A DNA stretch of 64,000 nucleotides. Source: an uncultured bacterium (GTDB lineage Bacteria; Patescibacteriota; Minisyncoccia; Phycocordibacterales; PALSA-1337). Below the pieces are notes generated by a model that saw nothing but the letters and a program-made list of their open reading frames with translations, had not been told where the DNA came from and did not search any database. Both the position numbers and the translations under genes were made by a program. Below, one piece after another: positions 1 to 64,000 of the stretch (positions are counted from its first letter, which is position 1; every line of letters begins with the position of its first letter). The DNA is taken from NCBI GenBank assembly GCA_963701025.1, contig OY969557.1, positions 106,405-170,404 on the forward strand, in the 5' to 3' direction.

Positions 1-146
1 CGGCATGTTCATCATGATGTCGGCCTGGGGTATCATATATCTGATCTCCAATACGGTAGCGCAGATTTGAAGGACTGAAAATCAGGTAAATAAAAACAGG
101 CGGGGATTGAATCTCCGCCTGTTGCGTTAAGGGATGTTTTAGGCCC

Positions 147-563
147 TTATTTGATTTCGGTGTAGGTGCAGTGCAACGTCGTAGGCTGGGGTTCGTAATT
201 CGGATTGAACTCGAAAGTCAATCCCTCCCCAATGCCGTATTCCGTATGCCCCAGCGACCTTTCCGTCACTTCCGTAGTCGCATTCGTGACGACATGTATC
301 GGAGCGTAGCCCCAATTCACTTCGAGATGATACCCGAATGGAGCCGACAGGTTTGTTGACTCGGTCACCATTACGACGTCCTGGGTGTAGACCATGGGCG
401 GTCGTGTCGTGGCACCACCGTTGTTTTCAGTCGTTTGCGCGGTAGGGCAGAACGTCATGGTGAGCAGGATAATAATGATTCCTACAACACCGAGGATGAG
501 TCTGCTTGGCCGCCACCCGTCTTTTTTTTCGGTTGTGTTTTTTGTTGGTTCGTTCATGGTCAT
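147..563 (-). CDS. hypothetical small membrane-anchored protein
   Basis: ORF of 138 aa with one hydrophobic helix (GVVGIIIILLTMTF). Start overlaps the upstream gene's stop by 4 nt (coupled). No recognisable domain. Confidence 0.35.
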   Translation of the reverse strand: MTMNEPTKNTTEKKDGWRPSRLILGVVGIIIILLTMTFCPTAQTTENNGGATTRPPMVYTQDVVMVTESTNLSAPFGYHLEVNWGYAPIHVVTNATTEVTERSLGHTEYGIGEGLTFEFNPNYEPQPTTLHCTYTEIK

Positions 564-1690
564 TTTCCTTTCCCTGTGATGGCGAATCCGCTGCCAGGAG
601 CGAAGGTGTGTACCCGTTCCGGGATACCCTCGTATTTTTGGATGTTCACGGTTTTTTCGATCAGATCAAGTGCCACCTGTGTGCCCTCGAAGGCCACATT
701 CGGTTTGACATCGCAATCGTCGACCAGTTTTTTGGTTTCTTCCCTAATTAGGCCGAGCCGCGCTTTGGCGTCGAATGTCTTCTGTGATTCGCCGGTGAGG
801 CTGAAGTTGCCCATGATCAGCTTTATTTCAGTCCCCGTTTTTTCTTCCAAGGGGGAAAGGTGTTCGTCACCCCCAAGCAGGTTGTCTATCCACGCTTTGA
901 CCTCCGCTTTGTAGTAGAGGAGCGTTTCATAGGAATTACACCCGGCGATGTCTGACCATCTTGCCTCAACCCATTCCCTGATGGCCACCCGGATTTCTTC
1001 CGGTTCTTTGAATTTGAGCGATCTGTTCAGGCCATCTTCGCGCCAGTTGTATATTATCGTGACTTCCGCAGCGGTTTGGTATCCGTCCTGGGTAGTCGCG
1101 TCCATTTTTGGCTCGTCAGTTCCATTGGTGTTGATGACCTCATGCTTTTGGAAATCAATGGCGATTCCCTGATCGCGTGAGAACCAAGATGTCCAATGGA
1201 ATCCTTTCGGATAGATGATCAATTCCCGGACGACGTAATCCAGATAGAGCTTCGCTTGCAAGCCCTTGACCGTTGTCCAGAGATGGCCGTATAAGCAGAT
1301 GACAGCCACCCAGATAACTGAAAGCGGGATACCCACTCTCGCAACTGGGTTATGTGTCTTGAAACTGATGACGAAGAACATCAGGCAGAACAGGATCACC
1401 GCCGTTAACAGATTGAGCGTAAATGCCGCCCAATCCATGTCGGTTATGTATCTGATCTGTAACGGTTCGTCACCGTGTGCCTTACAGCCTTCGGGCAGGT
1501 CAAACTTCCGTTTTGGCGGTAATTCCAACGGAGCGGGTTTATCGTTTTTACTCCACGCCTCATCAGGAGGCGGGTCGATAAGGCCGAGTTCGGCCAGTTG
1601 AATGTTTTTCATGTCGAGTCCTTTCGTTTCATCATGTAGTGATTGTTTTTTCAAGGCGATATCCTTACTATGGATACCGGCGTTACTCAC
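560..1690 (-). CDS. hypothetical membrane protein (two TM helices, about 230-aa C-terminal domain)
   Basis: ORF of 376 aa with hydrophobic helices AAFTLNLLTAVILFCLMFFVISF and IPLSVIWVAVICLYGHLW. Co-directional and overlapping with 147..563. No family recognised. Confidence 0.45.
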   Translation of the reverse strand: MSNAGIHSKDIALKKQSLHDETKGLDMKNIQLAELGLIDPPPDEAWSKNDKPAPLELPPKRKFDLPEGCKAHGDEPLQIRYITDMDWAAFTLNLLTAVILFCLMFFVISFKTHNPVARVGIPLSVIWVAVICLYGHLWTTVKGLQAKLYLDYVVRELIIYPKGFHWTSWFSRDQGIAIDFQKHEVINTNGTDEPKMDATTQDGYQTAAEVTIIYNWREDGLNRSLKFKEPEEIRVAIREWVEARWSDIAGCNSYETLLYYKAEVKAWIDNLLGGDEHLSPLEEKTGTEIKLIMGNFSLTGESQKTFDAKARLGLIREETKKLVDDCDVKPNVAFEGTQVALDLIEKTVNIQKYEGIPERVHTFAPGSGFAITGKGK

Positions 1691-1826
1691 ACGAGTAGCG
1701 CAACTGTTAGTTTAGTTTGACCTTATCATATTTCGGTATAAAAGTCAATAGCTCCGTATAGGTTCAGTAGCTTCGCACATATAAAAATCCCCAGCCTTTT
1801 CTTGATGGATTGGCTGGGGATGAGTT

Positions 1827-3521
1827 TCATTGTGTTTCCGTAGAACAGATGTGCCGGTATGTAATACCGGAGTTCGGCGCTTTCAGTCCGGATACTTCAG
1901 GCGGTAACCCGCTTGTCGCACCGTTCGCCATTGATTGTTTATCGGTTATTCTCGCTGATCGGTGTTGCATCATGAGTCCAAACGCAACGAGCGAGGCGAT
2001 AACGAGACACATTGCGGTTATGAGGCCATACCGTCGCCAGGCCATCGGTACTGCCGTTGATGCTTCCGCCGCCTGTGTCCGAACGACCGGCGCTTGTACC
2101 GTTGGCGGTTGAGTTGTCACAGGTGCCGCCGGAGTAACGGCTTTCAGGCGTTCCTCCAGCCGTGAGACCACGGTATCCGCCAGCGCGGCGTCCCGGCGGT
2201 TTTGGCCGGAGATGAACCGTGTCAATTGTGTTTCCAAGCCCCTCATCTTCCGCCAGATGCGCAAGAGCACCCAGGCGAATCCGAATCCTCGACGGATCCT
2301 TTTCGCCGGAGCAGGTGCCGGAGCAGGCGATGGAGCCTGCGTGAGCGATCCCTGCCGCGCACAACGGTCATTGAACTCGACCATGATCTCGTGGATCTGG
2401 TCGAGGAACGCCCGATAATCGGCCCGTTCCTGCGAGGCCTCGGCACGCTCGCGTGAAGCTTCGGTGAGGCTGGTCTGAATGTCGCTGACCATTCCGGCGA
2501 ATTCTTCGCGAACCGCTTTCAGTGCCGTAGCATTTTGCCGCACGATGAGTTCCGAGCATGTTCGTCCTTGGGCCAACACGGAAACGAGGCTTTCGCTGAT
2601 CTGCGCGTGCAGGTCAACGAGCTGTTGCCCCAGACCCGTGCTGATCCGCTGTTCGATTTCGGCGGGATTGGCACGGAGCTTTTCGCGCAATTGCGAGACT
2701 TCCGAGGCCAATGCGCCTACTCCAGTCGTCAGAGCCGCATGACCCTTGGTTTGGTCGCCGATCTTCGCCGTGAGCTCGGGTAGCACTCGCGCGACCTCAT
2801 CGGTCACGACGAGCGTGCGTTTGACCAACGCCTGATAGGTTTCATTCTGGCCGGACTTTTCGCCGACGAAGGCGGTGTAATCATTGACCAAGCTTTGGAC
2901 GGTCGCGGTTATGTCCCTGATCGCCGCCGCATTTGAATCAAGATGACCATTGACGAGCTGGTTCTGCTTGGACTGCTCGCCGAGGATGGCTTTGAATTTT
3001 TCGTTGACGTCGCCGGTGATCGCCGTGGTGTTTTCGCCGAGACGACTTCCCAGCTCGTTTTTCAGCTGTTCCAGCAGTCCTGGTATTCCGGCGACTTGAG
3101 CGGATATGCCGCCCTTGCCGTCGAGGATCGCGGCGATCTTCTTGTTCTCGTCGTCAATCCAGCCGATCCAGATCCGTGTAATGTCATCTGGTGTCATGGT
3201 CAATCGGTCGGTTGTCTCAAAGCGCTGTTCCGGAGTGATGCCGTCAGCGCTTATGGTGACCTCGTATTCCCCGGGCACCAGCTCGTAGGCCTTCAGACCG
3301 TTCCGTTTAAACGAACCCAGTCTGATAGTTATTCTTCCGTCAGGTCCTTCCTCGTGCGGCATGACTTCCACTCTCTGACCGCCGAAAATGGTCTGTTCAC
3401 TGCGTTTGACGCACACGTAATGTGTGTCGGCTCCCGGTAATCGGGAGAAGACGATTTTTTCGCCATTGCACTGGTGGATGACCGGTGTGATGGGTTTTGG
3501 GGTAGGGGTAGTGTCGGACAT
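1827..3521 (-). CDS. coiled-coil protein with C-terminal transmembrane anchor (hypothetical)
   Basis: 564 aa. N-terminal beta-rich segment, about 330 aa of heptad-like A/E/Q/L-rich sequence, a PAPAPAPA linker, then a hydrophobic helix (LITAMCLVIASLVAFGLMM) near the C-terminus. First gene of an apparent 3-gene minus-strand operon. Confidence 0.5.
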   Translation of the reverse strand: MSDTTPTPKPITPVIHQCNGEKIVFSRLPGADTHYVCVKRSEQTIFGGQRVEVMPHEEGPDGRITIRLGSFKRNGLKAYELVPGEYEVTISADGITPEQRFETTDRLTMTPDDITRIWIGWIDDENKKIAAILDGKGGISAQVAGIPGLLEQLKNELGSRLGENTTAITGDVNEKFKAILGEQSKQNQLVNGHLDSNAAAIRDITATVQSLVNDYTAFVGEKSGQNETYQALVKRTLVVTDEVARVLPELTAKIGDQTKGHAALTTGVGALASEVSQLREKLRANPAEIEQRISTGLGQQLVDLHAQISESLVSVLAQGRTCSELIVRQNATALKAVREEFAGMVSDIQTSLTEASRERAEASQERADYRAFLDQIHEIMVEFNDRCARQGSLTQAPSPAPAPAPAKRIRRGFGFAWVLLRIWRKMRGLETQLTRFISGQNRRDAALADTVVSRLEERLKAVTPAAPVTTQPPTVQAPVVRTQAAEASTAVPMAWRRYGLITAMCLVIASLVAFGLMMQHRSARITDKQSMANGATSGLPPEVSGLKAPNSGITYRHICSTETQ

Positions 3522-3632
3522 ATAGATTCTCCCGTCGTACGTTGTTATATGTGGTTTTCAACGATCAAAAAATCGTTGTTTTGTTTGTCGCGACTCTACC
3601 GCATAAATATGGAAAAGTCAATATGTGCGTAT

Positions 3633-3651
3633 GTGCCGGGGAGAGGACTCG
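3633..3651. repeat. 19-bp direct copy of the 3' end of tRNA-Leu(TAG) (gtgccggggagaggactcg); att-like duplication
   Basis: Identical to 3986..4004 inside the tRNA, same orientation, 334 bp away. Read directly from the sequence. Confidence 0.5.
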
Positions 3652-3983
3652 GGTCCTACGGACCCTGTATAGGTCTCGTATTTTCTCGGGTCAAAGACCC
3701 TCGAAAATATACTCGACCTTTTCTCGTCCTCTCCCGCAAACCTCCGGTTTGCTCCGGCACAAATTCGCTTCGCTCATTTGTGTGTCTTTATGACTCCGCT
3801 CGAACCTTTTTTCAAGGACAATAGCCCTTGGCAGTCTCGTTTTAGGGTATCCCCACACCCTTCCCCACATGGGGAGGGGTATTGTTTTGAAATCATCCTT
3901 TGCTCACAAGGATTTTGTCGCCTTTTTGCGTTTCGTGCCACCCCCGACTTCGGTCGGTTTTGCCGCTCACGCGGCTGGTGGAA

Positions 3984-4068
3984 TGGTGCCGGGGAGAGGA
4001 CTCGAACCTCCAAGGATTGCTCCGCGTGGTCCTAAGCCACGTGCGTCTACCAATTTCGCCACCCCGGC
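3984..4068 (-). tRNA. tRNA-Leu (anticodon TAG), type II with long variable arm
   Basis: Reverse complement reads GCCGGGGTGGCGAAATTGGTAGACGCACGTGGCTTAGGACCACGCGGAGCAATCCTTGGAGGTTCGAGTCCTCTCCCCGGCACCA. Acceptor stem GCCGGGG/CCCCGGC, anticodon loop CTTAGGA, T-loop TTCGAGT, CCA encoded. Confidence 0.8.
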
Positions 4069-4113
4069 GATTTTTCCATTTTACACTTTACCTTTTACTA
4101 TTGCTACGTGTAT

Positions 4114-4292
4114 TTTGTGCTGCTTTTTGGACAAAGTTCGAACTTTTTTCTCTGAAAATCCCGACTCGTAGTTGCGTCTCGCTCTGCTCGACGCCAGGAG
4201 AGGGCGGACGGAAGCCTGGGGGTTTGGGGGAAAGGATTCCGTCCGCCCTCACTATTTGTTTTTGGCCGCCGCCGCGCCATTTTTTCGCGCGG
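4114..4292. repeat. repeat A: inverted copy (about 97% identical) of 7999..8178; contains a 14-bp-stem hairpin (4200..4250)
   Basis: Reverse complement of 4114..4292 aligns base by base to 7999..8178 with a few mismatches. The internal hairpin is gagggcggacgga...tccgtccgccctc around a G/C-rich loop. Confidence 0.8.
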
Positions 4293-4315
4293 GTATTAGT
4301 AAAGAAAGAAATTCA

Positions 4316-4390
4316 TGGAACCTTGCGGCTCAAATCCACCATTTGATCCGCAAGCGGTTCTGCCATCTGAGCCGCAAGATTATTCTAGCA
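4316..4390. repeat. about 70-bp direct repeat, copy 1 (ggctcaaatccaccatttgatccgcaa...gccatctga.ccgcaagatt)
   Basis: Near-identical copy at 4602..4676. The pair brackets the S1 element. Confidence 0.7.
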
Positions 4391-4404
4391 TGAGGATTTG
4401 AAAA

Positions 4405-4590
4405 CTCGAAGCGATCCACTTCCGCTTCTAAAGAGTCATGTGACGCGCCCTACGCACATATCCGAACGGCTCCCGCGCTTTTCCTCCGTTGCTTCGCAAC
4501 CGAGGGGCGCGTCCGCCATACAGATATGTGCTACGGGCGAAAAGAAAATGGTGGCGAGAAGCGGAAGTCGACCGCTTCTCGATTGAAGTT
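4405..4590. other. S1: hairpin-bounded structured element (5' hairpin GAAGCG..CGCTTC, 3' hairpin GAGAAGCGG-AAGTCGA-CCGCTTCTC, GC-rich nested stems inside)
   Basis: Same terminal motifs (CCACTTCCGCTTC ... GGTGGnGAGAAGCGGAAGTCGACCGCTTCTCGAT) and same length recur at 8410..8575 upstream of the recombinase gene. Interiors differ but each holds a 9-12-bp internal inverted repeat. Confidence 0.45.
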
Positions 4591-4601
4591 GAAAAGAAAT
4601 T

Positions 4602-4676
4602 TAGAAATCCTTACGGCTCAAATCCACCATTTGATCCGCAAACGGTTTTGCCATCTGATCCGCAAGATTCAGCGCA
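4602..4676. repeat. about 70-bp direct repeat, copy 2
   Basis: Matches 4316..4390. Confidence 0.7.
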
Positions 4677-5322
4677 CAAAAAGATATTTAACCCAGTGCG
4701 AGCCGTCTGTGCGGTTCAATCTTCCTTGTTGGACTAATTTCGACAAATATCTTGTTGCTGTGGCATCCGAACAGTGTAGACGGTCTTGAGCTTGTTCGTT
4801 GGTGATGGATCCTTTTTTTTGTGCTGTCAGCATGATCTTGTCCAATTTTTTCTGTCTGTTTGAACCAAGCTTGGCGTTTGCTTTGGCTAGAAGCGTGCGG
4901 ATGAAGCTGGTCTGGTTCTGTTGCGCCGACGATTGTGTCTGTGGAGATATCGGAGTCGGTGGCGTCGGCGCTGGCACAGGTGCAGATTGCACTGGAATTG
5001 GCTGGACTGGTTCAGGAGTTGGCGGCTCATCGGTTGCAGGAGTTGGTTCAGAAATCGGTTGATCATCAACCGGAGCTTCTGGCTCATTTGAGGCAGAAAT
5101 CGGCTCTTCCGGGGCGTTGCTTTCAGGCTGATTTATAGGTGGATTTTGATCTTCTACAGGAGTTGAACTAGAATCGTTTATAGGCGATTCTGGGGCCGTA
5201 GGAGGGGTATTGGCCACGTCAGAATCTGTTGTTTGGTCAGAAACTGGCTCAACTGGAGCAGGCGATGATTCTGGCGCTTGCACATCTTCAACTGGTTCGC
5301 TTGGAGTATTTTGATCGTCCAT
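4669..5322 (-). CDS. DNA-binding protein: disordered Pro/Glu-rich N-terminal region plus C-terminal winged-helix HTH
   Basis: 217 aa. The N-terminal 140 aa are low-complexity (PEPV, TPPT repeats). The C-terminal 70 aa (..ITNEQAQDRLHCSDATATRYLSKLVQQGRLNRTDG..) has the pattern of wHTH domains such as those at Fic/DeoR termini. Confidence 0.45.
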   Translation of the reverse strand: MDDQNTPSEPVEDVQAPESSPAPVEPVSDQTTDSDVANTPPTAPESPINDSSSTPVEDQNPPINQPESNAPEEPISASNEPEAPVDDQPISEPTPATDEPPTPEPVQPIPVQSAPVPAPTPPTPISPQTQSSAQQNQTSFIRTLLAKANAKLGSNRQKKLDKIMLTAQKKGSITNEQAQDRLHCSDATATRYLSKLVQQGRLNRTDGSHWVKYLFVR

Positions 5323-5393
5323 AGGAATATATTAACATGCTATCCACAGAATTGATTTGACTTACTGGGTTCAATTTGCTAGATTGTTAATGT

Positions 5394-5421
5394 CATTCGC
5401 AGGCCGCCACGCTTCGTGGCG
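5394..5421 (+). terminator. hairpin CCGCCACG-CTTC-GTGGCGG followed by TTTGTATTT (terminator-like, plus orientation)
   Basis: Perfect 8-bp GC-rich stem plus T-rich tract on the plus strand between two minus-strand genes. Orientation is odd, so it could stop an antisense or readthrough transcript. Confidence 0.25.
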
Positions 5422-5429
5422 GTTTGTAT

Positions 5430-6011
5430 TTATACCTCTTTTTGGATTTTCATTTTCCAGCTATCGATATTAATGAGATCGATCTTTCCTTGCTCGTGTT
5501 GCTTCATGACTTCTTTTAACCTCGTTGATAGACGTTTGGTATTTAGTCCAGGCTTCTTGATGCCGGCGTTTGATGAAACGACATAAACTTTCGTGCCTTT
5601 CTCCACAAGTCTTTTGATCAGATAATCGAAATCGCCATCACCTGTAAATATCAAGAATTCTTTATCTGGTCCGGCATATTCCATGGCATCGACGGTCAAA
5701 TCAACATCACAATTAGATTTGTGGTTATAGCCCATACTCACAACCTCTACATTTTCTTTACCGCAAGCAATACATTTTATAGAGATCGTTTTGTCGGGCT
5801 TTTTATAAGAGAAGACCGTCCTCGTTTTTACAATGCAACCGGCTCCTTTCAGAGATTCAAATTCTTTTGCGGTTTCGTCATCTCCTTCGTCGATGCCGGA
5901 GTAGAAAAAAACTTTTTCGCATTTCCATTTCTTCGTGAGGTACGCGTAAAGCTTGTGCCAGTCAATTAGAAAGCCAAGTAGCTTGCGCGTCGTTGACGCC
6001 GTGTTCTGCAC
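5430..6011 (-). CDS. NYN-domain (LabA-like PIN-related) putative ribonuclease with inserted CxxC..C zinc-ribbon
   Basis: 193 aa. An N-terminal motif (LLGFLIDWHKLYAYL) and the C-terminal FLIFTGDGDFDYLIKRLVEKGTKVYVV match the acidic NYN/DUF88 signature. Low-GC gene. Confidence 0.5.
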   Translation of the reverse strand: MQNTASTTRKLLGFLIDWHKLYAYLTKKWKCEKVFFYSGIDEGDDETAKEFESLKGAGCIVKTRTVFSYKKPDKTISIKCIACGKENVEVVSMGYNHKSNCDVDLTVDAMEYAGPDKEFLIFTGDGDFDYLIKRLVEKGTKVYVVSSNAGIKKPGLNTKRLSTRLKEVMKQHEQGKIDLINIDSWKMKIQKEV

Positions 6012-6081
6012 GTCGATGAAAGCATAACGTTTTCTCTGGTTTGCTTGTGGACATGCGTGGTATTATACCACGGCATAGGAC

Positions 6082-6411
6082 CTATTTTCTGTTTAGAATA
6101 TTTGCTATATTTTGTTTTTCCTCCACACTTGCTGTCGTCTTTGAATTTGAGATCAAGGAAGATACAGCGCTTATTTTTGCCGCAGATGTAGGTTGTGATG
6201 ATTGCAACATTGCCGCCACCTCAGTCCGCAATTCGGCTTGAGTTTTTGGTGGAATGGTAGACGCATACCGCATTACGATAAACCAGTAGGCGAGAGCGAT
6301 TAGGATAGCTACGATTACAATAACCAAAACACTCCACAAAAAACGGTGCCGGTGATTGTGTGTCGTTGGTGATTGGGGTATTGGTTGGGGATTTAGTGAG
6401 TAGGTTGGCAT
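6082..6411 (-). CDS. hypothetical single-pass membrane protein
   Basis: 109 aa. His/Pro-rich N-terminus, then TM helice FLWSVLVIVIVAILIALAYWFIV. No family recognised. Confidence 0.35.
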   Translation of the reverse strand: MPTYSLNPQPIPQSPTTHNHRHRFLWSVLVIVIVAILIALAYWFIVMRYASTIPPKTQAELRTEVAAMLQSSQPTSAAKISAVSSLISNSKTTASVEEKQNIANILNRK

Positions 6412-6418
6412 AAATCAA

Positions 6419-6676
6419 TTATTGGACAGTTAGACTAGGCGAACATGCGACTATACCACTCACTGTTGAACCATTTGATGTCGAAGTTACCTTAAAGGAG
6501 AGGTTCTTTGTTCCTGTAGTGCTGTAATTTTTAGTAACAGAGGCTGTCGAACCGAGAGAACTCCATGTGTTATTAACAGCAGGGTCATTCCAATAATACG
6601 TATATGTCCCAGCTCCAGCTCCGCCTAAATCATATCCTGTATAAAGAGACCATGTCATATTTGTTCCATGAGTCAC
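6419..6676 (-). CDS. C-terminal fragment (PKD/Ig-like repeat) of the upstream secreted protein, separated by a frameshift
   Basis: The 85-aa ORF (..TYTYYWNDPAVNNTW..GTKNLSFKVTS..GSTVSGIVAC) repeats the TNYTYQWNGTDHGSW..PGTKTMSMNV..SVSC module found at the end of 6630..7721. The two ORFs overlap in different frames at 6630..6676. Confidence 0.35.
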   Translation of the reverse strand: MTHGTNMTWSLYTGYDLGGAGAGTYTYYWNDPAVNNTWSSLGSTASVTKNYSTTGTKNLSFKVTSTSNGSTVSGIVACSPSLTVQ

Positions 6677-7721
6677 AGTTGGTTGAACTCGGATTGCAAG
6701 ACAGGTTTTGTATTGGTGGAAGGGTCACTGCAACGCTTGCCGTGCAAGAGACTGACTTGCTTGCTCCATAGGACAAGACATTCATTGACATTGTTTTTGT
6801 ACCTGGTGTTGTATACGAATAGGTGATGGAATTTTGACTTGTGGATGGACTTGGTAACCAAGATCCGTGATCGGTCCCGTTCCATTGATAAGTATAATTC
6901 GTACTATCTCCACCCGTTGGACTTGTCAGACTACTCCAAACAACAGGCTGATTTATCACTTGTGTAGTATTATCTGGCCCACATGACAGATTACCTATGG
7001 TTGATACGTAACGCCCGACTTTTTGGGTTCCGTCTTTACTGCAATAATATACGGTGTAGGGTTGCCACAAATCTCCCCAAGCGCTCGTCATGAGAAGCAT
7101 ATTCGGGTTTCCTGGATAATAACTACCGGTTCCTAATCCTGAAGGAGAGCATACTTGGCTATCGTCAGAGGCAATATTACTTCTCCAAGGGCATTGTTCT
7201 CCCGATAGACACCACCTGGCAACACCGTTACGACAATATATTTCCATGCTGTCATTGGCGGCACTTGAGCCGTTATCATTCATTTGAGAATTAGGTATAA
7301 CCCACACTAATCCGGACCCTTGGCATTCTGTGGGTGTTTGTGATCCTGGCATCTGCCACCCCGCTGTTCCATTTGTGTCCTGTGCTGTCAAAACAGCCCC
7401 GACTTGCGGACTACCGCTTGCCACAATCAAATTGCCCGTGATACCAAGATTATCAAACAAAGCGCCGCCAATAACATCAAGAGCGGGAATGCTGGTAGTA
7501 AGTTCGGTATTGGTGCCAAAAGAAACTGGTCCCATTTTGTACTGCCACGAGCTTCCGACATTAATCGGTGCAGGAGTATTGCAATTCGGCGGTGTGCAAT
7601 TGGTACCGGTAGGATAACCGGTGCCAGGTGGTGACCATGTTTGCGCCAAAGCTGATAATGCAGTAGCCCCAAGGAGAAATCCTACAACTACGAGCGAGAA
7701 CGATAGAATGCGTTTTTTCAT
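6630..7721 (-). CDS. secreted Cys-rich protein with PKD/Ig-like C-terminal repeat (signal peptide)
   Basis: 363 aa. N-terminus MKKRILSFSLVVVGFLLGATALSALA is a classic signal peptide. Many Cys, Trp and Gly. Probably continues into 6419..6676 through a frameshift. Confidence 0.55.
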   Translation of the reverse strand: MKKRILSFSLVVVGFLLGATALSALAQTWSPPGTGYPTGTNCTPPNCNTPAPINVGSSWQYKMGPVSFGTNTELTTSIPALDVIGGALFDNLGITGNLIVASGSPQVGAVLTAQDTNGTAGWQMPGSQTPTECQGSGLVWVIPNSQMNDNGSSAANDSMEIYCRNGVARWCLSGEQCPWRSNIASDDSQVCSPSGLGTGSYYPGNPNMLLMTSAWGDLWQPYTVYYCSKDGTQKVGRYVSTIGNLSCGPDNTTQVINQPVVWSSLTSPTGGDSTNYTYQWNGTDHGSWLPSPSTSQNSITYSYTTPGTKTMSMNVLSYGASKSVSCTASVAVTLPPIQNLSCNPSSTNCDSWNKYDMVSLYRI

Positions 7722-7998
7722 ACTTTTGTTGATTGCGTTTTTCTAATAATTTCCTAGTGTTGAGATACACAAAGCCCACCACTAGGAAGGCTCGAAAGCC
7801 TCTATACAAGTTTCCCCGTATAACGCAATCAACGCCCTAATGATCGGTTCTCTATGTTGATTGCGATTTTTCACCATGCCGCCGAAGCGGTTTAGGCTAC
7901 TTCTAACTTATTCAGTTGTGAGATTACTATACCATGAAATCTTCCACTTTGTGTCAAATAAGTTATGCACAGAAAATAACTATTTTTCTTTCCCAGCA

Positions 7999-8343
7999 CC
8001 GCGCGAAAAAATGGCGCGGCGGCGGCCAAAAACAAATAGTGAGGGCGGACGGAATCCTTTCCCCCAAACCCCCAGGCTTCCGTCCGCCCTCTCCCAGCGT
8101 CGAGCGGAGCGAGACGCAACTACGAGTCGGGATTTTCGGAGAAAAAAGTTCGAACTTTGTCCAAAAAGCAGCACAAATTCGCGGAAAACTGAAAATCGTC
8201 CGAAAAAGGCGAAATGCAAATACCAAGTGGAGAGCGGGGCGGAATTCCCCCCTGAAACCCCCCTTCCGCCCCGCCCGCATTTTTGTTGGCCGTTTTGGGA
8301 ATTGCGGGAACAAATGCAAACGGCGCACGGGGCAAAAAAACGA
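7999..8343. repeat. repeat B (345 bp): left half is rc of repeat A, right half is rc of repeat C; two hairpins (8041..8091 and 8234..8274)
   Basis: 7999..8178 equals rc(4114..4292) and 8171..8343 equals rc(10025..10194). The two halves overlap on 8 bp (gcacaaat, 8171..8178). Confidence 0.8.
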
Positions 8344-8409
8344 GGGCGCGGTCGCGTGTGGAGAAAAAAGAGAAATATGATTTTCTTTATTGAAAATAAT
8401 ATTTAAGAT

Positions 8410-8575
8410 TCAAAGCGGCCCACTTCCGCTTCAGATGAAATCAGTACGCGGATGTCAGAACAGCTCCGCACGGGAACTCACACCGTCGCCTGAGGCGACC
8501 GTGTGGTGCTCCGCCGTACCGACATTCGCCCGGAGACAGGTGGTGAGAAGCGGAAGTCGACCGCTTCTCGATGAG
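8410..8575. other. S2: second copy of the hairpin-bounded structured element, immediately upstream of the recombinase gene
   Basis: Starts with aagcggcccacttccgcttc and ends with ggtggtgagaagcggaagtcgaccgcttctcgat, as S1 does. Interior contains a 12-bp hairpin cacaccgtcgcc-tga-ggcgaccgtgtg. Confidence 0.45.
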
Positions 8576-8637
8576 AAAAAGTGGAAAAAAGTTATGCACA
8601 TCTATTTGACTTTGCAAAAATTTGGTAAAATATATTC

Positions 8638-10203
8638 ATGAACGAGAAAAAATATTTCATCTACACCAGAAAATCAACAGACACCGAAGACAAGCAGGTG
8701 AGATCACTTGCCGACCAGCTCGCAGAATTACGCGAGCTTGCGAGGAAAGAACAGTTGGAGGTTATAGACATTTTCATCGAAAAACAAACTGCCAAAATAC
8801 CTGGCAGACCTATTTTTGCTGAAATGTTGGAGAGAATTGAGAAAGGCGAGGCCTCCGGCATCCTCGCTTGGCACCCCGACAGACTCGCTCGCAACTCGGT
8901 TGATGGTGGAAAGGTTATTTATCTCGTAGATACCGGCAAAATCACAGACCTTAAATTTCCGACTTTTTGGTTCGATGCTACGCCGCAGGGAAAATTTATG
9001 CTTTCAATTTCATTTGGCCAGAGTAAATATTACGTTGACAATCTATCGGAAAACATAAAGAGAAGTTATCGTCAGAAATTGAAAAATGGACTATGGCCAC
9101 AAAGAGCTCCGGTAGGATACCTTAATGACAAAAAGACCAAGTCCATTGTCATTGATCCTGAAAAAGCTCCATTGATTAAGAAGACATTCGAGGCATACGC
9201 CACAGGCACTTATACCATCTCTAGTCTTCGTAAAACTATAGGCGATCTAGGATTGAAAGGAAACAAAGGCAAAGAACTTGCCATGTCAAATTATGAACAC
9301 ATTTTGAAAAATAACATCTATCACGGACTTCTATATTTCGGAGGTGAATTTTACGAGGGGAAACATGAACCGATTGTTTCGAGGAAACTTTTTGACACTT
9401 GCCAGGAGGTTATGAAAATAAAAAGTAAACCTCAGCATGAAGGCAGATTGAAGCCGTATGTTTATCGAGGACTATTCAAATGTGCGGAATGTGGATGTTG
9501 TCTTACAATAGAAACGCAAAAAGGCCATAACTATTTACGCTGTACAAGACGCAAAGGTCCGTGTTCGCAAAAATATGTTCGCGAGGAAGCAATGACCGAA
9601 ATGATCAAAGAAGAACTTAAAAAAGTTTCTTTGTCCGATGAAGTCGCTGATTGGCTTATTGCCAAAGTCGAAAAGGAAAAGACCGAGGATGGCGATTTAT
9701 CAAAAGATCAGATTGAGAAAGTGAAAAGTGAAATGCTTGCAATCGACGCAAAGTTAGACAAATTGATGACAGCATACTTGGAAAATGCTCTTACGTTGGA
9801 AGAATACCAGTCGGCTAAAAACAAACTCATCACTGAAAAGCAGGTTTTGAAAGACAAACTTGAAGCTTTTGGACGAAACTCGACCAATCGGTTCGAACCG
9901 GTCATAAACTTTCTAAACGACTGTAAACAAGCCAGTATTTTGGCAAACAGCACTGACACAACAAAGATCCGATCTTTTTTCCAAAAAGTCGGTTCGAACC
10001 CGCTCGTCCGCGACCGCGCCCTCATTTTTTCGCCCCGTGCGCCTTTTGCATTTGTTCCCGCAATTCCCAAAACGGCCAACAAAAATGCGGGCGGGGCGGA
10101 AGGGGGGTTTCAGGGGGGAATTCCGCCCCGCTCTCCACTTGGTATTTGCATTTCGCCTTTTTCGGACGATTTTCAGTTTTCCGCGAATTTGTGCGCCCAG
10201 TAG
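8638..10203 (+). CDS. large serine recombinase (resolvase catalytic domain, recombinase domain, zinc-ribbon/coiled-coil)
   Basis: N-terminus IYTRKSTDTEDKQVRSLADQ (catalytic Ser motif), LAWHPDRLARN, a central recombinase domain, Cys cluster CAECGCCL...C..C, and a C-terminal coiled coil. The last 55 aa are read through repeat C into the tRNA-Lys 3' end, so the true stop may be earlier. Confidence 0.85.
   Translation: MNEKKYFIYTRKSTDTEDKQVRSLADQLAELRELARKEQLEVIDIFIEKQTAKIPGRPIFAEMLERIEKGEASGILAWHPDRLARNSVDGGKVIYLVDTGKITDLKFPTFWFDATPQGKFMLSISFGQSKYYVDNLSENIKRSYRQKLKNGLWPQRAPVGYLNDKKTKSIVIDPEKAPLIKKTFEAYATGTYTISSLRKTIGDLGLKGNKGKELAMSNYEHILKNNIYHGLLYFGGEFYEGKHEPIVSRKLFDTCQEVMKIKSKPQHEGRLKPYVYRGLFKCAECGCCLTIETQKGHNYLRCTRRKGPCSQKYVREEAMTEMIKEELKKVSLSDEVADWLIAKVEKEKTEDGDLSKDQIEKVKSEMLAIDAKLDKLMTAYLENALTLEEYQSAKNKLITEKQVLKDKLEAFGRNSTNRFEPVINFLNDCKQASILANSTDTTKIRSFFQKVGSNPLVRDRALIFSPRAPFAFVPAIPKTANKNAGGAEGGFQGGIPPRSPLGICISPFSDDFQFSANLCAQ
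10025..10194. repeat. repeat C: inverted copy of 8171..8343, abutting the tRNA-Lys 3' end
   Basis: Base-by-base alignment to rc of B2. Hairpin gcggggcggaa...ttccgccccgc at about 10090..10130. Its last 8 bp (atttgtgc) are the same 8 bp that open repeat A. Confidence 0.8.
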
Positions 10204-10264
10204 GGATCGAACCTACGACCTTATCCTTAAGAGGGATCTGCTCTACCAGCTGAGCTATGGGCGC
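10192..10264 (-). tRNA. tRNA-Lys (anticodon CTT)
   Basis: Reverse complement GCGCCCATAGCTCAGCTGGTAGAGCAGATCCCTCTTAAGGATAAGGTCGTAGGTTCGATCCCTACTGGGCGCA. D-arm GCTC/GAGC, anticodon loop CTCTTAA, T-loop TTCGATC. CCA not encoded. Confidence 0.75.
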
Positions 10265-10321
10265 GTAGCATGAATCTACCAGATTATTGCGCAAATCTCA
10301 ATCGTGTGTAATACTATCGCC

Positions 10322-10546
10322 ATGGTAAATCGCATGCGCGCAACGCGGTCGCACCGCAACAATAGGCGCTCTCACCACGCCCTCGATGCGGCGCGGGTGT
10401 CGAAGTGCGGCAACTGCGGCGCGGCGCACAAGAGCCACGCCATCTGCATGTCCTGCGGATGGTACAATGGCCGCAAGGTCCTTGACCTCGCCGGCAAGAT
10501 AGCTGCCAAGGCCGAAAGGGCAAAGAAGGCGGCTAGTAAGAATTAG
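10322..10546 (+). CDS. rpmF: 50S ribosomal protein L32
   Basis: RSHRNNRRSHHAL followed by a Cys4 zinc ribbon (CGNCG...C.SCGWYNGRKV) is the L32 signature. The ORF-track start at 10304 is probably upstream of the true start; starts at 10322 or 10334 are also possible. Confidence 0.7.
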   Translation: MVNRMRATRSHRNNRRSHHALDAARVSKCGNCGAAHKSHAICMSCGWYNGRKVLDLAGKIAAKAERAKKAASKN

Positions 10547-10657
10547 TCTAATTCCTAATTAACCTAATTTCTAAGAAGAGGATTTAGGTCAATTAAAAAT
10601 TAGATCAATTAGAAATTTACAAGGGTTAGTTGTCATATCAAATGTTCTTTAATTAAA

Positions 10658-11494
10658 ATGGCCAATAGGCACTTATCACGGTCAGTAGTCCTCCAAGCCC
10701 TCTTCGAGTGGGACTTCCGCGGTCGGCATGACAAGGAGTCGAAAAAGATAGTCGCTCGCGACGCCAAAGAATTCGCCCCGGGAGTGAGCGACGTATCGTT
10801 CATGGAGGAGCTGATGAAAGGCATCCTCGGTAAAAAAGGCGAATTGGACGACATCATCGCCAAAGCCGCCCCGGAATGGCCGATAGACAAGATATCGCCG
10901 GTAGACAGGAACGTTCTGCGCATCGGCCTATACGAGCTCTTATTCTCCGACAGGGAAGAAGTACCGGCCAAGGTGGCCATCAACGAGGCTATCGAGCTGG
11001 CCAAGACCTTTGGCGGCGACACCAGCGGCAGGTTCGTCAACGGCGTCCTAGGCGCGGTCTATAAAGAGCTCGGCGAGCCAGGCAAGGATGCCCGGCCGGT
11101 CAAGAAAAAGAAAGCCGAAGTAGCCTACGAGGACATGCCCATACAGCATTTGGGCGGCGCGGTCGTCTATTCCCGGGACGGAACGGACGTCTACATGGCT
11201 TTCGTCCACGACATATTCGGGCATTGGACGCTGTCAAAGGGCAAGATACCGCCAGGCGTCGACCCCAAGGACGGCACCGTCGATAAAGTCAAAGAAGAGA
11301 TCGGTCTCGCCATCGAGATCATCGCCGACCTCGGCGAGAACGAGTACATCGCCAACGATCCGGAGATCGGCAAGATTCAGGAAGCAGGTGCATTATTATC
11401 TGGCCGAGTCCGCCTTCGAAAAGCTCGCTTTAGCCAAGAAACCAGGTCTCGACGATGCCAAAGTGGTTCAAACTCGCCGATATCCTTGAATTGA
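10658..11494 (+). CDS. nusB: NusB antitermination factor fused to a C-terminal NUDIX-like domain (apparent frameshift in the last 35 codons)
   Basis: The first 140 aa are NusB (VVLQALFEWDF, FVNGVLGAV). After a basic linker comes a NUDIX-like GHWTLSKGKIPPGVDPKDGTVDKVKEEIGL box. Near 11385 the +1 frame gives a NUDIX-like C-terminus (..QVHYYLAESAFEKLALAKKPGLDDAKVVQTRRYP*), which suggests a 1-nt indel. Confidence 0.7.
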   Translation: MANRHLSRSVVLQALFEWDFRGRHDKESKKIVARDAKEFAPGVSDVSFMEELMKGILGKKGELDDIIAKAAPEWPIDKISPVDRNVLRIGLYELLFSDREEVPAKVAINEAIELAKTFGGDTSGRFVNGVLGAVYKELGEPGKDARPVKKKKAEVAYEDMPIQHLGGAVVYSRDGTDVYMAFVHDIFGHWTLSKGKIPPGVDPKDGTVDKVKEEIGLAIEIIADLGENEYIANDPEIGKIQEAGALLSGRVRLRKARFSQETRSRRCQSGSNSPISLN

Positions 11495-11599
11495 ATTTTT
11501 ACAATGATATCTTGCCTATAGTGGCAAAAGCAGTCACCATTGTGAGTGAAGAGAAGAATTCGTAGCATTCGGACACATTTGCAGATTCGTATTATATCT

Positions 11600-12298
11600 A
11601 TGAAAATAAACTTCGAATCACTAGCGGAGAAATTGAACGTCACTTTCAGCGACATATCCCTTTTGCGCACAGCCTGCACCCACCGCTCATATCTGAATGA
11701 GAATCGTGGCTCTGGCATGGAGCACAACGAGCGCCTGGAATTCCTCGGCGACGCGGTCCTTGAGCTCGTCGTCACAAGCTTCTTATTCAGAAAGTATCCG
11801 AGTAAAGCGGAGGGCGAGTTGACCGCCTTCCGGTCAGCCATAGTAAACACGGTAAGCCTATCCAAAGTCGGCGAGAAGATAGGCCTCAACGATTACATGC
11901 TCCTATCCAAAGGCGAGACCAAAGATACCGGCCGGGCCCGTTCCATCATCGTGGCCAATGCAGTCGAGGCCGTCATCGGCGCCATTTACATGGACGGCGG
12001 CTACAACCCGGCGGCCAATTTCATCTCCGAGCATATACTGGAGACCATAGACATAGACGAGATCGTCAAGAACAAATCTTGGATAGACGCCAAGAGCAGG
12101 TTCCAGGAGAAAGCCCAGGAGAAGAGCGGGCTCACGCCTACCTACAAGACCCTGAAAGAGACCGGCCCAGACCACGACAAGCAGTTCACTCTAGGCGTCT
12201 TCATCGGCGACGTGCAGATAGCCTCTGGCACCGGATTGTCGAAGCAGGAAGCCGAGCAGAGAGCGGCGGAGAAAGCGCTGGAAGCGAAGGGGTGGTAA
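11600..12298 (+). CDS. rnc: ribonuclease III
   Basis: ERLEFLGDAVLELVV signature and a C-terminal dsRBD (KQEAEQRAAEKALE). The ORF-track start at 11546 is upstream; ATG at 11600 (MKINFESLAEKL) is the likely start. Confidence 0.85.
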   Translation: MKINFESLAEKLNVTFSDISLLRTACTHRSYLNENRGSGMEHNERLEFLGDAVLELVVTSFLFRKYPSKAEGELTAFRSAIVNTVSLSKVGEKIGLNDYMLLSKGETKDTGRARSIIVANAVEAVIGAIYMDGGYNPAANFISEHILETIDIDEIVKNKSWIDAKSRFQEKAQEKSGLTPTYKTLKETGPDHDKQFTLGVFIGDVQIASGTGLSKQEAEQRAAEKALEAKGW

Positions 12299-12411
12299 TT
12301 GCCCCCTCGGTGCTTTTTGTACTCATAAAGAAAATATTTGAAGTGAGAGCGCGAAAAGTTAGTAGGTGGAAAGTCAGTAGGGAGAGCATGGTCTTTGTCA
12401 CGGGCATTTTT

Positions 12412-12435
12412 AAAATCGTATGATCATACGATTTT
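12412..12435. promoter_or_regulatory. perfect 24-bp palindrome AAAATCGTATGATCATACGATTTT (candidate operator; half-sites AATCGTAT/ATACGATT, 4-bp spacer)
   Basis: Read directly. The same 8-4-8 dyad recurs at 12486, 18994 and 19066. Confidence 0.4.
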
Positions 12436-12485
12436 TACCTTTCGAATGAGATTATATGGCTCTATATCTTGCATTACACCTCATG

Positions 12486-12505
12486 AATCGTATGGATATA
12501 CGATT
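12486..12505. promoter_or_regulatory. dyad AATCGTAT-GGAT-ATACGATT (candidate operator, copy 2)
   Basis: Read directly. 50 bp downstream of copy 1, in the 620-bp rnc-smc gap. Confidence 0.4.
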
Positions 12506-12920
12506 TTGAAAACCGCTCCTTGGGAGAAGATACTGTTCCCATAGTCAAAATCGATTTCCCGTCCCACCTTATCCACTTCTTGCCTAAGGATTAAAAGGAT
12601 ACAATAAGAGAAACCCTCGACCTTTTTACTTATGGCATCAGAACAAATGCTTACTGCGCCAACGCGCGTCACTGTCCTTCCTATTATCCCAGACTATCTG
12701 GGACACGCCGTGAATAATCATGCGTCCAGTCAACGGGACTTTTGCCCGGAAGTCCGGAGCCCGTGCCATCATGTGAGATCAGATTGCCATTACTGTCGCT
12801 TGAGACGAAATGGCCCTGAACAGTTAGACCTTCCCCTATGATCCGAGAATCCTCGTTCTCCTCCGTTGAACACCGCATCGGGGGCTTTTTTTACGCCTCA
12901 ACAATGTTAAAATAGGACGC

Positions 12921-15206
12921 ATGTACCTGAAATCCCTGGAACTCTCCGGCTTCAAATCGTTCGCCAAGAAGTCGTCCCTGCATTTCACCTCCGACATCAC
13001 CGGCATCGTCGGTCCGAACGGATCCGGCAAGTCCAATATCGCCGAAGCCTTCAGATTCGTCTTGGGCGAGCAGTCAATCAAATCTCTTCGCGGTAAGAGG
13101 GGCGAAGACATGATCTGGAACGGCGGCGGCGATTCGTCGGCGGCCGGCGGGGGGGTCGGAGCGGCCAGAGCCAACCGCGCGTCGGTCAAGCTAGTATTCG
13201 ACAATTCTGGGAAGATGTTCCCGTCCATCGATTTCGACGAGGTGACGCTCGAGCGCGTCGTTCATCGCGACAACAGCAACGAGTATCTCATGAATGGCAC
13301 CCAAGTCCGCCTACGCGACATCGTCGAAACCCTGGCTTCCGCCCATATCGGTGCCAGCGGCCACCATATCATTTCCCAGGGCGAAGCGGACCGGATCCTG
13401 TCCGCCTCGATCCGCGAGCGCCGCGAGATGATCGAAGATGCCCTTGGCCTGAAAGTCTACCAATGGAAAAAATTGGAGAGCATCCGCAAGCTGGAGAAGA
13501 CCGAGGAGAACATGAAGCAAGTCGAATCTTTGCGCCGCGAGATCGCTCCGCATATCCGCTTTCTCAAGAAACAAGTGGAAAAAGTGGAGAAAGCCGAAGA
13601 GATGCGAAAGGAGCTGGTCGCCGTGTACAAGGAGTATTTCGCCAATGAAGAGCATTACCTGAAGTCGGAGAAAGAGCGATTGTCCGGCGAGATAGCCGGG
13701 CCGAAGAAAGAGCTGGCGGAATTGGACCGTGCCCTGGAGAAGGCCAAAGGCATACTCTCCGCTTCCAAGGACAAGGACAAAAAGAGCGACGAGGTCATAG
13801 CGCTCGAAGGCAAGTTAGCTTCCATTCGCGCAGAGAAAGACTCTGTGACTCGCGAGCTCGGCCGGCTCGAAGGCGAGATCGGGGCGAATAAGAGAGCCGT
13901 CGATAAAGAGCGCGAGAAGAGCACGAAGGAAGAATTCAAAACGGTATATTTGAAAGACGTCGAAGAGGTGATCGTCAAGGTGGAATCGCTGAAATCCATC
14001 GGCGACGCAAACAAATTGTTTACCGAGATCGTGTCTCTGCTCAAGAGCTTCATCGCCAAGCACCGCTCATCGACCGATTCGGGATTCATGGCCGAGACGG
14101 AGAAGGAGATAGCCGGCTTATCAAGACGGCGTAGCGAACTGGAAGCAATGCTCAAGTCCTCCGCCGGCGAAGAAGAGAAGCTCAAGCGCGACTACGACGG
14201 CCTCAAGTCGGCCATCGAGAAAGAAAAAGACACGAACCGCGACGCGGAGAAGGACGTCTTCAAGATCATCGCCCGGCAGAACGAGGTCAGGCACGCGGTC
14301 AATGATCTTTCCGGCAAGCTGTCGGCTCTGGCCCATGAAGAGGCGGCGTTCAAAAGGGAATTGGGAGAAGCCGGTACCATAGCCGGAAGAGAAGCGACCG
14401 AATATTCTTTGGGCAAAGTGCCGAATCAGATTGCGACGCGTGCTCAACAAGATGACCGCCGCCACAAGATAGAGAAGCTCAAGATCAGGCTGGAAGATTC
14501 CGGCGGAGCCGGCGGAGCCGAAGTTATGAAAGAGTATCGCGAGACCGAAGAACGCGACGCCTTTTTGGCTAAAGAGCTTGAAGATCTGGAGAAGGCAGGC
14601 GAGGAATTGCGCAAGCTCATAGCCGAATTGGATATACGCATCGACGTCGAGTTCAAGAGCGGTATCATGAAGATCAATGCCGAGTTCCAGAAATATTTCT
14701 CGCTCATGTTCGGCGGCGGCAAAGCCGAGCTTTCGACGGTGAAGGAGCCGAAGCGCAGGAAAAGGAGCGATACTGAAGATCTGGGAGACGTCTTATCGGG
14801 CATGGAGAAAGGAGAGAGGAGCATAGAAGAAGATTCGCCCGAGGATGGACCGGAAGGCCTGGAAGTCAATGTCAGCCTGCCTCGCAAGAAAGTGAAAGGC
14901 CTTATGATGCTCTCCGGCGGCGAACGGGCGCTCACGTCCATAGCTCTCATCTTCGCAGTATCCCAGGTGAACCCGCCCCCATTCATCATTCTGGACGAGA
15001 CCGATGCCGCCCTCGACGAAGCCAATTCCCGGAAATACGGCGACATGATCGAAGATCTTTCCAAACATTCCCAGCTTATATTGATAACCCATAACCGCGA
15101 GACTATGTCGCGCGCCGGCGTCCTCTACGGAGTCACCATGGGCGCCGACGGGGCATCCAAGCTATTGTCTATCGCTTTTGAGGAGGCGGTGAGAGTGGCG
15201 AAGTAA
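12921..15206 (+). CDS. smc: SMC-family chromosome-condensation ATPase, short form with no recognisable hinge domain
   Basis: N-terminus MYLKSLELSGFKSFA..GIVGPNGSGKSNI (Walker A), C-terminus LSGGERALTSIALIFA (signature motif), FIILDETDAALD (Walker B) and QLILITHNRETMSRAGVLYGVTM. The middle is coiled-coil only. 761 aa versus about 1150 aa for canonical SMC. Confidence 0.75.
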   Translation: MYLKSLELSGFKSFAKKSSLHFTSDITGIVGPNGSGKSNIAEAFRFVLGEQSIKSLRGKRGEDMIWNGGGDSSAAGGGVGAARANRASVKLVFDNSGKMFPSIDFDEVTLERVVHRDNSNEYLMNGTQVRLRDIVETLASAHIGASGHHIISQGEADRILSASIRERREMIEDALGLKVYQWKKLESIRKLEKTEENMKQVESLRREIAPHIRFLKKQVEKVEKAEEMRKELVAVYKEYFANEEHYLKSEKERLSGEIAGPKKELAELDRALEKAKGILSASKDKDKKSDEVIALEGKLASIRAEKDSVTRELGRLEGEIGANKRAVDKEREKSTKEEFKTVYLKDVEEVIVKVESLKSIGDANKLFTEIVSLLKSFIAKHRSSTDSGFMAETEKEIAGLSRRRSELEAMLKSSAGEEEKLKRDYDGLKSAIEKEKDTNRDAEKDVFKIIARQNEVRHAVNDLSGKLSALAHEEAAFKRELGEAGTIAGREATEYSLGKVPNQIATRAQQDDRRHKIEKLKIRLEDSGGAGGAEVMKEYRETEERDAFLAKELEDLEKAGEELRKLIAELDIRIDVEFKSGIMKINAEFQKYFSLMFGGGKAELSTVKEPKRRKRSDTEDLGDVLSGMEKGERSIEEDSPEDGPEGLEVNVSLPRKKVKGLMMLSGGERALTSIALIFAVSQVNPPPFIILDETDAALDEANSRKYGDMIEDLSKHSQLILITHNRETMSRAGVLYGVTMGADGASKLLSIAFEEAVRVAK

Positions 15207-15280
15207 CGCGAGATTTAAAATGTGAAACGCGAAATATTCAAGCGCTTTACTTTTTTGAGTTTTCATTTTACACTAGCCCC

Positions 15281-16039
15281 ATGGATCATCTCTCTAAACA
15301 ACAGCTCGTCCTTCTAGCCCTCCTAGTGTCGTTCATGACTTCGCTCGCCACGGGTATCGTCACGGTATCGCTAATGGATCAAGCCCCCCAGGGCGTCACC
15401 CGCACGGTCTCCCAAGTCATCGAGAAAACTATAGAGCAAGTTTCGCCTCCGCAGAGCGCCTCCGTGGGCACGGTCACCTTGAGCGTCAATGACCAGCTGG
15501 CCAGCGCCGTGGCCTCTGTTTCGCCTTCCGTGGTCAAGATAGAAGACATGCGCGCCGGCGTCGTCGTCGGTCTCGGGCTCGTAGTTTCCGCCGAGGGCAC
15601 CATCATGACTGACAAGTCGCTCATAAGCCCGCTGTCATCTTACGAAGCGTTATTTTCCGATGGCACGACTGTGACGCTGAATGCCGCGCCTGTCAATGCC
15701 GCTTCGCCGCAGGCGGATGGCGACGTAGTTTTCCTCACGCCCGCATCGCCGTCGACGACCGCTTTTAGTACCATAACGTTGGCTTCGTCATTGGATCTTG
15801 GCCAGACGGTCTTCTCGCTCGCCGGCACTTCCACCGCCGTTCTCGGACAGGGCGTGATAACCGATCTGTCAGCCTCATCTTCGCCGATAGGCACTTCCAT
15901 TTCCGCTGATAAAGTCGTTACGGGCAGTCCGTTGTTCGATATCCGCGGAAACATCATGGGCATAAGGACGTCTTCATTGCCAGCCGGTTCTTTCGAGCCG
16001 GTTGCACCGCTTTTGTCTGCCATGCCGGTAATAAGATAG
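15281..16039 (+). CDS. membrane-anchored trypsin-like (HtrA-like) peptidase-fold protein, probably inactive
   Basis: N-terminal TM helix. C-terminal GSPLFDIRGNIMGI resembles the HtrA GNSGGPL..G.V.GI motif but lacks the catalytic Ser and His context. Confidence 0.4.
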   Translation: MDHLSKQQLVLLALLVSFMTSLATGIVTVSLMDQAPQGVTRTVSQVIEKTIEQVSPPQSASVGTVTLSVNDQLASAVASVSPSVVKIEDMRAGVVVGLGLVVSAEGTIMTDKSLISPLSSYEALFSDGTTVTLNAAPVNAASPQADGDVVFLTPASPSTTAFSTITLASSLDLGQTVFSLAGTSTAVLGQGVITDLSASSSPIGTSISADKVVTGSPLFDIRGNIMGIRTSSLPAGSFEPVAPLLSAMPVIR

Positions 16040-16087
16040 ACCTCTAAATTTATTGCCGCAGATCGTTTTTCGTAGTACTATTTCACC

Positions 16088-18868
<2,781 letters not shown>

Positions 18869-18993
18869 GCTGGGGATTCAAGGACAATTAGGTCGTGAGT
18901 TTGGAATGTACGAAAATAGAAGCCACGATTTTTCATCATTCCATATTCCATTACCAGGGATGGATATCTCTGCCAGTAAGGTGTGGTTTTTGA

Positions 18994-19013
18994 AATCGTA
19001 TATCCATACGATT
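18994..19013. promoter_or_regulatory. dyad AATCGTAT-ATCC-ATACGATT (candidate operator, copy 3)
   Basis: Read directly. About 215 bp upstream of the PadR-like gene. Confidence 0.4.
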
Positions 19014-19065
19014 TGTCAGGTATAAGACACGATTTAGAGCCATACAATTTTACTTTTTGAGTACG

Positions 19066-19085
19066 AATCGTATGGTTATACGGTT
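19066..19085. promoter_or_regulatory. dyad AATCGTAT-GGTT-ATACGGTT (candidate operator, copy 4, one mismatch)
   Basis: Read directly. About 145 bp upstream of the PadR-like gene. Confidence 0.35.
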
Positions 19086-19227
19086 TTAAAATGTGGGGTA
19101 ATAGGTGAAGGGTGTTCTTTCCTCGTGCCAAAACTCTCTTAAAATATAATCTATGTTTATGATAAAATGTTTCGCTCCGGCATTATCTTATTTGTATTAG
19201 CCATTATGCAAATCTGTATCAGCTACC

Positions 19228-19557
19228 ATGCAAAAGATAACTAATGAATTGAAGATAAATACCGGAAGCATGCTCGAATTTATCGTCCTCAAGATGCTTT
19301 CGGGAAAGACGTATTCCATAGGGGAGATATCCAAAGAATTAAAATCCATAGGCTTCAAAACCCCGATGGGCAGTTTATACCCGCTTTTGAGCAGGTTGCG
19401 TCAAAAAGATCAGATTATGAGCGGGTACGAAGATGGAGACACCACATTAGTCCTCAAGACCTACGATCTCACGGAAAAAGGTCGCCGCCGCCTGGCAGAT
19501 CTGCGCGGCGATTGGAAACGGTTGAACTCGCTCATTGCCAGTCTCGGAACTCGATGA
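19228..19557 (+). CDS. PadR-family transcriptional regulator
   Basis: 109 aa. The segment ..YSIGEISKELKSIGFKTPMGSLYPLLSRLRQKDQI..YDLTEKGRRRL matches the PadR wHTH core (YPLL.RLE..G.I). Confidence 0.6.
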   Translation: MQKITNELKINTGSMLEFIVLKMLSGKTYSIGEISKELKSIGFKTPMGSLYPLLSRLRQKDQIMSGYEDGDTTLVLKTYDLTEKGRRRLADLRGDWKRLNSLIASLGTR

Positions 19558-19587
19558 TAGACTTCTAGTCGTCAGTTTTTAACGATA

Positions 19588-19671
19588 CGCGCAGGTGGCA
19601 GAGCGGTCAATTGCAATGGACTGTAAATCCATCGCCCTATGGGCTACGGGGGTTCAAATCCCTCCCTGCGC
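19588..19671 (+). tRNA. tRNA-Tyr (anticodon GTA), type II
   Basis: GCGCAGG acceptor, anticodon stem-loop ATGGA-CTGTAAA-TCCAT, long variable arm, T-loop TTCAAAT, 3' strand CCTGCGC-A. CCA not encoded. Confidence 0.8.
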
Positions 19672-19701
19672 ACAGCATTGAAATATCACTTGGAGCGGAT
19701 T

Positions 19702-20952
19702 TCAGTCAACTATGACGCGCTTGAGATGCGCGGGGATCTTCACGGCGATCTCGTAGCTTATGGTGCCGCATTTTTTTGCTATCGAGACTATGGAATTTGG
19801 ATCAGTCGCATTGTTGCTGATAACGATGGCGGTATCGCCGATCTTCGCACCGCCGTGGACTTTCGATAGGCCGATCTTCGATATATCGATGGTGGTGATA
19901 TTCATGCTGACGCGTCCGATGATGGGGCAGGGGACGCGGCCGGGACCGACTTGAATAAAACCATTTTCGGTACTGCCAGCGCCGTCGATTCTACTTGAGA
20001 GGCGTCGATCGATGCCCTCGAAATAGCCGACGGGAATGGTGGCTATGGTCATATCCTCGTACGCTTTGAATGTTCTGCCGTAGCCGGCGCTTTCGCCGGT
20101 TTTGAGATCTTTCACTTGCGATATGACCGTCTTCATTTCCATGACCGGCCTAAGGTCGAGCTTAGCGGTCAAGGTTTGATTTTCCGATAAACCGTATAAG
20201 CCGATGCCGAGACGCGAAACATTAGCCTCGATGTCATGAGAGAAATAATGCCCGTCGGTCGCGGCAAGGTGCGTATATTTCAACGAAGGGAAAGCCTCGC
20301 GGAATTTCTTGGCTATACGATTCCAGATATGGATCTGTGATTCGGTGAACGATTCATCGCCGTTGTCGGCGTCAGAGAGATGCGAGCAGACGCCTTCGAG
20401 GATGATTGACGGATTATCTCGGATTATCCCAATGGCCTTTTCAGCTTCTTCAGGCATGATCCCTTGGCGCCGCATGCCAGTGTCTACCTTGATATGGACG
20501 CGCACGTTACTCCTGGCAACTGACAAGCTCTCCAGGCCGCCTAGGCTCGTCACGGTGAACGCCACATCGTGCAGACGCGACCGCATCATAGCCTCCGGCC
20601 GGGTATAGCCGATGATGAGAAGGGGAGTTTTTATGCGTCGTGCCCTCAAAGCCACCGCCTCGAAATATGAATCGACGATGAAGAAAGGGATGCCGTCCGA
20701 GTTTTTCTTGCCGCCTTTTTTTGCCGTCTTTTCCAATATATTCGCTACTTCTAGCAGGCCGTGCCCGTAAGCATTGCTTTTGAGCACCGGAGCGACTGCG
20801 CCCTTCGGAGCGAGAGTTGGCCTTGGAGCCAATTTCCTGAATTCGGCCAAGTTGTGCAGAAGACGGCTCTTTGATATCTCGACCGTGATGAGCGGCTCAT
20901 AGGGGAAACGCCGGCGCGACAGCCAGGTGAGGAGATTTTGCATATGTTGCAT
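19702..20952 (-). CDS. alr: alanine racemase
   Basis: PLP-binding motif APVLKSNAYGHG near the N-terminus and a typical C-terminal beta domain. 416 aa with a Lys-rich insertion. Confidence 0.7.
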   Translation of the reverse strand: MQHMQNLLTWLSRRRFPYEPLITVEISKSRLLHNLAEFRKLAPRPTLAPKGAVAPVLKSNAYGHGLLEVANILEKTAKKGGKKNSDGIPFFIVDSYFEAVALRARRIKTPLLIIGYTRPEAMMRSRLHDVAFTVTSLGGLESLSVARSNVRVHIKVDTGMRRQGIMPEEAEKAIGIIRDNPSIILEGVCSHLSDADNGDESFTESQIHIWNRIAKKFREAFPSLKYTHLAATDGHYFSHDIEANVSRLGIGLYGLSENQTLTAKLDLRPVMEMKTVISQVKDLKTGESAGYGRTFKAYEDMTIATIPVGYFEGIDRRLSSRIDGAGSTENGFIQVGPGRVPCPIIGRVSMNITTIDISKIGLSKVHGGAKIGDTAIVISNNATDPNSIVSIAKKCGTISYEIAVKIPAHLKRVIVD

Positions 20953-20975
20953 TATGTTCCAACCTGGGTTATATT
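20947..20975 (+). promoter_or_regulatory. sigma70-like promoter for rpmG: TTGCAT -35, 17-bp spacer, TATATT -10
   Basis: Read directly: ttgcat-tatgttccaacctgggt-tatatt. The -10 ends 24 nt before the rpmG ATG. Divergent from alr. Confidence 0.35.
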
Positions 20976-20999
20976 ACAAGCTCGTTTCTCCATACCGCC

Positions 21000-21155
21000 A
21001 TGTCCCAAAACTCACTCATTCAGCTCAAGAACAAAGAGACCGGCGAGGTCTATTGGACGCGCAAAAACAAGAAGCTCGTCGAGCGCAAAGTCGAATACAA
21101 GAAATACTCCGCCAAACTCCGCAAGCATATCGTCTTCAAGGAAGCGAAGAAATAG
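21000..21155 (+). CDS. rpmG: 50S ribosomal protein L33 (not in the ORF track, <60 aa)
   Basis: Manual translation: MSQNSLIQLKNKETGEVYWTRKNKKLVERKVEYKKYSAKLRKHIVFKEAKK*. This matches the L33 pattern (..KNK...KLELKKYDP.LRKHV.FKE.K). Confidence 0.75.
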   Translation: MSQNSLIQLKNKETGEVYWTRKNKKLVERKVEYKKYSAKLRKHIVFKEAKK

Positions 21156-21173
21156 TTTTGGTATACTAGTGCA

Positions 21174-21827
21174 GTGAAAACTGCATTTAAAATTGATGCA
21201 TGCGTCCTGCGCCGCCGAGGTCATTCGCTCGCTGATCTTTCTCGTCGATTTGGTATCTCAAAGAGCACCGCGTCTCTATGGACTAAAGACATTATCCCCA
21301 GCCAGTTAGGTATTGACGAGATTGAACGGAGAAGGAGATTAAGCCTGATAAAAGGGCACGCAATTCTTTATGATATGAAAATCGGAAGATTGGCCGCGGC
21401 TGAATCCGAAGCAGGGATTCTGATTGCTGGACTAGCAAGGAATAAAGTTATCGATCTGGCGATTTTGTCCATGATATATCAGTGCGAGGGTTCGAAAGAT
21501 AATCGCAGTCTGCGTTTTACTAATTCAGATCCCGATCTGGTGAGACTTTTTCTTGTGACTCTCAGATCTGGTTTTGATATAGATGAAAAAAGGTTACGTA
21601 TGCGAGTCCATATGCATGACTACCACAATGAACAGGACATTCTTGATTTCTGGTCTGGTGTTGCACATATCCCACGCGAACAATTTTACAAATCTTTCCG
21701 GAAATCAAGCGACCACAGATATAAAAAATACGGCTATAAAGGGTGTGTTCATGTTTCTTATTACGACTCAAAAATAAGTCGTGCGGTATCGGCGTTTGCG
21801 AAAAAACTGATTAACCTTTATATTTAA
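21174..21827 (+). CDS. HTH-domain protein, possible degenerate LAGLIDADG-type homing endonuclease, inserted between rpmG and tRNA-Trp
   Basis: N-terminal HTH (GHSLADLSRRFGISKSTASLW). ILIAGLARNKVIDLAILSMIYQCEGS loosely resembles a LAGLIDADG helix; the endonuclease call is weak. Confidence 0.35.
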   Translation: MKTAFKIDACVLRRRGHSLADLSRRFGISKSTASLWTKDIIPSQLGIDEIERRRRLSLIKGHAILYDMKIGRLAAAESEAGILIAGLARNKVIDLAILSMIYQCEGSKDNRSLRFTNSDPDLVRLFLVTLRSGFDIDEKRLRMRVHMHDYHNEQDILDFWSGVAHIPREQFYKSFRKSSDHRYKKYGYKGCVHVSYYDSKISRAVSAFAKKLINLYI

Positions 21828-21853
21828 ACAGTTCCAAAGATGGGATTGATAAG

Positions 21854-21924
21854 GGGCGATTGGTGAAGTGGTATCACAAGACTCTCCAAAAGTTTTGTCG
21901 GGGGTTCGATTCCCTCATCGCCCG
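21854..21924 (+). tRNA. tRNA-Trp (anticodon CCA)
   Basis: GGGCGAT acceptor pairs with ATCGCCC; anticodon stem-loop AGACT-CTCCAAA-AGTTT; T-arm GGGGG-TTCGATT-CCCTC; discriminator G. The 5' end may lie 1 nt upstream. Confidence 0.7.
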
Positions 21925-21989
21925 CACACACTTGACAATAAAACCATATATGGTATACTGCCAGCGTTACCAATGTAACGTCACATCAT

Positions 21990-22475
21990 ATGAATAAAAC
22001 TATTATCTGGGTCGTTGTGATCGTCGTCGTCATCGCCGCCGTGATTTTCGGCGTCACGATGAATCGCGCGCCTTCACAACCGGCTGCTTCTCTCACGGGT
22101 CCGGCTTCGCTCACTCTGACCAACCCATCCGGAGGCACGGTAGACGTTGGCCAGTTGCAGCACGTCGATTGGATATCGACCAACTATGTCGCTCCGACGG
22201 TATCCGTGAATGTCATCCGCAAAGTCTCGGATAATCCGGCTCGTTATGAGCTCGTCCGCACCGTCGCCCGTGCGACGAAGAATGATGGTTCGGCTGTTTG
22301 GGTCCCGGCCGCGCCGGACGTCGGTACCAGCGATCTCATCCAAGTCGGTTGTACGCCGACCTCCCAGGCCTGCACCGCCGGCGTCTCCGGTTCTCCGCTC
22401 GCCGTCGTCAACACCGGTGCTTATGCCAATACCGCCGCCGCATATCAGGCCATCGAGCAGTTGGATAACAAATAA
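21990..22475 (+). CDS. hypothetical N-terminally anchored extracytoplasmic protein
   Basis: 161 aa. TM helix IIWVVVIVVVIAAVIFGV, then a Ser/Thr/Ala-rich beta-type domain. No family recognised. Confidence 0.45.
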   Translation: MNKTIIWVVVIVVVIAAVIFGVTMNRAPSQPAASLTGPASLTLTNPSGGTVDVGQLQHVDWISTNYVAPTVSVNVIRKVSDNPARYELVRTVARATKNDGSAVWVPAAPDVGTSDLIQVGCTPTSQACTAGVSGSPLAVVNTGAYANTAAAYQAIEQLDNK

Positions 22476-22500
22476 AGCAGAGTTATCCCTAAAAAGCAGA

Positions 22501-22526
22501 GGCCGCCCCCCGAGGGCGGTTTTCTG
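22501..22526 (+). terminator. rho-independent terminator: GGCCGCCC-CCCGA-GGGCGG-TTTTCT
   Basis: Perfect GC-rich stem plus T-tract 25 nt after the stop of 21990..22475. Confidence 0.6.
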
Positions 22527-22634
22527 ATTAGCTACCCCTTGACTTCTTCCTTCAAGCATTGTAGGTTTCTAATGAATTTGGCTCCATGACGGAGTATGGC
22601 AGATTAACAAGAACATACCACAAAGGGGGAAAGA

Positions 22635-23735
22635 ATGCCTATGAACGGACGAATAAAAGTCGGTCTTGTCGGTTGCGGTTATTGGGGGCCAAAGCTGGCC
22701 CGTAATTTCCGGGACCTTCCGGAACAATGCGAGCTTAACATGCTCTGCGACGCGAATGCGTGTAGTATTGACGCCATGCGGTGCGACCATCCAGACGTCG
22801 AAATGACCACGGATTTCGGGGTTGTCCTCAACGGGGCCAACCTCGACGCCATAGTCATCGCCACGCCGGTTCACACGCACTACCCGCTGGCGGTGCGCGC
22901 GCTCAAATCCGGGAAGCACGTCTTCATCGAAAAGCCTATGGCTGATTCTTCGAAGAATTGCGAGGAATTGATCGCCATCGCCGAACAGAAGGGCCTAGTG
23001 CTCATGGTGGGGCACACCTTCCTATACTCGCCGGCTGTAAGGCGGATCAAGGAGATCATCGAGAGCGGCGAGATCGGCAGGGTCACGAGCATAACCGCCG
23101 ATCGTCTTAACCTGGGAAATTTCCAGAAAGACATCAATGTCGCCTGGGACCTGGCGCCCCACGACATCTCGATCGCCTTGTCCATCATGGGCGATATGCC
23201 GATCGCGGTAAGTTGCACCGGCTTCGCCCATGTCACGCAGGGGATCGAAGACCTCACAACGGTTTCATTGGAATTCTCCGGCGGTCGTTCGGCTATAATC
23301 AAGAGCAGCTGGCGGCATCCGGTGAAAGTCCGCGATACGGTCATCATCGGAGACAAAGGGATGATCGTCTACAACGACGTTCCTACCCGTCTCTCGGAGA
23401 AAATCAAGATCTTCGACGCGCGCGTCGAGCGGGTCAGTCGTCCCGGCACGCTGGGATTTGGGTACAGGTACCAGCGTCCCAGTGAAGCCCGGCTCGCGAC
23501 GGTCAGCGCCGAAGAGCCACTCAATGAGGTGTGTCGGCATTTCTTGGACTGCATCAGGCATGGCAAGAAGCCGCTCTCCGACGGCGATCAGGGTCTGCGG
23601 GTAGTCCGCATCCTTGAGGCGGCGACGAGGTCGTTGCGGGAGGATGGCAGGATGGTACGCCTTGATATGGAGCCGAGACGGTACAGTCTTCACCACTATG
23701 AATACGCGCAGACGGAAAGCCCCCTTGTTATTTGA
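22635..23735 (+). CDS. Gfo/Idh/MocA-family NAD(P)-dependent oxidoreductase
   Basis: N-terminal Rossmann motif KVGLVGCGYWG and FIEKPMA (EKP motif). 366 aa with a typical C-terminal alpha/beta domain. Confidence 0.7.
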   Translation: MPMNGRIKVGLVGCGYWGPKLARNFRDLPEQCELNMLCDANACSIDAMRCDHPDVEMTTDFGVVLNGANLDAIVIATPVHTHYPLAVRALKSGKHVFIEKPMADSSKNCEELIAIAEQKGLVLMVGHTFLYSPAVRRIKEIIESGEIGRVTSITADRLNLGNFQKDINVAWDLAPHDISIALSIMGDMPIAVSCTGFAHVTQGIEDLTTVSLEFSGGRSAIIKSSWRHPVKVRDTVIIGDKGMIVYNDVPTRLSEKIKIFDARVERVSRPGTLGFGYRYQRPSEARLATVSAEEPLNEVCRHFLDCIRHGKKPLSDGDQGLRVVRILEAATRSLREDGRMVRLDMEPRRYSLHHYEYAQTESPLVI

Positions 23736-23855
23736 ACAAGAGCGCACGAACCAAGCCCCGGACAGACATCTGCCCGGGCTTTTTATACAAAGACTGCATT
23801 GACGGAAGCTCTCCGGAGGTGTAATCTGGAATAAAGCACAAAGAAAGGCACCAAA

Positions 23856-24362
23856 ATGTCTGATGTGAAAGTGAAGAGGATCATCATCGCCCGTCACGGC
23901 TCCGGTTGGACGGATCTCGACGAGTTCGGTCTACGACAGACGGAAAAGTTAGCCCTAGCCGTCAAAGCCAGCCTGAACGGAGGCGGCGTCGCTCTCTTGT
24001 CGTCAACAGCTCCCAAAGCTGAACAGAGCGCCGAGATATTCTCGGGCATACTGGATATCCCATTCGAGAGGCACGAGCTTCTCTGGGCGGGGTTCGATAG
24101 CCCTGGTCGGAACAGACGGAACGGCGACCCGGTCGGTCTTACCGCGGCGCTCCAGCTCATAGAAGCTTCGGAGATGGAAACGGTCATCTTGATAACTCAT
24201 CTGGAGTACACTCGGGAGCTTCCCCGCGCTGTCAAGGACAGACTCCTTGGGGATGGAGCCGATTTTCCGTTTGAAGCGTTGAAAGCCGGGCAGGCCTGGG
24301 TTATCGATTGCGAGGCCAAGACCTGCACCAGATTGCCCGAAGCCGTCGGATACGAAATATAA
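23856..24362 (+). CDS. histidine-phosphatase superfamily protein (SixA/PGAM-like)
   Basis: IIIARHGSGW (RHG catalytic motif) and a downstream His region (LITHLEY). 168 aa. Confidence 0.5.
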   Translation: MSDVKVKRIIIARHGSGWTDLDEFGLRQTEKLALAVKASLNGGGVALLSSTAPKAEQSAEIFSGILDIPFERHELLWAGFDSPGRNRRNGDPVGLTAALQLIEASEMETVILITHLEYTRELPRAVKDRLLGDGADFPFEALKAGQAWVIDCEAKTCTRLPEAVGYEI

Positions 24363-24423
24363 GCTCCGTATGCTCCACATTGACCGCGTGAAAGAAGTAA
24401 CGCGGCCTTTTTATTAAATTGGC

Positions 24424-25140
24424 ATGGCGAGTTCCGGATGGATATTGTATGCTTTGTCGATCATGTACCATCGCGCCAAAGCCCATTTCAAGAAAGCCGA
24501 TCCGACTCTATATCGAGCCGTCAAGCTTCACAAGATCGCCGATATCCGGCGCTCGCGCGACGTCTTCGGAGATCTAGTCCATGCCATAGTCAATCAGCAG
24601 CTTTCCGGTAAAGCCGCTGATACCATCTATAAAAGACTCGAGGCTCTCGTTGGTAGCCGCGATGGCAATGGAAAGGGAAATCACGCCAAGGAAAAGGGAA
24701 ACGGCGGCAAGGAATGGGGCAAGAGGAGGTTGAGCACTATTGTTCCTCAAGCCATTCTCAAGCTTTCGGTTCCCGCCATGCGCGCCTGCGGCTTGTCCGC
24801 GGCAAAGATCAAGAGCATCAAAGGCCTGGCTAAAGCCGTCGAGAGCAAAGAGATAGATCTCATCGAGATCCACAAGCATGATGACGAAAAAGTCATGGAA
24901 CTTCTGACATCGCAAAAAGGCATCGGTCCGTGGACTGCGGAGATGATCCTCATGTTCTCTCTTGGCCGCACCGACATTTTTTCAAAAGGGGATTTGGGCC
25001 TGCGCAAAGGTATCATGCGCCTTTACGGCCTGAAAAAGTTGCCGAGTGATCGGTTCATGGACAAGCTCGCCAAACGTTGGTCACCTTATCGAACGTACGC
25101 CGCGCGAGTCCTGTGGAGAGTGGCGGATGGGGAGAAATGA
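24424..25140 (+). CDS. HhH-GPD base-excision glycosylase, AlkA-like (DNA-3-methyladenine glycosylase II)
   Basis: LTSQKGIGPWTAEMILMFSLGRTDIFSKGDLGLRKG is the helix-hairpin-helix plus catalytic Asp signature of AlkA/HhH-GPD enzymes. Confidence 0.6.
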   Translation: MASSGWILYALSIMYHRAKAHFKKADPTLYRAVKLHKIADIRRSRDVFGDLVHAIVNQQLSGKAADTIYKRLEALVGSRDGNGKGNHAKEKGNGGKEWGKRRLSTIVPQAILKLSVPAMRACGLSAAKIKSIKGLAKAVESKEIDLIEIHKHDDEKVMELLTSQKGIGPWTAEMILMFSLGRTDIFSKGDLGLRKGIMRLYGLKKLPSDRFMDKLAKRWSPYRTYAARVLWRVADGEK

Positions 25141-25220
25141 AATCAATTTGGAGTTGAAATAAAAAAGCCGCAAGTTTTGCCGGCGGCTTGAAGTTGACGG
25201 TACGATGAGTCGTTCAAATA

Positions 25221-25928
25221 TTACACCCGCATCTCGACCTTGAATCCAAGTTCCTCAAAGAATCCATAAGCGTGTGAGAGGTCCTTGAACAGGAACGGCC
25301 TGACGTCGAACCCGCGTTCCTTTGCCCAACTGGCATAACGATCCGACATGATCGGCGAAGCGTTGACATCGCATAAGAGCTCGATGTCAGGAGTGATCCA
25401 TATGCCGCCGTTCTTGGCCAGCAGACGGGCCACATTCCTGGCGATGGCCACTTTGTCCGGCCAGCTTATATAGCGCAGGAGGCCTTCGCAGGTCACGGCC
25501 ACTGGCATGCAGTTAAAATGCTGGCACGCTCGATCGAAATCTTTCTCATCTGACGCGGTGCCTTGCTCGAGAATGAGGTTCGAAGGCCATGTAGCTTTGG
25601 CATCCACGATTTGCTTCAGGACATTGGCTTTCAATGCGCTGTTGCCTGGCAGGTCGAGCTCTACATAGTTGCCATTGTCCTCGTTCATGGACCAGATGAG
25701 GCCTCTGGGCGACATGCCGGCCGCTAATTCGAGGACTTGCGTGATACCTCGTTCCTTGATGACGACGTCGGTCATCTTGTAACGGGTCTCAAAGTAGGGG
25801 ACGATGACGGGCCAACTGTCCACTCTGTCTTTGTCGTTCGGTCGGAGCGGTCCTTGTTGGGCCATAAGTATATCCCATATCCTTGCGGAGAACGGGATAT
25901 CCGTAAAGGCGGCGCGGATATATGCCAC
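25221..25928 (-). CDS. putative class I SAM-dependent methyltransferase (LCM/TcmP-like)
   Basis: Motif I-like TQVLELAAGMSPRGL followed by an acidic residue. Weak family assignment. Confidence 0.4.
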   Translation of the reverse strand: MAYIRAAFTDIPFSARIWDILMAQQGPLRPNDKDRVDSWPVIVPYFETRYKMTDVVIKERGITQVLELAAGMSPRGLIWSMNEDNGNYVELDLPGNSALKANVLKQIVDAKATWPSNLILEQGTASDEKDFDRACQHFNCMPVAVTCEGLLRYISWPDKVAIARNVARLLAKNGGIWITPDIELLCDVNASPIMSDRYASWAKERGFDVRPFLFKDLSHAYGFFEELGFKVEMRV

Positions 25929-25961
25929 TCTTTTCTATGTCGATATAAGGCTTAAACATCA

Positions 25962-26566
25962 GGCTTAAACTGGAAATATGCCCCTCACCCTCATCTTCGA
26001 AGCTCACGGCACGACATTCGACAATGAAGCCCATCTATCGTCGGGCTGGAATGATATAGCCCTGTCGCCGCTCGGGGAAAAGCAGAGCCGCGAGATGGGG
26101 GAACGCTACAAGGACGACCATTTCGACGCCATATTCACTTCGGACCTGGAGCGCGCATACCGCTCGGCTGAGATCGGCTTTGGTGACAAGTGGCCGATTA
26201 TCCACGACAAGCGGCTACGAGAATGCGACTACGGCGATATGACGCAGAAGCCTTCCGCTATGGTCGACGCCGAGAAGCCAAAGCGTCTCCATGAGCCCTT
26301 TCCGAACGGGGAAAGCTATGACGAGACTTATGTGCGCATGAAGTCATTCCTGGATGATTTGCGACGCGATTATGCAGGCAAGCCCAGTGGAGGCCCTGCT
26401 GGCCCTAGGGTCATGGTCATCGGCAACGCTTTGCATGACCCTGCTGGGTCAGCCACAGGGCGACGCAGTATACCATAGAGCATATGTTGAATGGGGTGCC
26501 GTATGAGAAGCTCGTCACTAGTCATTCCAGACGGGCAGCCGGGGTGGGTGTATGAGGTGAAATAAG
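25962..26566. repeat. direct duplication, copy 1 (histidine-phosphatase gene plus upstream leader), degraded
   Basis: Aligns to 27577..28132 including the leader ggcttaaactggaaatatgccc. Carries an insertion and a frameshift near the 3' end. Confidence 0.7.
25978..26478 (+). pseudogene. histidine-phosphatase (PGAM-like) paralog with frameshifted C-terminus
   Basis: Identical to 27593..28132 over about 140 aa, then diverges (..AGKPSGGPAGPRVMVIGNALHDPAGSATGRRSIP) because of an insertion and an indel. The intact C-terminal residues are visible out of frame. Confidence 0.45.
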
Positions 26567-26574
26567 TCAGCTCT

Positions 26575-27225
26575 TTAATTTTTGCTCTGCTTTCGACTCC
26601 TGATTTTCTTTTCTTTTTGAAGGGTGTCCAGAGATCCTCTAAGAATGAGTTTCTTTAGTGATTCATAATCTCCATATTTATCTACTTGGCATAATGCATC
26701 GATGTACTTATCCTTGTCTTCGGCTTCAAACCGGACTTCAGTTGGCGGAAAATTGAATCTGCGCAGAACCACGTTGGTCATAAGACGCGCGGTTCGACCG
26801 TTTGCTTCAGTAAAAGGATGGATAGCGACTATACTATGTTGCACCCAAGCCGCAAGGCCGAGCACATCATCGATAAATTTCTTTCTAGCCGTTTTACTGT
26901 GCGGATGAGTATGAATCGGAATAAGCGATACTCGGTGAGACATGTTTTTTCCGAATTCATGTGCTATTTCCATTACTCTAGAACCAAGGGGCGGCTCGAC
27001 GCATTTAAGCTTCATTATGTCTTGACCGGCTATGCGTAGCTTCCCAGCTGCTTCTGGAGAAGCGTATTCAAGTATGCATTTATTAAGCTCTAGGACGACA
27101 TTCAAGTTGATCTCTCGATCACTTGTGCCTATATCTTTGGACAAAGCAATAGCTTTCCAAAAACCTTTTGCTTCGCGGTCTTCCAAGTCTACTTTATGAT
27201 GAGGCCGCTCGAATTCATTATGCAT
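26575..27225 (-). CDS. Fic/DOC-family protein (AMPylase-type toxin domain)
   Basis: Fic motif IHPFTEANGRTARL (HPFx[D/E]GNGRxxR with G to A in the middle). 216 aa. Confidence 0.75.
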   Translation of the reverse strand: MHNEFERPHHKVDLEDREAKGFWKAIALSKDIGTSDREINLNVVLELNKCILEYASPEAAGKLRIAGQDIMKLKCVEPPLGSRVMEIAHEFGKNMSHRVSLIPIHTHPHSKTARKKFIDDVLGLAAWVQHSIVAIHPFTEANGRTARLMTNVVLRRFNFPPTEVRFEAEDKDKYIDALCQVDKYGDYESLKKLILRGSLDTLQKEKKIRSRKQSKN

Positions 27226-27508
27226 GTATAGCTTTCTCTATTCGTCCGCTTTCGTTAAGATGTGAACCTTCGATTTTGCTCGAATTATAAAGATGATCTA
27301 TTGCTACACTGTGTTCAAATTTAGCCCTTTCGACAGCAGAAAACTCTGGCAGTTTATTAACTGCGTTTTGTACGTTTATAAAACGGTCTATTAAATCACC
27401 CCTAGTTGAGGTTGATCTTTTAAGGGTTGTCCTTTTCATATGATTATTATACCACCCATATGACGTACTAGGTGCGGATAAGTGGCAGATGTCCAACATT
27501 ATAGGCAT
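27218..27508 (-). CDS. small protein carrying a Fic inhibitory-helix motif (SxxxEG); antitoxin-like partner or split N-terminus of the Fic protein
   Basis: ..HLYNSSKIEGSHLNE contains [S/T]xxxE[G/N]. Its stop overlaps the Fic start in ATGCATAA (8-nt overlap, different frames). The true start may be the internal Met (MKRTTLK). Confidence 0.5.
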   Translation of the reverse strand: MPIMLDICHLSAPSTSYGWYNNHMKRTTLKRSTSTRGDLIDRFINVQNAVNKLPEFSAVERAKFEHSVAIDHLYNSSKIEGSHLNESGRIEKAIHA

Positions 27509-27576
27509 TTTTTGATTATGTCAAGCATAATAAACTGTGTACAAATGAAAACATGGATTTACTTATTTCCACATAG

Positions 27577-28132
27577 GGCTTAAACTGGAAATATGCCCAA
27601 TCCCCTCACCCTCATCTTCGAAGCTCACGGCACAACGTTCGACAATGAAGCCCACCTCTCGTCAGGCTGGAATGATATAGCATTGTCGCCACTCGGGGAA
27701 AAGCAGAGCCGCGAGATGGGCGAGCGCTACAAGGATGACCATTTCGACGCCATATTCACTTCGGACCTGGAGCGCGCGTACCGCTCGGCCGAGATCGGCT
27801 TTGGTAACCGCTGGCCTATCATCCGCGACAAGCGCCTACGCGAGTGCCATTACGGCGACCTGACACAAAAGCCTTCCGCCATGGTGGACGCCGAGAAGCC
27901 AAAGCGTCTCCATGAGCCCTTTCCGAACGGGGAAAGCTATGACCAGACTTATGTGCGCATGAAGTCATTCCTGGACGATTTGCGACGCGATTATGCCGGC
28001 AAGAGGGTCATGGTCATCGGCCACAGGGCGACGCAGTATGCCATAGAGCATATGTTGAATGGGGTGCCGTATGAGAAGCTCGTCACTAATCATTTCAAAT
28101 GGCAGCCGGGGTGGGTGTATGAGGTGAAATAA
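27577..28132. repeat. direct duplication, copy 2 (intact histidine-phosphatase gene)
   Basis: See 25962..26566. Confidence 0.7.
27593..28132 (+). CDS. histidine-phosphatase superfamily (PGAM-like) protein, RHG replaced by AHG
   Basis: LIFEAHGTTFDNEAHLSSGWNDIALSPLGEKQ..FDAIFTSDLERAYRSAEI follows the PGAM N-terminal pattern with Ala in place of the catalytic Arg. 179 aa. Confidence 0.5.
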   Translation: MPNPLTLIFEAHGTTFDNEAHLSSGWNDIALSPLGEKQSREMGERYKDDHFDAIFTSDLERAYRSAEIGFGNRWPIIRDKRLRECHYGDLTQKPSAMVDAEKPKRLHEPFPNGESYDQTYVRMKSFLDDLRRDYAGKRVMVIGHRATQYAIEHMLNGVPYEKLVTNHFKWQPGWVYEVK

Positions 28133-28136
28133 AAAA

Positions 28137-28155
28137 GGTAGCAACTGTTGCTACC
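28137..28155 (+). terminator. hairpin GGTAGCAAC-TG-TTGCTACC flanked by A-tract and T-rich sequence (possible bidirectional terminator)
   Basis: Starts 5 nt after the stop of 27593..28132. Confidence 0.35.
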
Positions 28156-28492
28156 CTTGTGTCATCTTGATTAGCCTATGCAGTAAGTGACTTCTCGCCC
28201 CCTTGAGGTTCATTGTTCGGTGTGAAGTCTGGCGGTCCTGAACAATTGTCGCCTTGGGCGCGCATGGTAGGTTTCCGTCCCCGGATGTAATCTTCCATGG
28301 AAGTGCCTTTTGTGCATTCAAATCCGTTGCCGCCTACGACGAGAAAAATGCAAGTCGCTGGCCCTTCCCCGAATTTGCATCGTTTCTTGGCAGTGTCATT
28401 GCTCATTGGTGTCGGTTGGTTCATATGTCCTTTCGTTCAGTTTGTTGGTGCTGCTAGACTCTACATTACATTTATTGTATTATTTGTCAATA

Positions 28493-29203
28493 ATGTCCGA
28501 CATCGACCTCTACAACAAATCTCCCAAGGAATATGAGCATCTACAGCACATGCGACCTGATTATGTTGGTGCAATTGGAGAATTTCTAGATTTAGCCACT
28601 AAATACTTGAAAGACAAAAAAGATGTCACGATCGCTGATTTTTGCTGTGGCACGGGTGAGAACACCGAGCGTTTGGTTGGAAAGATGAAGATTAGGAGGG
28701 CTACTCTGATAGATATAAACAAAGAATTCCTTCGAATAGTCATGGAGAAGAAGTTCGGCATCGAAGAGGTGATTCCGGTCGTTTCGGATATTTTAGAGGC
28801 TCAAGTACCGAATGATAATGACGCCGTCATCTCAATGTTCGCATATCATCATGTCACCGATGACCGAAAGGCAAAATATATCTCTGCAGCCAAAGCGGCA
28901 CTCAAGTCTGGAGGTATCCTTCTTCTAGGGGAGATATATAGTCCAGACAAGCAGACAACACTCGACTATTATGAGCATCTAATTCGTTCTATCCCTGGCG
29001 CAGAGCAAAATGTTCCGCTCCAGACATTTCTCCGCCAGACGGCACAAAGTGATGATTTTGAATATAAAGTCTCGCGCGCATTTGCGCATGAACAGCTCAA
29101 GAGGGCCGGATTCGAGCTCATTGAAGCAAAGAAGATTTGGCCTACAGATGATACTTTTCCGATTGATATTGGGACTTTCGTAGAGGTGTGGAGGGTGAAA
29201 TAG
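28493..29203 (+). CDS. class I SAM-dependent methyltransferase
   Basis: Motif I IADFCCGTGENT, motif II-like DAVISMFAYHH and post-motif GGILLLGE. The ORF-track start at 28310 runs upstream; the Met at 28493 (MSDIDLYNK) is the likely start. Confidence 0.65.
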   Translation: MSDIDLYNKSPKEYEHLQHMRPDYVGAIGEFLDLATKYLKDKKDVTIADFCCGTGENTERLVGKMKIRRATLIDINKEFLRIVMEKKFGIEEVIPVVSDILEAQVPNDNDAVISMFAYHHVTDDRKAKYISAAKAALKSGGILLLGEIYSPDKQTTLDYYEHLIRSIPGAEQNVPLQTFLRQTAQSDDFEYKVSRAFAHEQLKRAGFELIEAKKIWPTDDTFPIDIGTFVEVWRVK

Positions 29204-29272
29204 ATATACCTACAACATGGACACGTTTACATTAGTAGTTTACATTTTCTAAAAATATTGTAATATATAGAT

Positions 29273-29593
29273 ATGAAATTGGTTATAAAAAAAGAACTAA
29301 TAAATGGACAATTTAATCTGCATCTATCAATTGCAGACATAAATGCCGAGGAAAGAGATAGACTAATAAAGTTTGGCTCCCCAAGTATTTCTATTGCCCC
29401 TCGATTTACTATTCATCAACTGAAATATGCAGATGCCATTCCTCTACACGAGATAAATGATAGTTTTTCTTTTAATAACGAAAAGGAAGCGATGGTTTTT
29501 CTTGATTTGGTAAAGAATCGGGTGAGTAAGGCAATCACAGATTTAAAATCTAAAGAAGACAAGTTTACTAATCGTGAAGAATATGAGTTCTAA
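29273..29593 (+). CDS. hypothetical protein (low-GC cassette, gene 1)
   Basis: 106 aa, Lys/Glu-rich, no domain recognised. GC is far below the neighbours. A TTTACA-16-TAATAT promoter-like element sits at 29239..29266. Confidence 0.4.
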   Translation: MKLVIKKELINGQFNLHLSIADINAEERDRLIKFGSPSISIAPRFTIHQLKYADAIPLHEINDSFSFNNEKEAMVFLDLVKNRVSKAITDLKSKEDKFTNREEYEF

Positions 29594-30269
29594 TGGTTTA
29601 CAATTTAATACTTCTAAGGTTCTAGGCAGATTAGTTTTTGTAATAGTTTTTGTTGGTATGGTATATGCTGCAATTAACATACCTCAACAGTTTAATACTT
29701 ATGCGAATAGCGTCTTAGTGATAGTTACAGCAATCTACGCATATCTAACATATGAACTTTTATTAAGTACACGTCAAGGTAGAAGCATGCCTTATGTTAA
29801 TGTCGAGTTTATTTTAGTAAACAAACTTGATGATGATTTTCTCAAAAAGAACAGTTCCTTTTTAAGGCCGACTGAAAAATTAAATAAGTTGAGGGAAGAC
29901 CTTAAGAGAACAGAATATAAAATGAATGCTGTTTTTGTTAAGGTTGAAAATATATCAGAGACAATTGCAGTGGACGTTAATTTTGAGACAAACTATGCGA
30001 AGCGTTCACTTTCTGATGAAACACATGCAACTACAAAAACAATTTCCTTTGGTGAATTAAAGAAAGGTGAATCCATAGTAGATATTGTTGATATTTTCGA
30101 GCTACCTTCTGAGAACGATTACTTTAAGATACGTTATTGTACAGTTGAATTTAATGACATTAACGGTAGATATGTGAAAGATAAGCCTATGAAAAATGAC
30201 TTCTCATCATCTGCAAAAGTGACAAATCTCCTAGATGGTATTGGTCTGGCTTTTACATTGAAAGCATAA
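29574..30269 (+). CDS. hypothetical 2-TM membrane protein (low-GC cassette, gene 2)
   Basis: 231 aa. Two hydrophobic helices near the N-terminus, then a 160-aa soluble domain. Overlaps gene 1 by 20 nt. Confidence 0.45.
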   Translation: MKNMSSNGLQFNTSKVLGRLVFVIVFVGMVYAAINIPQQFNTYANSVLVIVTAIYAYLTYELLLSTRQGRSMPYVNVEFILVNKLDDDFLKKNSSFLRPTEKLNKLREDLKRTEYKMNAVFVKVENISETIAVDVNFETNYAKRSLSDETHATTKTISFGELKKGESIVDIVDIFELPSENDYFKIRYCTVEFNDINGRYVKDKPMKNDFSSSAKVTNLLDGIGLAFTLKA

Positions 30270-30306
30270 TTTTTGCATCACAACTTTATAGGCGTATACT
30301 TGGGTT

Positions 30307-31473
30307 ATGGAACCCCTAGCATCCAAAATCCGCCCAACATCCCTCGCCGAATTCGTCGGACAGGAACACCTGGTTGCCAAGGGCAAAGCCCTCTACCAGG
30401 CCATTCACGACCGGCACCTCTTTTCATTCCTCCTCTGGGGACCGCCAGGGACTGGCAAGACCACATTGGCCAAGATCTATGCCCGCGCCTTGAATGCTCG
30501 GCTCTATGAGCTCTCGGCTGTCTCGGCCGGCAAGGACGATATCAGGAAGATCGTTGATGAGCCGGACACCCTCATGGAGCAACGCCCCAAGCTCCTTTTC
30601 CTCGACGAGATACACCGCTTCAACAAGGCCCAGCAGGACTTCCTCCTGCCGTATGTGGAGTCGGGCAAACTCACCCTTATCGGCGCTACCACGGAGAATC
30701 CGAGCTTCGAAGTCATTCCCGCTCTCTTGTCGCGTTGTCGTGTCTTTGTCCTGCAGTCACTGTCCGAGGCTGACATCAAGGCGATCGTCAAAAGGACCAA
30801 GATCAAATTGCCCAAACCGGCTCTCGAATGGTTGGCGGCACTATCCAACGGTGACGCCCGCATCGCCATCACGGCCATTGAGAATTGCCAACGCCTCTAT
30901 GGGCCCATCACCCTCGAAAATCTCAAGAACACCTTCGAGCACGCCTTTATCCGTTTTGATAAGAAAGGGGAAGAGCACTACGACACCATCAGTGCCTTCA
31001 TCAAAAGCATGCGCGCCGGGGACGCTGACGCGGCCATCTATTATCTGGCCCGCATGCTCGAAGGCGGCGAAGACCCCAAATTCATCGCCCGTCGCATGGT
31101 CGTGTTCGCCAGCGAAGACATCGGTCTGGCCCAGCCTACAGCTCTCGTCGTTGCCAATGCCGTCTTTGCCGCCGTCGAATATATTGGTTTGCCCGAATGC
31201 CACGAGAATCTCGCCCATGGCGTGGCCTACCTCGCCCTTGCCGCCAAAGATCGCAGCGCCTACGACGCCTACATGGAGGCTTTGTCCGATGTAAAGAAGA
31301 CAGGGAACTTGCCGATTCCCTTAAAGATCCGCAACGCGCCGACGAAATTGATGAAAGATTTGAATTATGGAAAAGGGTACGAAAAGTACCCAAAGAAGCC
31401 CGGCGCCGCCGAAGACAGCTATTTGCCGGAAAAATTGAAGGGGAAGAAGTATTTGAGGAGGCCGAAGAAATAA
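30307..31473 (+). CDS. rarA: replication-associated recombination protein A (AAA+ ATPase RarA/MgsA)
   Basis: [29 protein letters not shown] (Walker A), [16 protein letters not shown] (Walker B/sensor 1) and a MgsA C-terminal domain. Confidence 0.85.
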
Positions 31474-31623
31474 AAGCTGGACAAAAATTTAAATAGTAGT
31501 AATGTCATGTCAGATAGTGACGCTCTCTATACCTATCAAGACCATGAAAAGTCGGGGCGGCTGAAATCGTCCTGATGACAATAAAGTCCTTGGTTTCTGA
31601 ACGGGAGCATTTGAAAGACAGTT

Positions 31624-32265
31624 ATGAACATTAATAAATTGGCGAAATTGGCAAAAAAGAACGACTCGACTCTAGTCGTCTTGGTCAATCGGTGGATGCT
31701 TGGTGGTAAAAACGCGAATCCAATTCCGGATGTGTTGTTGCTGGCTAAAGTAATAACATGGGGATCTGTGGGTTTTTGGACTCTTATGTTATGGGTCGGT
31801 TGGGATTTTATTGCACATAATAAATCTCATCACATACCCGACCCTATAATGCCATTTATGCCGGAATTGCTCGTGGCCATTATCGAAGTTATTGTTTGGT
31901 GGAAGGTGGTCGTCTTCGTGAGAAGGATCTCAAGTGCAAGAAATGCAAATAAATTCTGCGACACGATAACACTCATTGAACGGCTTCTGAAGGAAGCGAA
32001 CTGGGCTGATGACGTATGGGAAAGTGATCAATTCCTTCGAGGAGGAAGGGATGTTGCTGAAGTTCACCTTTATTCCCTGGCACAACGCATCAAGGATTTT
32101 GAGAAAATCCCTTGGCGCAACAAGGAAGCAGAGGCGGTACGTAAAGAGCTTGACGACAAGCTTCAAACTTTGACACTGTTAATATTGTTACCTTCAGATA
32201 AGCGGACATACTTTACTAATCGTCCTCAGCCTCGACTCGAAAAAATGGCGATTGATGCCCATTGA
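31624..32265 (+). CDS. hypothetical membrane protein
   Basis: 213 aa with two to three hydrophobic helices. No family recognised. Lower GC than flanks. Confidence 0.4.
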   Translation: MNINKLAKLAKKNDSTLVVLVNRWMLGGKNANPIPDVLLLAKVITWGSVGFWTLMLWVGWDFIAHNKSHHIPDPIMPFMPELLVAIIEVIVWWKVVVFVRRISSARNANKFCDTITLIERLLKEANWADDVWESDQFLRGGRDVAEVHLYSLAQRIKDFEKIPWRNKEAEAVRKELDDKLQTLTLLILLPSDKRTYFTNRPQPRLEKMAIDAH

Positions 32266-32367
32266 GTTCTGTTTTTAAGTACCATCGCGCCACCTCCTCC
32301 CAGGTTGGCGCTTTTTTGTTGTGTTAAAATAAACTCGTCAGCATTACCATCTTTATACAATATCAAC

Positions 32368-32853
32368 ATGCAAGAACCTGACGAGAATTGGAACTTGAAA
32401 CAGATCGGCGGCTGGAAGGGTTTTGTGAGACAGCTCTACCGCCATCACAAACCGTCCGGCGGGGCGCTCATATTGCGCATCGCCCTCGGGTTACTCTTCA
32501 TCTCCGAAGGCTGGACAAAGCTCCATGACCTAGCCGGTACTATCAAATTCTTTGACATGCTCGGCTTCTCCGGCCCGGCTGGATGGGTCATGCTCGTGGC
32601 CTATGTCGAGCTCATTGGCGGCATTCTCATACTTCTCGGCTTATTGACTAAACCAGTTTGCGTCGCTCTGGCCATCGAGATGGCTGTCATAATCTGGGGC
32701 GTTTCGTCGCACGGCGGCGCTTTCTGGGGGCATCCATTCGAATTTTTCCTCTTGCTCGCCCTCTTATCTCTCTACATCGGCGGGCCTGGCAAATACTCCC
32801 TGGCGCATTTGTGGTTGAGGAGGAAAGCCATTACGGTGGGGAAAATGGTTTAA
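32368..32853 (+). CDS. DoxX-family membrane protein
   Basis: GALILRIALGLLFISEGWTKL plus three further TM helices, typical DoxX topology. The Met at 32368 is the likely start. Confidence 0.55.
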   Translation: MQEPDENWNLKQIGGWKGFVRQLYRHHKPSGGALILRIALGLLFISEGWTKLHDLAGTIKFFDMLGFSGPAGWVMLVAYVELIGGILILLGLLTKPVCVALAIEMAVIIWGVSSHGGAFWGHPFEFFLLLALLSLYIGGPGKYSLAHLWLRRKAITVGKMV

Positions 32854-32908
32854 TGTAAGTATAAAAAAACACCGGCATCCTCGAGGGAAACCGGCGTACG
32901 AAAGGAAG

Positions 32909-33691
32909 TCAGCGCGGATGGTGTTGAAGCCATTCACGCACTTCATTGAAGAGCTGTTTGCTGCCGTCGGGCTCGCAGTGCACCATGTGACCCGCGTTTT
33001 CGACGATGTACGGCGTACTACCTCGGTGGAACCGCCAGAGCTGGCGTTGAGAGGCCAGCGTGAGCAATTGATCTCGTCCAGCGGCCACGACGAGCATCGG
33101 ACGCGTGACCGGCTTGACCGGGTATTGTCGGAGCAACACTTGGCGTGTGGCCAGACCTGATTCCAAGCCGAGCGTTATGGTAGCTTTGCCGCAGACGAAC
33201 CTTTCGTCATCCGGCGTCAACCGAAATGCGCGGCCGGTCGCCATCGCCCAGATGTATTGCGGGCGGGTGAAACGGAGTTGGAAGGGCACACCGTCAATTC
33301 CAGGCACGCCGGGAGGCGAGCTGGCGATGACGATAAGTCCTTGCACCAATTCGGGGACCCGGTTGGCGACTTTCTGACAGACGAGGCCCATCATGGAGTG
33401 AGCCATGAGATAGGCCGGGCCGTTCCGTTTCAGGAACTCAACCAGGTCGTCCTCATAAGTCGAGAGGGACAGGTTATGCGGCGGATCTTCGAACCCGTGG
33501 CCGCGCAGGTTGGCGGTATAGATTTCATAGCCGGGCAATTCATGCCGCGCGCTGTCCCATTGATCCGGGGCCACCATGTGGCAGACGCTCCACGCGCCGG
33601 ACACGGTGATGATGCGGGTCAATTGAACGGTCTGTTTCGGCCGCGGCGGGATATGCCTACCGGTGAAGCCGGCGATCGTTTTCGGTGTCAT
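32909..33691 (-). CDS. alpha/beta-hydrolase fold protein
   Basis: Nucleophile elbow AHSMMG (GxSxG) and C-terminal ENAGHMVH (catalytic His region). Confidence 0.6.
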   Translation of the reverse strand: MTPKTIAGFTGRHIPPRPKQTVQLTRIITVSGAWSVCHMVAPDQWDSARHELPGYEIYTANLRGHGFEDPPHNLSLSTYEDDLVEFLKRNGPAYLMAHSMMGLVCQKVANRVPELVQGLIVIASSPPGVPGIDGVPFQLRFTRPQYIWAMATGRAFRLTPDDERFVCGKATITLGLESGLATRQVLLRQYPVKPVTRPMLVVAAGRDQLLTLASQRQLWRFHRGSTPYIVENAGHMVHCEPDGSKQLFNEVREWLQHHPR

Positions 33692-33783
33692 AATTCAAAT
33701 CCTTCGGTTTTCTGTTGTCGGCGAGCTGCAGAACCATCACGATAACGGTTCTGCCGACATAATAACCTTTTTGACACTATTTG

Positions 33784-34758
33784 TCAAATTGTGGTCTGGT
33801 AGGGAAATGCATGATTTGATGCGGATACCCAGCGTATTTTTCCATTCCTGCGGAACCATGTCATTTGGCGCCGGGCGTATTGCCATGTTGCCGCGTTTAA
33901 TCGTTCTATCATGACTTCTTTCGATATGAGGCCGCGGAGATAGCGCGAAATATAGCGATATTCGAGGCCGAGCTCTTCCATGCGCGCCCATGACAATCCT
34001 TTGCCGGCCGCCGGAGCATGTAGCCGGCTGACGGATGTCGGGGCATGCAAACGCCTGACCTCAGCGATCATGCCGGCTTTCAGACGCCGAAGCAGGCGCG
34101 CTCGTATGCGTTTTCTCAATTCCTCCGGCCTAATTTTTATACCTATGAAATAGGCCTTGTATGGCTGGCGACTATGTCTCGCTGACGCCACTTTAGTTGA
34201 GTAAAGTGGCGCGTCGGAAGAGTGTCTACCTCCAGCGATCGCCATTGAAGCGATCTCTATAGCCCTTATAAGCCGACGGGCGTTTTTCCTATCTGACGGA
34301 TTTGCATTGATCACCTGCCATCGCCTCCTGTCAATACGCTTCAGCATGGCCTGTAGTTCATCCAGAGACATCTTCGAGAGCCGCTTGCGTAGCTTTGCGT
34401 CAGGCCCGACCGGAGGCAACTCTATTGTCCCGACGAGAGCGTCGATATATAACCCAGTGCCGCCGCATATTATGGGTATCTTTCCCCGTGAGACGATGTC
34501 GTCGACCGCTTTCCCCGCCGATTTTTTATATTGATGAACATCGAACCGTCTTTTCGGATCGGCCACGTCCAAGAGATGGTGCCGCACACCCCGCATCTCT
34601 TTTTTCGTGATCTTGCCTGTGCCCAGGTCCAATCCTCTGTATACCTGCCGCGAATCGGCAGAGATGATTTCGCCATCGAGCTTCCGCGCCAGCTTTACCG
34701 CCAGGGCGCTCTTGCCGGAGGCAGTCGGGCCGACGATGACGAGTAGTTTCGGTTTCAT
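33784..34758 (-). CDS. miaA: tRNA dimethylallyltransferase
   Basis: MKPKLLVIVGPTASGKSALAVKLA..IISADSRQVYRGLDLGTGK. The ATG lies 2 nt after the tRNA-Leu(CAA) 3' end. The 608-aa ORF in the track is a read-through across the tRNA. Confidence 0.8.
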   Translation of the reverse strand: MKPKLLVIVGPTASGKSALAVKLARKLDGEIISADSRQVYRGLDLGTGKITKKEMRGVRHHLLDVADPKRRFDVHQYKKSAGKAVDDIVSRGKIPIICGGTGLYIDALVGTIELPPVGPDAKLRKRLSKMSLDELQAMLKRIDRRRWQVINANPSDRKNARRLIRAIEIASMAIAGGRHSSDAPLYSTKVASARHSRQPYKAYFIGIKIRPEELRKRIRARLLRRLKAGMIAEVRRLHAPTSVSRLHAPAAGKGLSWARMEELGLEYRYISRYLRGLISKEVMIERLNAATWQYARRQMTWFRRNGKIRWVSASNHAFPYQTTI

Positions 34759-34760
34759 TG

Positions 34761-34842
34761 TGCCGGGAGGGAGAATCGAACTCCCATGGATCACTCCGCA
34801 CGATTTTGAGTCGTGTGCGTCTACCAATTCCGCCATCCCGGC
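34761..34842 (-). tRNA. tRNA-Leu (anticodon CAA), type II
   Basis: Reverse complement GCCGGGATGGCGGAATTGGTAGACGCACACGACTCAAAATCGTGCGGAGTGATCCATGGGAGTTCGATTCTCCCTCCCGGCA. Anticodon loop CTCAAAA. Confidence 0.8.
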
Positions 34843-34861
34843 AGTATGGTAAAATATACAC

Positions 34862-35833
34862 ATGTCCAACGCATATGTAAACAACGCCGTCTTCTGGGTG
34901 GAAGTGGAAAAGATATCGCCTAATCCGTTCCAGCCGCGCAAAGAATTCGACGAGAGCGCGTTGCAAAGCCTGGCTGAATCTATCCGCATGTACGGCGTGC
35001 TCCAGCCACTGGTCGTCACTCGCAAGGAGGTCTTCCGCCAGCCGACGGAGGGCGGCGGTATGACCGTGGAATACGAGCTCATATCCGGAGAGCGCCGCCT
35101 GCGCGCCGCCAGCAAGGCCGGTCTGTCACAGGTGCCGGTCCTCATCAGAAACGGCGAGGACGGCGCTCGGGAGAAGCTCGAAATGGCCATAATAGAGAAC
35201 CTCCAGCGCGAGGATATCAACTCCGTCGAGCGGGCTCGGGCTTTCGAACGGCTGATCAAGGAATTCAAGTTGAAGCAGTCCGAAGTGGCCGCCAAAGTCG
35301 GCAAGAGCCGCGAATACGTGGCCAACACCCTGCGCATACTCCTTTTGCCGGAAGAGATCATAACCGCCCTCGGCGAAGGCAAGATATCCGAAGGCCATAC
35401 CCGGCCCCTCCTTATGCTCGCTGACAAGCCGCAGGAACAGGCGGTCCTGTTCAAGGAGATCATGGCCAAGAAGCTCTCCGTCCGCGAGGCCGAATCCCTA
35501 TCGCGCCGCGCCGCCACCGACCGTATCCGCAACAAGGAGAAATATCTCGACCCCGTCATCATAGAGATGGAAAAGTCGTTCACCGAGACCCTAGGCACTA
35601 GGGTGCGCATAGAAAAGGGTAAAGAGGGAGGTAAAGTGACGATAGACTTCTTTTCGCCCGACGACCTGCGGGCGATGTTGGAGAAGATGAGCGGGAAAGA
35701 AGTGGAGAGGGCTAAAAAGGAGACCGCCGTAAAACAAGACGCGGGAGCAGCGGCCGTCGATGATCGTCCGGCGACGGAGATAAAAAAAGACGAGAATGAG
35801 GATATCTATTCGCTGAAGAATTTCAGCATATAG
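34862..35833 (+). CDS. parB: chromosome partitioning protein ParB/Spo0J
   Basis: ParB box GERRLRAA, ENLQRED, and an HTH (SQSEVAAKVGKSREYVANTLRIL). Confidence 0.8.
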   Translation: MSNAYVNNAVFWVEVEKISPNPFQPRKEFDESALQSLAESIRMYGVLQPLVVTRKEVFRQPTEGGGMTVEYELISGERRLRAASKAGLSQVPVLIRNGEDGAREKLEMAIIENLQREDINSVERARAFERLIKEFKLKQSEVAAKVGKSREYVANTLRILLLPEEIITALGEGKISEGHTRPLLMLADKPQEQAVLFKEIMAKKLSVREAESLSRRAATDRIRNKEKYLDPVIIEMEKSFTETLGTRVRIEKGKEGGKVTIDFFSPDDLRAMLEKMSGKEVERAKKETAVKQDAGAAAVDDRPATEIKKDENEDIYSLKNFSI

Positions 35834-36527
35834 TCGCTTCGCTCCTTTTCCGACTTCGCTCGAACGCCGAGTGTGCAAGCACCCGCGCGCTTCTCGCTCG
35901 TCGGAATAAAATACTAGACCCTCCACCCGCACTTCCGACTTTCGTCAGAGATGCGAGGGAGGGCCTGGCTACGTGAACTTCAAGTTTGTGAAGACTGGAC
36001 GCTTTATAGGAACGATCACCTCGAGCATTTCTTTGGGATTGCCCGCTACATAATCACTTCCGATATTTTGTGCACCCAGACGAATGGCTGCGAAGATGGG
36101 GTTTTGCTGCCGCTAAGGCCGCCCCGTCATTGACATACCATTCAACATTGAGCATTGACTGCCGGTCGAGCTCCCGATTTCGGCTCTTCCGATCCATCAC
36201 TCCTGTTCAGGAGTGTTACCCTCGTCCACCCACAGAGACGCTTTCTCTGTGTGCCTCGCGGCGCGATGAACTCCATAGGGAGTCTTTGCGTTAGCGTTTT
36301 TCAATGCGATGTAACTTTTTTCAATCGGTTTCACCCGATCGGATCAGCCCGATTGCTCGGACCTTTCAATTGACATTTTCCCTCTGTTCGACTTTCGCCT
36401 AGCTTTGGGAATCTCCACTCAACCTGCTGCTGGTGCTAAATATACTCCACCAAAAAATGTCCGCAAGCCACTTTTAACCGATTTCGGGGAAAAGTCTGTG
36501 GATAGGCTGGGGATAATAACGGATTCA

Positions 36528-38818
36528 TTACTCGACTCTCTTTTCCTTGCGGAACCCTCTAGGTTTCTTGGCTATGGCCAGTAACTCGAGCGCCCTTTCG
36601 AGGGTCATGTCATAGACGTCATCCGGCGGCTTGACGGAGCGGAAATCGCCATCGGAGACGACATACGGGCCGAAGCGGCCGATGGAAGCAGTGACGGTCT
36701 TGCCGGTTTTTGGATCGATGCCGAGAGCGCGCGGCAAGCTCAAATATTTAAGGGCCTCGGCGATAGTGACTTTAGAAGGGTCCATGGTCTTGGGAATCGA
36801 GGCCATGCGAGGTTTGACCGGTCTGGGAGCTATCGGGTCGCCCTTTTTGCGCTTGGCCGGTTTTGGCAACTTCACCCCCAATTGGACATAAGGCCCGAAC
36901 CTGCCGTTCAAGACGAATATCGGCAGGCCGCTCGCGGGATCGACGCCTAAGGCCACGTCTTTTTTGTATTCCATGCCGTCTAGGGAAAGAGCGCCGTCAC
37001 AGTCCGGATAGCGCGAGCAGGAGAGGAATTTGCCGCCGCGACCGAGCTTGATCTCCATCGGCGAAGCGCCGCATTTCGGGCATTTATATTTGGCGTCGGC
37101 GGCGCCGAGGTTGGTGGCTTTGGCCAGCTTGTCTTTTGATTTCACCTCCTTGTCAAAAGGACCGTAGAAGTCTGACAAGGTCTTTATATAGGTGCGCTCG
37201 CCGGTCGCGATCTCGTCCAGCTCGATCTTCCATATTGGCGGTGAAAGTGTCGCTGATATAAGTGGGAAAATTCTCCTCAAGAAAAGACGATACGACGTCG
37301 CCGGTATCCGTCGGCTTCAGGGCACGGCCTTCTTTTTCCACATAGCCGCGGTCTTCTATAGTGCGGGTGATAGACGCATAAGTTGACGGCCTGCCTATGC
37401 CGCGCTTCTCGAGCTCCTTGATGAGGCCGGCTTCGGTGTAGCGCGCCGGCGGCTGGGTCTGCTTCTCCAATGCCTCGATGGAGACGAGGTCGAGCCTTTC
37501 ATCCTTTGCGCATTTTGGCAGAGTCACTTCTTCGCCGTTCGATTCCGGATCGGCCTTGAGCCAGCCGTCGTATATGATGCGCGAGCCGTTGGCGATGAAA
37601 TCCGGGATCGTGGTATCGACCCGAGCGCTGGTCGCACCGTCGCCTGTCACATTGGCGATTATCTTCGTCCTCGCCACGCTCGCGTCCGCCATCTGCGAAG
37701 CGACCGCGCGTTGCCAAATGAGCCGATAAAGTCTCTTCTGTTCGTCATTGTGCCCGGCCGAAAGCTTATCGAAATGAGAAGGGCGGATGGCTTCGTGGGC
37801 TTCCTGGGCGTTCTTGCTCTTCGTCGCGTATGTCCTGAACTGGAGATATTCTTTGCCGTATTGCTTCTCTATGATACCGGCGATCTGGCCCAAGGCTTGC
37901 TGGCCGAGATTGGTCGAGTCGGTGCGCATATAGGTGATATAGCCGGACTCATAGAGCTTTTGGGCTATGCCCATGGTGCGCGACGGGGAAAAGCCGAGCC
38001 GCGAACTGGCGGCTTGTTGGAGAGTGGAGGTGATGAATGGCGCCCGCGGCTGGCGTTTTTGCTCCGACTCCTCTATGTCTTTTACATGCCATTTTTCTGC
38101 CCGAGCTATGGTTAGGGTTGCAATCGACCTCTTTCTTATCGCGCGGTTCTTCGACGCAGGTCAATTTCAAATCCCACCGCATATTTGCGTCTTTATTCTT
38201 TTCCGTCTTGAAAAGCCCTTCTATGACCCAATATGTTTCCGGCTTGAATGCCCGGATCTCGCGTTCGCGTTCCATGATGATGCGCAGGGCGGGGGATTGG
38301 ACTCGGCCGGCGGAAAGGCCGTAGCGCACTTTTTTCCATATCAAACCGGACAAATCGTAGCCGACAAGTCGATCCAAGACGCGCCGGGCTTCCTGGGCCT
38401 CGCGAAGATGCTCGTCGATGGCGCGCGGCTGTTTCAGGGCCTCCTCGACGGCTTCCTTGGTCACTTCATGGTAAGTGATGCGCTTGATCTCTCTTTTCGG
38501 CACGGTGCCGCCGAGCTTCTTATCCGTCAGCAATTCCTGCAAGTGCCAGGCGATGGCCTCGCCCTCGCGGTCTGGGTCGGTAGCTATCAGTATCTCGTCG
38601 GCTTTGGCGGCCTCTTTTCTGATGTCGGCGATAATGTCCGTCTTCTTGGCCACGACTTCGTAATGCGGCACGAAGCCGCCCTCGATGTCGATGGCTTTCT
38701 TGTTGGACTTTGGCAGGTCGCGCACGTGGCCGACTGAAGCCAGGACGTGGAAATCCTTGCCCAGATATTTGGAGATGGTCTTTGCCTTCGAAGGCGACTC
38801 GACGATGACGAGTTTCAT
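36528..38818 (-). pseudogene. topA: DNA topoisomerase I gene split by two frameshifts into three ORFs
   Basis: TOPRIM N-terminus (MKLVIVESPSKAKTISKYLG..), the catalytic core (..GYITYMRTDS..) and the C-terminal Zn-ribbon region (CPKCGAS..) lie in ORFs 37949..38818, 37153..37974 and 36528..37280. The frame changes near 38130 and 37250. Confidence 0.75.
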
Positions 38819-38867
38819 TGCGGCTAAGTATTACACGAGGAAGGGTAAATGTGCAAAAGGTAATGCA

Positions 38868-39815
38868 TTAATTGACTGTCAACAATCCTTGTCTCTCTGT
38901 AATCACCCCTTTCATCTCCAGCTCGACTAATATCGAATTCACGTACCCAGCCGGTAAAGCCAATTCGCGGATGAGATCGTCGCGAGATATCGGTGCGGCG
39001 AGCATTTGAATGATACTCTTTTCATCTGTCGAGAGCGCGCCTGAAAAGATGGGATTCGTTAACAGCGAGTGGATGGGCTGATCTACTTGCTCAGACCCCC
39101 TTTTTCGAATCTTGCTGTGACAAGATTTGCCGAGAGAGGTGTCAGCATAGGTGATAAGTCCCAGCTCCTCAAGGATATCGGCTGAAGATGTCACGGGCCG
39201 AGCGCCATCCTTCATGAGCTCAAGCGGCTTAGCGGACAGTTCGGAGAATATGGAACCGGGCACGATGAGGACGTCACGACCATGTTTAAGAGCCGCTTCT
39301 ATGGTGGACCAGGTGCCGGACTCCGTGCGTGCTTCGATGACCAGAGTGGCATGGGATATACCCGCCATGAGTGCGTTCCTAGTAGGGAATGTCCAATCTG
39401 TCGCTCCTTGATCCGATTTGAACGGCGAGACGAGCGCGCCGCCAGCCTCGACGATCTTTCTGGCCAGCGGCCTCTTCGACGGGGGATATAAGACATTCGG
39501 CGCGAGTCCCGAACCGGGAAAGGCGACCGTTTTCAGACCGGATTCCAAAGCCGCTTCATGGGCTATTGAGTCGATGCCGATAGCCAGTCCGGAGACGATG
39601 ACGACCGGATAACCGGCGAGACCGGCGATAAGCCTTCTGCAGGCGTCTTCTCCATAAGTGCTGTGCGCGCGAGATCCGACCACGCAGAGGAATTTGTGCG
39701 TTTCCGGCGGCATGGCACCGACCATATCCATGCTTTTGGGCAGTCTCTTCAATTGTTGAAGTAAGAAAGGGTATTGGTCCCTCGGTAGTTTTTGTATGTT
39801 CATCGGCGTATCCAT
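38868..39815 (-). CDS. dprA: DNA-processing protein DprA (Smf)
   Basis: Rossmann-like core VVIVSGLAIGIDSIAHEAAL, YPPSKRPL and a C-terminal winged helix. Confidence 0.75.
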   Translation of the reverse strand: MDTPMNIQKLPRDQYPFLLQQLKRLPKSMDMVGAMPPETHKFLCVVGSRAHSTYGEDACRRLIAGLAGYPVVIVSGLAIGIDSIAHEAALESGLKTVAFPGSGLAPNVLYPPSKRPLARKIVEAGGALVSPFKSDQGATDWTFPTRNALMAGISHATLVIEARTESGTWSTIEAALKHGRDVLIVPGSIFSELSAKPLELMKDGARPVTSSADILEELGLITYADTSLGKSCHSKIRKRGSEQVDQPIHSLLTNPIFSGALSTDEKSIIQMLAAPISRDDLIRELALPAGYVNSILVELEMKGVITERQGLLTVN

Positions 39816-39925
39816 AGCGTCAACATAGCATAGCGGTGATAAAGAAATGATGAAGAAACGCTCAAGAAACGATGAAGATTTTCCGCCAGGTTTAACCTTA
39901 AAAGGAAAAGTGCTACACTATATCC

Positions 39926-41227
39926 ATGTTAGACATCAAATTCATACGCGAGAACAAGGATATCGTCATCCAAGCGGCCAAGAAAAAGCACGTCGCCATA
40001 GACATAGAGGCGCTCATCGCCCTGGACGACGTCCGGCGCGCTCTCATGGCCGACGCCGAGAAGAAGCGAGCCGTCCAGAATGCCGCCAATGACAAAGTCG
40101 CCGCCGCGAAGAGCCCAGAGGACCGGGCTAAGCTCATCGCCGAGATGAAGCTGGTCAAGGCCGACTTGGAGCACGACGAAGCCAGGCTCAAGGAGACCAT
40201 GAAGGCGTGGCAGGACATGATGCTCCATGTGCCGAATGTGCCGGACATGAGCGTACCGGAAGGTTCAACTGACGCGGACAACAAAGAAGTCAGGAACTGG
40301 GGCGACAAGCCGAAATTCGCATTTGAACCGAAGGATCACGTCGAGCTCATGACGCGGCTCGGCATGGTCGATTTCGAGCGCGGAGCCAAAGTCCACGGCT
40401 TCCGAGGATATTTCCTGACGGGTGACGGCGTTCGTCTCTGTTTCGCTATCTGGCAGTATGCTCTGGACTTTTTCGGAGGCGCGAGAGGCGATGCCGGCGC
40501 TGATGGAAAATCGGGGAAAGGCTTTGTTCCCGTCATGCCGCCCACGATCGTCCGCAAGATCAACCTCTATGGCACCGCTCACCTTCCCGGTGATGTCGAA
40601 GATTTCTATATGACACAAGATGGCGACGCCCTTGCCGGCACGGCTGAAGTGCCGCTCATGGGCATGCATGGGGAAGAAGTCCTGGCCTTGTCTGATTTGC
40701 CCAAGAGATATCTCGGCTTCTCGCCCTGCTACCGCCGCGAAGCTGGCGCTCATGGCAAGGACGTCCGCGGCCTCATCCGCGTCCATGAATTCTACAAGTT
40801 CGAACAGCTCGTCCTCTGCGAAGCTTCCCATGAGACCTCGGTCAAGTTCCACGAGGAGCTTAACCGTAATACCGAAGAATTCATCGAGTCGCTCGGCATA
40901 CCGTATCAGACGGTGATAAATTGCGCCGCCGACCTTGGCTTGGGCCAGGTCAAGAAATATGACATAAATCTATGGGTGCCCAAGGAAGGGAAGTATCGCG
41001 AGATCTCCTCGGCCTCGTATTTCCATGATTTCCAGACCCGACGGCTCAATATCCGTTACAAAGACGCCGACGGCAAGCTCCGCTACGCCCATTCGCTCAA
41101 TTCGACCGCCATCCCCACGCCGCGCATATTGGTGTCACTCGTGGAGAATTTCCAGCAAGCCGACGGCTCCATCAAGATCCCGCCTGTCCTGGCGAAATAT
41201 CTCGGAGAGGATTCTATAAAGATTTAA
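39926..41227 (+). CDS. serS: seryl-tRNA synthetase
   Basis: N-terminal coiled coil and class II motifs (..GFSPCYRREAGAHGKDVRGLIRVHEFYKFEQ..). Confidence 0.9.
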   Translation: MLDIKFIRENKDIVIQAAKKKHVAIDIEALIALDDVRRALMADAEKKRAVQNAANDKVAAAKSPEDRAKLIAEMKLVKADLEHDEARLKETMKAWQDMMLHVPNVPDMSVPEGSTDADNKEVRNWGDKPKFAFEPKDHVELMTRLGMVDFERGAKVHGFRGYFLTGDGVRLCFAIWQYALDFFGGARGDAGADGKSGKGFVPVMPPTIVRKINLYGTAHLPGDVEDFYMTQDGDALAGTAEVPLMGMHGEEVLALSDLPKRYLGFSPCYRREAGAHGKDVRGLIRVHEFYKFEQLVLCEASHETSVKFHEELNRNTEEFIESLGIPYQTVINCAADLGLGQVKKYDINLWVPKEGKYREISSASYFHDFQTRRLNIRYKDADGKLRYAHSLNSTAIPTPRILVSLVENFQQADGSIKIPPVLAKYLGEDSIKI

Positions 41228-41250
41228 GAAATACGATTTACGATCTAAGA

Positions 41251-42126
41251 ATGGCACGTAACCTGCAATCCAGATCCTTTACCAGAAAAAGGCACGCGAG
41301 GCTTTACTGGATTCTCGCGCTCGCGGCCGTATCGGTCATTTCTTGGGTCTGCGCCCTGTCTTTCCTAACTCGTCTTAATGTTTTTGCCATCACCCAGGTG
41401 CAAGTCTTCGGAGCCGATGCCGACATAACCCCGGCATTGCAGTTAGCCGCACAACGGGTTCTTGCGGGGGACTATCTCGGTCTGTTCTCTCGGTCAAGCA
41501 CGCTCGTATATCCCAAGAGCGCGATCGCCGGTGCCGTCAAGGCCGCCTCGCCGCGCGTTCTTAGCGCGAACGTCAGCCGCGACGGCCTCCATGGATTGAT
41601 CGTCACCGTGTCCGAGAAGATACCTACGGCCGTAGTCTGCGCCGCCCTGCCTGATTTCAGTGACAACGCGGTCGTCTTCGACCAGTCGAGCGGCTGTTAT
41701 TTCGCTGACGCGTCCGGATTGCTGTTCGAGGCCGCGCCCGCCTTTTCCTCATCGCCTGACAAGTCCTCTGTCACAGTATCTTCAGTGCCGGCGTACCCTG
41801 TTTATTATGTGCCGGATCTCGCCATTGCCGGATCGTCGGACGCTCCAGTCGGCTCATACGCCACCTCCACCGTCGAATTCTCGGCCCTCCAATCGTTCTA
41901 TGAAGGCGCCGCCGCCGTCGGCATTCCAGTCGAAGCGATCCTAATAAAAGAGGGCGGGGAATACGAGCTCTATGCCTCGACGACCGTCATATATTTCAAT
42001 GACGTACAGCCTCTCTCCGATGAGTTGTCCGATCTAACGGCTTTCTGGTCTAATATGAAAGGCGCCTCTTTCGATTATATCGATCTGCGCTACGGCTCGA
42101 ATGTCTTCTACAAAGCGCTCAAATGA
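41251..42126 (+). CDS. FtsQ/DivIB-like cell-division protein (POTRA)
   Basis: Cytoplasmic basic N-terminus, one TM helix, then ITQVQVFGAD..(POTRA-like) and a beta domain. Confidence 0.45.
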   Translation: MARNLQSRSFTRKRHARLYWILALAAVSVISWVCALSFLTRLNVFAITQVQVFGADADITPALQLAAQRVLAGDYLGLFSRSSTLVYPKSAIAGAVKAASPRVLSANVSRDGLHGLIVTVSEKIPTAVVCAALPDFSDNAVVFDQSSGCYFADASGLLFEAAPAFSSSPDKSSVTVSSVPAYPVYYVPDLAIAGSSDAPVGSYATSTVEFSALQSFYEGAAAVGIPVEAILIKEGGEYELYASTTVIYFNDVQPLSDELSDLTAFWSNMKGASFDYIDLRYGSNVFYKALK

Positions 42127-42140
42127 GAGCATGATCAATC

Positions 42141-43085
42141 ATGAAAAATTTCTTTTACATCCTATTCGGCGGGCTCGGTCTCATGGCTATCGTTTTCGGC
42201 GCCTCGTATGCGGGAGCCGTCGCCTGGAGGAATAGCCGTATGTTCGCGGCCTCGACAGGCGCCGCTCTCTCATCGCCCTCCGACGGCACGGTCATATCCG
42301 GCTTCTATAGGGTAGTGCGCTATACGGCCGACGAAGAAGAGAATCTGATCGATTCAGCCGTCAGCTCATTGCCGTCGAACGAAACGAAAGGCGTCAGCGC
42401 CACCGGCTATGTCGTCAAAGATCTTACGACCGGCTCGACTGTCCTTATGAGCTATGCCGACCGCTTGGCGCCGATCGCTTCGCTCACAAAGCTCGTCACG
42501 GCCGTGGTAGCCCGCCGTCTCATACCCGCCTCTGCCCGTATCACCTTGAGCCAGTCGGTCGTGGGCACGTACGGCAACACAGCCGATTTCTCCGCGGGTG
42601 AGACTTTCACCGCGGCCGATCTCCTGTATCCTTTGCTCATGGTCTCGTCTAACGACGCCGCCGAAGCCTACGCGCAATATTACGGCCGGGCCGACTTCAT
42701 CCGGGCCATGAATGATTTTACCCAGTCCATAGGCGCCTATCGCACCTATTTCGCCGATCCGTCAGGCCTGGATCCGGAGAATGTTTCCACCCCGGACGAC
42801 CTCGCTCTCATACTCGACTGGATACGGAAGAACGATCCGGCCGTGATCGCGACAACGGCCCTCCACGCCGAGACTGTCCGTTCCCACACCTGGGTCAATC
42901 CGACGCGTTTCTTGAGCTGGTCGTACTATGTCGGCGGCAAGAATGGCTATATACCGGAAGCCAAGGAGACGGGAGCATCGCTCTTCGTTCTCGGCCCGAA
43001 CAAAGACGTATACGCGGTGGTCGTCCTAGGCAGTGATGACCGCTATGGCGACGTCGTCAAGCTCTTGAAAAAAATCTCGCAGTAA
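42141..43085 (+). CDS. D-alanyl-D-alanine carboxypeptidase (serine peptidase S11 family)
   Basis: Signal/TM helix, SxxK (ASLTK), SxN (SSND) and a KNG box (GGKNGY). Confidence 0.6.
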   Translation: MKNFFYILFGGLGLMAIVFGASYAGAVAWRNSRMFAASTGAALSSPSDGTVISGFYRVVRYTADEEENLIDSAVSSLPSNETKGVSATGYVVKDLTTGSTVLMSYADRLAPIASLTKLVTAVVARRLIPASARITLSQSVVGTYGNTADFSAGETFTAADLLYPLLMVSSNDAAEAYAQYYGRADFIRAMNDFTQSIGAYRTYFADPSGLDPENVSTPDDLALILDWIRKNDPAVIATTALHAETVRSHTWVNPTRFLSWSYYVGGKNGYIPEAKETGASLFVLGPNKDVYAVVVLGSDDRYGDVVKLLKKISQ

Positions 43086-43099
43086 GGGAGAGTATATGT

Positions 43100-44374
43100 A
43101 TGAAAGCACGAAAGCAAAGGAAGAGGATAGAGCGGCGCGAAAGGCAAGGAAGTTTTTGGACCAGCTTGCCCAGACCGTTCTTCGTCTTGGCACCCATGGC
43201 CAATGTCACCGACTCCGTATTCCGGGGGCTTTTCGCCAAATACGGCAAGCCTGACGTTATGTGGACGGAATTCGTCTCGGCTGACGGGCTATGTTCTCCC
43301 GGCAAGGAAAAACTGTTGGCTGACCTCGCCTACTCGGAGGCTGAACGGCCGATCGTGGCCCAGCTCTTCACCGGACACCCGGAAGCCATGCGCCAGGCCG
43401 CCGCCCTAGCGGTGAAGCTCGGTTTCGACGGTATAGACATCAATATGGGCTGTCCTGACCGTGCCGTCGAGAGACAGGGCGGTGGGGCGGCACTTATAAA
43501 GGATCCGCAAGGGGCTATGGCCGTATTGGAAGCAGCCCGCGAAGCGGCGCGTGAAGGCGTCCGAGATGGGGCTAAAACCAGAGTTCTAAAGGCATCTCGG
43601 ATAGGCGAGATACCAGTCAATATGATACCCGTTAGCATAAAGACACGGATCGGTTATAACAAGATCGACCTTTCCTGGATAGAGCTGTTGCTGAAGCAGG
43701 ATTTACCGGCTTTGACCGTGCATTTACGGACGCGCAAGGAGATGTCCGACACGCCGGCTCATTGGGAGCTCATGCCGGAGATCATAAAGATGCGCGACAG
43801 GATCCAAGCGGATATTGATCCTGCCAAGCGCACGCTCATCATAGGCAATGGCGATATTGAGTCGCTCGAAGACGGTGCCGCCAAATGCGCGGAGTTCGGC
43901 TGTGACGGCGTCATGATCGGCCGCGGCATATTCGGCAGGCCGTGGCTTTTTGAGTCGATCTCAAAATATTCTGGAAGGGACGGTTCTTCAGGGGACGGTT
44001 CTTCAGGGGACGGTTCTTCAGGGGACGGTTCTTCAGGGGATAGTTCTTCCAAGGCGCTTGCAAAAAGTGTCAAAAAAGTTGACACTTTTCAAAAGTCTCC
44101 GGAGAAGACTCCTGCCGATCGCCTGAAGACCTTGCTCGAACATGCCAAACTTTTCGAAAAAACTTTTTGTCCACCGAACCGTAAGACAGGTGGCAAGAAA
44201 AACACCGAGCGCCTTAAAAGTTTCGCCGTGATGAAAAAGCATTTCAAGGCCTACGTATCCGGCTGGGACGGTGCCAAGGAGTTGCGGGCAAAACTTATGA
44301 CTGCGGAGAACTACGCGGAAACGAAACAGATCGTCGACGAAGCGCTCTCGGCGATGAAGCCGAAGATCCATTAG
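43100..44374 (+). CDS. tRNA-dihydrouridine synthase with an internal (GSSGD)n linker repeat
   Basis: FVLAPMANVTD, DINMGCP, a TIM-barrel core and a C-terminal helical domain. A 15-bp tandem repeat is inserted before the C-terminal domain. Confidence 0.8.
   Translation: MKARKQRKRIERRERQGSFWTSLPRPFFVLAPMANVTDSVFRGLFAKYGKPDVMWTEFVSADGLCSPGKEKLLADLAYSEAERPIVAQLFTGHPEAMRQAAALAVKLGFDGIDINMGCPDRAVERQGGGAALIKDPQGAMAVLEAAREAAREGVRDGAKTRVLKASRIGEIPVNMIPVSIKTRIGYNKIDLSWIELLLKQDLPALTVHLRTRKEMSDTPAHWELMPEIIKMRDRIQADIDPAKRTLIIGNGDIESLEDGAAKCAEFGCDGVMIGRGIFGRPWLFESISKYSGRDGSSGDGSSGDGSSGDGSSGDSSSKALAKSVKKVDTFQKSPEKTPADRLKTLLEHAKLFEKTFCPPNRKTGGKKNTERLKSFAVMKKHFKAYVSGWDGAKELRAKLMTAENYAETKQIVDEALSAMKPKIH
43977..44051 (+). 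repeat. tandem repeat, 5 copies of gggacggttcttcag (in-frame, encodes GDGSS)
   Basis: Read directly; last unit diverged. Confidence 0.8.
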
Positions 44375-44379
44375 AAGAT

Positions 44380-45864
44380 TTACGAGCCAAGTTCCTCGAT
44401 TAGTAATTTCCTGACTATCTCCGGATTAGCTGAACCTTTTGTCGCTTTCATCGCCTGGCCTATCAAAAATTGCAATGAAGCCGTTTTGCCGGCCCGATAT
44501 TCGGCGACGGCCCTTGTATTATCGGCGATGACCTTGTCTATGGCGGGGGCGATGTCGGCCGCGTCGCTCTTTTGGAGCAGGGAATGTTTTTCGGCCAGAG
44601 CTTTCGGCGAAGAGCCATTCTCGGCCTCATCCATCATCAATGCGAGCAACTTCTTCGCACCGGCTGATGAGATTTCGCCGGCGGAGATCATTTTTATAAG
44701 CTCCGCGAAGTATCTTGAGTCGATCTTCATATCGCTCGAACTAGTCTTATTCAAACCTGTCTTATTCAAAAGAGCGACATAATCAGTGAGCAGATAATTG
44801 ATGAGCAGACGAATCTTTTTAACCTCATTCCCCAGTGCTTTTAGTATCTCCTCAAAATAAGCTCGCAAAGCATCATTTTCGAGGAACATGGCGACCTCTT
44901 TGTCAGTCATGCCATAGTCTTTCTTGAATCGCTCCCGCTTGTCCCAAGGCAGTTCCGGCATGTTTTTCTTCAATACAGAAGCCGCGAACTCCGTTATCTC
45001 TGATATCTTCAGTTTCGGTATGTCCGGGTCAGGGAAGTAGCGGTAGTCATGCGAGCTTTCCTTTGACCTCTGTGAGTACGTTTCATTCCTGGAGTCATCC
45101 CAGCCCCGTGTCTCCTGGACTACCTTTTCTCCGTTTTCAAGCAGAGATATCTGCCGTTCGACTTCGTGCTCGATAGCCCGCTCGACGGCTCTGAAAGAGT
45201 TCAGATTCTTTACCTCGGTCTTGACGCCGAATTTCCCGGCGTCGGTGTCGGCAGGGGAGGCCACCGAGATGTTGGCTTCGACACGCATTTCGCCTTTCTC
45301 CAGATTGGCTTCACCCGCGCCGAGACATCGAAGGAGCGATTGCAGTTCTTTGGCGAACCTGACGGCGGTCCCCGCGTCATGGATGACTGGCTTGGTGACG
45401 AGCTCCATGAGTGGCACACCGGAGCGGTTGAAGTCGATCAGACTCTTCTCGTGCTGATCGTGAGTCGAACGCGCGGTGTCTTCCTCCAGATGTATGCGCT
45501 CGATGGCCACGCCGGATAGCTCGCCGTCGGAGACGAGGGGAAATTTGTACTGGCTTATCTGATAGCCCTTGGGTATGTCCGGATAAAAATACTGCTTGCG
45601 GTCCCATTCGGTGAAATCAGCCGGCGTCCCGTCGACTGCGACGCCGACCGTGAGCACATGCTCGATCGCTCGCCGATTCAATACCGGAAGGGTGCCGGGG
45701 TGACCCAGGCAGATGGGACAGATGTTCACGTTCGGTTTCTTTTCATCCGGATCGTTCTTGCAGGAGCAGAACATCTTCGAAGCCGTCTTGAGCTCCGCGT
45801 GTATCTCCAGTCCGATAGTCGGGATGTATTTTTTCGCCTGATCCATATTTTCCGCGTGATCCAT
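44380..45864 (-). CDS. gatB: aspartyl/glutamyl-tRNA amidotransferase subunit B
   Basis: IGLEIHAEL, CPICLGHPGTLP and a C-terminal GatB/YqeY domain. The start may be the Met at 45846. Confidence 0.9.
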   Translation of the reverse strand: MDHAENMDQAKKYIPTIGLEIHAELKTASKMFCSCKNDPDEKKPNVNICPICLGHPGTLPVLNRRAIEHVLTVGVAVDGTPADFTEWDRKQYFYPDIPKGYQISQYKFPLVSDGELSGVAIERIHLEEDTARSTHDQHEKSLIDFNRSGVPLMELVTKPVIHDAGTAVRFAKELQSLLRCLGAGEANLEKGEMRVEANISVASPADTDAGKFGVKTEVKNLNSFRAVERAIEHEVERQISLLENGEKVVQETRGWDDSRNETYSQRSKESSHDYRYFPDPDIPKLKISEITEFAASVLKKNMPELPWDKRERFKKDYGMTDKEVAMFLENDALRAYFEEILKALGNEVKKIRLLINYLLTDYVALLNKTGLNKTSSSDMKIDSRYFAELIKMISAGEISSAGAKKLLALMMDEAENGSSPKALAEKHSLLQKSDAADIAPAIDKVIADNTRAVAEYRAGKTASLQFLIGQAMKATKGSANPEIVRKLLIEELGS

Positions 45865-45886
45865 ATGGTTCTATACTAGCACAGGG

Positions 45887-46141
45887 TCATTCCTCCTCCA
45901 GGTGTTTGACTTCCAATTTTTTCGGTCCCTTTCTGCTCCGTCGCGCTTCCGGCTTGGGGACGCTGTCCATGCCGGCGAGAAGCGTCTCTATCTCATCGCG
46001 GCGGTATACGCGATAGTTATTCATCGGGTGTCGCAAGGCCTTGAGTTTGCCATTCTTGTCCCAATTACGCAAGGTCAGGGTAGTGACCCCCAACATTTCG
46101 GAAGCCTGCTTTATACTGATAAGTTTCGGTGATTGGTTCAT
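45887..46141 (-). CDS. excisionase/MerR-type HTH DNA-binding protein
   Basis: ISIKQASEMLGVTTLTLRNWDKNGKLKALRHPMNNYRVYRRDEIETLL is an Xis-family HTH. Likely start at MNQSPKL (46141); the ORF track extends to 46216. Confidence 0.5.
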   Translation of the reverse strand: MNQSPKLISIKQASEMLGVTTLTLRNWDKNGKLKALRHPMNNYRVYRRDEIETLLAGMDSVPKPEARRSRKGPKKLEVKHLEEE

Positions 46142-46349
46142 AAAGATTGGTAAATAGTATATATCTTTGGTCAAATTGTAGCATATTTTTGAACAAGACA
46201 GACCAGGCCAGACCAATCCTGACTAACACAGTATTATTCTTGACAACATCAGCATTCATGTTACTCCGTATAGTCATCATAATAACATGCAACCTTATCC
46301 CCACTTTTTTGTGCGTATTCTTTTGACATTCAAGCTATAATTATGACAA

Positions 46350-49300
46350 ATGAGAGACTCTATAGAAATAGAGGATCACCAATACATCTCGTCTCGCCGA
46401 GCCGCCGAGATAGCCAGATATTCACAGGATTATATCGGTCAGCTTTGTCGCTCTGGACAAGTCGCAGGAAAGAGGATAGGTAAGATATGGTTCGTCGATC
46501 AGGACTCTCTTTTTCAGCATGTCCAGAAATATTCCATACCGGTTTCCTCGCAGATCTCTTCCGGATCCGTTCCATCTTTTCTGCCTGAACTGAAAAAATC
46601 TAAACTGACAGAGACTGACCCTCTGAATGAAGTCCCGATAAGGCCACCGATCAATGCTCCTCCGGCGCCAGTCTTTATCAGAGATATCATCACCGGTCCC
46701 GGCGCGAAATTATTCGCCACCTTCGCCCTGTGCTTATTGAGCGGGTATTCCGTTGCGTATGCTTTGGCCGGTTACGAGCCAGCTGTGAGCGCGTATGGCC
46801 GCGCGACGGATGCCACGACGGCATACGTATCAGGACTCGTCTCTCCCTACGCGAACGTCATCGCAGAGACAATGCCGCGCTCGCTCGATACCGCGTCTGT
46901 CTTCGACGCTGTGGGCTCATGGTGGCAGGGAGTTTCCGGTGCTGTCCGCACGGGAGTGCTAACCTTCCTCGGCATAGGCGATTCGTCCGGAAGCGTAGCC
47001 ACTTCGACGGCACCGACCGTCGCTTCCAGCTACATCAATGTCTATCCATCCGGTACCACGACCATCATTCGCCAGGTTGTCCAAGCACCGGGGCAGACCA
47101 TCGTTACACAAAATTCTTCCAACCAAGGCCTCATTCAAAACCTTGCCGATCGGCTATCGGCTCTCACCTCCGCATTCAACGCCTTCCAAGCTCTCCAGAC
47201 TCTCCAGAACCAGCATGTCAGTGTGTCATATCCGGCTTCGACCCAGACCATAGTGAGCTCCGGCGGAGGCAGCTCCGGCACGGTGACCTCCGTCGACGTC
47301 TCCGGAGGCTCCACAGGACTGTCCTTTTCCGGTGGGCCGGTCACGACATCCGGTACCATCGTTCTCGACGGCACTCTCGATACGGTGAATGGCGGCACCG
47401 GCACATCAACCGCGCCATCATACGGACAGCTCTTGGTCGGCAATACGGCCGGTGGGTACAATCTTCTCGCCACTTCATCTTTGGGCATAACCGGTGGAGG
47501 AGGATCTGGCACGGTCAATGCCGGCACCGCCGGACAGCTGGCATACTACGCCTCGAACGGCATGACCGTTTCAGGCATCGCCACCTCGTCCTTGAATATC
47601 AACACAGACAACCTCGTTCAAGGCGTGACCAACCTCTTCTATTCGAATTCTCTGGTTAATTCGTTCGTCAATTCCTCTTCGACCATACCCAAGACTTACA
47701 CTGCCAATGCTTTCAGCGGCAATCAGACATTTAACGGAAGCGTCAACGCGACGAACGGACTCACCGCCAACGCTCTCTCCGTCGGTTCGCTCTCCGGTAT
47801 CCTCTATGGAACCGCTGGCTCGGTCGGCACCATTGCTACCTCATCTCTTAATCTGTCTATTCCGCTGGCCTCCACCACGGGCATCCTTGCCATCGGTAAC
47901 GGCGGTACCAGTACGTCGACCTCGCCGACATATGGTCAACTTCTCGTTGGCAACGCGGCTGGCGGATACGACCTACTCGCCACTTCGTCGCTCGGACTCA
48001 ATCTGACGAGCTTGTCTGGAACGCTTTCCGTGGCCAGCGGCGGCACAGGCCAGACGACATACACGGACGGCCAGCTTTTAATTGGCAACTCTTCGAATAG
48101 CAGTCTTACCAAGGCCACTTTGACCGGCACTGCCAATGAGATAGGCATCGCCAACGGCAACGGTTCCATAACTCTATCAACTCCGCAACCTATCGGCACG
48201 GCTTCGACGCCGACATTCGCATCCACCACCCTTTCGAACTTTACCGCCGGCTCCATTCCATTCTTTGCCTCCGGCGGCTCGCTCGCCCAGAACAACGCTA
48301 ATTTCTTCTGGGATAATGTGAATAATAGATTAGGCATCGGTTCGTCAACACCCGGATTCTCTCTGTCCGTAAATGGAGCAGGATATTTCGGCGGCAACTT
48401 AACGGCCGCAGGAGGACTGACCGTGAGCGGCAACACGAGCCTTGCTAACATCGCCTCTAGCAGTGTCCTTTTTGCCGGAGCGGGAGGGTTATTGAGCGGT
48501 TCCCCCAACTTCACCTTCGACGGTACGACAGCTTCCGCCGCCGGCCTCCTGGTGACCCCCGCTATATATACTGGCTCTCAAGTGAGCGGTCTTTCCGCCA
48601 CCACGACATTGGATGATGACAACGGAAACTGGACCAATAACGGCACAACGCTTCTGTGGAGCGTTACACCATATACGATCACATCAGACGGTCTCTACGT
48701 CTACGGCAACACCGTCAATTCTTCGCTTGTCCTATCCGTCAACGGTCATGCAAGCAACGGTAACCATAATATAGACCTGGACTTCAGCTGGAATGCCGCC
48801 TCTGGCGCCACGGGATACATAGTATCGATAACTAAAGACCCGCAGCTCCTTACCGCATACCCATATAATTCTTACGCCACGACCGTGACAAGTTCGGTGG
48901 CAGACATCAACACGAACTTTTCAGCTCTCGCCACCTCCTCTTCCGCGTCTTCCATCTTCAGTTCCAGCATGTCGGGAGCGACAGCCATCAACGGAAGCAA
49001 CCTCACCATCAACGTCGCAACCACGACCATTGCGGGAACGAACCTCTATGTGAATACGCCGATCGCCACTTTCGGCGGAGAGATAGCAGGAAGCGGACCT
49101 CTCGGTACCACGACCTTTGCTGGTCCTGTTGTCATCAATCAAAATGCCGTACGGAGCGCCGCCCAAACCAACAAAGCCATCTTGTCTGTCAATGGGAACG
49201 GGAATAATGAAGCTTACGACCTGCTCGATCTGTACAACACCGCGAATCAGACGGGAACGTCTTTCGTAGCTGGAGGCGGCATGCTCTCGAACGCCTATAT

Positions 49301-50996
49301 CAGTATTGATGGATATAGGCATTACAACAATGGTGTCATGAATCCCGATTGCGAGGTCAATGCCGGCCCCGGCAATCCATTCCCCCAATCAGTCTGTTCC
49401 ACAATGCTTACCTTGTTGCCAGATGTCGGCACAACCGAGCAGATATATGCGGGAACTAGCACATATGCTATTCAGGTGAGCAACTTGAATGGCGGACCGA
49501 AACAATACAATGACGGCAGCCAAGATCCCTACTACTTCGGCCAAACCGTCTTTCAGGTGCTGGGCAATGGAACTATGAACATTCTCGGAAACTTCACCAT
49601 AGGCACGACCACCGCCACCACAACTAATGACGGCAATCAGGCTCAACCCCCTTCACCCAATCCGTTCTCTATCTACGCCACGTCCACTGGTGCTTTCTTG
49701 TTTGGAGTTACGCAGGCTGGAAATGTTGGCATCGGTACGAGCTCGCCTTCAAACGCTCTAGAAGTGGCGGGCAATGGTTTCTTCTCTGGTAATCTCACTG
49801 GCACCAATCTGACGGCGACGGGCACTTTGGCTGTGACTTCAACCACAACGACTGGCGGGCTTTCTGTCGGTTCGCTTTCCGGATTGCTCCTTGGCACAAG
49901 CGGAGCGGTGTCGGCCACAACTTCTATTAGTAATTCATATCTGACAAATTCGACTATCAGTGGCATATCTCTAGGATCTAACCTCTCGTCTCTCACTGCC
50001 ACCGACAACACTCTGACTTTTTCCGGTTCATATAATGGAAGCACGGCACAGACGGTCGGCCTCAATCTCGGTAATGCGAATACATGGACCGCACTGCAGA
50101 CGTTCAATAACGGCCTCATATCGCTGGCCAGCTCGACCATGACCAATCTCGTCGTCGGACTTTCCACGACCACGAGCGCTACCACGACTAATTTTGCCAT
50201 CAAAGGCATCACCAATTCATTCCTCGCCACGAATGCGAACGGAACCGTCATCGCCACATCTGCGCCGAGCGGAGGTTCTCTCTCGGGCGGTGTTGCTAAT
50301 TGGCTCACCTATTGGACAGGAGCAGGAACAGTCGGCGCCACATCGAGTCCGACCGTCGGCTATCTCACCGCTACATCCACGACCGCCACGAACTACTTTG
50401 GCGGCAATCTGCAAGTCGGCCAATGCGTCACGGGCGACACGAAACTGCGCCGTCGCCGCAAAAATAAAAAGGCTGGTGCTGGAACTGGCGCTGGAACGGG
50501 CGACGATGACGAGTTTGAGGATGTCCGCATCGACGAGATCGGCGAAGGTGACGAGATACTGACCTTCGACGCCATGATGGGCTCGTTCAAGGCATCCAAA
50601 GTCCACCGAGTCGTCTACGCTGGCCTGCGACCTATCATCCAGATCGAGACAAAGGGCGGCTCGACCATACGGACGACCGAAGAGCATCCGTATTTCGTGC
50701 GGATCGAAAAGACCGCGTCCGGCATCCCCAACTATTTCAACGGCGGCGCATGGAAAGCAGTCGGCGCTCTCGCGCCTGGAATAGATATCGCCGTTCTCGG
50801 AGCCGATGGACAGCCTGTCTGGGATACCATCGTCTCCCTGGAGAAATTACCGGAAGAGAAAGTCTACGACATCGAAGTCGCCGGCACGCATTCGTTCGTC
50901 GGCAACGGCATCGTCGCCCACAATACGGCGTTCTATGTGGATATGGCGGATCAACGGATCGGAATAGGGAATAGTAGTACCGACGCATGCGATTGA
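46350..50996 (+). CDS. giant (1548 aa) tail-fibre-like surface protein: N-terminal Xis-type HTH, TM helix, Gly/Ser/Thr-rich fibre repeats, C-terminal Hint domain
   Basis: N-terminal HTH (ISSRRAAEIARYSQDYIGQLCRSGQVAGKRIGKIWFV), TM helix LFATFALCLLSGYSVAYALAGY, recurring (R/N)(L/V/I)GIG(S/T)SSP..L.V.G and GGTGTSTAPSYGQLLVGN repeats. Hint blocks are listed under 50424..50924. Confidence 0.7.
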   Translation: MRDSIEIEDHQYISSRRAAEIARYSQDYIGQLCRSGQVAGKRIGKIWFVDQDSLFQHVQKYSIPVSSQISSGSVPSFLPELKKSKLTETDPLNEVPIRPPINAPPAPVFIRDIITGPGAKLFATFALCLLSGYSVAYALAGYEPAVSAYGRATDATTAYVSGLVSPYANVIAETMPRSLDTASVFDAVGSWWQGVSGAVRTGVLTFLGIGDSSGSVATSTAPTVASSYINVYPSGTTTIIRQVVQAPGQTIVTQNSSNQGLIQNLADRLSALTSAFNAFQALQTLQNQHVSVSYPASTQTIVSSGGGSSGTVTSVDVSGGSTGLSFSGGPVTTSGTIVLDGTLDTVNGGTGTSTAPSYGQLLVGNTAGGYNLLATSSLGITGGGGSGTVNAGTAGQLAYYASNGMTVSGIATSSLNINTDNLVQGVTNLFYSNSLVNSFVNSSSTIPKTYTANAFSGNQTFNGSVNATNGLTANALSVGSLSGILYGTAGSVGTIATSSLNLSIPLASTTGILAIGNGGTSTSTSPTYGQLLVGNAAGGYDLLATSSLGLNLTSLSGTLSVASGGTGQTTYTDGQLLIGNSSNSSLTKATLTGTANEIGIANGNGSITLSTPQPIGTASTPTFASTTLSNFTAGSIPFFASGGSLAQNNANFFWDNVNNRLGIGSSTPGFSLSVNGAGYFGGNLTAAGGLTVSGNTSLANIASSSVLFAGAGGLLSGSPNFTFDGTTASAAGLLVTPAIYTGSQVSGLSATTTLDDDNGNWTNNGTTLLWSVTPYTITSDGLYVYGNTVNSSLVLSVNGHASNGNHNIDLDFSWNAASGATGYIVSITKDPQLLTAYPYNSYATTVTSSVADINTNFSALATSSSASSIFSSSMSGATAINGSNLTINVATTTIAGTNLYVNTPIATFGGEIAGSGPLGTTTFAGPVVINQNAVRSAAQTNKAILSVNGNGNNEAYDLLDLYNTANQTGTSFVAGGGMLSNAYISIDGYRHYNNGVMNPDCEVNAGPGNPFPQSVCSTMLTLLPDVGTTEQIYAGTSTYAIQVSNLNGGPKQYNDGSQDPYYFGQTVFQVLGNGTMNILGNFTIGTTTATTTNDGNQAQPPSPNPFSIYATSTGAFLFGVTQAGNVGIGTSSPSNALEVAGNGFFSGNLTGTNLTATGTLAVTSTTTTGGLSVGSLSGLLLGTSGAVSATTSISNSYLTNSTISGISLGSNLSSLTATDNTLTFSGSYNGSTAQTVGLNLGNANTWTALQTFNNGLISLASSTMTNLVVGLSTTTSATTTNFAIKGITNSFLATNANGTVIATSAPSGGSLSGGVANWLTYWTGAGTVGATSSPTVGYLTATSTTATNYFGGNLQVGQCVTGDTKLRRRRKNKKAGAGTGAGTGDDDEFEDVRIDEIGEGDEILTFDAMMGSFKASKVHRVVYAGLRPIIQIETKGGSTIRTTEEHPYFVRIEKTASGIPNYFNGGAWKAVGALAPGIDIAVLGADGQPVWDTIVSLEKLPEEKVYDIEVAGTHSFVGNGIVAHNTAFYVDMADQRIGIGNSSTDACD
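50424..50924 (+). other. Hint (intein / bacterial intein-like) domain, 167 aa, Cys1 ... His-Asn plus Thr(+1)
   Basis: Block A CVTGDT, block B GSTIRTTEEHPYFV (TxxH), block F KVYDIEVAGTHSFVGNG, block G IVAHN|T. No endonuclease domain. A basic/acidic loop (KLRRRRKNKKAGAGTGAGTGDDDEFED) is inserted after block A. Confidence 0.75.
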
Positions 50997-51167
50997 CCTT
51001 TCTGGTTCTGACGCAGAAATCCATAATAACGCCGGCAACATTAGTCTTAACACTGGCCCTAGCGGTATTAATAGCAGTGATGATGCTATATCCAGTACCT
51101 GTGGCCGGATATAACTCTTAATCGAATGGTGATGGTAGTCGTGTGAACATCCCAGACATACGACAAA

Positions 51168-52445
51168 TTGCGAAAACACGGCGAAGCCCTTGGTACTGAT
51201 TCGAGTGGAAAGATTTTCTGCTTCAACATCCCGCTTTCGGATGAACGGCTCAAGACCGGTATCACAACATTGGGAGGCACTGACGGCCTAGCGGCCGTGA
51301 ATGCCTTGAACCCAGTTTCCTTCTACTGGAAGGATCCGTCCATACCCGGAACAGGAGGGACCGGCCAGCAATTCGGCTTCATCGCCCAACAGGTGGCTGG
51401 CGTATTGCCGAATCTCGTCGGCACTACTTCTCCGACCGCGCTCACGCCGGGACAGACCTACATCCTGAACTATCAAGGCATCATCCCCGTTTTGGCGAAG
51501 GCCATCCAGGAACAGCAGGGCGAGATAGTCACCGCTTCATCGAGCTTGTCCGTTCTGACCATCGGCCAGACGACGCTGGCCTCGTCCGCTTCGACCACTG
51601 CCCTGTCGCTCTCTTCGCTCGCCGCGCAGGTGCAGTCGTTGTCGCTCGCTTTGAACACCGCCTCGAGCACCACGAACGGTCTGTTGGTACAGATCGCCGC
51701 GCTCACATCAACTACGACGCTCGCTTCTACTACCGCCGCGATCGCTTCTTCCACTGCTTCGACGCTCTCGGTTTCCTCCTCGTTCATCCAGACCATCGCT
51801 AACGCCGTCGTCGCTCTGCTCCAGTCGAGCGGGCAAGCCATACAGACGGCAGGGAAGTGGGCCGTCGGCGAGATTGATGCAACGCTCGCCGTCTTCACCG
51901 ACGTAAAGACGGGCTCGATCGAAACGCAGACTGCATCGGTGGCGAACGGCATCGAGATGACAGACTCGGCGACAGGACAGGTCTATTGCGTCAGGATAAC
52001 GAACGGCGATCTGACCAGGACGCTCGGAATATGCACGGTTACAGCTACGACGACAGCGCAGACGGTGCAACCGGTTCAAGCGCCGAGTTTCAATAGTCAA
52101 GCCTCAAGCAATAACCAAGAACCAAACACCAATAACCAAGCGAGCACGACTACTTCAAGCACCATATCGGCGACTTCAACCTCAACCCCGGCTTCGACTC
52201 CAGCGCCGATCCCGTCGAGCGTGACTGCGACGAGCACGACACAAACTTCCACTACCTCTACTGCTACAGATGCCGCATCGACGCCGACTTCGTCGACGCC
52301 TCCGGCTCAAACTGGAAGCCCGGCTGATGCTTCAGTTGGCACGGCTGATTCGACACCGCCATCAACTCCAGCTTCGACAGCGTCCGATTCATCAGCCGGA
52401 GCCTCCGCGCCTCCGGCTTCCGGCGATTCCACGACGAGTCCGTAG
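51168..52445 (+). CDS. protein with an N-terminal phage tail-fibre intramolecular-chaperone (peptidase S74-like) domain and a Ser/Thr/Pro-rich C-terminal region
   Basis: SDERLKTGI..NPVSFYWKD..QQFGFIAQQVAGVLPNLV matches the SDxRxK...GfiAQev..v.P.lV pattern of endosialidase/tail-spike C-terminal chaperone domains. It starts with TTG in the same frame as the giant gene, separated from it by stop codons. Confidence 0.5.
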   Translation: MRKHGEALGTDSSGKIFCFNIPLSDERLKTGITTLGGTDGLAAVNALNPVSFYWKDPSIPGTGGTGQQFGFIAQQVAGVLPNLVGTTSPTALTPGQTYILNYQGIIPVLAKAIQEQQGEIVTASSSLSVLTIGQTTLASSASTTALSLSSLAAQVQSLSLALNTASSTTNGLLVQIAALTSTTTLASTTAAIASSTASTLSVSSSFIQTIANAVVALLQSSGQAIQTAGKWAVGEIDATLAVFTDVKTGSIETQTASVANGIEMTDSATGQVYCVRITNGDLTRTLGICTVTATTTAQTVQPVQAPSFNSQASSNNQEPNTNNQASTTTSSTISATSTSTPASTPAPIPSSVTATSTTQTSTTSTATDAASTPTSSTPPAQTGSPADASVGTADSTPPSTPASTASDSSAGASAPPASGDSTTSP

Positions 52446-52489
52446 CATGAATTTGACTAAATATGAGGTATGATGATACCATAAATTAA

Positions 52490-53614
52490 ATGAAATTTAA
52501 GAGAAAACAAAGCATTGCTTCATCCTTGGAACCCAAACGAGTTTTGGTTATTTATGGTCCACGACGAGTCGGTAAGACCACCTTGCTTAATGAATATATA
52601 AAGACGCAATCCGATAAAAAGGCGTATGTTTCAACCGGCGATGATATTCAATTGCGAAAAATATTCCAATCCGAGGAAAGAGACAGGATCCTTGAGTTTG
52701 CCAGGCCGTATGAAATTATTGCCATAGATGAAGCGCAATTCATCCCCTCGATCGGACTCGGAGCAAAAATGATGATCGACGCTTTTCCGGAAAAGAATAT
52801 CATTCTGACGGGGTCATCTTCGCTTGACCTGTCAAATAAAATCGGGGAGCCGTTGACAGGGCGCCATTTCACTCTGACCCTGTTGCCGTTTTCTCAAGGA
52901 GAAATAGAGACTGGTCGGGTCGAACTCGGGTGGGACATCGAGAACTTTCTCTTATACGGATCCTATCCCGAAGTGTTAAACGAACCCGACGCCGAAAAAA
53001 AGAAGAAAATATTGATTGAGCTCGTTTCATCGTATCTATTCAAGGACGCCCTTGCGCTGGAGGCCGTGCGTTCTCCCGATACTCTCCTCAATATCGCCAA
53101 ATGCCTGGCTTTTCAGGTTGGTAATGAGGTATCCGTGAATGAAATTGCCAAGACGGCCGGAACTGATGTCAAGACGACCGCCAAGTATCTGGATCTTCTC
53201 CAAAAGATGTTCATCATAAAGAAGATAAGAGGTTTCAGCCGAAATCTGAGGAATGAGATATCCAAGAAAGCCAAATATTATTTTCTGGATAACGGCGTTA
53301 GGAATGCCATCATATCGCAATTCAACCCGCTGTCCCTGCGCGATGATATCGGAGCCCTGTGGGAGAATTTTATCTTCATGGAATTAGTGAAGAGAAGCAT
53401 GATCAAAGAAAGATTCGATAATTATTATTTTTGGCGCACCCATACGGGTCAAGAGATCGATATAATACAAGAATCAGACGGCGTGTTGACGGCTATTGAG
53501 TGCAAATGGTCGAAAGGCCGGTCTTTTCCGCCGCCTCTGTGGAGCGAATCGTATCCTGAATCCTCATTTCGCGTCATTGATCGGGGCAATTATCTTGATG
53601 CCCTTTTGACCTGA
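52490..53614 (+). CDS. AAA_14/DUF4143-family ATP-binding protein
   Basis: VLVIYGPRRVGKTTLL (P-loop), IIAIDEAQ (Walker B), and a C-terminal region typical of DUF4143 proteins. Low GC. Confidence 0.55.
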   Translation: MKFKRKQSIASSLEPKRVLVIYGPRRVGKTTLLNEYIKTQSDKKAYVSTGDDIQLRKIFQSEERDRILEFARPYEIIAIDEAQFIPSIGLGAKMMIDAFPEKNIILTGSSSLDLSNKIGEPLTGRHFTLTLLPFSQGEIETGRVELGWDIENFLLYGSYPEVLNEPDAEKKKKILIELVSSYLFKDALALEAVRSPDTLLNIAKCLAFQVGNEVSVNEIAKTAGTDVKTTAKYLDLLQKMFIIKKIRGFSRNLRNEISKKAKYYFLDNGVRNAIISQFNPLSLRDDIGALWENFIFMELVKRSMIKERFDNYYFWRTHTGQEIDIIQESDGVLTAIECKWSKGRSFPPPLWSESYPESSFRVIDRGNYLDALLT

Positions 53615-53746
53615 TTTTAAATTGACGCAATTAACCAAAAAAGCATAGACATCCATTTTTATGAGATTCAGAATGCCATGCCGATGAAACGTGTATTCCT
53701 TGAACAGGTCGATTTTGCCGTAAGCAATTATTTTTTGTGACCCATT

Positions 53747-54385
53747 ATGAAAAAACCAGCACAAAACTCTTTGGCCATCTTTGAAACGTATAAAATCCGT
53801 CGCGTCTATGACGAACAGAAAGAAACGTGGTATTTTAGTGTGGTTGACATTATCCAAGCTCTGATTCAACAAGACGATCATACAACTGCCAGAAAATACT
53901 GGAATAAGCTCAAGGAAAGGCTTGTAAAAGAGGGAAATCAGTCGGTGTCAAATTGTCACCAACTGAAATTCATGGCCAGCGATGGCAAGTATTACACGAC
54001 AGACGCCGCCGATGTGGAAACTTTGTTGCGCCTGATCCAGTCCGTTCCGAGCAAAAAGGCCGAACCGATCAAGCTGTGGCTAGCGCGCGTCGGCTATGAA
54101 AGGATGCAGGAGATGAATGATCCGGAAATAGCTTTGAATCGCAGCCGCTCGTATTGGCAAAAGCAGGGCAGGAGCGGAAAGTGGATACAGCAAAGGATGA
54201 TGGGTCAAGAGATCAGGAACAAGCTCACTGATTATTGGGGCGAACATGACGTGAAAAAGGGTGACGAGTTTGCCATCCTCACCAATATCATCCACCAGGA
54301 ATGGAGCGACTTGTCAGTAAGGACGCGAGAATCGCCCTGGAAGAAAAGATCGGCAAGAGCGTTGTCACAGGTCAAAATCTTTTAG
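53747..54385 (+). CDS. Bro-N domain protein (DinD / phage antirepressor-like)
   Basis: LAIFETYKIRRVYDEQKETWYFSVVDIIQAL fits the Bro-N pattern F....iR.v..dge.WF...Dv. The rest resembles DinD-family proteins. Confidence 0.45.
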   Translation: MKKPAQNSLAIFETYKIRRVYDEQKETWYFSVVDIIQALIQQDDHTTARKYWNKLKERLVKEGNQSVSNCHQLKFMASDGKYYTTDAADVETLLRLIQSVPSKKAEPIKLWLARVGYERMQEMNDPEIALNRSRSYWQKQGRSGKWIQQRMMGQEIRNKLTDYWGEHDVKKGDEFAILTNIIHQEWSDLSVRTRESPWKKRSARALSQVKIF

Positions 54386-54450
54386 TAAAATCAAAAAATG
54401 CGCAGTAATGATTGAATCGTAAACTAATAAATAACTCCCTTTTTATCTTT

Positions 54451-55077
54451 ATGAAAGTCCTCGTCATCGTCTATGTCAAAGATACCGGCGACATCGTTCC
54501 CGGATGCTTGGAGGCGATCCATGCGCAGGACTACCGCGACTTTACCCTGCTCGTCCACGAAATGAAGGCGATCCCCTTGAACGACTCCCCCCAAAAGAAC
54601 AAATCGGAGAATATCACCCGCAACCGCAATTACGTGCGGCCGATGGCACTGGCGAGCGGCGCCGAGTGGATCATGTGGATCGACAGCGACGTCATCATCC
54701 CCCCGAACGCCATTTCCGATTTCATGAAGTGCGCCGACGAGAAAGGCTCTAAGCTCATGGGCGGATGGTACAAAAAGATAAACAGCCCCGACTGGGTCGC
54801 CTGCCGATGGATCAAGCCGGGCGTCGTGCGCTATTTCAAAGAGCCGGTCAAGGGCGTGATCGAAGCCGATCTCGTCGGCATCGGATGCTCGATGATGCAT
54901 CGGAGCGTACTCCAAAAGCTCGAATTCAGGACGGCGGTGGAGGAATACAACAAGGACGAAGCCGGTAACACCTATTATACCGGCAATTGTTTTTCGTTCT
55001 GCGAGGATGCAAAAGCTCTCGGCGTGCGGCCGTATCTCGTTGGTTCTATTGTCTGTGAGCATGTTGTTCCGAGATAG
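54451..55077 (+). CDS. glycosyltransferase family 2-like (GT-A fold) protein
   Basis: N-terminal beta-alpha-beta (KVLVIVYVKD), DxD region (MWIDSDVIIP). Weak assignment; Met at 54451 taken as start. Confidence 0.4.
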   Translation: MKVLVIVYVKDTGDIVPGCLEAIHAQDYRDFTLLVHEMKAIPLNDSPQKNKSENITRNRNYVRPMALASGAEWIMWIDSDVIIPPNAISDFMKCADEKGSKLMGGWYKKINSPDWVACRWIKPGVVRYFKEPVKGVIEADLVGIGCSMMHRSVLQKLEFRTAVEEYNKDEAGNTYYTGNCFSFCEDAKALGVRPYLVGSIVCEHVVPR

Positions 55078-55219
55078 GCCTATATTTAGGCGCATCTCGG
55101 ATGTTCTCGTCTCCAGACTGGAGGCTTTTTTTGTTTCATCAAACACATATTTATCAATGTTTTATAATATACTTTATTTTCTACGCTAAGATTACTTTGC
55201 CTCGGCCGTCTCATCAGGT

Positions 55220-58200
55220 ATGTACACCGAACTTGCGTTGGCGGTAATCCACAGAGGAATGCGGAGCTTTCCTGATACAATTAATGCCGACAATTATCCA
55301 AAAGGAAATAATCCACACATTATCATGCAACAACAGCAAGGCGGGTTCTCGAGCAGCGTTCTTCTGGCGCTCCTCCTTCTCGTGGCCGCGGCGGGAGCAG
55401 TCGTCCTGACTCTCTCTGGCCAGAATAACGGTTCGCTCTTCTCCTCGGTGCCTCCCTCGACGCAAGTGGCTCAAGTGGCCGCTCCGACATCTGGCCTTGT
55501 GGCTCATTGGACGTTTGATGACGGGTCCGGTACGACAGCCTCCGACTCTTCCGGCAGTGGAAACTCTCTGGCCCTTACCAATGCGTCATGGACGACGGGC
55601 AAGATCGGGGGGGGCGCCTCGTTCAACGGCACGAGTGCCTACGGCAAGCTCAATAGTTTGAACTTGACCGGCCAGGCCGCCTCGATATCTTTCTGGATGA
55701 ATGAGAGCTCATACTCGACGCATCAGACGATATTCGAAGATTCGACCAACCTCAACAATTCTTCGACCGGTTTTGGTTTTTACCAGAGCGACACGTCGAC
55801 GTGTGGAGCTAACATGCTCCAGATCGCCCTCCAGGGCAATGTCGACTATAACATCAAATGCTTCACTCCTCCCTCCGCAGGCTGGCATCACTACGTCGCC
55901 ATTTACGACAAGAGCCAAGCGGCGGCGGGCGAGATCAGTCTCTACATAGATGGCGTTCTCCAGACATCGACCAGTCAGCCGTACGCCGGAGCCAACACGA
56001 ATTCTTTTGGCGCAAATCCGTTCTATCTCATGTCGCGCGACGGTTCCTCGGAGTTTGGAGCGGGAACTCTGGACGATTTCCACATCTATAGCCGTGCGCT
56101 TTCGGCTTCGGATGTCCAGTCTCTCTATACGTACACCAGCAGTAATCCACCCGTGACGTACAGTCTTAGCGTGACAAAATCGGGGACCGGTAGCGGCACG
56201 ATTTCCGGAGGTTCGATCTCTTGCGGTTCCACATGCAGTCAGAGCGGCATAGCCGCCAACACTGTTGTCTCTCTGACCGAATCGCCCGCTTCGGGTTCGA
56301 CGTTTGCAGGCTGGGGCGGCTCATGCTCCGGCACGGCTACCTCCTGCTCGGTGACGGTGACTGCCAATACTTCGGTATCCGCGACCTTCACCACTCAAAC
56401 GACTACAACCAATCCTCCGGTCATCTCTGGTATTTCGGCTTCGTCGATCACTTCATCAGGAGCCACGATCAATTGGACGACCGACGAGCAATCAAGTTCA
56501 CAAGTCAATTACGGTTTGACCACGGCCTATGGCAGTAATACCGCCCTTAACAGCACCCTATCTACTTCACACAGCACTTCACTTTCAAGTCTCCAAGCCA
56601 ACACGGTCTATCACTACCAAGTCGTCTCAACGAATTCTTCAAGCCAGTCGTCGCAATCCGCCGATCAAACATTCACCACTTCTGCCTCAACGATTTCCAC
56701 CTACACCATCACCGCTTCAGCGGGAGCGAATGGTTCCATCTCTCCTTCAGGTTCCGTCTCGGTCAATTCCGGTTCTGCTCAATCTTTCACCATCGTTCCT
56801 TCGAGCGGCTATCAAGTATCAAGCGTGACCGTCGATGGTTCCAGCGTCGGAGCAGTCACAAGTTATTCATTCTCCAACGTCACAACGAATCACACGATCA
56901 GTACGACGTTCAGCGCCAACACGGCCGCCGACACGACGTCTCCAACCGTACCGGCCGGTCTTACCGCCACGACTGTCTCATCGAGCCAGATAGGTCTCTC
57001 GTGGAGCGCTTCGACTGATCCGACTGTCTCCGGTCAAACCACTAGCGGCCTCGCTGGCTACAAGATATACAGAGGAGGAACGCAGATCGCCACGGTCGTC
57101 GGCACTACGTATCAGGATACTGGTTTGGCACAGTCCACGGCGTATACATACACCGTGGCCGCATATGACAATGCCGGCAACACGTCGGCCCAATCATCGT
57201 CTGCTTCGGCTACCACCCAAACAGGCACTGTCGGCACGGGCGGTTGCGACGGAGCGGGAAATTGTTATGTCAATATGGGCTCAACCGGCAACGGCAGTAG
57301 CTGGAGCAACGCCTATGGCTCTCTACCGTCCAGTCTTGTCCGCGGCGTCACATATTGGGTTGCAGGCGCTTCAACAGACTATCCGGCTCATACGTTCGCT
57401 GATGCGCAATCAGGCACCAGCCTGATCACCGTACGCAAAGCGAGCGCCGCGAATCACGGCACGAATACCGGATGGCAGACAGCCTACGGAACAGGGCAAG
57501 CCATATTCGCCGCCCCAATGATATTCAATACGGGTTATTACACCATCGACGGCCAGTATCGCGCGAGTATGACGAGCGGCTGGGGCATCCAAGTCGACGG
57601 ATACAATCACAAGCAAGACGCCTATAATACGTTCAGTCCAGACACCGTCACTGTCGGATGGAGCGCCGCGGCCAACAATGTCACCCTGTCCTATGTAGAA
57701 GTCAACGGCTCCCATGATAGGACGGGCGCCGCTAACCAGAGCGTCCCGCCGCTTTGGACAGATAACGGGGTCAGCATATATAACTCTTCGTCCAATACCA
57801 CCATACAATATTCCGGCATACACGATACCGGTCTATGCAGCCTCTACATCAACGCGGCCAACGCTCCCGGCACTGTTAATACCATTCTCCAATACAGCTG
57901 GCTCAATCGCACCCAGTATTCCATCAATTATGCCCACTCCGAAGGCATAGCCGGACAATCTGGCACGAACGGTCTCACGGTGCGCTACAACGTCTTCCAG
58001 GATATCGAGGGAACTGCCAACATTGCCACGCCTTCAGGCGGTCACAACACCTCGACCAACTGGTATATCTACGGCAATGTTTTCTACTTCACCCCCGGCA
58101 ACGCCAGCTTGCCCGTGAGCACCAGAGAGCAAGGCGACGGTGACGGCGTTCTCGGCATATTCGATTTCACATCGACGGGTGACTTTGCCTTCTATAACAA

Positions 58201-61200
58201 CGACATCGTCAATTTCCAGCCATCCGCGGCGGGTTCCGGCGGCACGCTTGACAACCTCGTCGGCATCGATCCGGGCTATCCGGTCACCATGGCCAAGTTC
58301 TATGTCAAGAACAATATCTGGTACGACAGCCCCGGAGAATCCGGCGGCGTCTGGCCGACTCCATCCAGCGGTTCGCAGATATCAGTATCTGATTTCGAAT
58401 GGGATCATAACTATTACAGCACCTCGGGAACGGTGGGTGACACTGATGCGAATCGCCAGAGCACGAGCGTCAATCCATTCGTCAATTGGCAAGGCGGAGA
58501 CTTCCACCTCACCGGGCCCACAACGGCCGGAGCCACCCTCGCGGCTGTGTCAGGTCAGAGCTTCAACACCGATCCTGATGGCAACACTCGCGCTACCCGG
58601 TCGCGTGGCGCCTATGAATACACCGGTGGTACCACGACCCCTCCTCCCACCACCTATTCTGTCACTCTCTCTAATGGAGCCAATGGCACCATAGCTCCAG
58701 CTTCCGGAAGCGTCGCAAATGGCATCACATCAGGTTCAAGCGAAACCTACACCATTACCCCAGCTTCTGGCTACCAAGTTTCTACTTTCACCGTAGATGG
58801 TTCGGCTGTCTCTGTTCCGACTGCAGGAGGGAATTACACGCTCTCAAACATCACAGCCAATCACACTCTGGCGGCAACGTTCAGCGCCACCGCTCCGACC
58901 ACCTACACCGTCTCCGCTTCTGTCACCGGCTCGGGCACCATCACCAGTTCTCCCTCGGGCATCAACTGCGGCTCCACTTGCTCTGCTTCCTTTAACACAG
59001 GAACGAGCGTTACTCTGACAGCTACTCCATCATCAGGCTCAACATTCACAGGCTGGTCTGGAGCTTGCACCGCAACATCGGGCACATGCACAGTTACGGC
59101 GGCTAGTACGGCAAGCGCGACGTTCACGTCCAATTCGACGGCTTTCTCGGTGGGACAGCAGGTTCAAGTCAGTAATACGTGCGCCAGCACCTGCGTCGGC
59201 CTCTCTGTCAGAAGCGCTCCTTCAGCTACTGCCGCCACGGTCACCGGTTCTCCAGTCGCTAACGGCACGATCGGTACCATCACAGCCGCTTCTTCTGGCA
59301 CGACCAACGGCACTTCGAACGGAGGCTACTACTGGTGGTATGTCACCTACTCCAATGGTGTCATAGGTTGGTCAGGCACAAGCGCCAGCACCAATTATCT
59401 TGTCGCGTATACGGCTCCTGTCCCGACTGCTTCATTGTCCGCCAATCCGACCTCGATCACTTCAGGGCAATCTTCCACATTGACTTGGTCTTCGACTAAT
59501 GCGACTTCATGCATTGGAACAGGAGGAACCTTTGCTGGCTCAAAAGCAACATCGGGCACCCAATCAATCAGTCCGACATCTAACACCGCATACTCCATCA
59601 CTTGTACCGGAGCAGGAGGAACATCGTCAGCCTCGAATGCCACGGTCACCGTTACTGCGGCACCTACCTACACCGTCACTCTCTCACCCGGCTCGAACGG
59701 CACCATCGCGCCAGCATCAGGAAGCGTTGCAACGAACATATCTTCAGGCTCGAGCGAGACATTTACCATTACTCCCAATTCTGGCTACCAAGTTTCTACT
59801 TTCACCGTAGATGGTTCGGCTGTCTCTGTTCCGACTGCAGGAGGGAATTACACGCTCTCAAACATCACAGCCAATCACACTCTGGCGGCAACGTTCAGCG
59901 CGGTTGCTCAAACCCCCACCGCCTCTCTCTCCGCCAATCCCACCTCTATCACTTCAGGGCAATCATCGACTCTCTCATGGTCATCGACTAATGCCACCGC
60001 TTGTACGGCAACAGGAGGGACATTCGCCGGAACGAAAGCGACATCCGGCACACAGTCTGTCTCGCCGACTGTCACTACCGCATACTCCATCACCTGTACA
60101 GGCGCAGGAGGCACGTCTCCTGTTGGAAGCGCCACAGTCACGGTCAGTGCTCCTACAGTCACGGCACCTTCCGCCCCGTCTGGTCTGACAGCTACAGCTG
60201 CCTCTCCTTCAACAATCAATCTTTCTTGGACTGCTTCGACGGCCGGCACAAATGTCGTCTCCGGATACAATATATATGTGGACGGTGCCACGACCAAGAC
60301 CGCGAGCGTCACAGGCACGTCGTATTCGAGCACCGGCCTTGCCGTCAATTCCACCCATTCCTACGCGGTCAAGGCCTACGACACAGCAGGGAATGAAAGC
60401 GCTGCTTCCATGATATCCGCAACAACATGGCCTGCGCTATCGACCACCTTCTCCCTCAATCAACAAGTGCAGACGAGCGCCACGGACAATGTCCGACAGA
60501 CCGCAGGAGGCGCCCAGCTCGGCCAGCAGATTTCCGGAGTCATCGGCACGATTGCTGGAGGCCCGGTCTATGCCGCGTATAGTGGCACTAACTACTGGTG
60601 GTGGAACGTCACATTCAGCGCCTCACCTTCAGGTTGGGTCACTGAAGATGGTCTCTCTCCGTACTCCGCTCCTTCCGCTGACACCACGCCCCCATCAGTA
60701 CCCACAAGCCTCGCCGCTTCATCCATATCTACGAGCCAGATAAATCTCTCATGGAATGCTTCGACTGATCCGACAGTCTCCGGCCAGACGACGTCCGGTC
60801 TCGCCGGCTACAAGATATATCGTTGTCTGAATGCCGGCTGTACTACGGGCTTTTCCCAAGTCGGCACATCGGCCGCTAGTCCCTATAGTGATACCGGGCT
60901 CAATTCGGGCACCACTTACTCTTACACAGTCGCCGCATATGACAATGCGGGGAACACGTCAGCTCAATCGTCGTCCGCTTCTGCCACCACGGCTACGACT
61001 ATCACAGTCGCTTGTCCCAACGTTCCGACGGGCACCGCAGTCAATTCCGCAGGCTGTCCTATGCCCATCGCTTCAAACTTCACCATGACGGTCGGCGGCA
61101 GTCCGCTCTCCGTCTCCTCGAACCTGCTCTCTGCCCCGTCATTCTCCATCGGCAACGCATACGGCACCATCGCCTACCAAGTAGCTAATGGTCCCTACAC

Positions 61201-62497
61201 CATCCTCCACGGCTCGGCTTCTGCGTACACGGCCACTGACGTGAACGACAACGTCGCCATCGGCCAGGGAACAGTCACCGTCAATTCATCGGCTGTACCG
61301 GAATTGAACAAGCCTGCCACCATCACCTTCTACAATATTGTCCTGGCCAATCCGTCTATCCTCCAAGGCTCCCAGATCTGCTCTTCCTGTGTCATCACGG
61401 TTCTGCCTACAGCCACTAACGGCTATGCCCTCTCCTTCACCGTGCCTCACTTCACCACCTTCAGCGTCGTTGGTACGACCATGACTCCTCCCAATCCCAC
61501 CCTCTCCGCCACGACCACGGGCTCAGGATCAGGCACCATCTCTTCATCTGATGGCTCGATCAATTGCGGTTCAACTTGTTCCGTCTCGACAACCACGGGC
61601 GCCGTCTTCGCCCTCTCTGCCACGCCGGCTTCCGGCTCGTCATTCAATGGCTGGTCCGGAGCCTGTACTGGTACGAATGCCTCATGTTCCGTGACCGTAT
61701 CGGCTGATTCGTCGGTAACTGCTGACTTCACTTTGAATCCGCCAGTCACCCCACCTCCTCCTCCAAGCGGCGGTGGCGGGGGAGGTGGTGGAGGTGGAGG
61801 TGGCGGTGGAAGTGGTGGTGGAGGTGGAGGTGGCGGTGGAAGTGGTGGTGGAAGCTCTTCCTTCTACACTCTCGCTGTCAGTAGACAAGGCATCGGCCAG
61901 GGTATAGCCACTTCATCTCCAATCGGCATATCCTGCGGCTATGTCTGCTCGGCTTCATTTACCGCTGGCTCTTCTATAATCATCCACGCCCTACCTCAAA
62001 CCGGTTCACACCTCGTCTCTTGGACCGGTTGCACATCCATCGCTACGAGCTCATGCACAGTCAACCTTACAGGAACGAAAACCATAACGGTCAACTTTGC
62101 TCTCGGCGCGGCCACGACTACGGTCGTCAACACGCCTCCCGCGACGACCACACCGCCCACGAACTGTCCCACAGGACTCGTCTGCACTCCAGTTTCGATA
62201 CCAACCGCCGCATACGCTCCATTCATCAGAACTCTCAAGATCGGCTCATCGGGTAATGATGTGCGCGAGCTCCAAGTCTTCTTGAACAATCACGGATTCA
62301 TTGTGGCCGAACGAGGAAACGGTTCGCCAGGCCACGAATCAACCTATTACGGCAAAGCCACGGCCAACGCAGTTTCCCGATTCCAGGTGGCTCATGCCGC
62401 GCAGATATTGACTCCATACGGCTTGACGGAAGGAACGGGGAACTTCGGCACGGCGACGATGGCAGTGGTCAATGCCATGATCTCCTCGGGACAGTAA
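55220..62497 (+). CDS. giant (about 2400 aa) cell-surface protein: LamG/concanavalin-like, FN3 repeats, InlB-B-like repeats, pectate-lyase-like beta-helix, PKD-like domains, poly-Gly linker, C-terminal peptidoglycan-binding domain
   Basis: [27 protein letters not shown] (LamG_3-like); repeated ..CGSTCS....VTL.A.P..GS.F.GWSG.C..T...C.VT; FN3 units (GLTAT.VSSSQI.LSW.AS); a right-handed beta-helix-like region with NxxG/DxxH runs; GGGGGGGG stretch; C-terminus [20 protein letters not shown]...[12 protein letters not shown] (PG_binding_1). The signal/TM start is probably at Met 55325. Confidence 0.75.
58772..58886. repeat. 115-bp exact direct repeat (second copy 59786..59900) marking an approximately 1-kb internal tandem duplication of a domain pair
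   Basis: Identical DNA encodes ..[39 protein letters not shown].. twice. Flanking sequence is diverged but homologous. Confidence 0.7.
61766..61855 (+). repeat. GGN/GGT-rich low-complexity coding repeat (poly-Gly/Ser linker) with an internal 32-bp direct duplication
   Basis: ggcggtggcgggggaggtggtggaggtggagg... read directly. Confidence 0.6.
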
Positions 62498-62516
62498 AAT
62501 AGGGTATACTTTGTTC

Positions 62517-63602
62517 ATGCCTGTCCTCTATCGTACCTACCGCCCGCAAAAATGGTCTGAAGTCGCCGGTCAGGATCATATAGTCAAAGCCCTGAAAGAT
62601 TCCGTAGCCACGGGACGCGTCGCTCACGCCTATCTCTTTTCCGGCTCCAGGGGCACGGGCAAGACGACTGTCGCCCGCATCCTGGCCCGCGAACTTAAGA
62701 CCGCCGACGAGGACGTGAATGAGATAGACGCGGCCTCCAATCGCGGCATAGACGACATCCGCGAGCTCCGCGAGCACGTGGCGGTTTTGCCGTTCTCCTC
62801 GCCATACAAGGTATACATCATCGACGAGGTTCATATGCTCTCAAAGGACGCCTGGAACGCTCTCTTGAAGACCTTGGAAGAGCCGCCGGCCCATGTCATA
62901 TTCATCCTGGCTACCACCGAGCTGGACAAAGTACCGGAGACCATTGTCTCTCGTTGCCAGACGTTCGTCTTCCGCAAGCCGTCGCGCGATATCATCGCCA
63001 AGCAGACTGTCAAGGTGGCCAAGGAAGAAGGCTACGCTCTCGACGCCGGTGCGGCCGACCTCATCGCTCTCCTCGGCGATAGTTCGTTCCGCGATGCTCT
63101 CGGCATGCTGGAGAAAGTCATCTCCGCCGTTCCTGCCGGGAAACCGTCTGATCTGTCTGCCGGACAGATGGGCAAGAAGATAACGCGCGATATAGTCGAG
63201 GCTGTCACCGGCGCTCCACGGGCAAGCCTGGTCAATCGCTTCATCGAAGATCTCATGGCCAAGAATGCCGATGCCGCTCTGGCCGTCCTAGGCGAAGCCG
63301 AAAAAGCCGGCGTTTCCATGAATATATTCGTGACGCTCGTCCTCGAGAAAGCGCGCTTCATTCTGCTCGTCAGCCGCTCCGTCTCGTCGAAGCCCATGGT
63401 CAAGGAGCGCGTCTCTCCCGATGATTGGGAATTCATCGAAGCTCAAGCTGGTCCGTCCGGCGAACCAGCAGGGAAGAATGCTCCCGATGGTGCGCTCACG
63501 CCCGCCATGCTCGCCGCTCTCCTCGAAGCCGCCGACGGGGTTAGCCGCGCGCGGATCGAGGCTCTGCCCCTCGAGCTTGCCGTGGTCAGGATTTGTCAGT
63601 AG
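62517..63602 (+). CDS. dnaX: DNA polymerase III subunit gamma/tau (short form)
   Basis: HAYLFSGSRGTGKTTVARILA (P-loop), YIIDEVHMLS (Walker B), SRCQTFVFRK (sensor 2). About 360 aa, no tau extension. Confidence 0.85.
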   Translation: MPVLYRTYRPQKWSEVAGQDHIVKALKDSVATGRVAHAYLFSGSRGTGKTTVARILARELKTADEDVNEIDAASNRGIDDIRELREHVAVLPFSSPYKVYIIDEVHMLSKDAWNALLKTLEEPPAHVIFILATTELDKVPETIVSRCQTFVFRKPSRDIIAKQTVKVAKEEGYALDAGAADLIALLGDSSFRDALGMLEKVISAVPAGKPSDLSAGQMGKKITRDIVEAVTGAPRASLVNRFIEDLMAKNADAALAVLGEAEKAGVSMNIFVTLVLEKARFILLVSRSVSSKPMVKERVSPDDWEFIEAQAGPSGEPAGKNAPDGALTPAMLAALLEAADGVSRARIEALPLELAVVRICQ

Positions 63603-63621
63603 TATGACTTTGTTTCGCCCT

Positions 63622-63692
63622 TGGGGGGTCGTCTAACGGTAGGACAGCAGGCTTTGAACCTGTTTATGAAGGTCCGACTCCTTCCCCCCCAG
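63622..63692 (+). tRNA. tRNA-Gln (anticodon TTG)
   Basis: TGGGGGG-TC-GTC-TAACGGTAG-GAC-A-GCAGG-CTTTGAA-CCTGT-TTAT-GAAGG-TCCGACT-CCTTC-CCCCCCA-G. U1-A72 and a 3-bp D-stem as in E. coli tRNA-Gln. Confidence 0.7.
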
Positions 63693-63940
63693 CATGTAAG
63701 GACGCATGAAGATAGTTTGCATTTTCTGTCTTTGCGTCACAACGATATTTTTAGGTTCGATTGTTCTCACAAAAGCAGGTGCGGCGGGTCTTTTTCGCCG
63801 ATGGAGGCGGGACAAAACACGCCCTGGCTGAAATCATTGCCGAGCGGTTTCCGGAAGAACTCGGTTTAGGCTTGCCTTTGGATGCGACTCAATTTCTGAG
63901 CCGCACAGTTCATCACAACCAAATAACCCAGAGGAGTATT

Positions 63941-64000
63941 ATGCCAAAATCATCGTTCGTTGACTTCAAGGCCGTCAAAGCGGCCATCACCATGGAACAG
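63941..64000 (+). CDS. 5' end of a hypothetical gene (MPKSSFVDFKAVKAAITMEQ..), truncated by the window
   Basis: ATG preceded by GAGGAG 5 nt upstream (good Shine-Dalgarno). Only 20 codons visible. Confidence 0.3.
   Translation, partial: MPKSSFVDFKAVKAAITMEQ

Follow-up and report, generated by a model that had tools for sequence, protein, structure and literature searches.

Why would an island lodged between two tRNA genes keep three copies of its own end repeats, the middle one inverted, beside a single large serine recombinase gene? The question arises in a 64-kb window (the whole stretch of DNA analysed, from an uncultured member of the Patescibacteria). The answer we consider probable is that positions 4114-10194 are an integrated tRNA-targeting element whose attP lies within its recombinase gene, and that an inverted spare copy of this site, repeat B, permits flips that restore the tail of the enzyme. 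The features of the locus are collected in Table 1.

Table 1. Features of the island and its flanks, in window coordinates
Feature	Coordinates	Strand	Remarks
tRNA-Leu(TAG), host gene on attL side	3984-4068	-	ARAGORN; Rfam tRNA 55 bits
Spacer X, 45 nt	4069-4113		between tRNA-Leu and A
Repeat A = attL, X-core-P	4114-4292	+	core TTTGTGC 4114-4120; P arm 4121-4292
P-arm conserved half-site TTGGACAAAGTTCGAA	4127-4142	+	
N1, ~185-nt rod-shaped structured element	4401-4588	+	paralogue of N2
Cargo genes	4669-7721	all -	
Winged-helix protein, disordered N-terminus	4669-5322	-	
NYN-domain protein	5430-6011	-	
Small membrane protein	6082-6411	-	
Secreted PKD-like protein	6630-7721	-	overlapping 85-aa ORF 6419-6676
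LOOT RNA (RF03000)	7787-7898	-	secreted-protein gene leader; 68.4 bits vs gathering score 46.4
Repeat B = intact attP, inverted	7999-8356	-	P' 7999-8170; core 8171-8177; Q' 8178-8356
N2, structured element	8405-8577	+	just upstream of recombinase promoter
Promoter-like TTGACT ... TGGTAAAAT	8606-8631	+	ends 7 nt before ATG; conserved in clade alignment
Large serine recombinase, integrated isoform, 521 aa	8638-10203	+	Pfam; PDB matches
Repeat C = attR, Q-core-tRNA	10009-10194	+	Q arm 10009-10187; core 10188-10194
tRNA-Lys(CTT), insertion target	10191-10264	-	ARAGORN; Rfam

A repeat search of the window returned two inverted pairs, 4114-4292 with 7999-8177 (179 nt) and 8171-8356 with 10009-10194 (186 nt), each at 98% identity, and the three repeats are confirmed as real and beyond chance. 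There are four mismatches between A and B and three between C and B. The halves of B share 7 bp (8171-8177, GCACAAA, or TTTGTGC on the opposite strand), and on its minus strand B reads Q-core-P. The first-pass annotation had recognised the three repeats and given them a shared 8-bp core, atttgtgc. This core is present in B and C and absent from A, which reads TTTTGTGC, leaving a common core of 7 bp; the repeats also extend further inward than had been drawn, by 16 nt for C (placed from 10025) and 13 nt for B (placed to 8343). No further copy of either arm was found in the 64-kb window, the best other BLAST matches being 12-16 nt, and the island has a GC content of 41-45% against 52-54% in its surroundings. 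Direct folding bears out the hairpin that had been described in each arm, with a 14-bp stem in P, an 11-bp stem in Q, and loops that are G-rich or C-rich; a consensus terminator scan had missed them because the loops exceed its limit. The P hairpin and its T-run (~4202-4267) look like a terminator of the full-length recombinase gene, the Q hairpin and its U-run on the minus strand look like a terminator of tRNA-Lys, and TAAAAT in spacer X is promoter-like for tRNA-Leu, all three assignments being made from sequence alone.

Two positional claims of the same annotation, that A starts 45 nt from tRNA-Leu(TAG) and that C ends inside the 3' end of tRNA-Lys, agree with the ARAGORN coordinates of the former and with the coverage by C of the last 3-4 nt of the latter. 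Its reading of the repeats as attL, an inverted attP, and attR likewise holds in the window, is general across the family of related elements, and fits the half-site rule considered below: A is X-core-P, C is Q-core-tRNA, and the reverse complement of B is Q-core-P in the window and in 17 other loci. The proposed entry at the 3' end of tRNA-Lys is also supported. A and C behave there as attL and attR, the 3' end of tRNA-Lys(CTT) is rebuilt by the core, and this gene is also the target in L001, L166-L173, and L175. Across the family, P' abuts Q' at every one of the 31 loci with both P copies detected, with an overlap of 2-14 bp in 30 and of 33 bp in one, as expected of attL and attR formed from an attP and an attB that have only a short core in common. 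In large serine integrases, the zinc-ribbon-domain motif of attB lies 5 bp nearer the centre than that of attP (PMC3783163). The T-arm motif TTCGAA, at +13 in the tRNA, is copied at +18 in P in 24 of the 42 loci compared, and this 5-bp outward shift matches the rule; five more loci (four scored -6, plus L023) have TTCGAA at +18 in P behind an earlier chance match. The rule was checked on the P/tRNA half only, the X half of attB not being conserved. A palindromic crossover dinucleotide (GC or CG) that would abolish site polarity could not be established, as the cores differ between clades. We recovered neither an empty tRNA-Lys site nor a circular contig, and excision is not shown for the window copy. 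A look-up of the neighbouring 564-aa protein gave one 6-kb contig, ending before tRNA-Leu and without an empty site, and exact look-ups of the window recombinase and the NusB protein gave no match.

The recombinase had been called a large serine recombinase, and its domain matches agree (PF00239, 4.7e-19; PF07508, 2.3e-13; PF13408, 1.2e-7), as do PDB matches to the SPbeta and A118 integrases; it is identical to database protein P0126. Residues to ~454 comprise the catalytic, recombinase, and zinc-ribbon/coiled-coil domains, and the last ~65 are encoded by repeat C, with the reading frame running through the core and stopping two codons into the antisense of tRNA-Lys (...SANLCAQ*). The adjacency of the gene to C had been noted, and the att topology had been read correctly. 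What had been missed is that the repeats are the 3' end of this gene, that attP falls within the reading frame, and that insertion exchanges a conserved C-terminal tail. P contains the orphan last 16 codons and stop of a full-length recombinase (4121-4171, CFLDKVRTFFSENPDS*), and B carries a complete spare 3' end, an ORF running 8335->8120 in which ...SANLC is joined to CFLDKVRTFFSENPDS*. The full-length, tailed protein has 535 aa against 521 aa for the integrated form. On this reading of the sequence, what is repeated is the recombinase gene's own 3' end, a finding that we present as new, and because the insertion site lies inside the gene, either tRNA insertion or a segment flip changes the end of the enzyme. 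The position of the promoter-like element suggests that the recombinase mRNA may be leaderless or near-leaderless, which is an inference only.

Several patterns in this frame recur across the family. In each of the seven Q-arm families, the recombinase frame runs through Q without a stop (106 of 108 loci), whereas the other five frames contain 4-18 stops (shuffle null ~3e-7). In a Q-core-P context, the ORF ends in a conserved tail of 16-19 residues encoded in P, with the motif C(L/V)LD(K/E)VR.(Y/F)F.(Q/E)NP in all clades, and it is present in at least 22 of 120 database cluster representatives. Entropy in the tail is 0.75/0.67/1.11 by codon position and 0.23/0.40/1.93 for the Pro codon, the periodicity is lost past the stop, and the sole A/B mismatch within the tail is synonymous. 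By these comparative measures, the tail is shown to be codon-constrained. Conservation of the tail partly overlaps the DNA half-site, and it is chiefly the outer codons (F, N, P) that give the signal at the protein level. An AlphaFold2 model has long helices at 334-417, disorder at 452-511, and a helix at 512-531; the plus strand of Q is thus modelled as encoding a disordered linker, and the crossover core is predicted to fall within the C-terminal helix.

Direct repeats of 77 nt (4305-4381 and 4593-4669) lie on either side of N1, for which 94% of cells are paired and 18 pairs have compensatory changes, against 9.0 +/- 1.9 in shuffles. N2 stands upstream of the recombinase in 14 loci of the window's clade. 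The cargo gene set is the same in L166, the winged-helix gene recurs at the A-proximal end in L002, L014, L015, and L093, and the LOOT RNA occupies the same position in L166 and L174. We considered this RNA as a hallmark of the family and rejected it, since it occurs only in the window's own lineage and is absent from seven other elements. No directionality factor was recognised among the cargo genes.

Reference genomes contain more than 554 relatives and metagenomes more than 570, with 7626 proteins reaching E<=1e-20 among 8000 candidates scored; the architecture was surveyed in 160 fetched loci, of which almost every one comes from Patescibacteria. Across them we find the layout X-core-P / cargo / P'-core'-Q' / recombinase / Q-core-tRNA again. 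The Q'/Q inverted repeat surrounds the gene in 134 of the 160 (at least 95% identical in 98 and 100% in 56), and a minus-strand tRNA lies within 450 nt downstream of the recombinase match in 119. At most loci with resolved junctions, the Q repeat spans the last 4-8 nt of the tRNA. The elements measure 3-10 kb with arms of 120-430 bp and cargo of 1.5 to 8.1 kb, target tRNA-Ser, Gln, Lys, Ala, Arg, and Val genes, and carry unrelated cargo that includes restriction-modification, defence, XRE, and hypothetical genes. They form a very large family of small mobile elements in the ultra-small Patescibacteria that is apparently undescribed so far; we found no prior description in the literature searched. 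A scan of viral contigs gave one match only, and the elements are therefore not typical phages.

Because B is inverted, the cargo and the recombinase segments are each bracketed by inverted repeats of ~180 bp, and both can flip. The first-pass annotation had raised this possibility, which is borne out by natural isomers of each segment among near-identical elements and host strains. The cargo is flipped in L173 relative to L166 (99.6-99.8% identical), the recombinase segment is flipped in L163, L174, L149, and L175, the last of which has host DNA 99.95% identical to that of L166, and both segments are flipped in L164 and L165, from two samples. One element in one host thus shows either orientation from sample to sample. 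A flip of the recombinase segment joins the gene body to the Q-core-P of B and restores the full-length gene. L061 and L073 have the recombinase flanked by a pair of complete tRNA-Ser genes in inverted orientation, and these loci are shown to be natural products in which both attP copies have been joined to tRNA genes. Our argument from tailed ORFs rests on the longer contigs (L163, L164/L165, and L175); some short contigs with a tailed ORF may be wrong repeat paths in short-read graphs. Models built on strict orientation invariance, with a single-stranded 'dumbbell' intermediate and splint circularisation, were dropped, as flipped isomers exist.

In the mechanism that we propose, attP would be Q-core-P, with Q encoding the disordered linker and the first ~50 nt of P encoding the last 16-19 residues, followed by the terminator hairpin. 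Insertion at tRNA-Lys would have split attP into A and C and removed the conserved tail, giving the enzyme its present SANLCAQ ending, and the second, complete, inverted copy lies between cargo and recombinase. A flip of the recombinase segment onto B would then yield the full-length protein again. The existence of a circular intermediate is inferred, as is the flipping enzyme, which may be the recombinase itself or RecA; its identity has not been shown. We also infer that the tail alters the activity or direction of the enzyme and that the common orientation is the locked state. A further proposal, which we offer only tentatively, is that the recombinase takes its direction or activity from the state of the DNA, forming a self-contained integrate, lock, and re-arm circuit from one protein and one duplicated gene end. 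Only on a circle or a flipped segment would the gene read across an intact attP to give an enzyme with the conserved C-terminal helix on a long flexible linker, and this helix might serve as an integral module for directionality or activation. The element would be locked when insertion through the in-gene attP removes the helix, and Q'/Q inversion would re-arm it. We know of no canonical large serine integrase that recombines attP with attL or attR, and this incompatibility counts against our best explanation.

The element may instead be an ordinary integrative element, with B a passive duplicated relic, the flips RecA accidents, and the open frame and tail without regulatory meaning. We regard this as rather unlikely, and yet some observations fit it. 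The standard orientation dominates, with the recombinase 3' end toward the tRNA in 119 loci and only a handful of exceptions among the 160, a bias compatible with infrequent RecA-mediated accidents no less than with a regulated switch. The crossover of the cargo flip cannot be placed, as the arms are identical over ~190 nt, and some arms have decayed to 74-89% identity. A passive relic is harder to reconcile with an inverted copy that is kept across clades with non-alignable arms and is usually 95-100% identical within an element, with an open frame and codon-constrained tail conserved in all clades, and with the exchange of P and Q arm types, each as an intact module, among elements.

The exact junctions with tRNA genes, together with the attB/attP rule, indicate integration, and for this reason we find it very doubtful that the locus is a phase-variation switch in which P/P' inversion toggles a secreted or surface-protein operon and the recombinase is a dedicated invertase. 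For one element and host, the cargo is indeed found in either orientation, and it encodes a secreted PKD-like protein behind the LOOT RNA. However, the sequence next to the cargo is the same either way, out to the core, with no promoter gained or lost locally, and cargo is unrelated between elements. An episome of the 2-micron type, mainly circular, with flips that amplify copy number and the window as an occasional integrated copy, would account for the tailed ORFs common on short contigs, and an excised circle would necessarily hold two inverted Q-core-P copies separating two unique segments. It is nonetheless highly improbable: Pfam recognised no replication gene in the window cargo, none is present in elements whose cargo is as short as 1.5 kb, none of the 80 metagenome loci checked for it has a contig with overlapping ends, and there is the single viral-contig match. 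An assembly chimera of integrated and circular forms, as the first-pass annotation had allowed, or a generic dispersed repeat unrelated to the recombinase can practically be set aside, for although 71 of the 160 contigs end less than 700 nt upstream of the gene, frequent breaks that the repeats explain, the layout is found in more than 100 independent assemblies from different assemblers, on contigs of several hundred kb and in L023, a complete chromosome of 993 kb, neither arm has a further copy in the window, and arm copies that are non-identical within an element must be separate physical copies.

Patescibacteria make up a large share of bacterial diversity, and to our knowledge their mobile elements are barely characterised. 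The in-gene attP family is abundant among them, with thousands of recombinase homologues and variable cargo (restriction-modification, defence, surface proteins). Its combination of a serine integrase that targets tRNA 3' ends, an attP within the reading frame, and a re-attachable inverted gene end is not described together in the literature we searched. If the tail controls activity or direction, it would be a natural one-protein solution to directionality, of direct interest for genome engineering with serine integrases.

Several known systems share parts of this arrangement. Tripartite integrative conjugative elements place several att sites on a chromosome and so lead to inversions, tycheposons are recombinase-driven islands with tRNA genes as their targets, and two inverted recombination repeats occur in the yeast 2-micron circle. 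L061 and L073 resemble the split state of the tripartite elements. Unlike all three, the island is without conjugation or replication genes, has a single recombinase, and is far smaller (3-10 kb); it also does not qualify as a 2-micron-like replicon, as no replication gene was recognised and no terminally redundant contig found. The Hin H-segment, the Mu Gin/G segment, and the R64 shufflon are inversion systems that exchange protein C-termini or enclose their own recombinase. The island likewise has a recombinase gene within a segment bracketed by inverted repeats, and inversion exchanges the 3' end of an ORF; here, in contrast, the swapped tail belongs to the recombinase itself, a large serine recombinase, and the ~180-bp repeats double as integration sites. 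With 521-535 aa and repeats of 179-186 nt, it lacks the small recombinase with HTH, 26-bp sites, and enhancer of the Hin/Gin type.

The large serine integrases (A118/LI, SPbeta SprA, phiC31, and Bxb1) are the same three-domain protein as the island recombinase and share with it the short attP/attB identity, hybrid attL and attR, and 5-bp motif shift. Unlike them, the island family targets the extreme 3' end of tRNA genes, has its attP inside the ORF of its own enzyme, keeps a second, inverted attP when integrated, and has arms that are near-identical repeats of 120-430 bp rather than sites of ~50 bp; no directionality factor was found for it. The Int of myxophage Mx8 is a tyrosine recombinase, a chemistry not matched by the serine recombinase domains of the island enzyme. 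The Mx8 attP is part of the integrase reading frame, and the gene acquires a new 3' end on integration (IntP/IntX; PMC6070905). The island resembles it in both respects, with a crossover in the integrase ORF such that integration alters the C-terminus, whereas Mx8 is not known to have an inverted spare gene end or a restoring inversion. In engineered fusions of integrases with recombination directionality factors, a C-terminal module on a long flexible linker controls direction (PMC5737554), and a preprint on a phiC31 integrase-RDF fusion describes a 32-residue linker. The island protein similarly has a disordered linker of ~60 residues followed by a conserved helix; its tail differs in being only 16-19 residues long, of unknown effect, and attached or removed by rearrangement of the DNA itself.

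The island is a serine-recombinase element integrated at tRNA-Lys, in which repeat A is attL, repeat B is an inverted but intact attP and repeat C is attR. A repeat search of the window returned two inverted-repeat pairs, the first joining A to one half of B and the second joining the other half of B to C. The sequence TTTGTGC forms the outer end of A and the end of C adjoining tRNA-Lys; of the 8-bp core that the first-pass annotation had assigned to all three repeats, these 7 bp stand, the eighth base being missing from A. Folding gives stems of 14 bp in the P arm and 11 bp in the Q arm, so the arm hairpins proposed earlier are present. No further copy of either arm was found in the 64-kb window. 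The island has a GC content of 41-45%, compared with 52-54% in its flanks.

Features of the island and its surroundings (positions in the window)
Feature	Position	Strand	Remarks
Fragments left of tRNA-Leu	3633-3660, 3757-3815		
tRNA-Leu(tag)	3984-4068	-	45 nt from A
Inverted-repeat pair 1 (A / B)	4114-4292 / 7999-8177		179 nt, 98%
Tail-encoding stretch in A	4121-4171		
Direct repeat	4305-4381, 4593-4669		77 nt, 88%; flanks N1, downstream of winged-helix gene
N1	4401-4588	+	structured element
Cargo proteins (four)		-	winged-helix; NYN-domain; small membrane; secreted PKD-like
85-aa ORF	6419-6676	-	
Secreted-protein ORF	6630-7721	-	363 aa; overlaps 85-aa ORF by 47 nt
LOOT RNA (RF03000)	7787-7898	-	leader of secreted-protein gene, B-proximal cargo end; 68-72 bits across lineage
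Overlap between halves of B	8171-8177		7 bp
Inverted-repeat pair 2 (B / C)	8171-8356 / 10009-10194		186 nt, 98%
N2	8405-8577	+	structured element
Large serine recombinase ORF	8638-10203		resolvase, recombinase and zinc-ribbon domains; forms of 521 aa (ending ...SANLCAQ) and 535 aa (ending ...SANLCCFLDKVRTFFSENPDS)
tRNA-Lys(ctt)	10191-10264	-	last 3-4 nt of C overlap it

This layout is a family trait and not an assembly artefact. A chimera of integrated and circular forms, one of the options raised earlier, is ruled out by its recurrence across relatives, including on a complete 993-kb chromosome (L023). Contigs do very often stop at the repeats: 71/160 fetched loci have a contig end less than 700 nt ahead of the recombinase gene, which accounts for the fragmented assemblies without giving rise to the architecture itself. 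The recombinase matches the SPbeta and A118 integrases in a search of solved structures and has 7626 homologues at E<=1e-20 among 8000 candidates scored. Relatives number more than 554 in reference genomes taken at one per species and more than 570 in metagenome contigs, nearly all labelled Patescibacteria. An inverted repeat brackets the recombinase gene in 134 of the 160 loci (median length 120 nt), at 95% identity or more in 98 of these and 100% in 56. A second pair, detected in 31 loci, abuts the upstream arm, overlapping it by 2-14 bp in 30 loci and by 33 bp in the other; the far copy of this pair is 1.5-8.1 kb distant. In 119/160 loci, the recombinase match is followed by a minus-strand tRNA gene no more than 450 nt downstream; at most of the resolved junctions, the final 4-8 nt of the tRNA fall within the Q repeat. 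Every element written out in arms reads X-core-P, cargo, P'-core'-Q', recombinase, Q-core-tRNA, where primes mark inverted copies and X is, in the window, the spacer on the tRNA-Leu side. Targets track recombinase clades and include tRNA-Ser (four isoacceptors, the majority), Gln, Lys, Arg, Val and Ala. The arms reassort between elements as whole modules, their copies being very similar within one element and divergent between elements.

The first-pass reading of the three repeats as attL, inverted attP and attR is also borne out by the spacing of a motif in P, which starts with the conserved TTGGACRAAGTTCGAA. The distance from the core to TTCGAA is 18 nt in P and 13 nt in the tRNA T-arm in 24 of 42 loci compared. 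In five further loci (four scored -6, and L023) the motif is also at +18 in P, hidden behind an earlier chance pattern match. Serine integrases are known to have their zinc-ribbon-domain motif 5 bp further out in attP than in attB (Rutherford et al., PMC3783163); the outward shift of TTCGAA is this same shift, and B is thus a true attP by the serine-integrase rule. Both attP copies appear to be used in nature. In two loci (L061 9765-11569 and L073 9763-11567), the recombinase and both Q arms lie between two complete inverted tRNA-Ser genes, with neither P arm nor cargo, as expected if the internal attP had recombined with a second tRNA gene. L053 and L008 have the same left junction, and all four look like chromosomal rearrangements by the internal attP.

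The attP also lies within the recombinase ORF, and the insertion therefore removed a conserved tail from the enzyme. In the window, the ORF crosses the whole of C and terminates within antisense tRNA-Lys, two codons in. The recombinase frame is free of stops through Q and the core in 106/108 loci, spanning all seven unalignable Q-arm families, while the remaining five frames contain 4-18 stops; shuffling puts the joint probability of an open frame by chance at ~3e-7. Where Q-core is followed by P rather than a tRNA, the frame extends by 16-19 codons, ending in all clades with the motif C(L/V)LD(K/E)VR.(Y/F)F.(Q/E)NP and, after two further residues, a stop. The window's tail, CFLDKVRTFFSENPDS followed by a stop, is encoded in A and on the minus strand of B, where it is joined to Q. 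Tail codons vary mostly at the third position (mean entropy 0.75/0.67/1.11; 0.23/0.40/1.93 for the Pro codon), periodicity is lost past the stop, and the sole mismatch between A and B within the tail is synonymous. The tail is present in at least 22 of the top 120 protein-cluster representatives and in 2/8 members of the 90%-identity cluster of the database protein identical to the window recombinase. For a full-length homologue (91% identical), AlphaFold2 predicts disorder at 452-511 and a helix spanning the core at 512-531, with modest confidence (mean pLDDT 63, pTM 0.33). Q is thus linker-encoding and P encodes the protein end, the Gly/Pro-rich linker sequence being dictated by the Q hairpins. 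Read on the tRNA strand, the Q hairpin has a U-run behind it and resembles a replacement terminator for the tRNA; in P, a hairpin and T-run come after the protein end and resemble the recombinase gene's own terminator. We infer both of these terminator roles.

Both segments are invertible over ecological time: the cargo and the recombinase segment, each suspected of inverting from the window alone, occur in both orientations among natural loci. In the standard orientation, the gene adjoining B is a 70-aa XRE-type gene in 45 loci and is divergent from the recombinase; throughout the window's clade, the A end has the winged-helix gene. L173 and L166 represent one element in one host, at 99.6-99.8% identity, with the cargo between the P arms inverted from one to the other, and cargo orientation is apparently flipped likewise in L071, L077, L100 and L123. 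The recombinase segment is flipped in L163, L174 and L149, where the gene continues into Q-core-P and so specifies the complete tail, and both segments are flipped in L164 and L165, from two samples. The samples behind L166, L173 and L175 are from peat and bog. In L175 (9462-11985), whose host DNA is 99.95% identical to that of L166, the recombinase segment is flipped too: the same tRNA-Lys lies upstream of the gene, which enters an attP-type junction; P arm and cargo both differ from L166. The internal attP core there is TTTGCGG, as in tRNA-Ser(cga)-targeting elements, and the two attP copies of a single element may therefore differ in target. Graph mis-joins are possible among the short tailed contigs, and the argument therefore rests on the longer ones. 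The tail is likely important for recombinase activity or direction, though this is inferred; on that inference, the prevalent orientation, without the tail, would probably be a quiescent state. Inversion using the spare copy B would then likely rebuild the full gene, with the flipping enzyme, recombinase or RecA, undetermined.

We also observed the LOOT RNA in the same lineage in L166 (5140-5251, minus strand) and L174 (1874-1986, plus strand); it was not found in seven other family members. This orphan motif thereby gains a genomic context. Where the window has the overlapping secreted-protein and 85-aa ORFs, L166 has one 396-aa gene and, after it, a 106-aa gene; the difference may reflect a frameshift or another gene boundary.

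N1 and N2 are paralogous rod-shaped structured elements of ~185 nt, absent from Rfam and delimited by a pair of palindromic boxes that hardly vary, GAAGCGGCCCACTTCCGCTTC and AGAAGCGGAAGTCGACCGCTTCT. N2 precedes the recombinase promoter and N1 is found at A, just inward of the P arm; the type also occurs upstream of the recombinase in L001-L022. It is paired in 94% of cells, with 18 compensatory pairs against 9 +/- 1.9 in shuffles, and no clear G-U strand bias was found. Its role is unknown, with an RNA, an operator pair and a single-stranded DNA signal all undecided.

Left of tRNA-Leu, ~25 nt resemble the tRNA-Leu 3' end, beside a 12-nt match to core and Q' (GCACAAATTCGC) and a degenerate core and P start; they could be remnants of an earlier insertion. 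The closest reference genome (L001) has a recombinase with 92% identity and preserves L32-NusB-RNase III synteny. In the corresponding region (1900-2132), its tRNA-Leu is on the opposite strand and other side of tRNA-Lys from the window's, so local tRNA order has been rearranged between relatives. Tandem arrays of two or three elements occur in L067 (1-11582), L118 (1-11400) and L036 (3022-15047). L067 has a 191-nt segment twice (100% identical) between elements, starting with ~15 nt matching a tRNA-Ser 3' end, and in L036 adjacent tRNA-Ser and tRNA-Ala genes are each occupied by one element. The host genome has four T4SS-pilin-domain genes at a distance of a few kb from the island (window 1-1800, through L082).

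In the literature open to searching, we found no earlier account of this architecture; Patescibacteria genomic islands were surveyed in a 2025 study, which includes the L030 genome without mention of recombinases, tRNA targets or repeats. Among known systems, tripartite elements have a split state comparable to the L061 and L073 arrangement. Phage Mx8 provides a precedent for an attP within the integrase gene (PMC6070905), and the window element is similar to it in this respect.

Follow-up and report, generated by a model that had tools for sequence, protein, structure and literature searches.

The window, by which we mean the whole stretch of 64,000 nucleotides analysed here, carries in its tRNA-Trp...phosphatase...RarA interval two direct copies of a histidine-phosphatase gene, and between them a putative toxin-antitoxin pair of the Fic type. 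The features of the locus are as follows:

25956-26565, plus strand: phosphatase copy 1, a His_Phos_1 pseudogene of 610 nt with its ATG at 25978 (pairwise alignment)
26534-26565, plus strand: 3'-terminal core of copy 1, 32 nt, 100% identical to 28101-28132
26566-27570, no strand: low-GC cargo of 1005 nt (composition; boundaries from the alignment of the copies)
26575-27225, minus strand: putative Fic toxin gene, 216 aa (Pfam, PDB sequence matches, homologues, AlphaFold2, Foldseek)
27218-27439, minus strand: putative antitoxin gene, 73 aa from the likely ATG at 27439 (homologues, hhalign); the maximal ORF reaches 27508
27446-27454, minus strand: extended -10-like box TGGTATAAT, 6 nt ahead of the antitoxin start codon (read off the sequence)
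27571-28132, plus strand: phosphatase copy 2, intact, 562 nt, with an ORF at 27593-28132 for 179 aa with AHG (Pfam PF00300)
28134-28158, no strand: terminator-like hairpin directly 3' of copy 2

An earlier sequence-only reading had described a low-GC module of roughly 1 kb between direct phosphatase repeats, one of them degraded and the other intact. This is confirmed here with slightly corrected coordinates: the GC content is 40.4% for the insert, 55% for copy 2 and 52.4% for the whole window. The stop codons of copy 1 and of the Fic gene lie 9 nt apart, and no hairpin comparable to the terminator-like one at 28134-28158 follows copy 1. An independent Logan assembly (L010) was 100% identical over 26536-27631, a span that includes both insert junctions. 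Neither terminal inverted repeats nor a transposase or integrase were found in the insert, and within 15 kb of the locus no recombinase occurs; the nearest is a serine recombinase 16 kb away.

The two phosphatase copies are identical at 515 of 556 aligned positions (92.6%), and a repeat of such length and identity cannot have arisen by chance. Both begin some 22 nt before the ATG, carry alike a -10-like TAAACT 6 nt ahead of it, and finish exactly at the TAA stop; their last 32 nt are identical, and identical runs of 57, 48 and 32 nt are present. Relative to copy 2, copy 1 shows a 6-nt deletion after 25980, insertions of 24 nt (26383-26406) and 29 nt (26423-26451), and a 1-nt insertion near 26530. 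Since the 29-nt insertion wrecks the GHRAT region and leads to a premature stop (26476-26478), we regard copy 1 as a pseudogene. The 24- and 29-nt insertions were considered as a repeated element, which was rejected, both being unique in the window, and the hairpin that they form is ordinary (z = -1.8). PF00300 was matched by copy 2 (E 2.7e-31) and by the truncated 166-aa ORF of copy 1 (E 6.6e-27). Copy 2 belongs to histidine phosphatase branch 1 and keeps both catalytic His residues (in AHG and GHRAT). The Arg of the usual RHG is replaced family-wide, with AHG in 77 of 84 relatives, SHG in five, and PHG and VHG in one each, so that the description of the gene as an AHG variant holds. The distance between the copies (dS 0.39, dN/dS 0.06) shows that both evolved as working genes and are therefore not a fresh duplication. 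With such divergence under strong purifying selection, the claim that the module was inserted with target duplication is not supported as worded.

The larger ORF of the insert encodes a member of the Fic/Fido family, as had been noticed from the sequence: it scored 38.6 bits with Pfam PF02661, above the 24-bit gathering cut-off, and an AlphaFold2 model of the protein alone (pLDDT 88.9) has the Fic fold, with FICD and FIC-1 as the top Foldseek matches (FICD, E 4.5e-8, TM 0.70). A PDB sequence search also matched FICD and FIC-1, and BtFic was likewise among the closest sequence and fold matches. The catalytic motif HPFTEANGRTAR, read as H136-P-F-T-E-A-N-G-R-T-A-R147, has all of H, E, N, R and R, with Ala replacing the first Gly of HxFx(D/E)GNGRxxR (EANGR); A or G occupies this position in the homologue alignment, and the wider Fido consensus likewise allows (A/G) there. 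The 28 homologues all fall between 196 and 220 aa in length (27 of them 208-220 aa) and align solely to the Fic part of a fused query; they have in common an N-terminal MHxxFxRP and the active-site motif HPF(C/T/S)(E/D)(A/G)NGR. The ORF starts downstream of the helix position, so that the protein is without an inhibitory helix of its own. The NCBIfam VbhT model gave 15.3 bits, far under its 800-bit cut-off. Assignment to the Doc toxin of Phd/Doc was rejected, because TIGR01550 reached 19 bits against a cut-off of 38.65 and the protein has NGR, not the NKR of HxFx(D/N)(A/G)NKR.

The missing helix is found in the small upstream gene. Its maximal ORF (27218-27508, minus strand, 96 aa) contains S76-S-K-I-E80-G81, matching (S/T)xxxE(G/N), and the SxxxEG inhibitory motif that had been read there is thus present as SSKIEG. 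The true start is likely to be the ATG at 27439, since it lies 6 nt past TGGTATAAT and agrees with the starts of the homologues; in the numbering of the resulting 73-aa protein E80 becomes E57. The same spacing suggests that the antitoxin transcript may be leaderless. A second promoter-like pair, TTGACA-15 nt-TATAAT, can be read farther upstream (27524-27498); the consensus promoter scan, which took 16-18 nt spacers only, listed neither hexamer pair, the TTGACA/TATAAT spacer being 15 nt. In the small protein H-L-Y-x-S-S-x-x-E-G, with SSKIEG in it, is invariant over the five loci aligned; across the homologues the conserved inhibitory motif is HLYxSS(K/R)hEG and the protein ends at a conserved AIHA-stop. 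A search with the five-locus antitoxin alignment retrieved 119 clusters (90% identity) of 62-118 aa, all of them stand-alone, none fused to Fic and all annotated as 'hypothetical'. The small protein matched no Pfam or NCBIfam family, antitoxin families included, and PDB sequence searches with the single sequence and the profile gave nothing significant.

The two genes share 8 nt, ATGCATAA, at 27218-27225, as had been reported, and at six other loci in unrelated genomic contexts a gene for 73-86 aa lies directly upstream of Fic with an overlap of 8, 17 or 26 nt. A Fic protein without its own (S/T)xxxE(G/N) helix next to a separate gene that encodes one is the architecture of class I; the single polypeptide with helix and core that defines class II is not what we see, the two ORFs being in different frames. 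The layout, compact and co-directional, with the antitoxin upstream and overlapping and with varied genomic contexts, is that of type II toxin-antitoxin systems. There are also rare fused single-chain relatives; two of them, P0153 (284 aa) and P0165 (279 aa), belong to the set of the 24 best cluster representatives. With hhalign, 58-60 columns of the antitoxin profile aligned with residues 6-63 of P0153 and 8-67 of P0238 at 95% probability, and the Fic core begins after this antitoxin-like N-terminus, at residue 69 in P0153 and 74 in P0238. The same comparison with the unrelated 371-aa class II Fic of locus L012 recovered a 12-residue motif only and was not significant. Because the small protein is collinear and homologous with the N-termini of the fused relatives, the sequences show that a single-chain Fic of class II has undergone a fission that became fixed, and the pair, class I by architecture, is a class II-type (FICD-like) protein whose split was fixed long ago. 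Alignment to the two classes, proposed earlier as a check, thus gave a FICD-like core as the best match, no membership of the VbhT family, and fused relatives collinear with the pair.

The sequence-only reading had left the choice between a class I pair and a class II Fic split by a frameshift; the class I architecture stands, the frameshift does not, and the fixed fission is a third answer. A recent frameshift or sequencing error in one ordinary class II Fic, leaving a pseudogene or an artefact, would agree with the collinearity of the pair with class II proteins, and deleting one A from GAGAAAGC would indeed join both frames. However, a TAG interrupts the Fic frame four codons ahead of the Fic ATG, the start Met and N-terminus are kept in 22 aligned homologues of 196-220 aa, the antitoxins stop at AIHA and form the 119 stand-alone clusters, and the length of the overlap varies by locus. 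As the split is family-wide and is reproduced without change in the independent assembly, we consider this explanation refuted, with a residual likelihood that is very small indeed. The pair is very probably a genuine, conserved and apparently functional two-gene split Fic module; its family is specific to Patescibacteria and represents a new family of a known kind of system.

With regard to function, the precedent of VbhA/VbhT, FicA/FicT and the class II proteins suggests that the Glu of the small protein would enter the ATP site of Fic and force ATP into a non-productive orientation, while free Fic would AMPylate an essential target; translation of Fic may be coupled to the small gene through the overlap. 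The pair would therefore be expected to work as a toxin-antitoxin system of type II, or as an addiction module, with a defence role possible. That it acts as an inhibited AMPylase of the toxin-antitoxin type is probable on these comparisons. We also weighed a two-subunit regulatory enzyme, in which the Glu subunit would toggle AMPylation and deAMPylation as in FICD, or a phage-defence (abortive infection) system. The closest structures are FICD and FIC-1, the PADLOC candidate-defence models PDC-S04 (E 1.8e-13) and SoFic (1.7e-11) match Fic, defence-like cargo (NYN, DUF2726, HATPase_c+DUF4325) occurs in relatives of the phosphatase locus, and in L006 and L009 the Fic module is at the same place upstream of ychF, suggesting stable vertical inheritance. 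Yet the PADLOC families are candidates only, and toxin-antitoxin systems of type II typically show what is seen here, a compact pair with an overlapping antitoxin gene ahead of the toxin gene, low GC and scattered contexts, so that we hold a regulatory or defence role to be possible but distinctly less probable. Elsewhere the module adjoins a tyrosine integrase (L001) or HicAB (L008), neighbours that indicate mobility. No direct repeats were found around it in L003, L006 and L009, so that flanking by repeats is a property of the present locus and not of the module.

We surveyed 80 orthologous phosphatase loci from species-level relatives and checked 86 loci for tandem copies and cargo. None of the 80 carries a second full-length copy, which answers the earlier proposal to look for a single-copy locus in related genomes, and it is supported that the Fic module came as foreign cargo into a phosphatase locus that otherwise has one copy of the gene. 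Tandem copies with no cargo between them occur in none of the 86. Relatives with the same tandem genes but no Fic, which had been named as adverse evidence, were found in part: L011 has an intact copy together with remnants of the same left copy, no Fic, and a different cargo (NUDIX, NYN and an unknown gene). The remnant shares with copy 1 the derived variant TCCAGACGGG, which lies just before the 32-nt core of copy 1 and is common only to these two. At L012, L059/L096, L091 and L097 cargo lies between the phosphatase gene and a fragment of the 3' part of that gene on the same strand, and L042 has a like architecture with 5' fragments of RarA. Wherever the phosphatase is duplicated the cargo sits exactly at the junction, right after the stop codon, and the left boundary of the 3' fragments varies, from 33 to 610 nt across loci. 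Other genomes contain isolated pieces, some 40 nt long, of this 3' end, and four such pieces begin at TTTCAAATGG; these four were found with an exact 22-mer, so that the coincidence of their boundaries is subject to ascertainment bias.

A three-way comparison gave a star-like pattern, with 20 private sites in copy 1, 15 in copy 2 and 17 in the L011 gene, which does not single out a donor copy, and in a mosaic test of both copies against the L011 gene the private sites were interspersed, with no breakpoint visible. A metagenome scan for the copy-1-specific 3' variant TCCAGACGGGCAGCCGGGGTGGG gave 0 matches. The L011 phosphatase shows 93% nucleotide identity, as compared with 72-86% in its flanks, for the few genes compared; these few genes suggest that it may have been acquired by transfer.

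The recurrent coupling of cargo and phosphatase duplication fits integration, by a single crossover, of DNA carrying a diverged phosphatase. In such a Campbell-type event, DNA with a diverged phosphatase copy and the Fic cargo would recombine with the resident gene to give gene-cargo-gene, and the redundant left copy would then decay by indels; the locus, which repeatedly picks up genes, would be a hot spot of recombination centred on the conserved histidine-phosphatase gene. No donor with a phosphatase adjoining this Fic module was found. We believe that this is the most likely origin, at about even odds. Overall, we give this reading (a split Fic module, an inhibited AMPylase and a Campbell-type origin) a probability of roughly 70%. 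Excision by homologous recombination, also proposed in the sequence-only reading, is mechanically possible on the sequence, because of the identical runs shared by the copies; no empty-site or circular-junction evidence was found, and exact-protein look-ups of the intact phosphatase and the copy 1 ORF for strain variants or empty sites returned nothing. An addiction module between direct repeats would oppose loop-out loss.

Two other origins have to be weighed against a Campbell-type event. The phosphatase may have been duplicated in tandem in an ancestor, with both copies kept, and the cargo inserted later and independently at the junction, after which copy 1 decayed. The dN/dS of 0.06 implies that both copies were functional for long, and the 3' lesion that copy 1 shares with the L011 remnant, next to different cargo, suggests that the duplication predates the Fic cargo and arose independently of it. 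This order of events is nevertheless rather unlikely, as it does not account for the 86 loci without a single cargo-free tandem, for the position of the cargo at the junction in every case, or for the RarA 5' fragments of L042, which repeat the architecture and therefore argue for one coupled mechanism. The literal wording of the sequence-only reading would require a transposon-like or integrase-driven element that made a target-site duplication or att repeats. The identity of the last 32 nt, the isolated pieces of the 3' end elsewhere with their four common starts, and the integrase beside the module in L001 would suit it. But the repeats are 562-610 nt long and merely 92.6% identical, the boundaries of the 3' fragments vary, and the insert has neither inverted repeats nor a transposase or integrase; transposition with target-site duplication was rejected on these grounds, and the wider explanation is improbable. 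More speculatively, and with a likelihood that we would put low, the phosphatase 3' end and the RarA 5' end might be portable homology cores for recombinase-less cassettes of 1-1.6 kb. Such cassettes (toxin-antitoxin, NYN, DUF2726, NUDIX) would loop out as circles by recombination between duplicated cores, and a single crossover would then bring them into related genomes again, in an integron-like economy run on homologous recombination alone, and the split Fic module would stabilise one of them.

The locus offers a clean natural example of a class II Fic turned into a class I-style pair by gene fission, with fused and split forms surviving in one family, and links two Fic classes that are usually held to be separate solutions. 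It also defines an unannotated putative antitoxin family, that of the 119 clusters, and a putative Fic toxin family in Patescibacteria, organisms that are not growable alone and whose toxin-antitoxin and defence repertoire is poorly known. If general, cargo between a gene and its own fragment would show how tiny genomes gain and lose genes without dedicated mobile-element machinery.

Among known systems, the class I modules VbhT/VbhA of Bartonella schoenbuchensis and FicT/FicA of E. coli provide the inhibitory helix in trans (Engel 2012; PMC3667792, PMC5033356). The present pair resembles them in that a small upstream gene gives the (S/T)xxxE(G/N) helix in trans, antitoxin first and toxin second, and, like VbhT and FicT, the Fic protein has the full HxFx(D/E)(G/A)NGRxxR and is without its own helix. 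It differs in that a sequence relationship to VbhA, FicA or VbhT is undetectable, the small protein has its motif at the C-terminus, and the core is FICD-like. FicT enzymes modify GyrB and ParE. The class II proteins (FICD/HYPE, C. elegans FIC-1, BtFic 3CUC, SoFic) are the best sequence and fold matches and have helix and core in collinear order; unlike them, the present family has the helix as a separate polypeptide throughout, and our proteins carry no TPR or wHTH accessory domains. In Campylobacter fetus, fti3/fic3 and fti4/fic4, which overlap by 8 and 15 bp on a mobile element, similarly combine a small family-specific inhibitor gene with an overlapping fic, although Fti3 is reported to lack any relationship to the Fic antitoxins already known, whereas the small protein here has the canonical inhibitory motif (PMC5651007). 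With regard to the locus, the closest parallels are Campbell-type single-crossover integration and the minimal mobile elements of Neisseria, in which cassettes are swapped by homologous recombination with no dedicated mobility genes and different cassettes are found at the same site between conserved genes of related genomes (PMC1797815, PMC3787668); at our loci, in contrast, the cargo has the conserved gene, or a copy of its 3' end, on either side. This duplication on both sides points to a single crossover with circular DNA and not to double-crossover cassette replacement. In the Vibrio superintegron, toxin-antitoxin cassettes stabilise repeat-flanked gene arrays. The present locus differs in having no integron integrase and no attC sites, but here too a deletion by recombination between the direct repeats would be costly because it removes an addiction module, which might thereby stabilise its surroundings.

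The low-GC module that a sequence-only reading had placed between two direct copies of a phosphatase gene, one degraded and one intact, is confirmed here, as is its Fic toxin-like ORF with a small upstream ORF carrying an SxxxEG-type inhibitory motif (SSKIEG, within 27218-27508). ORF listing and direct reading gave the following layout:

25221-25928, (-): methyltransferase-like gene
25956-26565, (+): phosphatase copy 1
26575-27225, (-): Fic ORF of 216 aa, HPFTEANGRTAR
27218-27508, (-): small ORF containing S-S-K-I-E-G (antitoxin)
27571-28132, (+): phosphatase copy 2, with an ORF of 179 aa at 27593-28132

The insert (26566-27570) has 40.4% GC, compared with 52.4% for the whole window and 55% for copy 2. 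Copies 1 and 2 were identical at 515 of 556 positions in a gapped alignment (92.6%), matched Pfam His_Phos_1 alike, started about 22 nt 5' of the ATG, ended exactly at the TAA and had an identical final 32 nt. Compared with copy 2, copy 1 lacks 6 nt and carries extra stretches of 24, 29 and 1 nt; the 29-nt insertion abolishes the conserved GHRAT segment and introduces a stop codon (26476-26478), which makes copy 1 a pseudogene. The 24- and 29-nt insertions are each unique within the window, and the latter (26423-26451) generates AGGGTCATG...CATGACCCT. Such palindrome-forming, GC-rich small insertions are present in pseudogene copies both here and in the closest relative, locus L011, whose remnant contains (at about 4053-4072) the perfect 20-nt palindrome GATCCGCCAGCTGGCGGATC. 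The AHG-type phosphatase family, very widely conserved across Patescibacteria, shows another residue in place of the RHG Arg of His_Phos_1 (AHG in 77, SHG in 5, PHG in 1 and VHG in 1 of 84 sequences, namely 27593-28132 and those of loci L011-L097) and retains both catalytic histidines.

For the Fic pair, the same reading had offered either a class I toxin-antitoxin pair or a class II Fic split by a frameshift. All-frame translation placed a TAG four codons 5' of the Fic ATG; the TAA of the small ORF overlaps this ATG (ATGCATAA), and a single frameshift could lie only within some 20 nt. When a query artificially fusing the small ORF to Fic was searched against 5.8 billion proteins, it retrieved 28 homologues (32-100% identity), all of 196-220 aa and covering the Fic part only; an N-terminal MHxxFxRP and the motif HPF(C/T/S)(E/D)(A/G)NGR are conserved among them. 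In all five homologue loci examined, a gene of 73-86 aa lies directly upstream and overlaps Fic by 8, 17 or 26 nt, and the encoded small proteins, 42-51% identical to the window antitoxin, have in common the invariant residues H-L-Y-x-S-S-x-x-E-G...L...R...A-I-H. The contexts of these modules are mutually unrelated: a tyrosine integrase (L001), an ABC transporter (L003), ychF (L006 and L009) and HicAB (L008). In L001 the integrase and a tRNA-like segment of 43 nt, present in duplicate (2211-2253 and 2371-2413), precede the module, and in L008 the HicAB module, right downstream of Fic, is flanked by 62-nt direct repeats that are 90% identical (3688-3749 and 4737-4798). A search with the antitoxin profile yielded 119 clusters of 62-118 aa, a Fic domain being found in none of them, and an independent Logan assembly (L010, ERR11718638) was 100% identical over 26536-27631, spanning both junctions and the gene overlap. 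The lengths of the homologues, the conserved overlapping upstream gene, the stand-alone antitoxin clusters and the identity of L010 refute a frameshift or sequencing error, and the toxin-antitoxin alternative is supported. The antitoxin likely starts at the ATG at 27439 (73 aa), whose position 6 nt past TGGTATAAT suggests a leaderless mRNA; the ATGs of both phosphatase copies have a like spacing, 6 nt after TAAACT.

The nearest sequence matches of the Fic core were FICD/FIC-1 and BtFic, all class II, and the NCBIfam VbhT, NmFic, SoFic and Doc models scored far under their cut-offs. With an AlphaFold2 model built from 22 homologues (pLDDT 88.9), Foldseek ranked FICD/HYPE and FIC-1 first (TM 0.70), followed by BtFic and then by class I Bep proteins and class III EfFic and NmFic. 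An exhaustive search with the Fic profile over 1.84 billion cluster representatives returned 24 at E<=1e-30, most of them of about 210-220 aa and beginning at the Fic N-terminus. The exceptions were P0153 (284 aa) and P0165 (279 aa), with about 68 additional N-terminal residues; P0153 reads ...KLASLPPLSVPDAIALEYTTLLRHLYYSSRREGIQ...IDGAIYDS-MFGPQEFKRPENE..., that is, antitoxin and then directly Fic in a single chain. By hhalign, the antitoxin profile aligned over 58 columns to residues 6-63 of P0153 (probability 95%) and over 60 columns to residues 8-67 of P0238, a more distant fused protein of 331 aa. Because the antitoxin profile aligns to the N-termini of fused relatives, the module is, as judged from these alignments, a class II-type Fic that underwent fission and became fixed in evolution in its split form. 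P0153 and P0165 carry degenerate motifs (RPFTDGNGR in P0153, with the catalytic His changed to Arg; HPFQDGNLR and the inhibitory motif LSKLDN in P0165) and may be inactive or differently regulated.

When GTDB genomes, one for each species, were scanned with the phosphatase protein, 80 loci of 57-95% aa identity were returned, mostly labelled as Patescibacteria or Paceibacteria-type MAGs and some with generic or other labels. Their syntenic backbone is tRNA-Trp ... (HhH-GPD glycosylase) ... phosphatase ... RarA ... tRNA-Leu(CAA), with spacers of varying length; in L026 phosphatase directly adjoins RarA. As to the single-copy locus that had been suggested for checking, none of the 80 loci has a second full-length copy; a single phosphatase gene is therefore the norm and the window arrangement is derived. 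This Fic module was likewise present at none of the 80.

Between copy 2 and RarA the window has a second low-GC patch (28160-30300, 38% GC) with a SAM methyltransferase at about 28484-29203 (PADLOC mad2 model, E 1.8e-17) and two ORFs without family match (29273-29593 and 29574-30269); homologues of this methyltransferase in L016 and L017 (61-62% aa identity) lie upstream of phosphatase, not downstream. A 168-aa ORF (23856-24362) with an N-terminal IIIARHGSGW (RHG motif) and no Pfam match at E<=0.01 could encode a diverged histidine phosphatase of the SixA type; this ORF and an adjacent one of 366 aa (22635-23735) are missing from the relatives' tRNA-Trp-to-phosphatase interval.

Over 134 in-frame codons, copies 1 and 2 gave dS 0.39 and dN 0.024 (dN/dS 0.06), which indicates that both were working genes for nearly all their divergence and that the disabling indels came late; judged by these values, no fresh target duplication produced the pair. 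In L011 (phosphatase 93% identical in nucleotides, the contig ending within that gene), the order is phosphatase promoter plus ATGA repeat, NUDIX gene, phosphatase 3' remnant of about 100 nt, NYN gene and a gene of no known function, and intact phosphatase. A perfect 43-nt repeat (3306-3348 and 5950-5992), consisting of promoter-like TTGTTATATAGTTTGTCAATC plus ATGA, precedes both the NUDIX and the phosphatase genes, and the NUDIX gene seems to have taken the place of the left phosphatase copy's body, with the switch exactly at the start codon. Relatives with tandem phosphatase genes and no Fic, which the sequence-only reading held to count against it, are thus represented in part, by left-copy remnants with other cargo. 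The derived change TTCAAAT-GG to TCCAGACGGG is common to the L011 remnant and copy 1 and occurs in no other sequence aligned, and therefore the left copy is common to two lineages with different cargo. The two window copies and the L011 gene lie at roughly equal distances from one another (20, 15 and 17 private sites for copy 1, copy 2 and L011, respectively), with no crossover point visible among them.

A metagenome scan for the conserved phosphatase 3' end, together with a self-search of every locus, revealed more loci in which cargo separates the phosphatase gene from a piece of its own 3' end on the same strand:

L012: cargo HATPase_c and DUF4325; 57-nt fragment downstream
L059/L096: cargo NYN and M23 peptidase; fragment of about 40 nt
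L097: cargo kinase-like gene and DUF2726; 33-nt fragment, from which the DUF2726 gene takes its stop codon
L091: phosphatase gene preceded by a fragment of 79 nt or more
L092, L093, L095 (short contigs): isolated fragments of about 40 nt

Fragment length across loci ranges from 33 to 610 nt, and where the end of the repeated segment is readable (window, L011, L091) it lies at the stop codon or no more than 7 nt beyond. Tandem copies without intervening cargo were found in none of the self-searched loci. L042 has the promoter and 5' end of RarA in triplicate (3998-4127, 4959-5039 and 5994-6131; 77-89% identity), the first two each followed by a gene of about 0.7-0.8 kb of no known function, which is the mirror image of the phosphatase pattern. 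NYN genes are adjacent to phosphatase, or one gene away, in L011, L012, L096 and L097; in L012 one lies just upstream of it with an unrelated class II Fic of 371 aa (3947-5062, (-); SARIEG, HPFEDGNGRTGR).

We infer that cargo insertion coupled to recombination at a hot spot should replace the target duplication proposed earlier. DNA bearing a phosphatase copy or fragment plus cargo would enter by one homologous crossover (Campbell-type) and yield gene-cargo-gene, one copy of which would then decay through deletion; on this view decay would have gone least far in the window. A target duplication of the transposase type is ruled out by the repeat length, the divergence and the lack of inverted repeats and of a transposase. 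Integrase-mediated att recombination could have used the 32-nt identical core of both copies, but the closest recombinase, of the serine type (8638-10203), is more than 15 kb away. This recombinase, a large protein with Resolvase, Recombinase and Zn_ribbon_recom domains encoded at low GC (43%), has a gene whose 3' end overlaps tRNA-Lys (10191-10264, opposite strand) and probably marks another integrated element. That the phosphatase gene was duplicated before any cargo arrived is viable, if rather doubtful, and agrees with a left copy common to the window and L011 lineages, whose cargo differs.

The copies have identical runs of 57 nt (26266-26322 = 27887-27943), 48 nt and 32 nt, longer than the usual minimum for RecA-dependent exchange. 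A crossover upstream of 26383 would delete the Fic module and all lesions, giving one intact chimeric phosphatase, and one within the 3' blocks would leave a broken gene only. No empty-site or circular-junction sequence was found in exact-protein look-ups of both copies or in a metagenome scan for the copy-1 3' variant. Were the module addictive, selection would act against both deletions, which would plausibly explain why the arrangement persists.

In established Fic biochemistry, the helix Glu prevents productive ATP binding and free Fic AMPylates its target (PMC3667792); by analogy, the antitoxin Glu would block productive ATP binding here, and Fic freed of its antitoxin would AMPylate a target. 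Matches to the PADLOC candidate-defence models PDC-S04 (E 1.8e-13) and SoFic (1.7e-11) make a defence role possible. Two aspects merit further study: how fission connects Fic classes, and the gene-cargo-gene-fragment pattern that recurs across loci. Class I Fic proteins are defined by an inhibitory helix supplied in trans (PMC3667792, PMC5651007), and under this definition the module is class I by architecture, with no sequence relationship to VbhA/FicA. It is a new, unannotated family of an already known kind of system, and its 8-nt gene overlap is likewise found in fti3/fic3 of C. fetus (PMC5651007).
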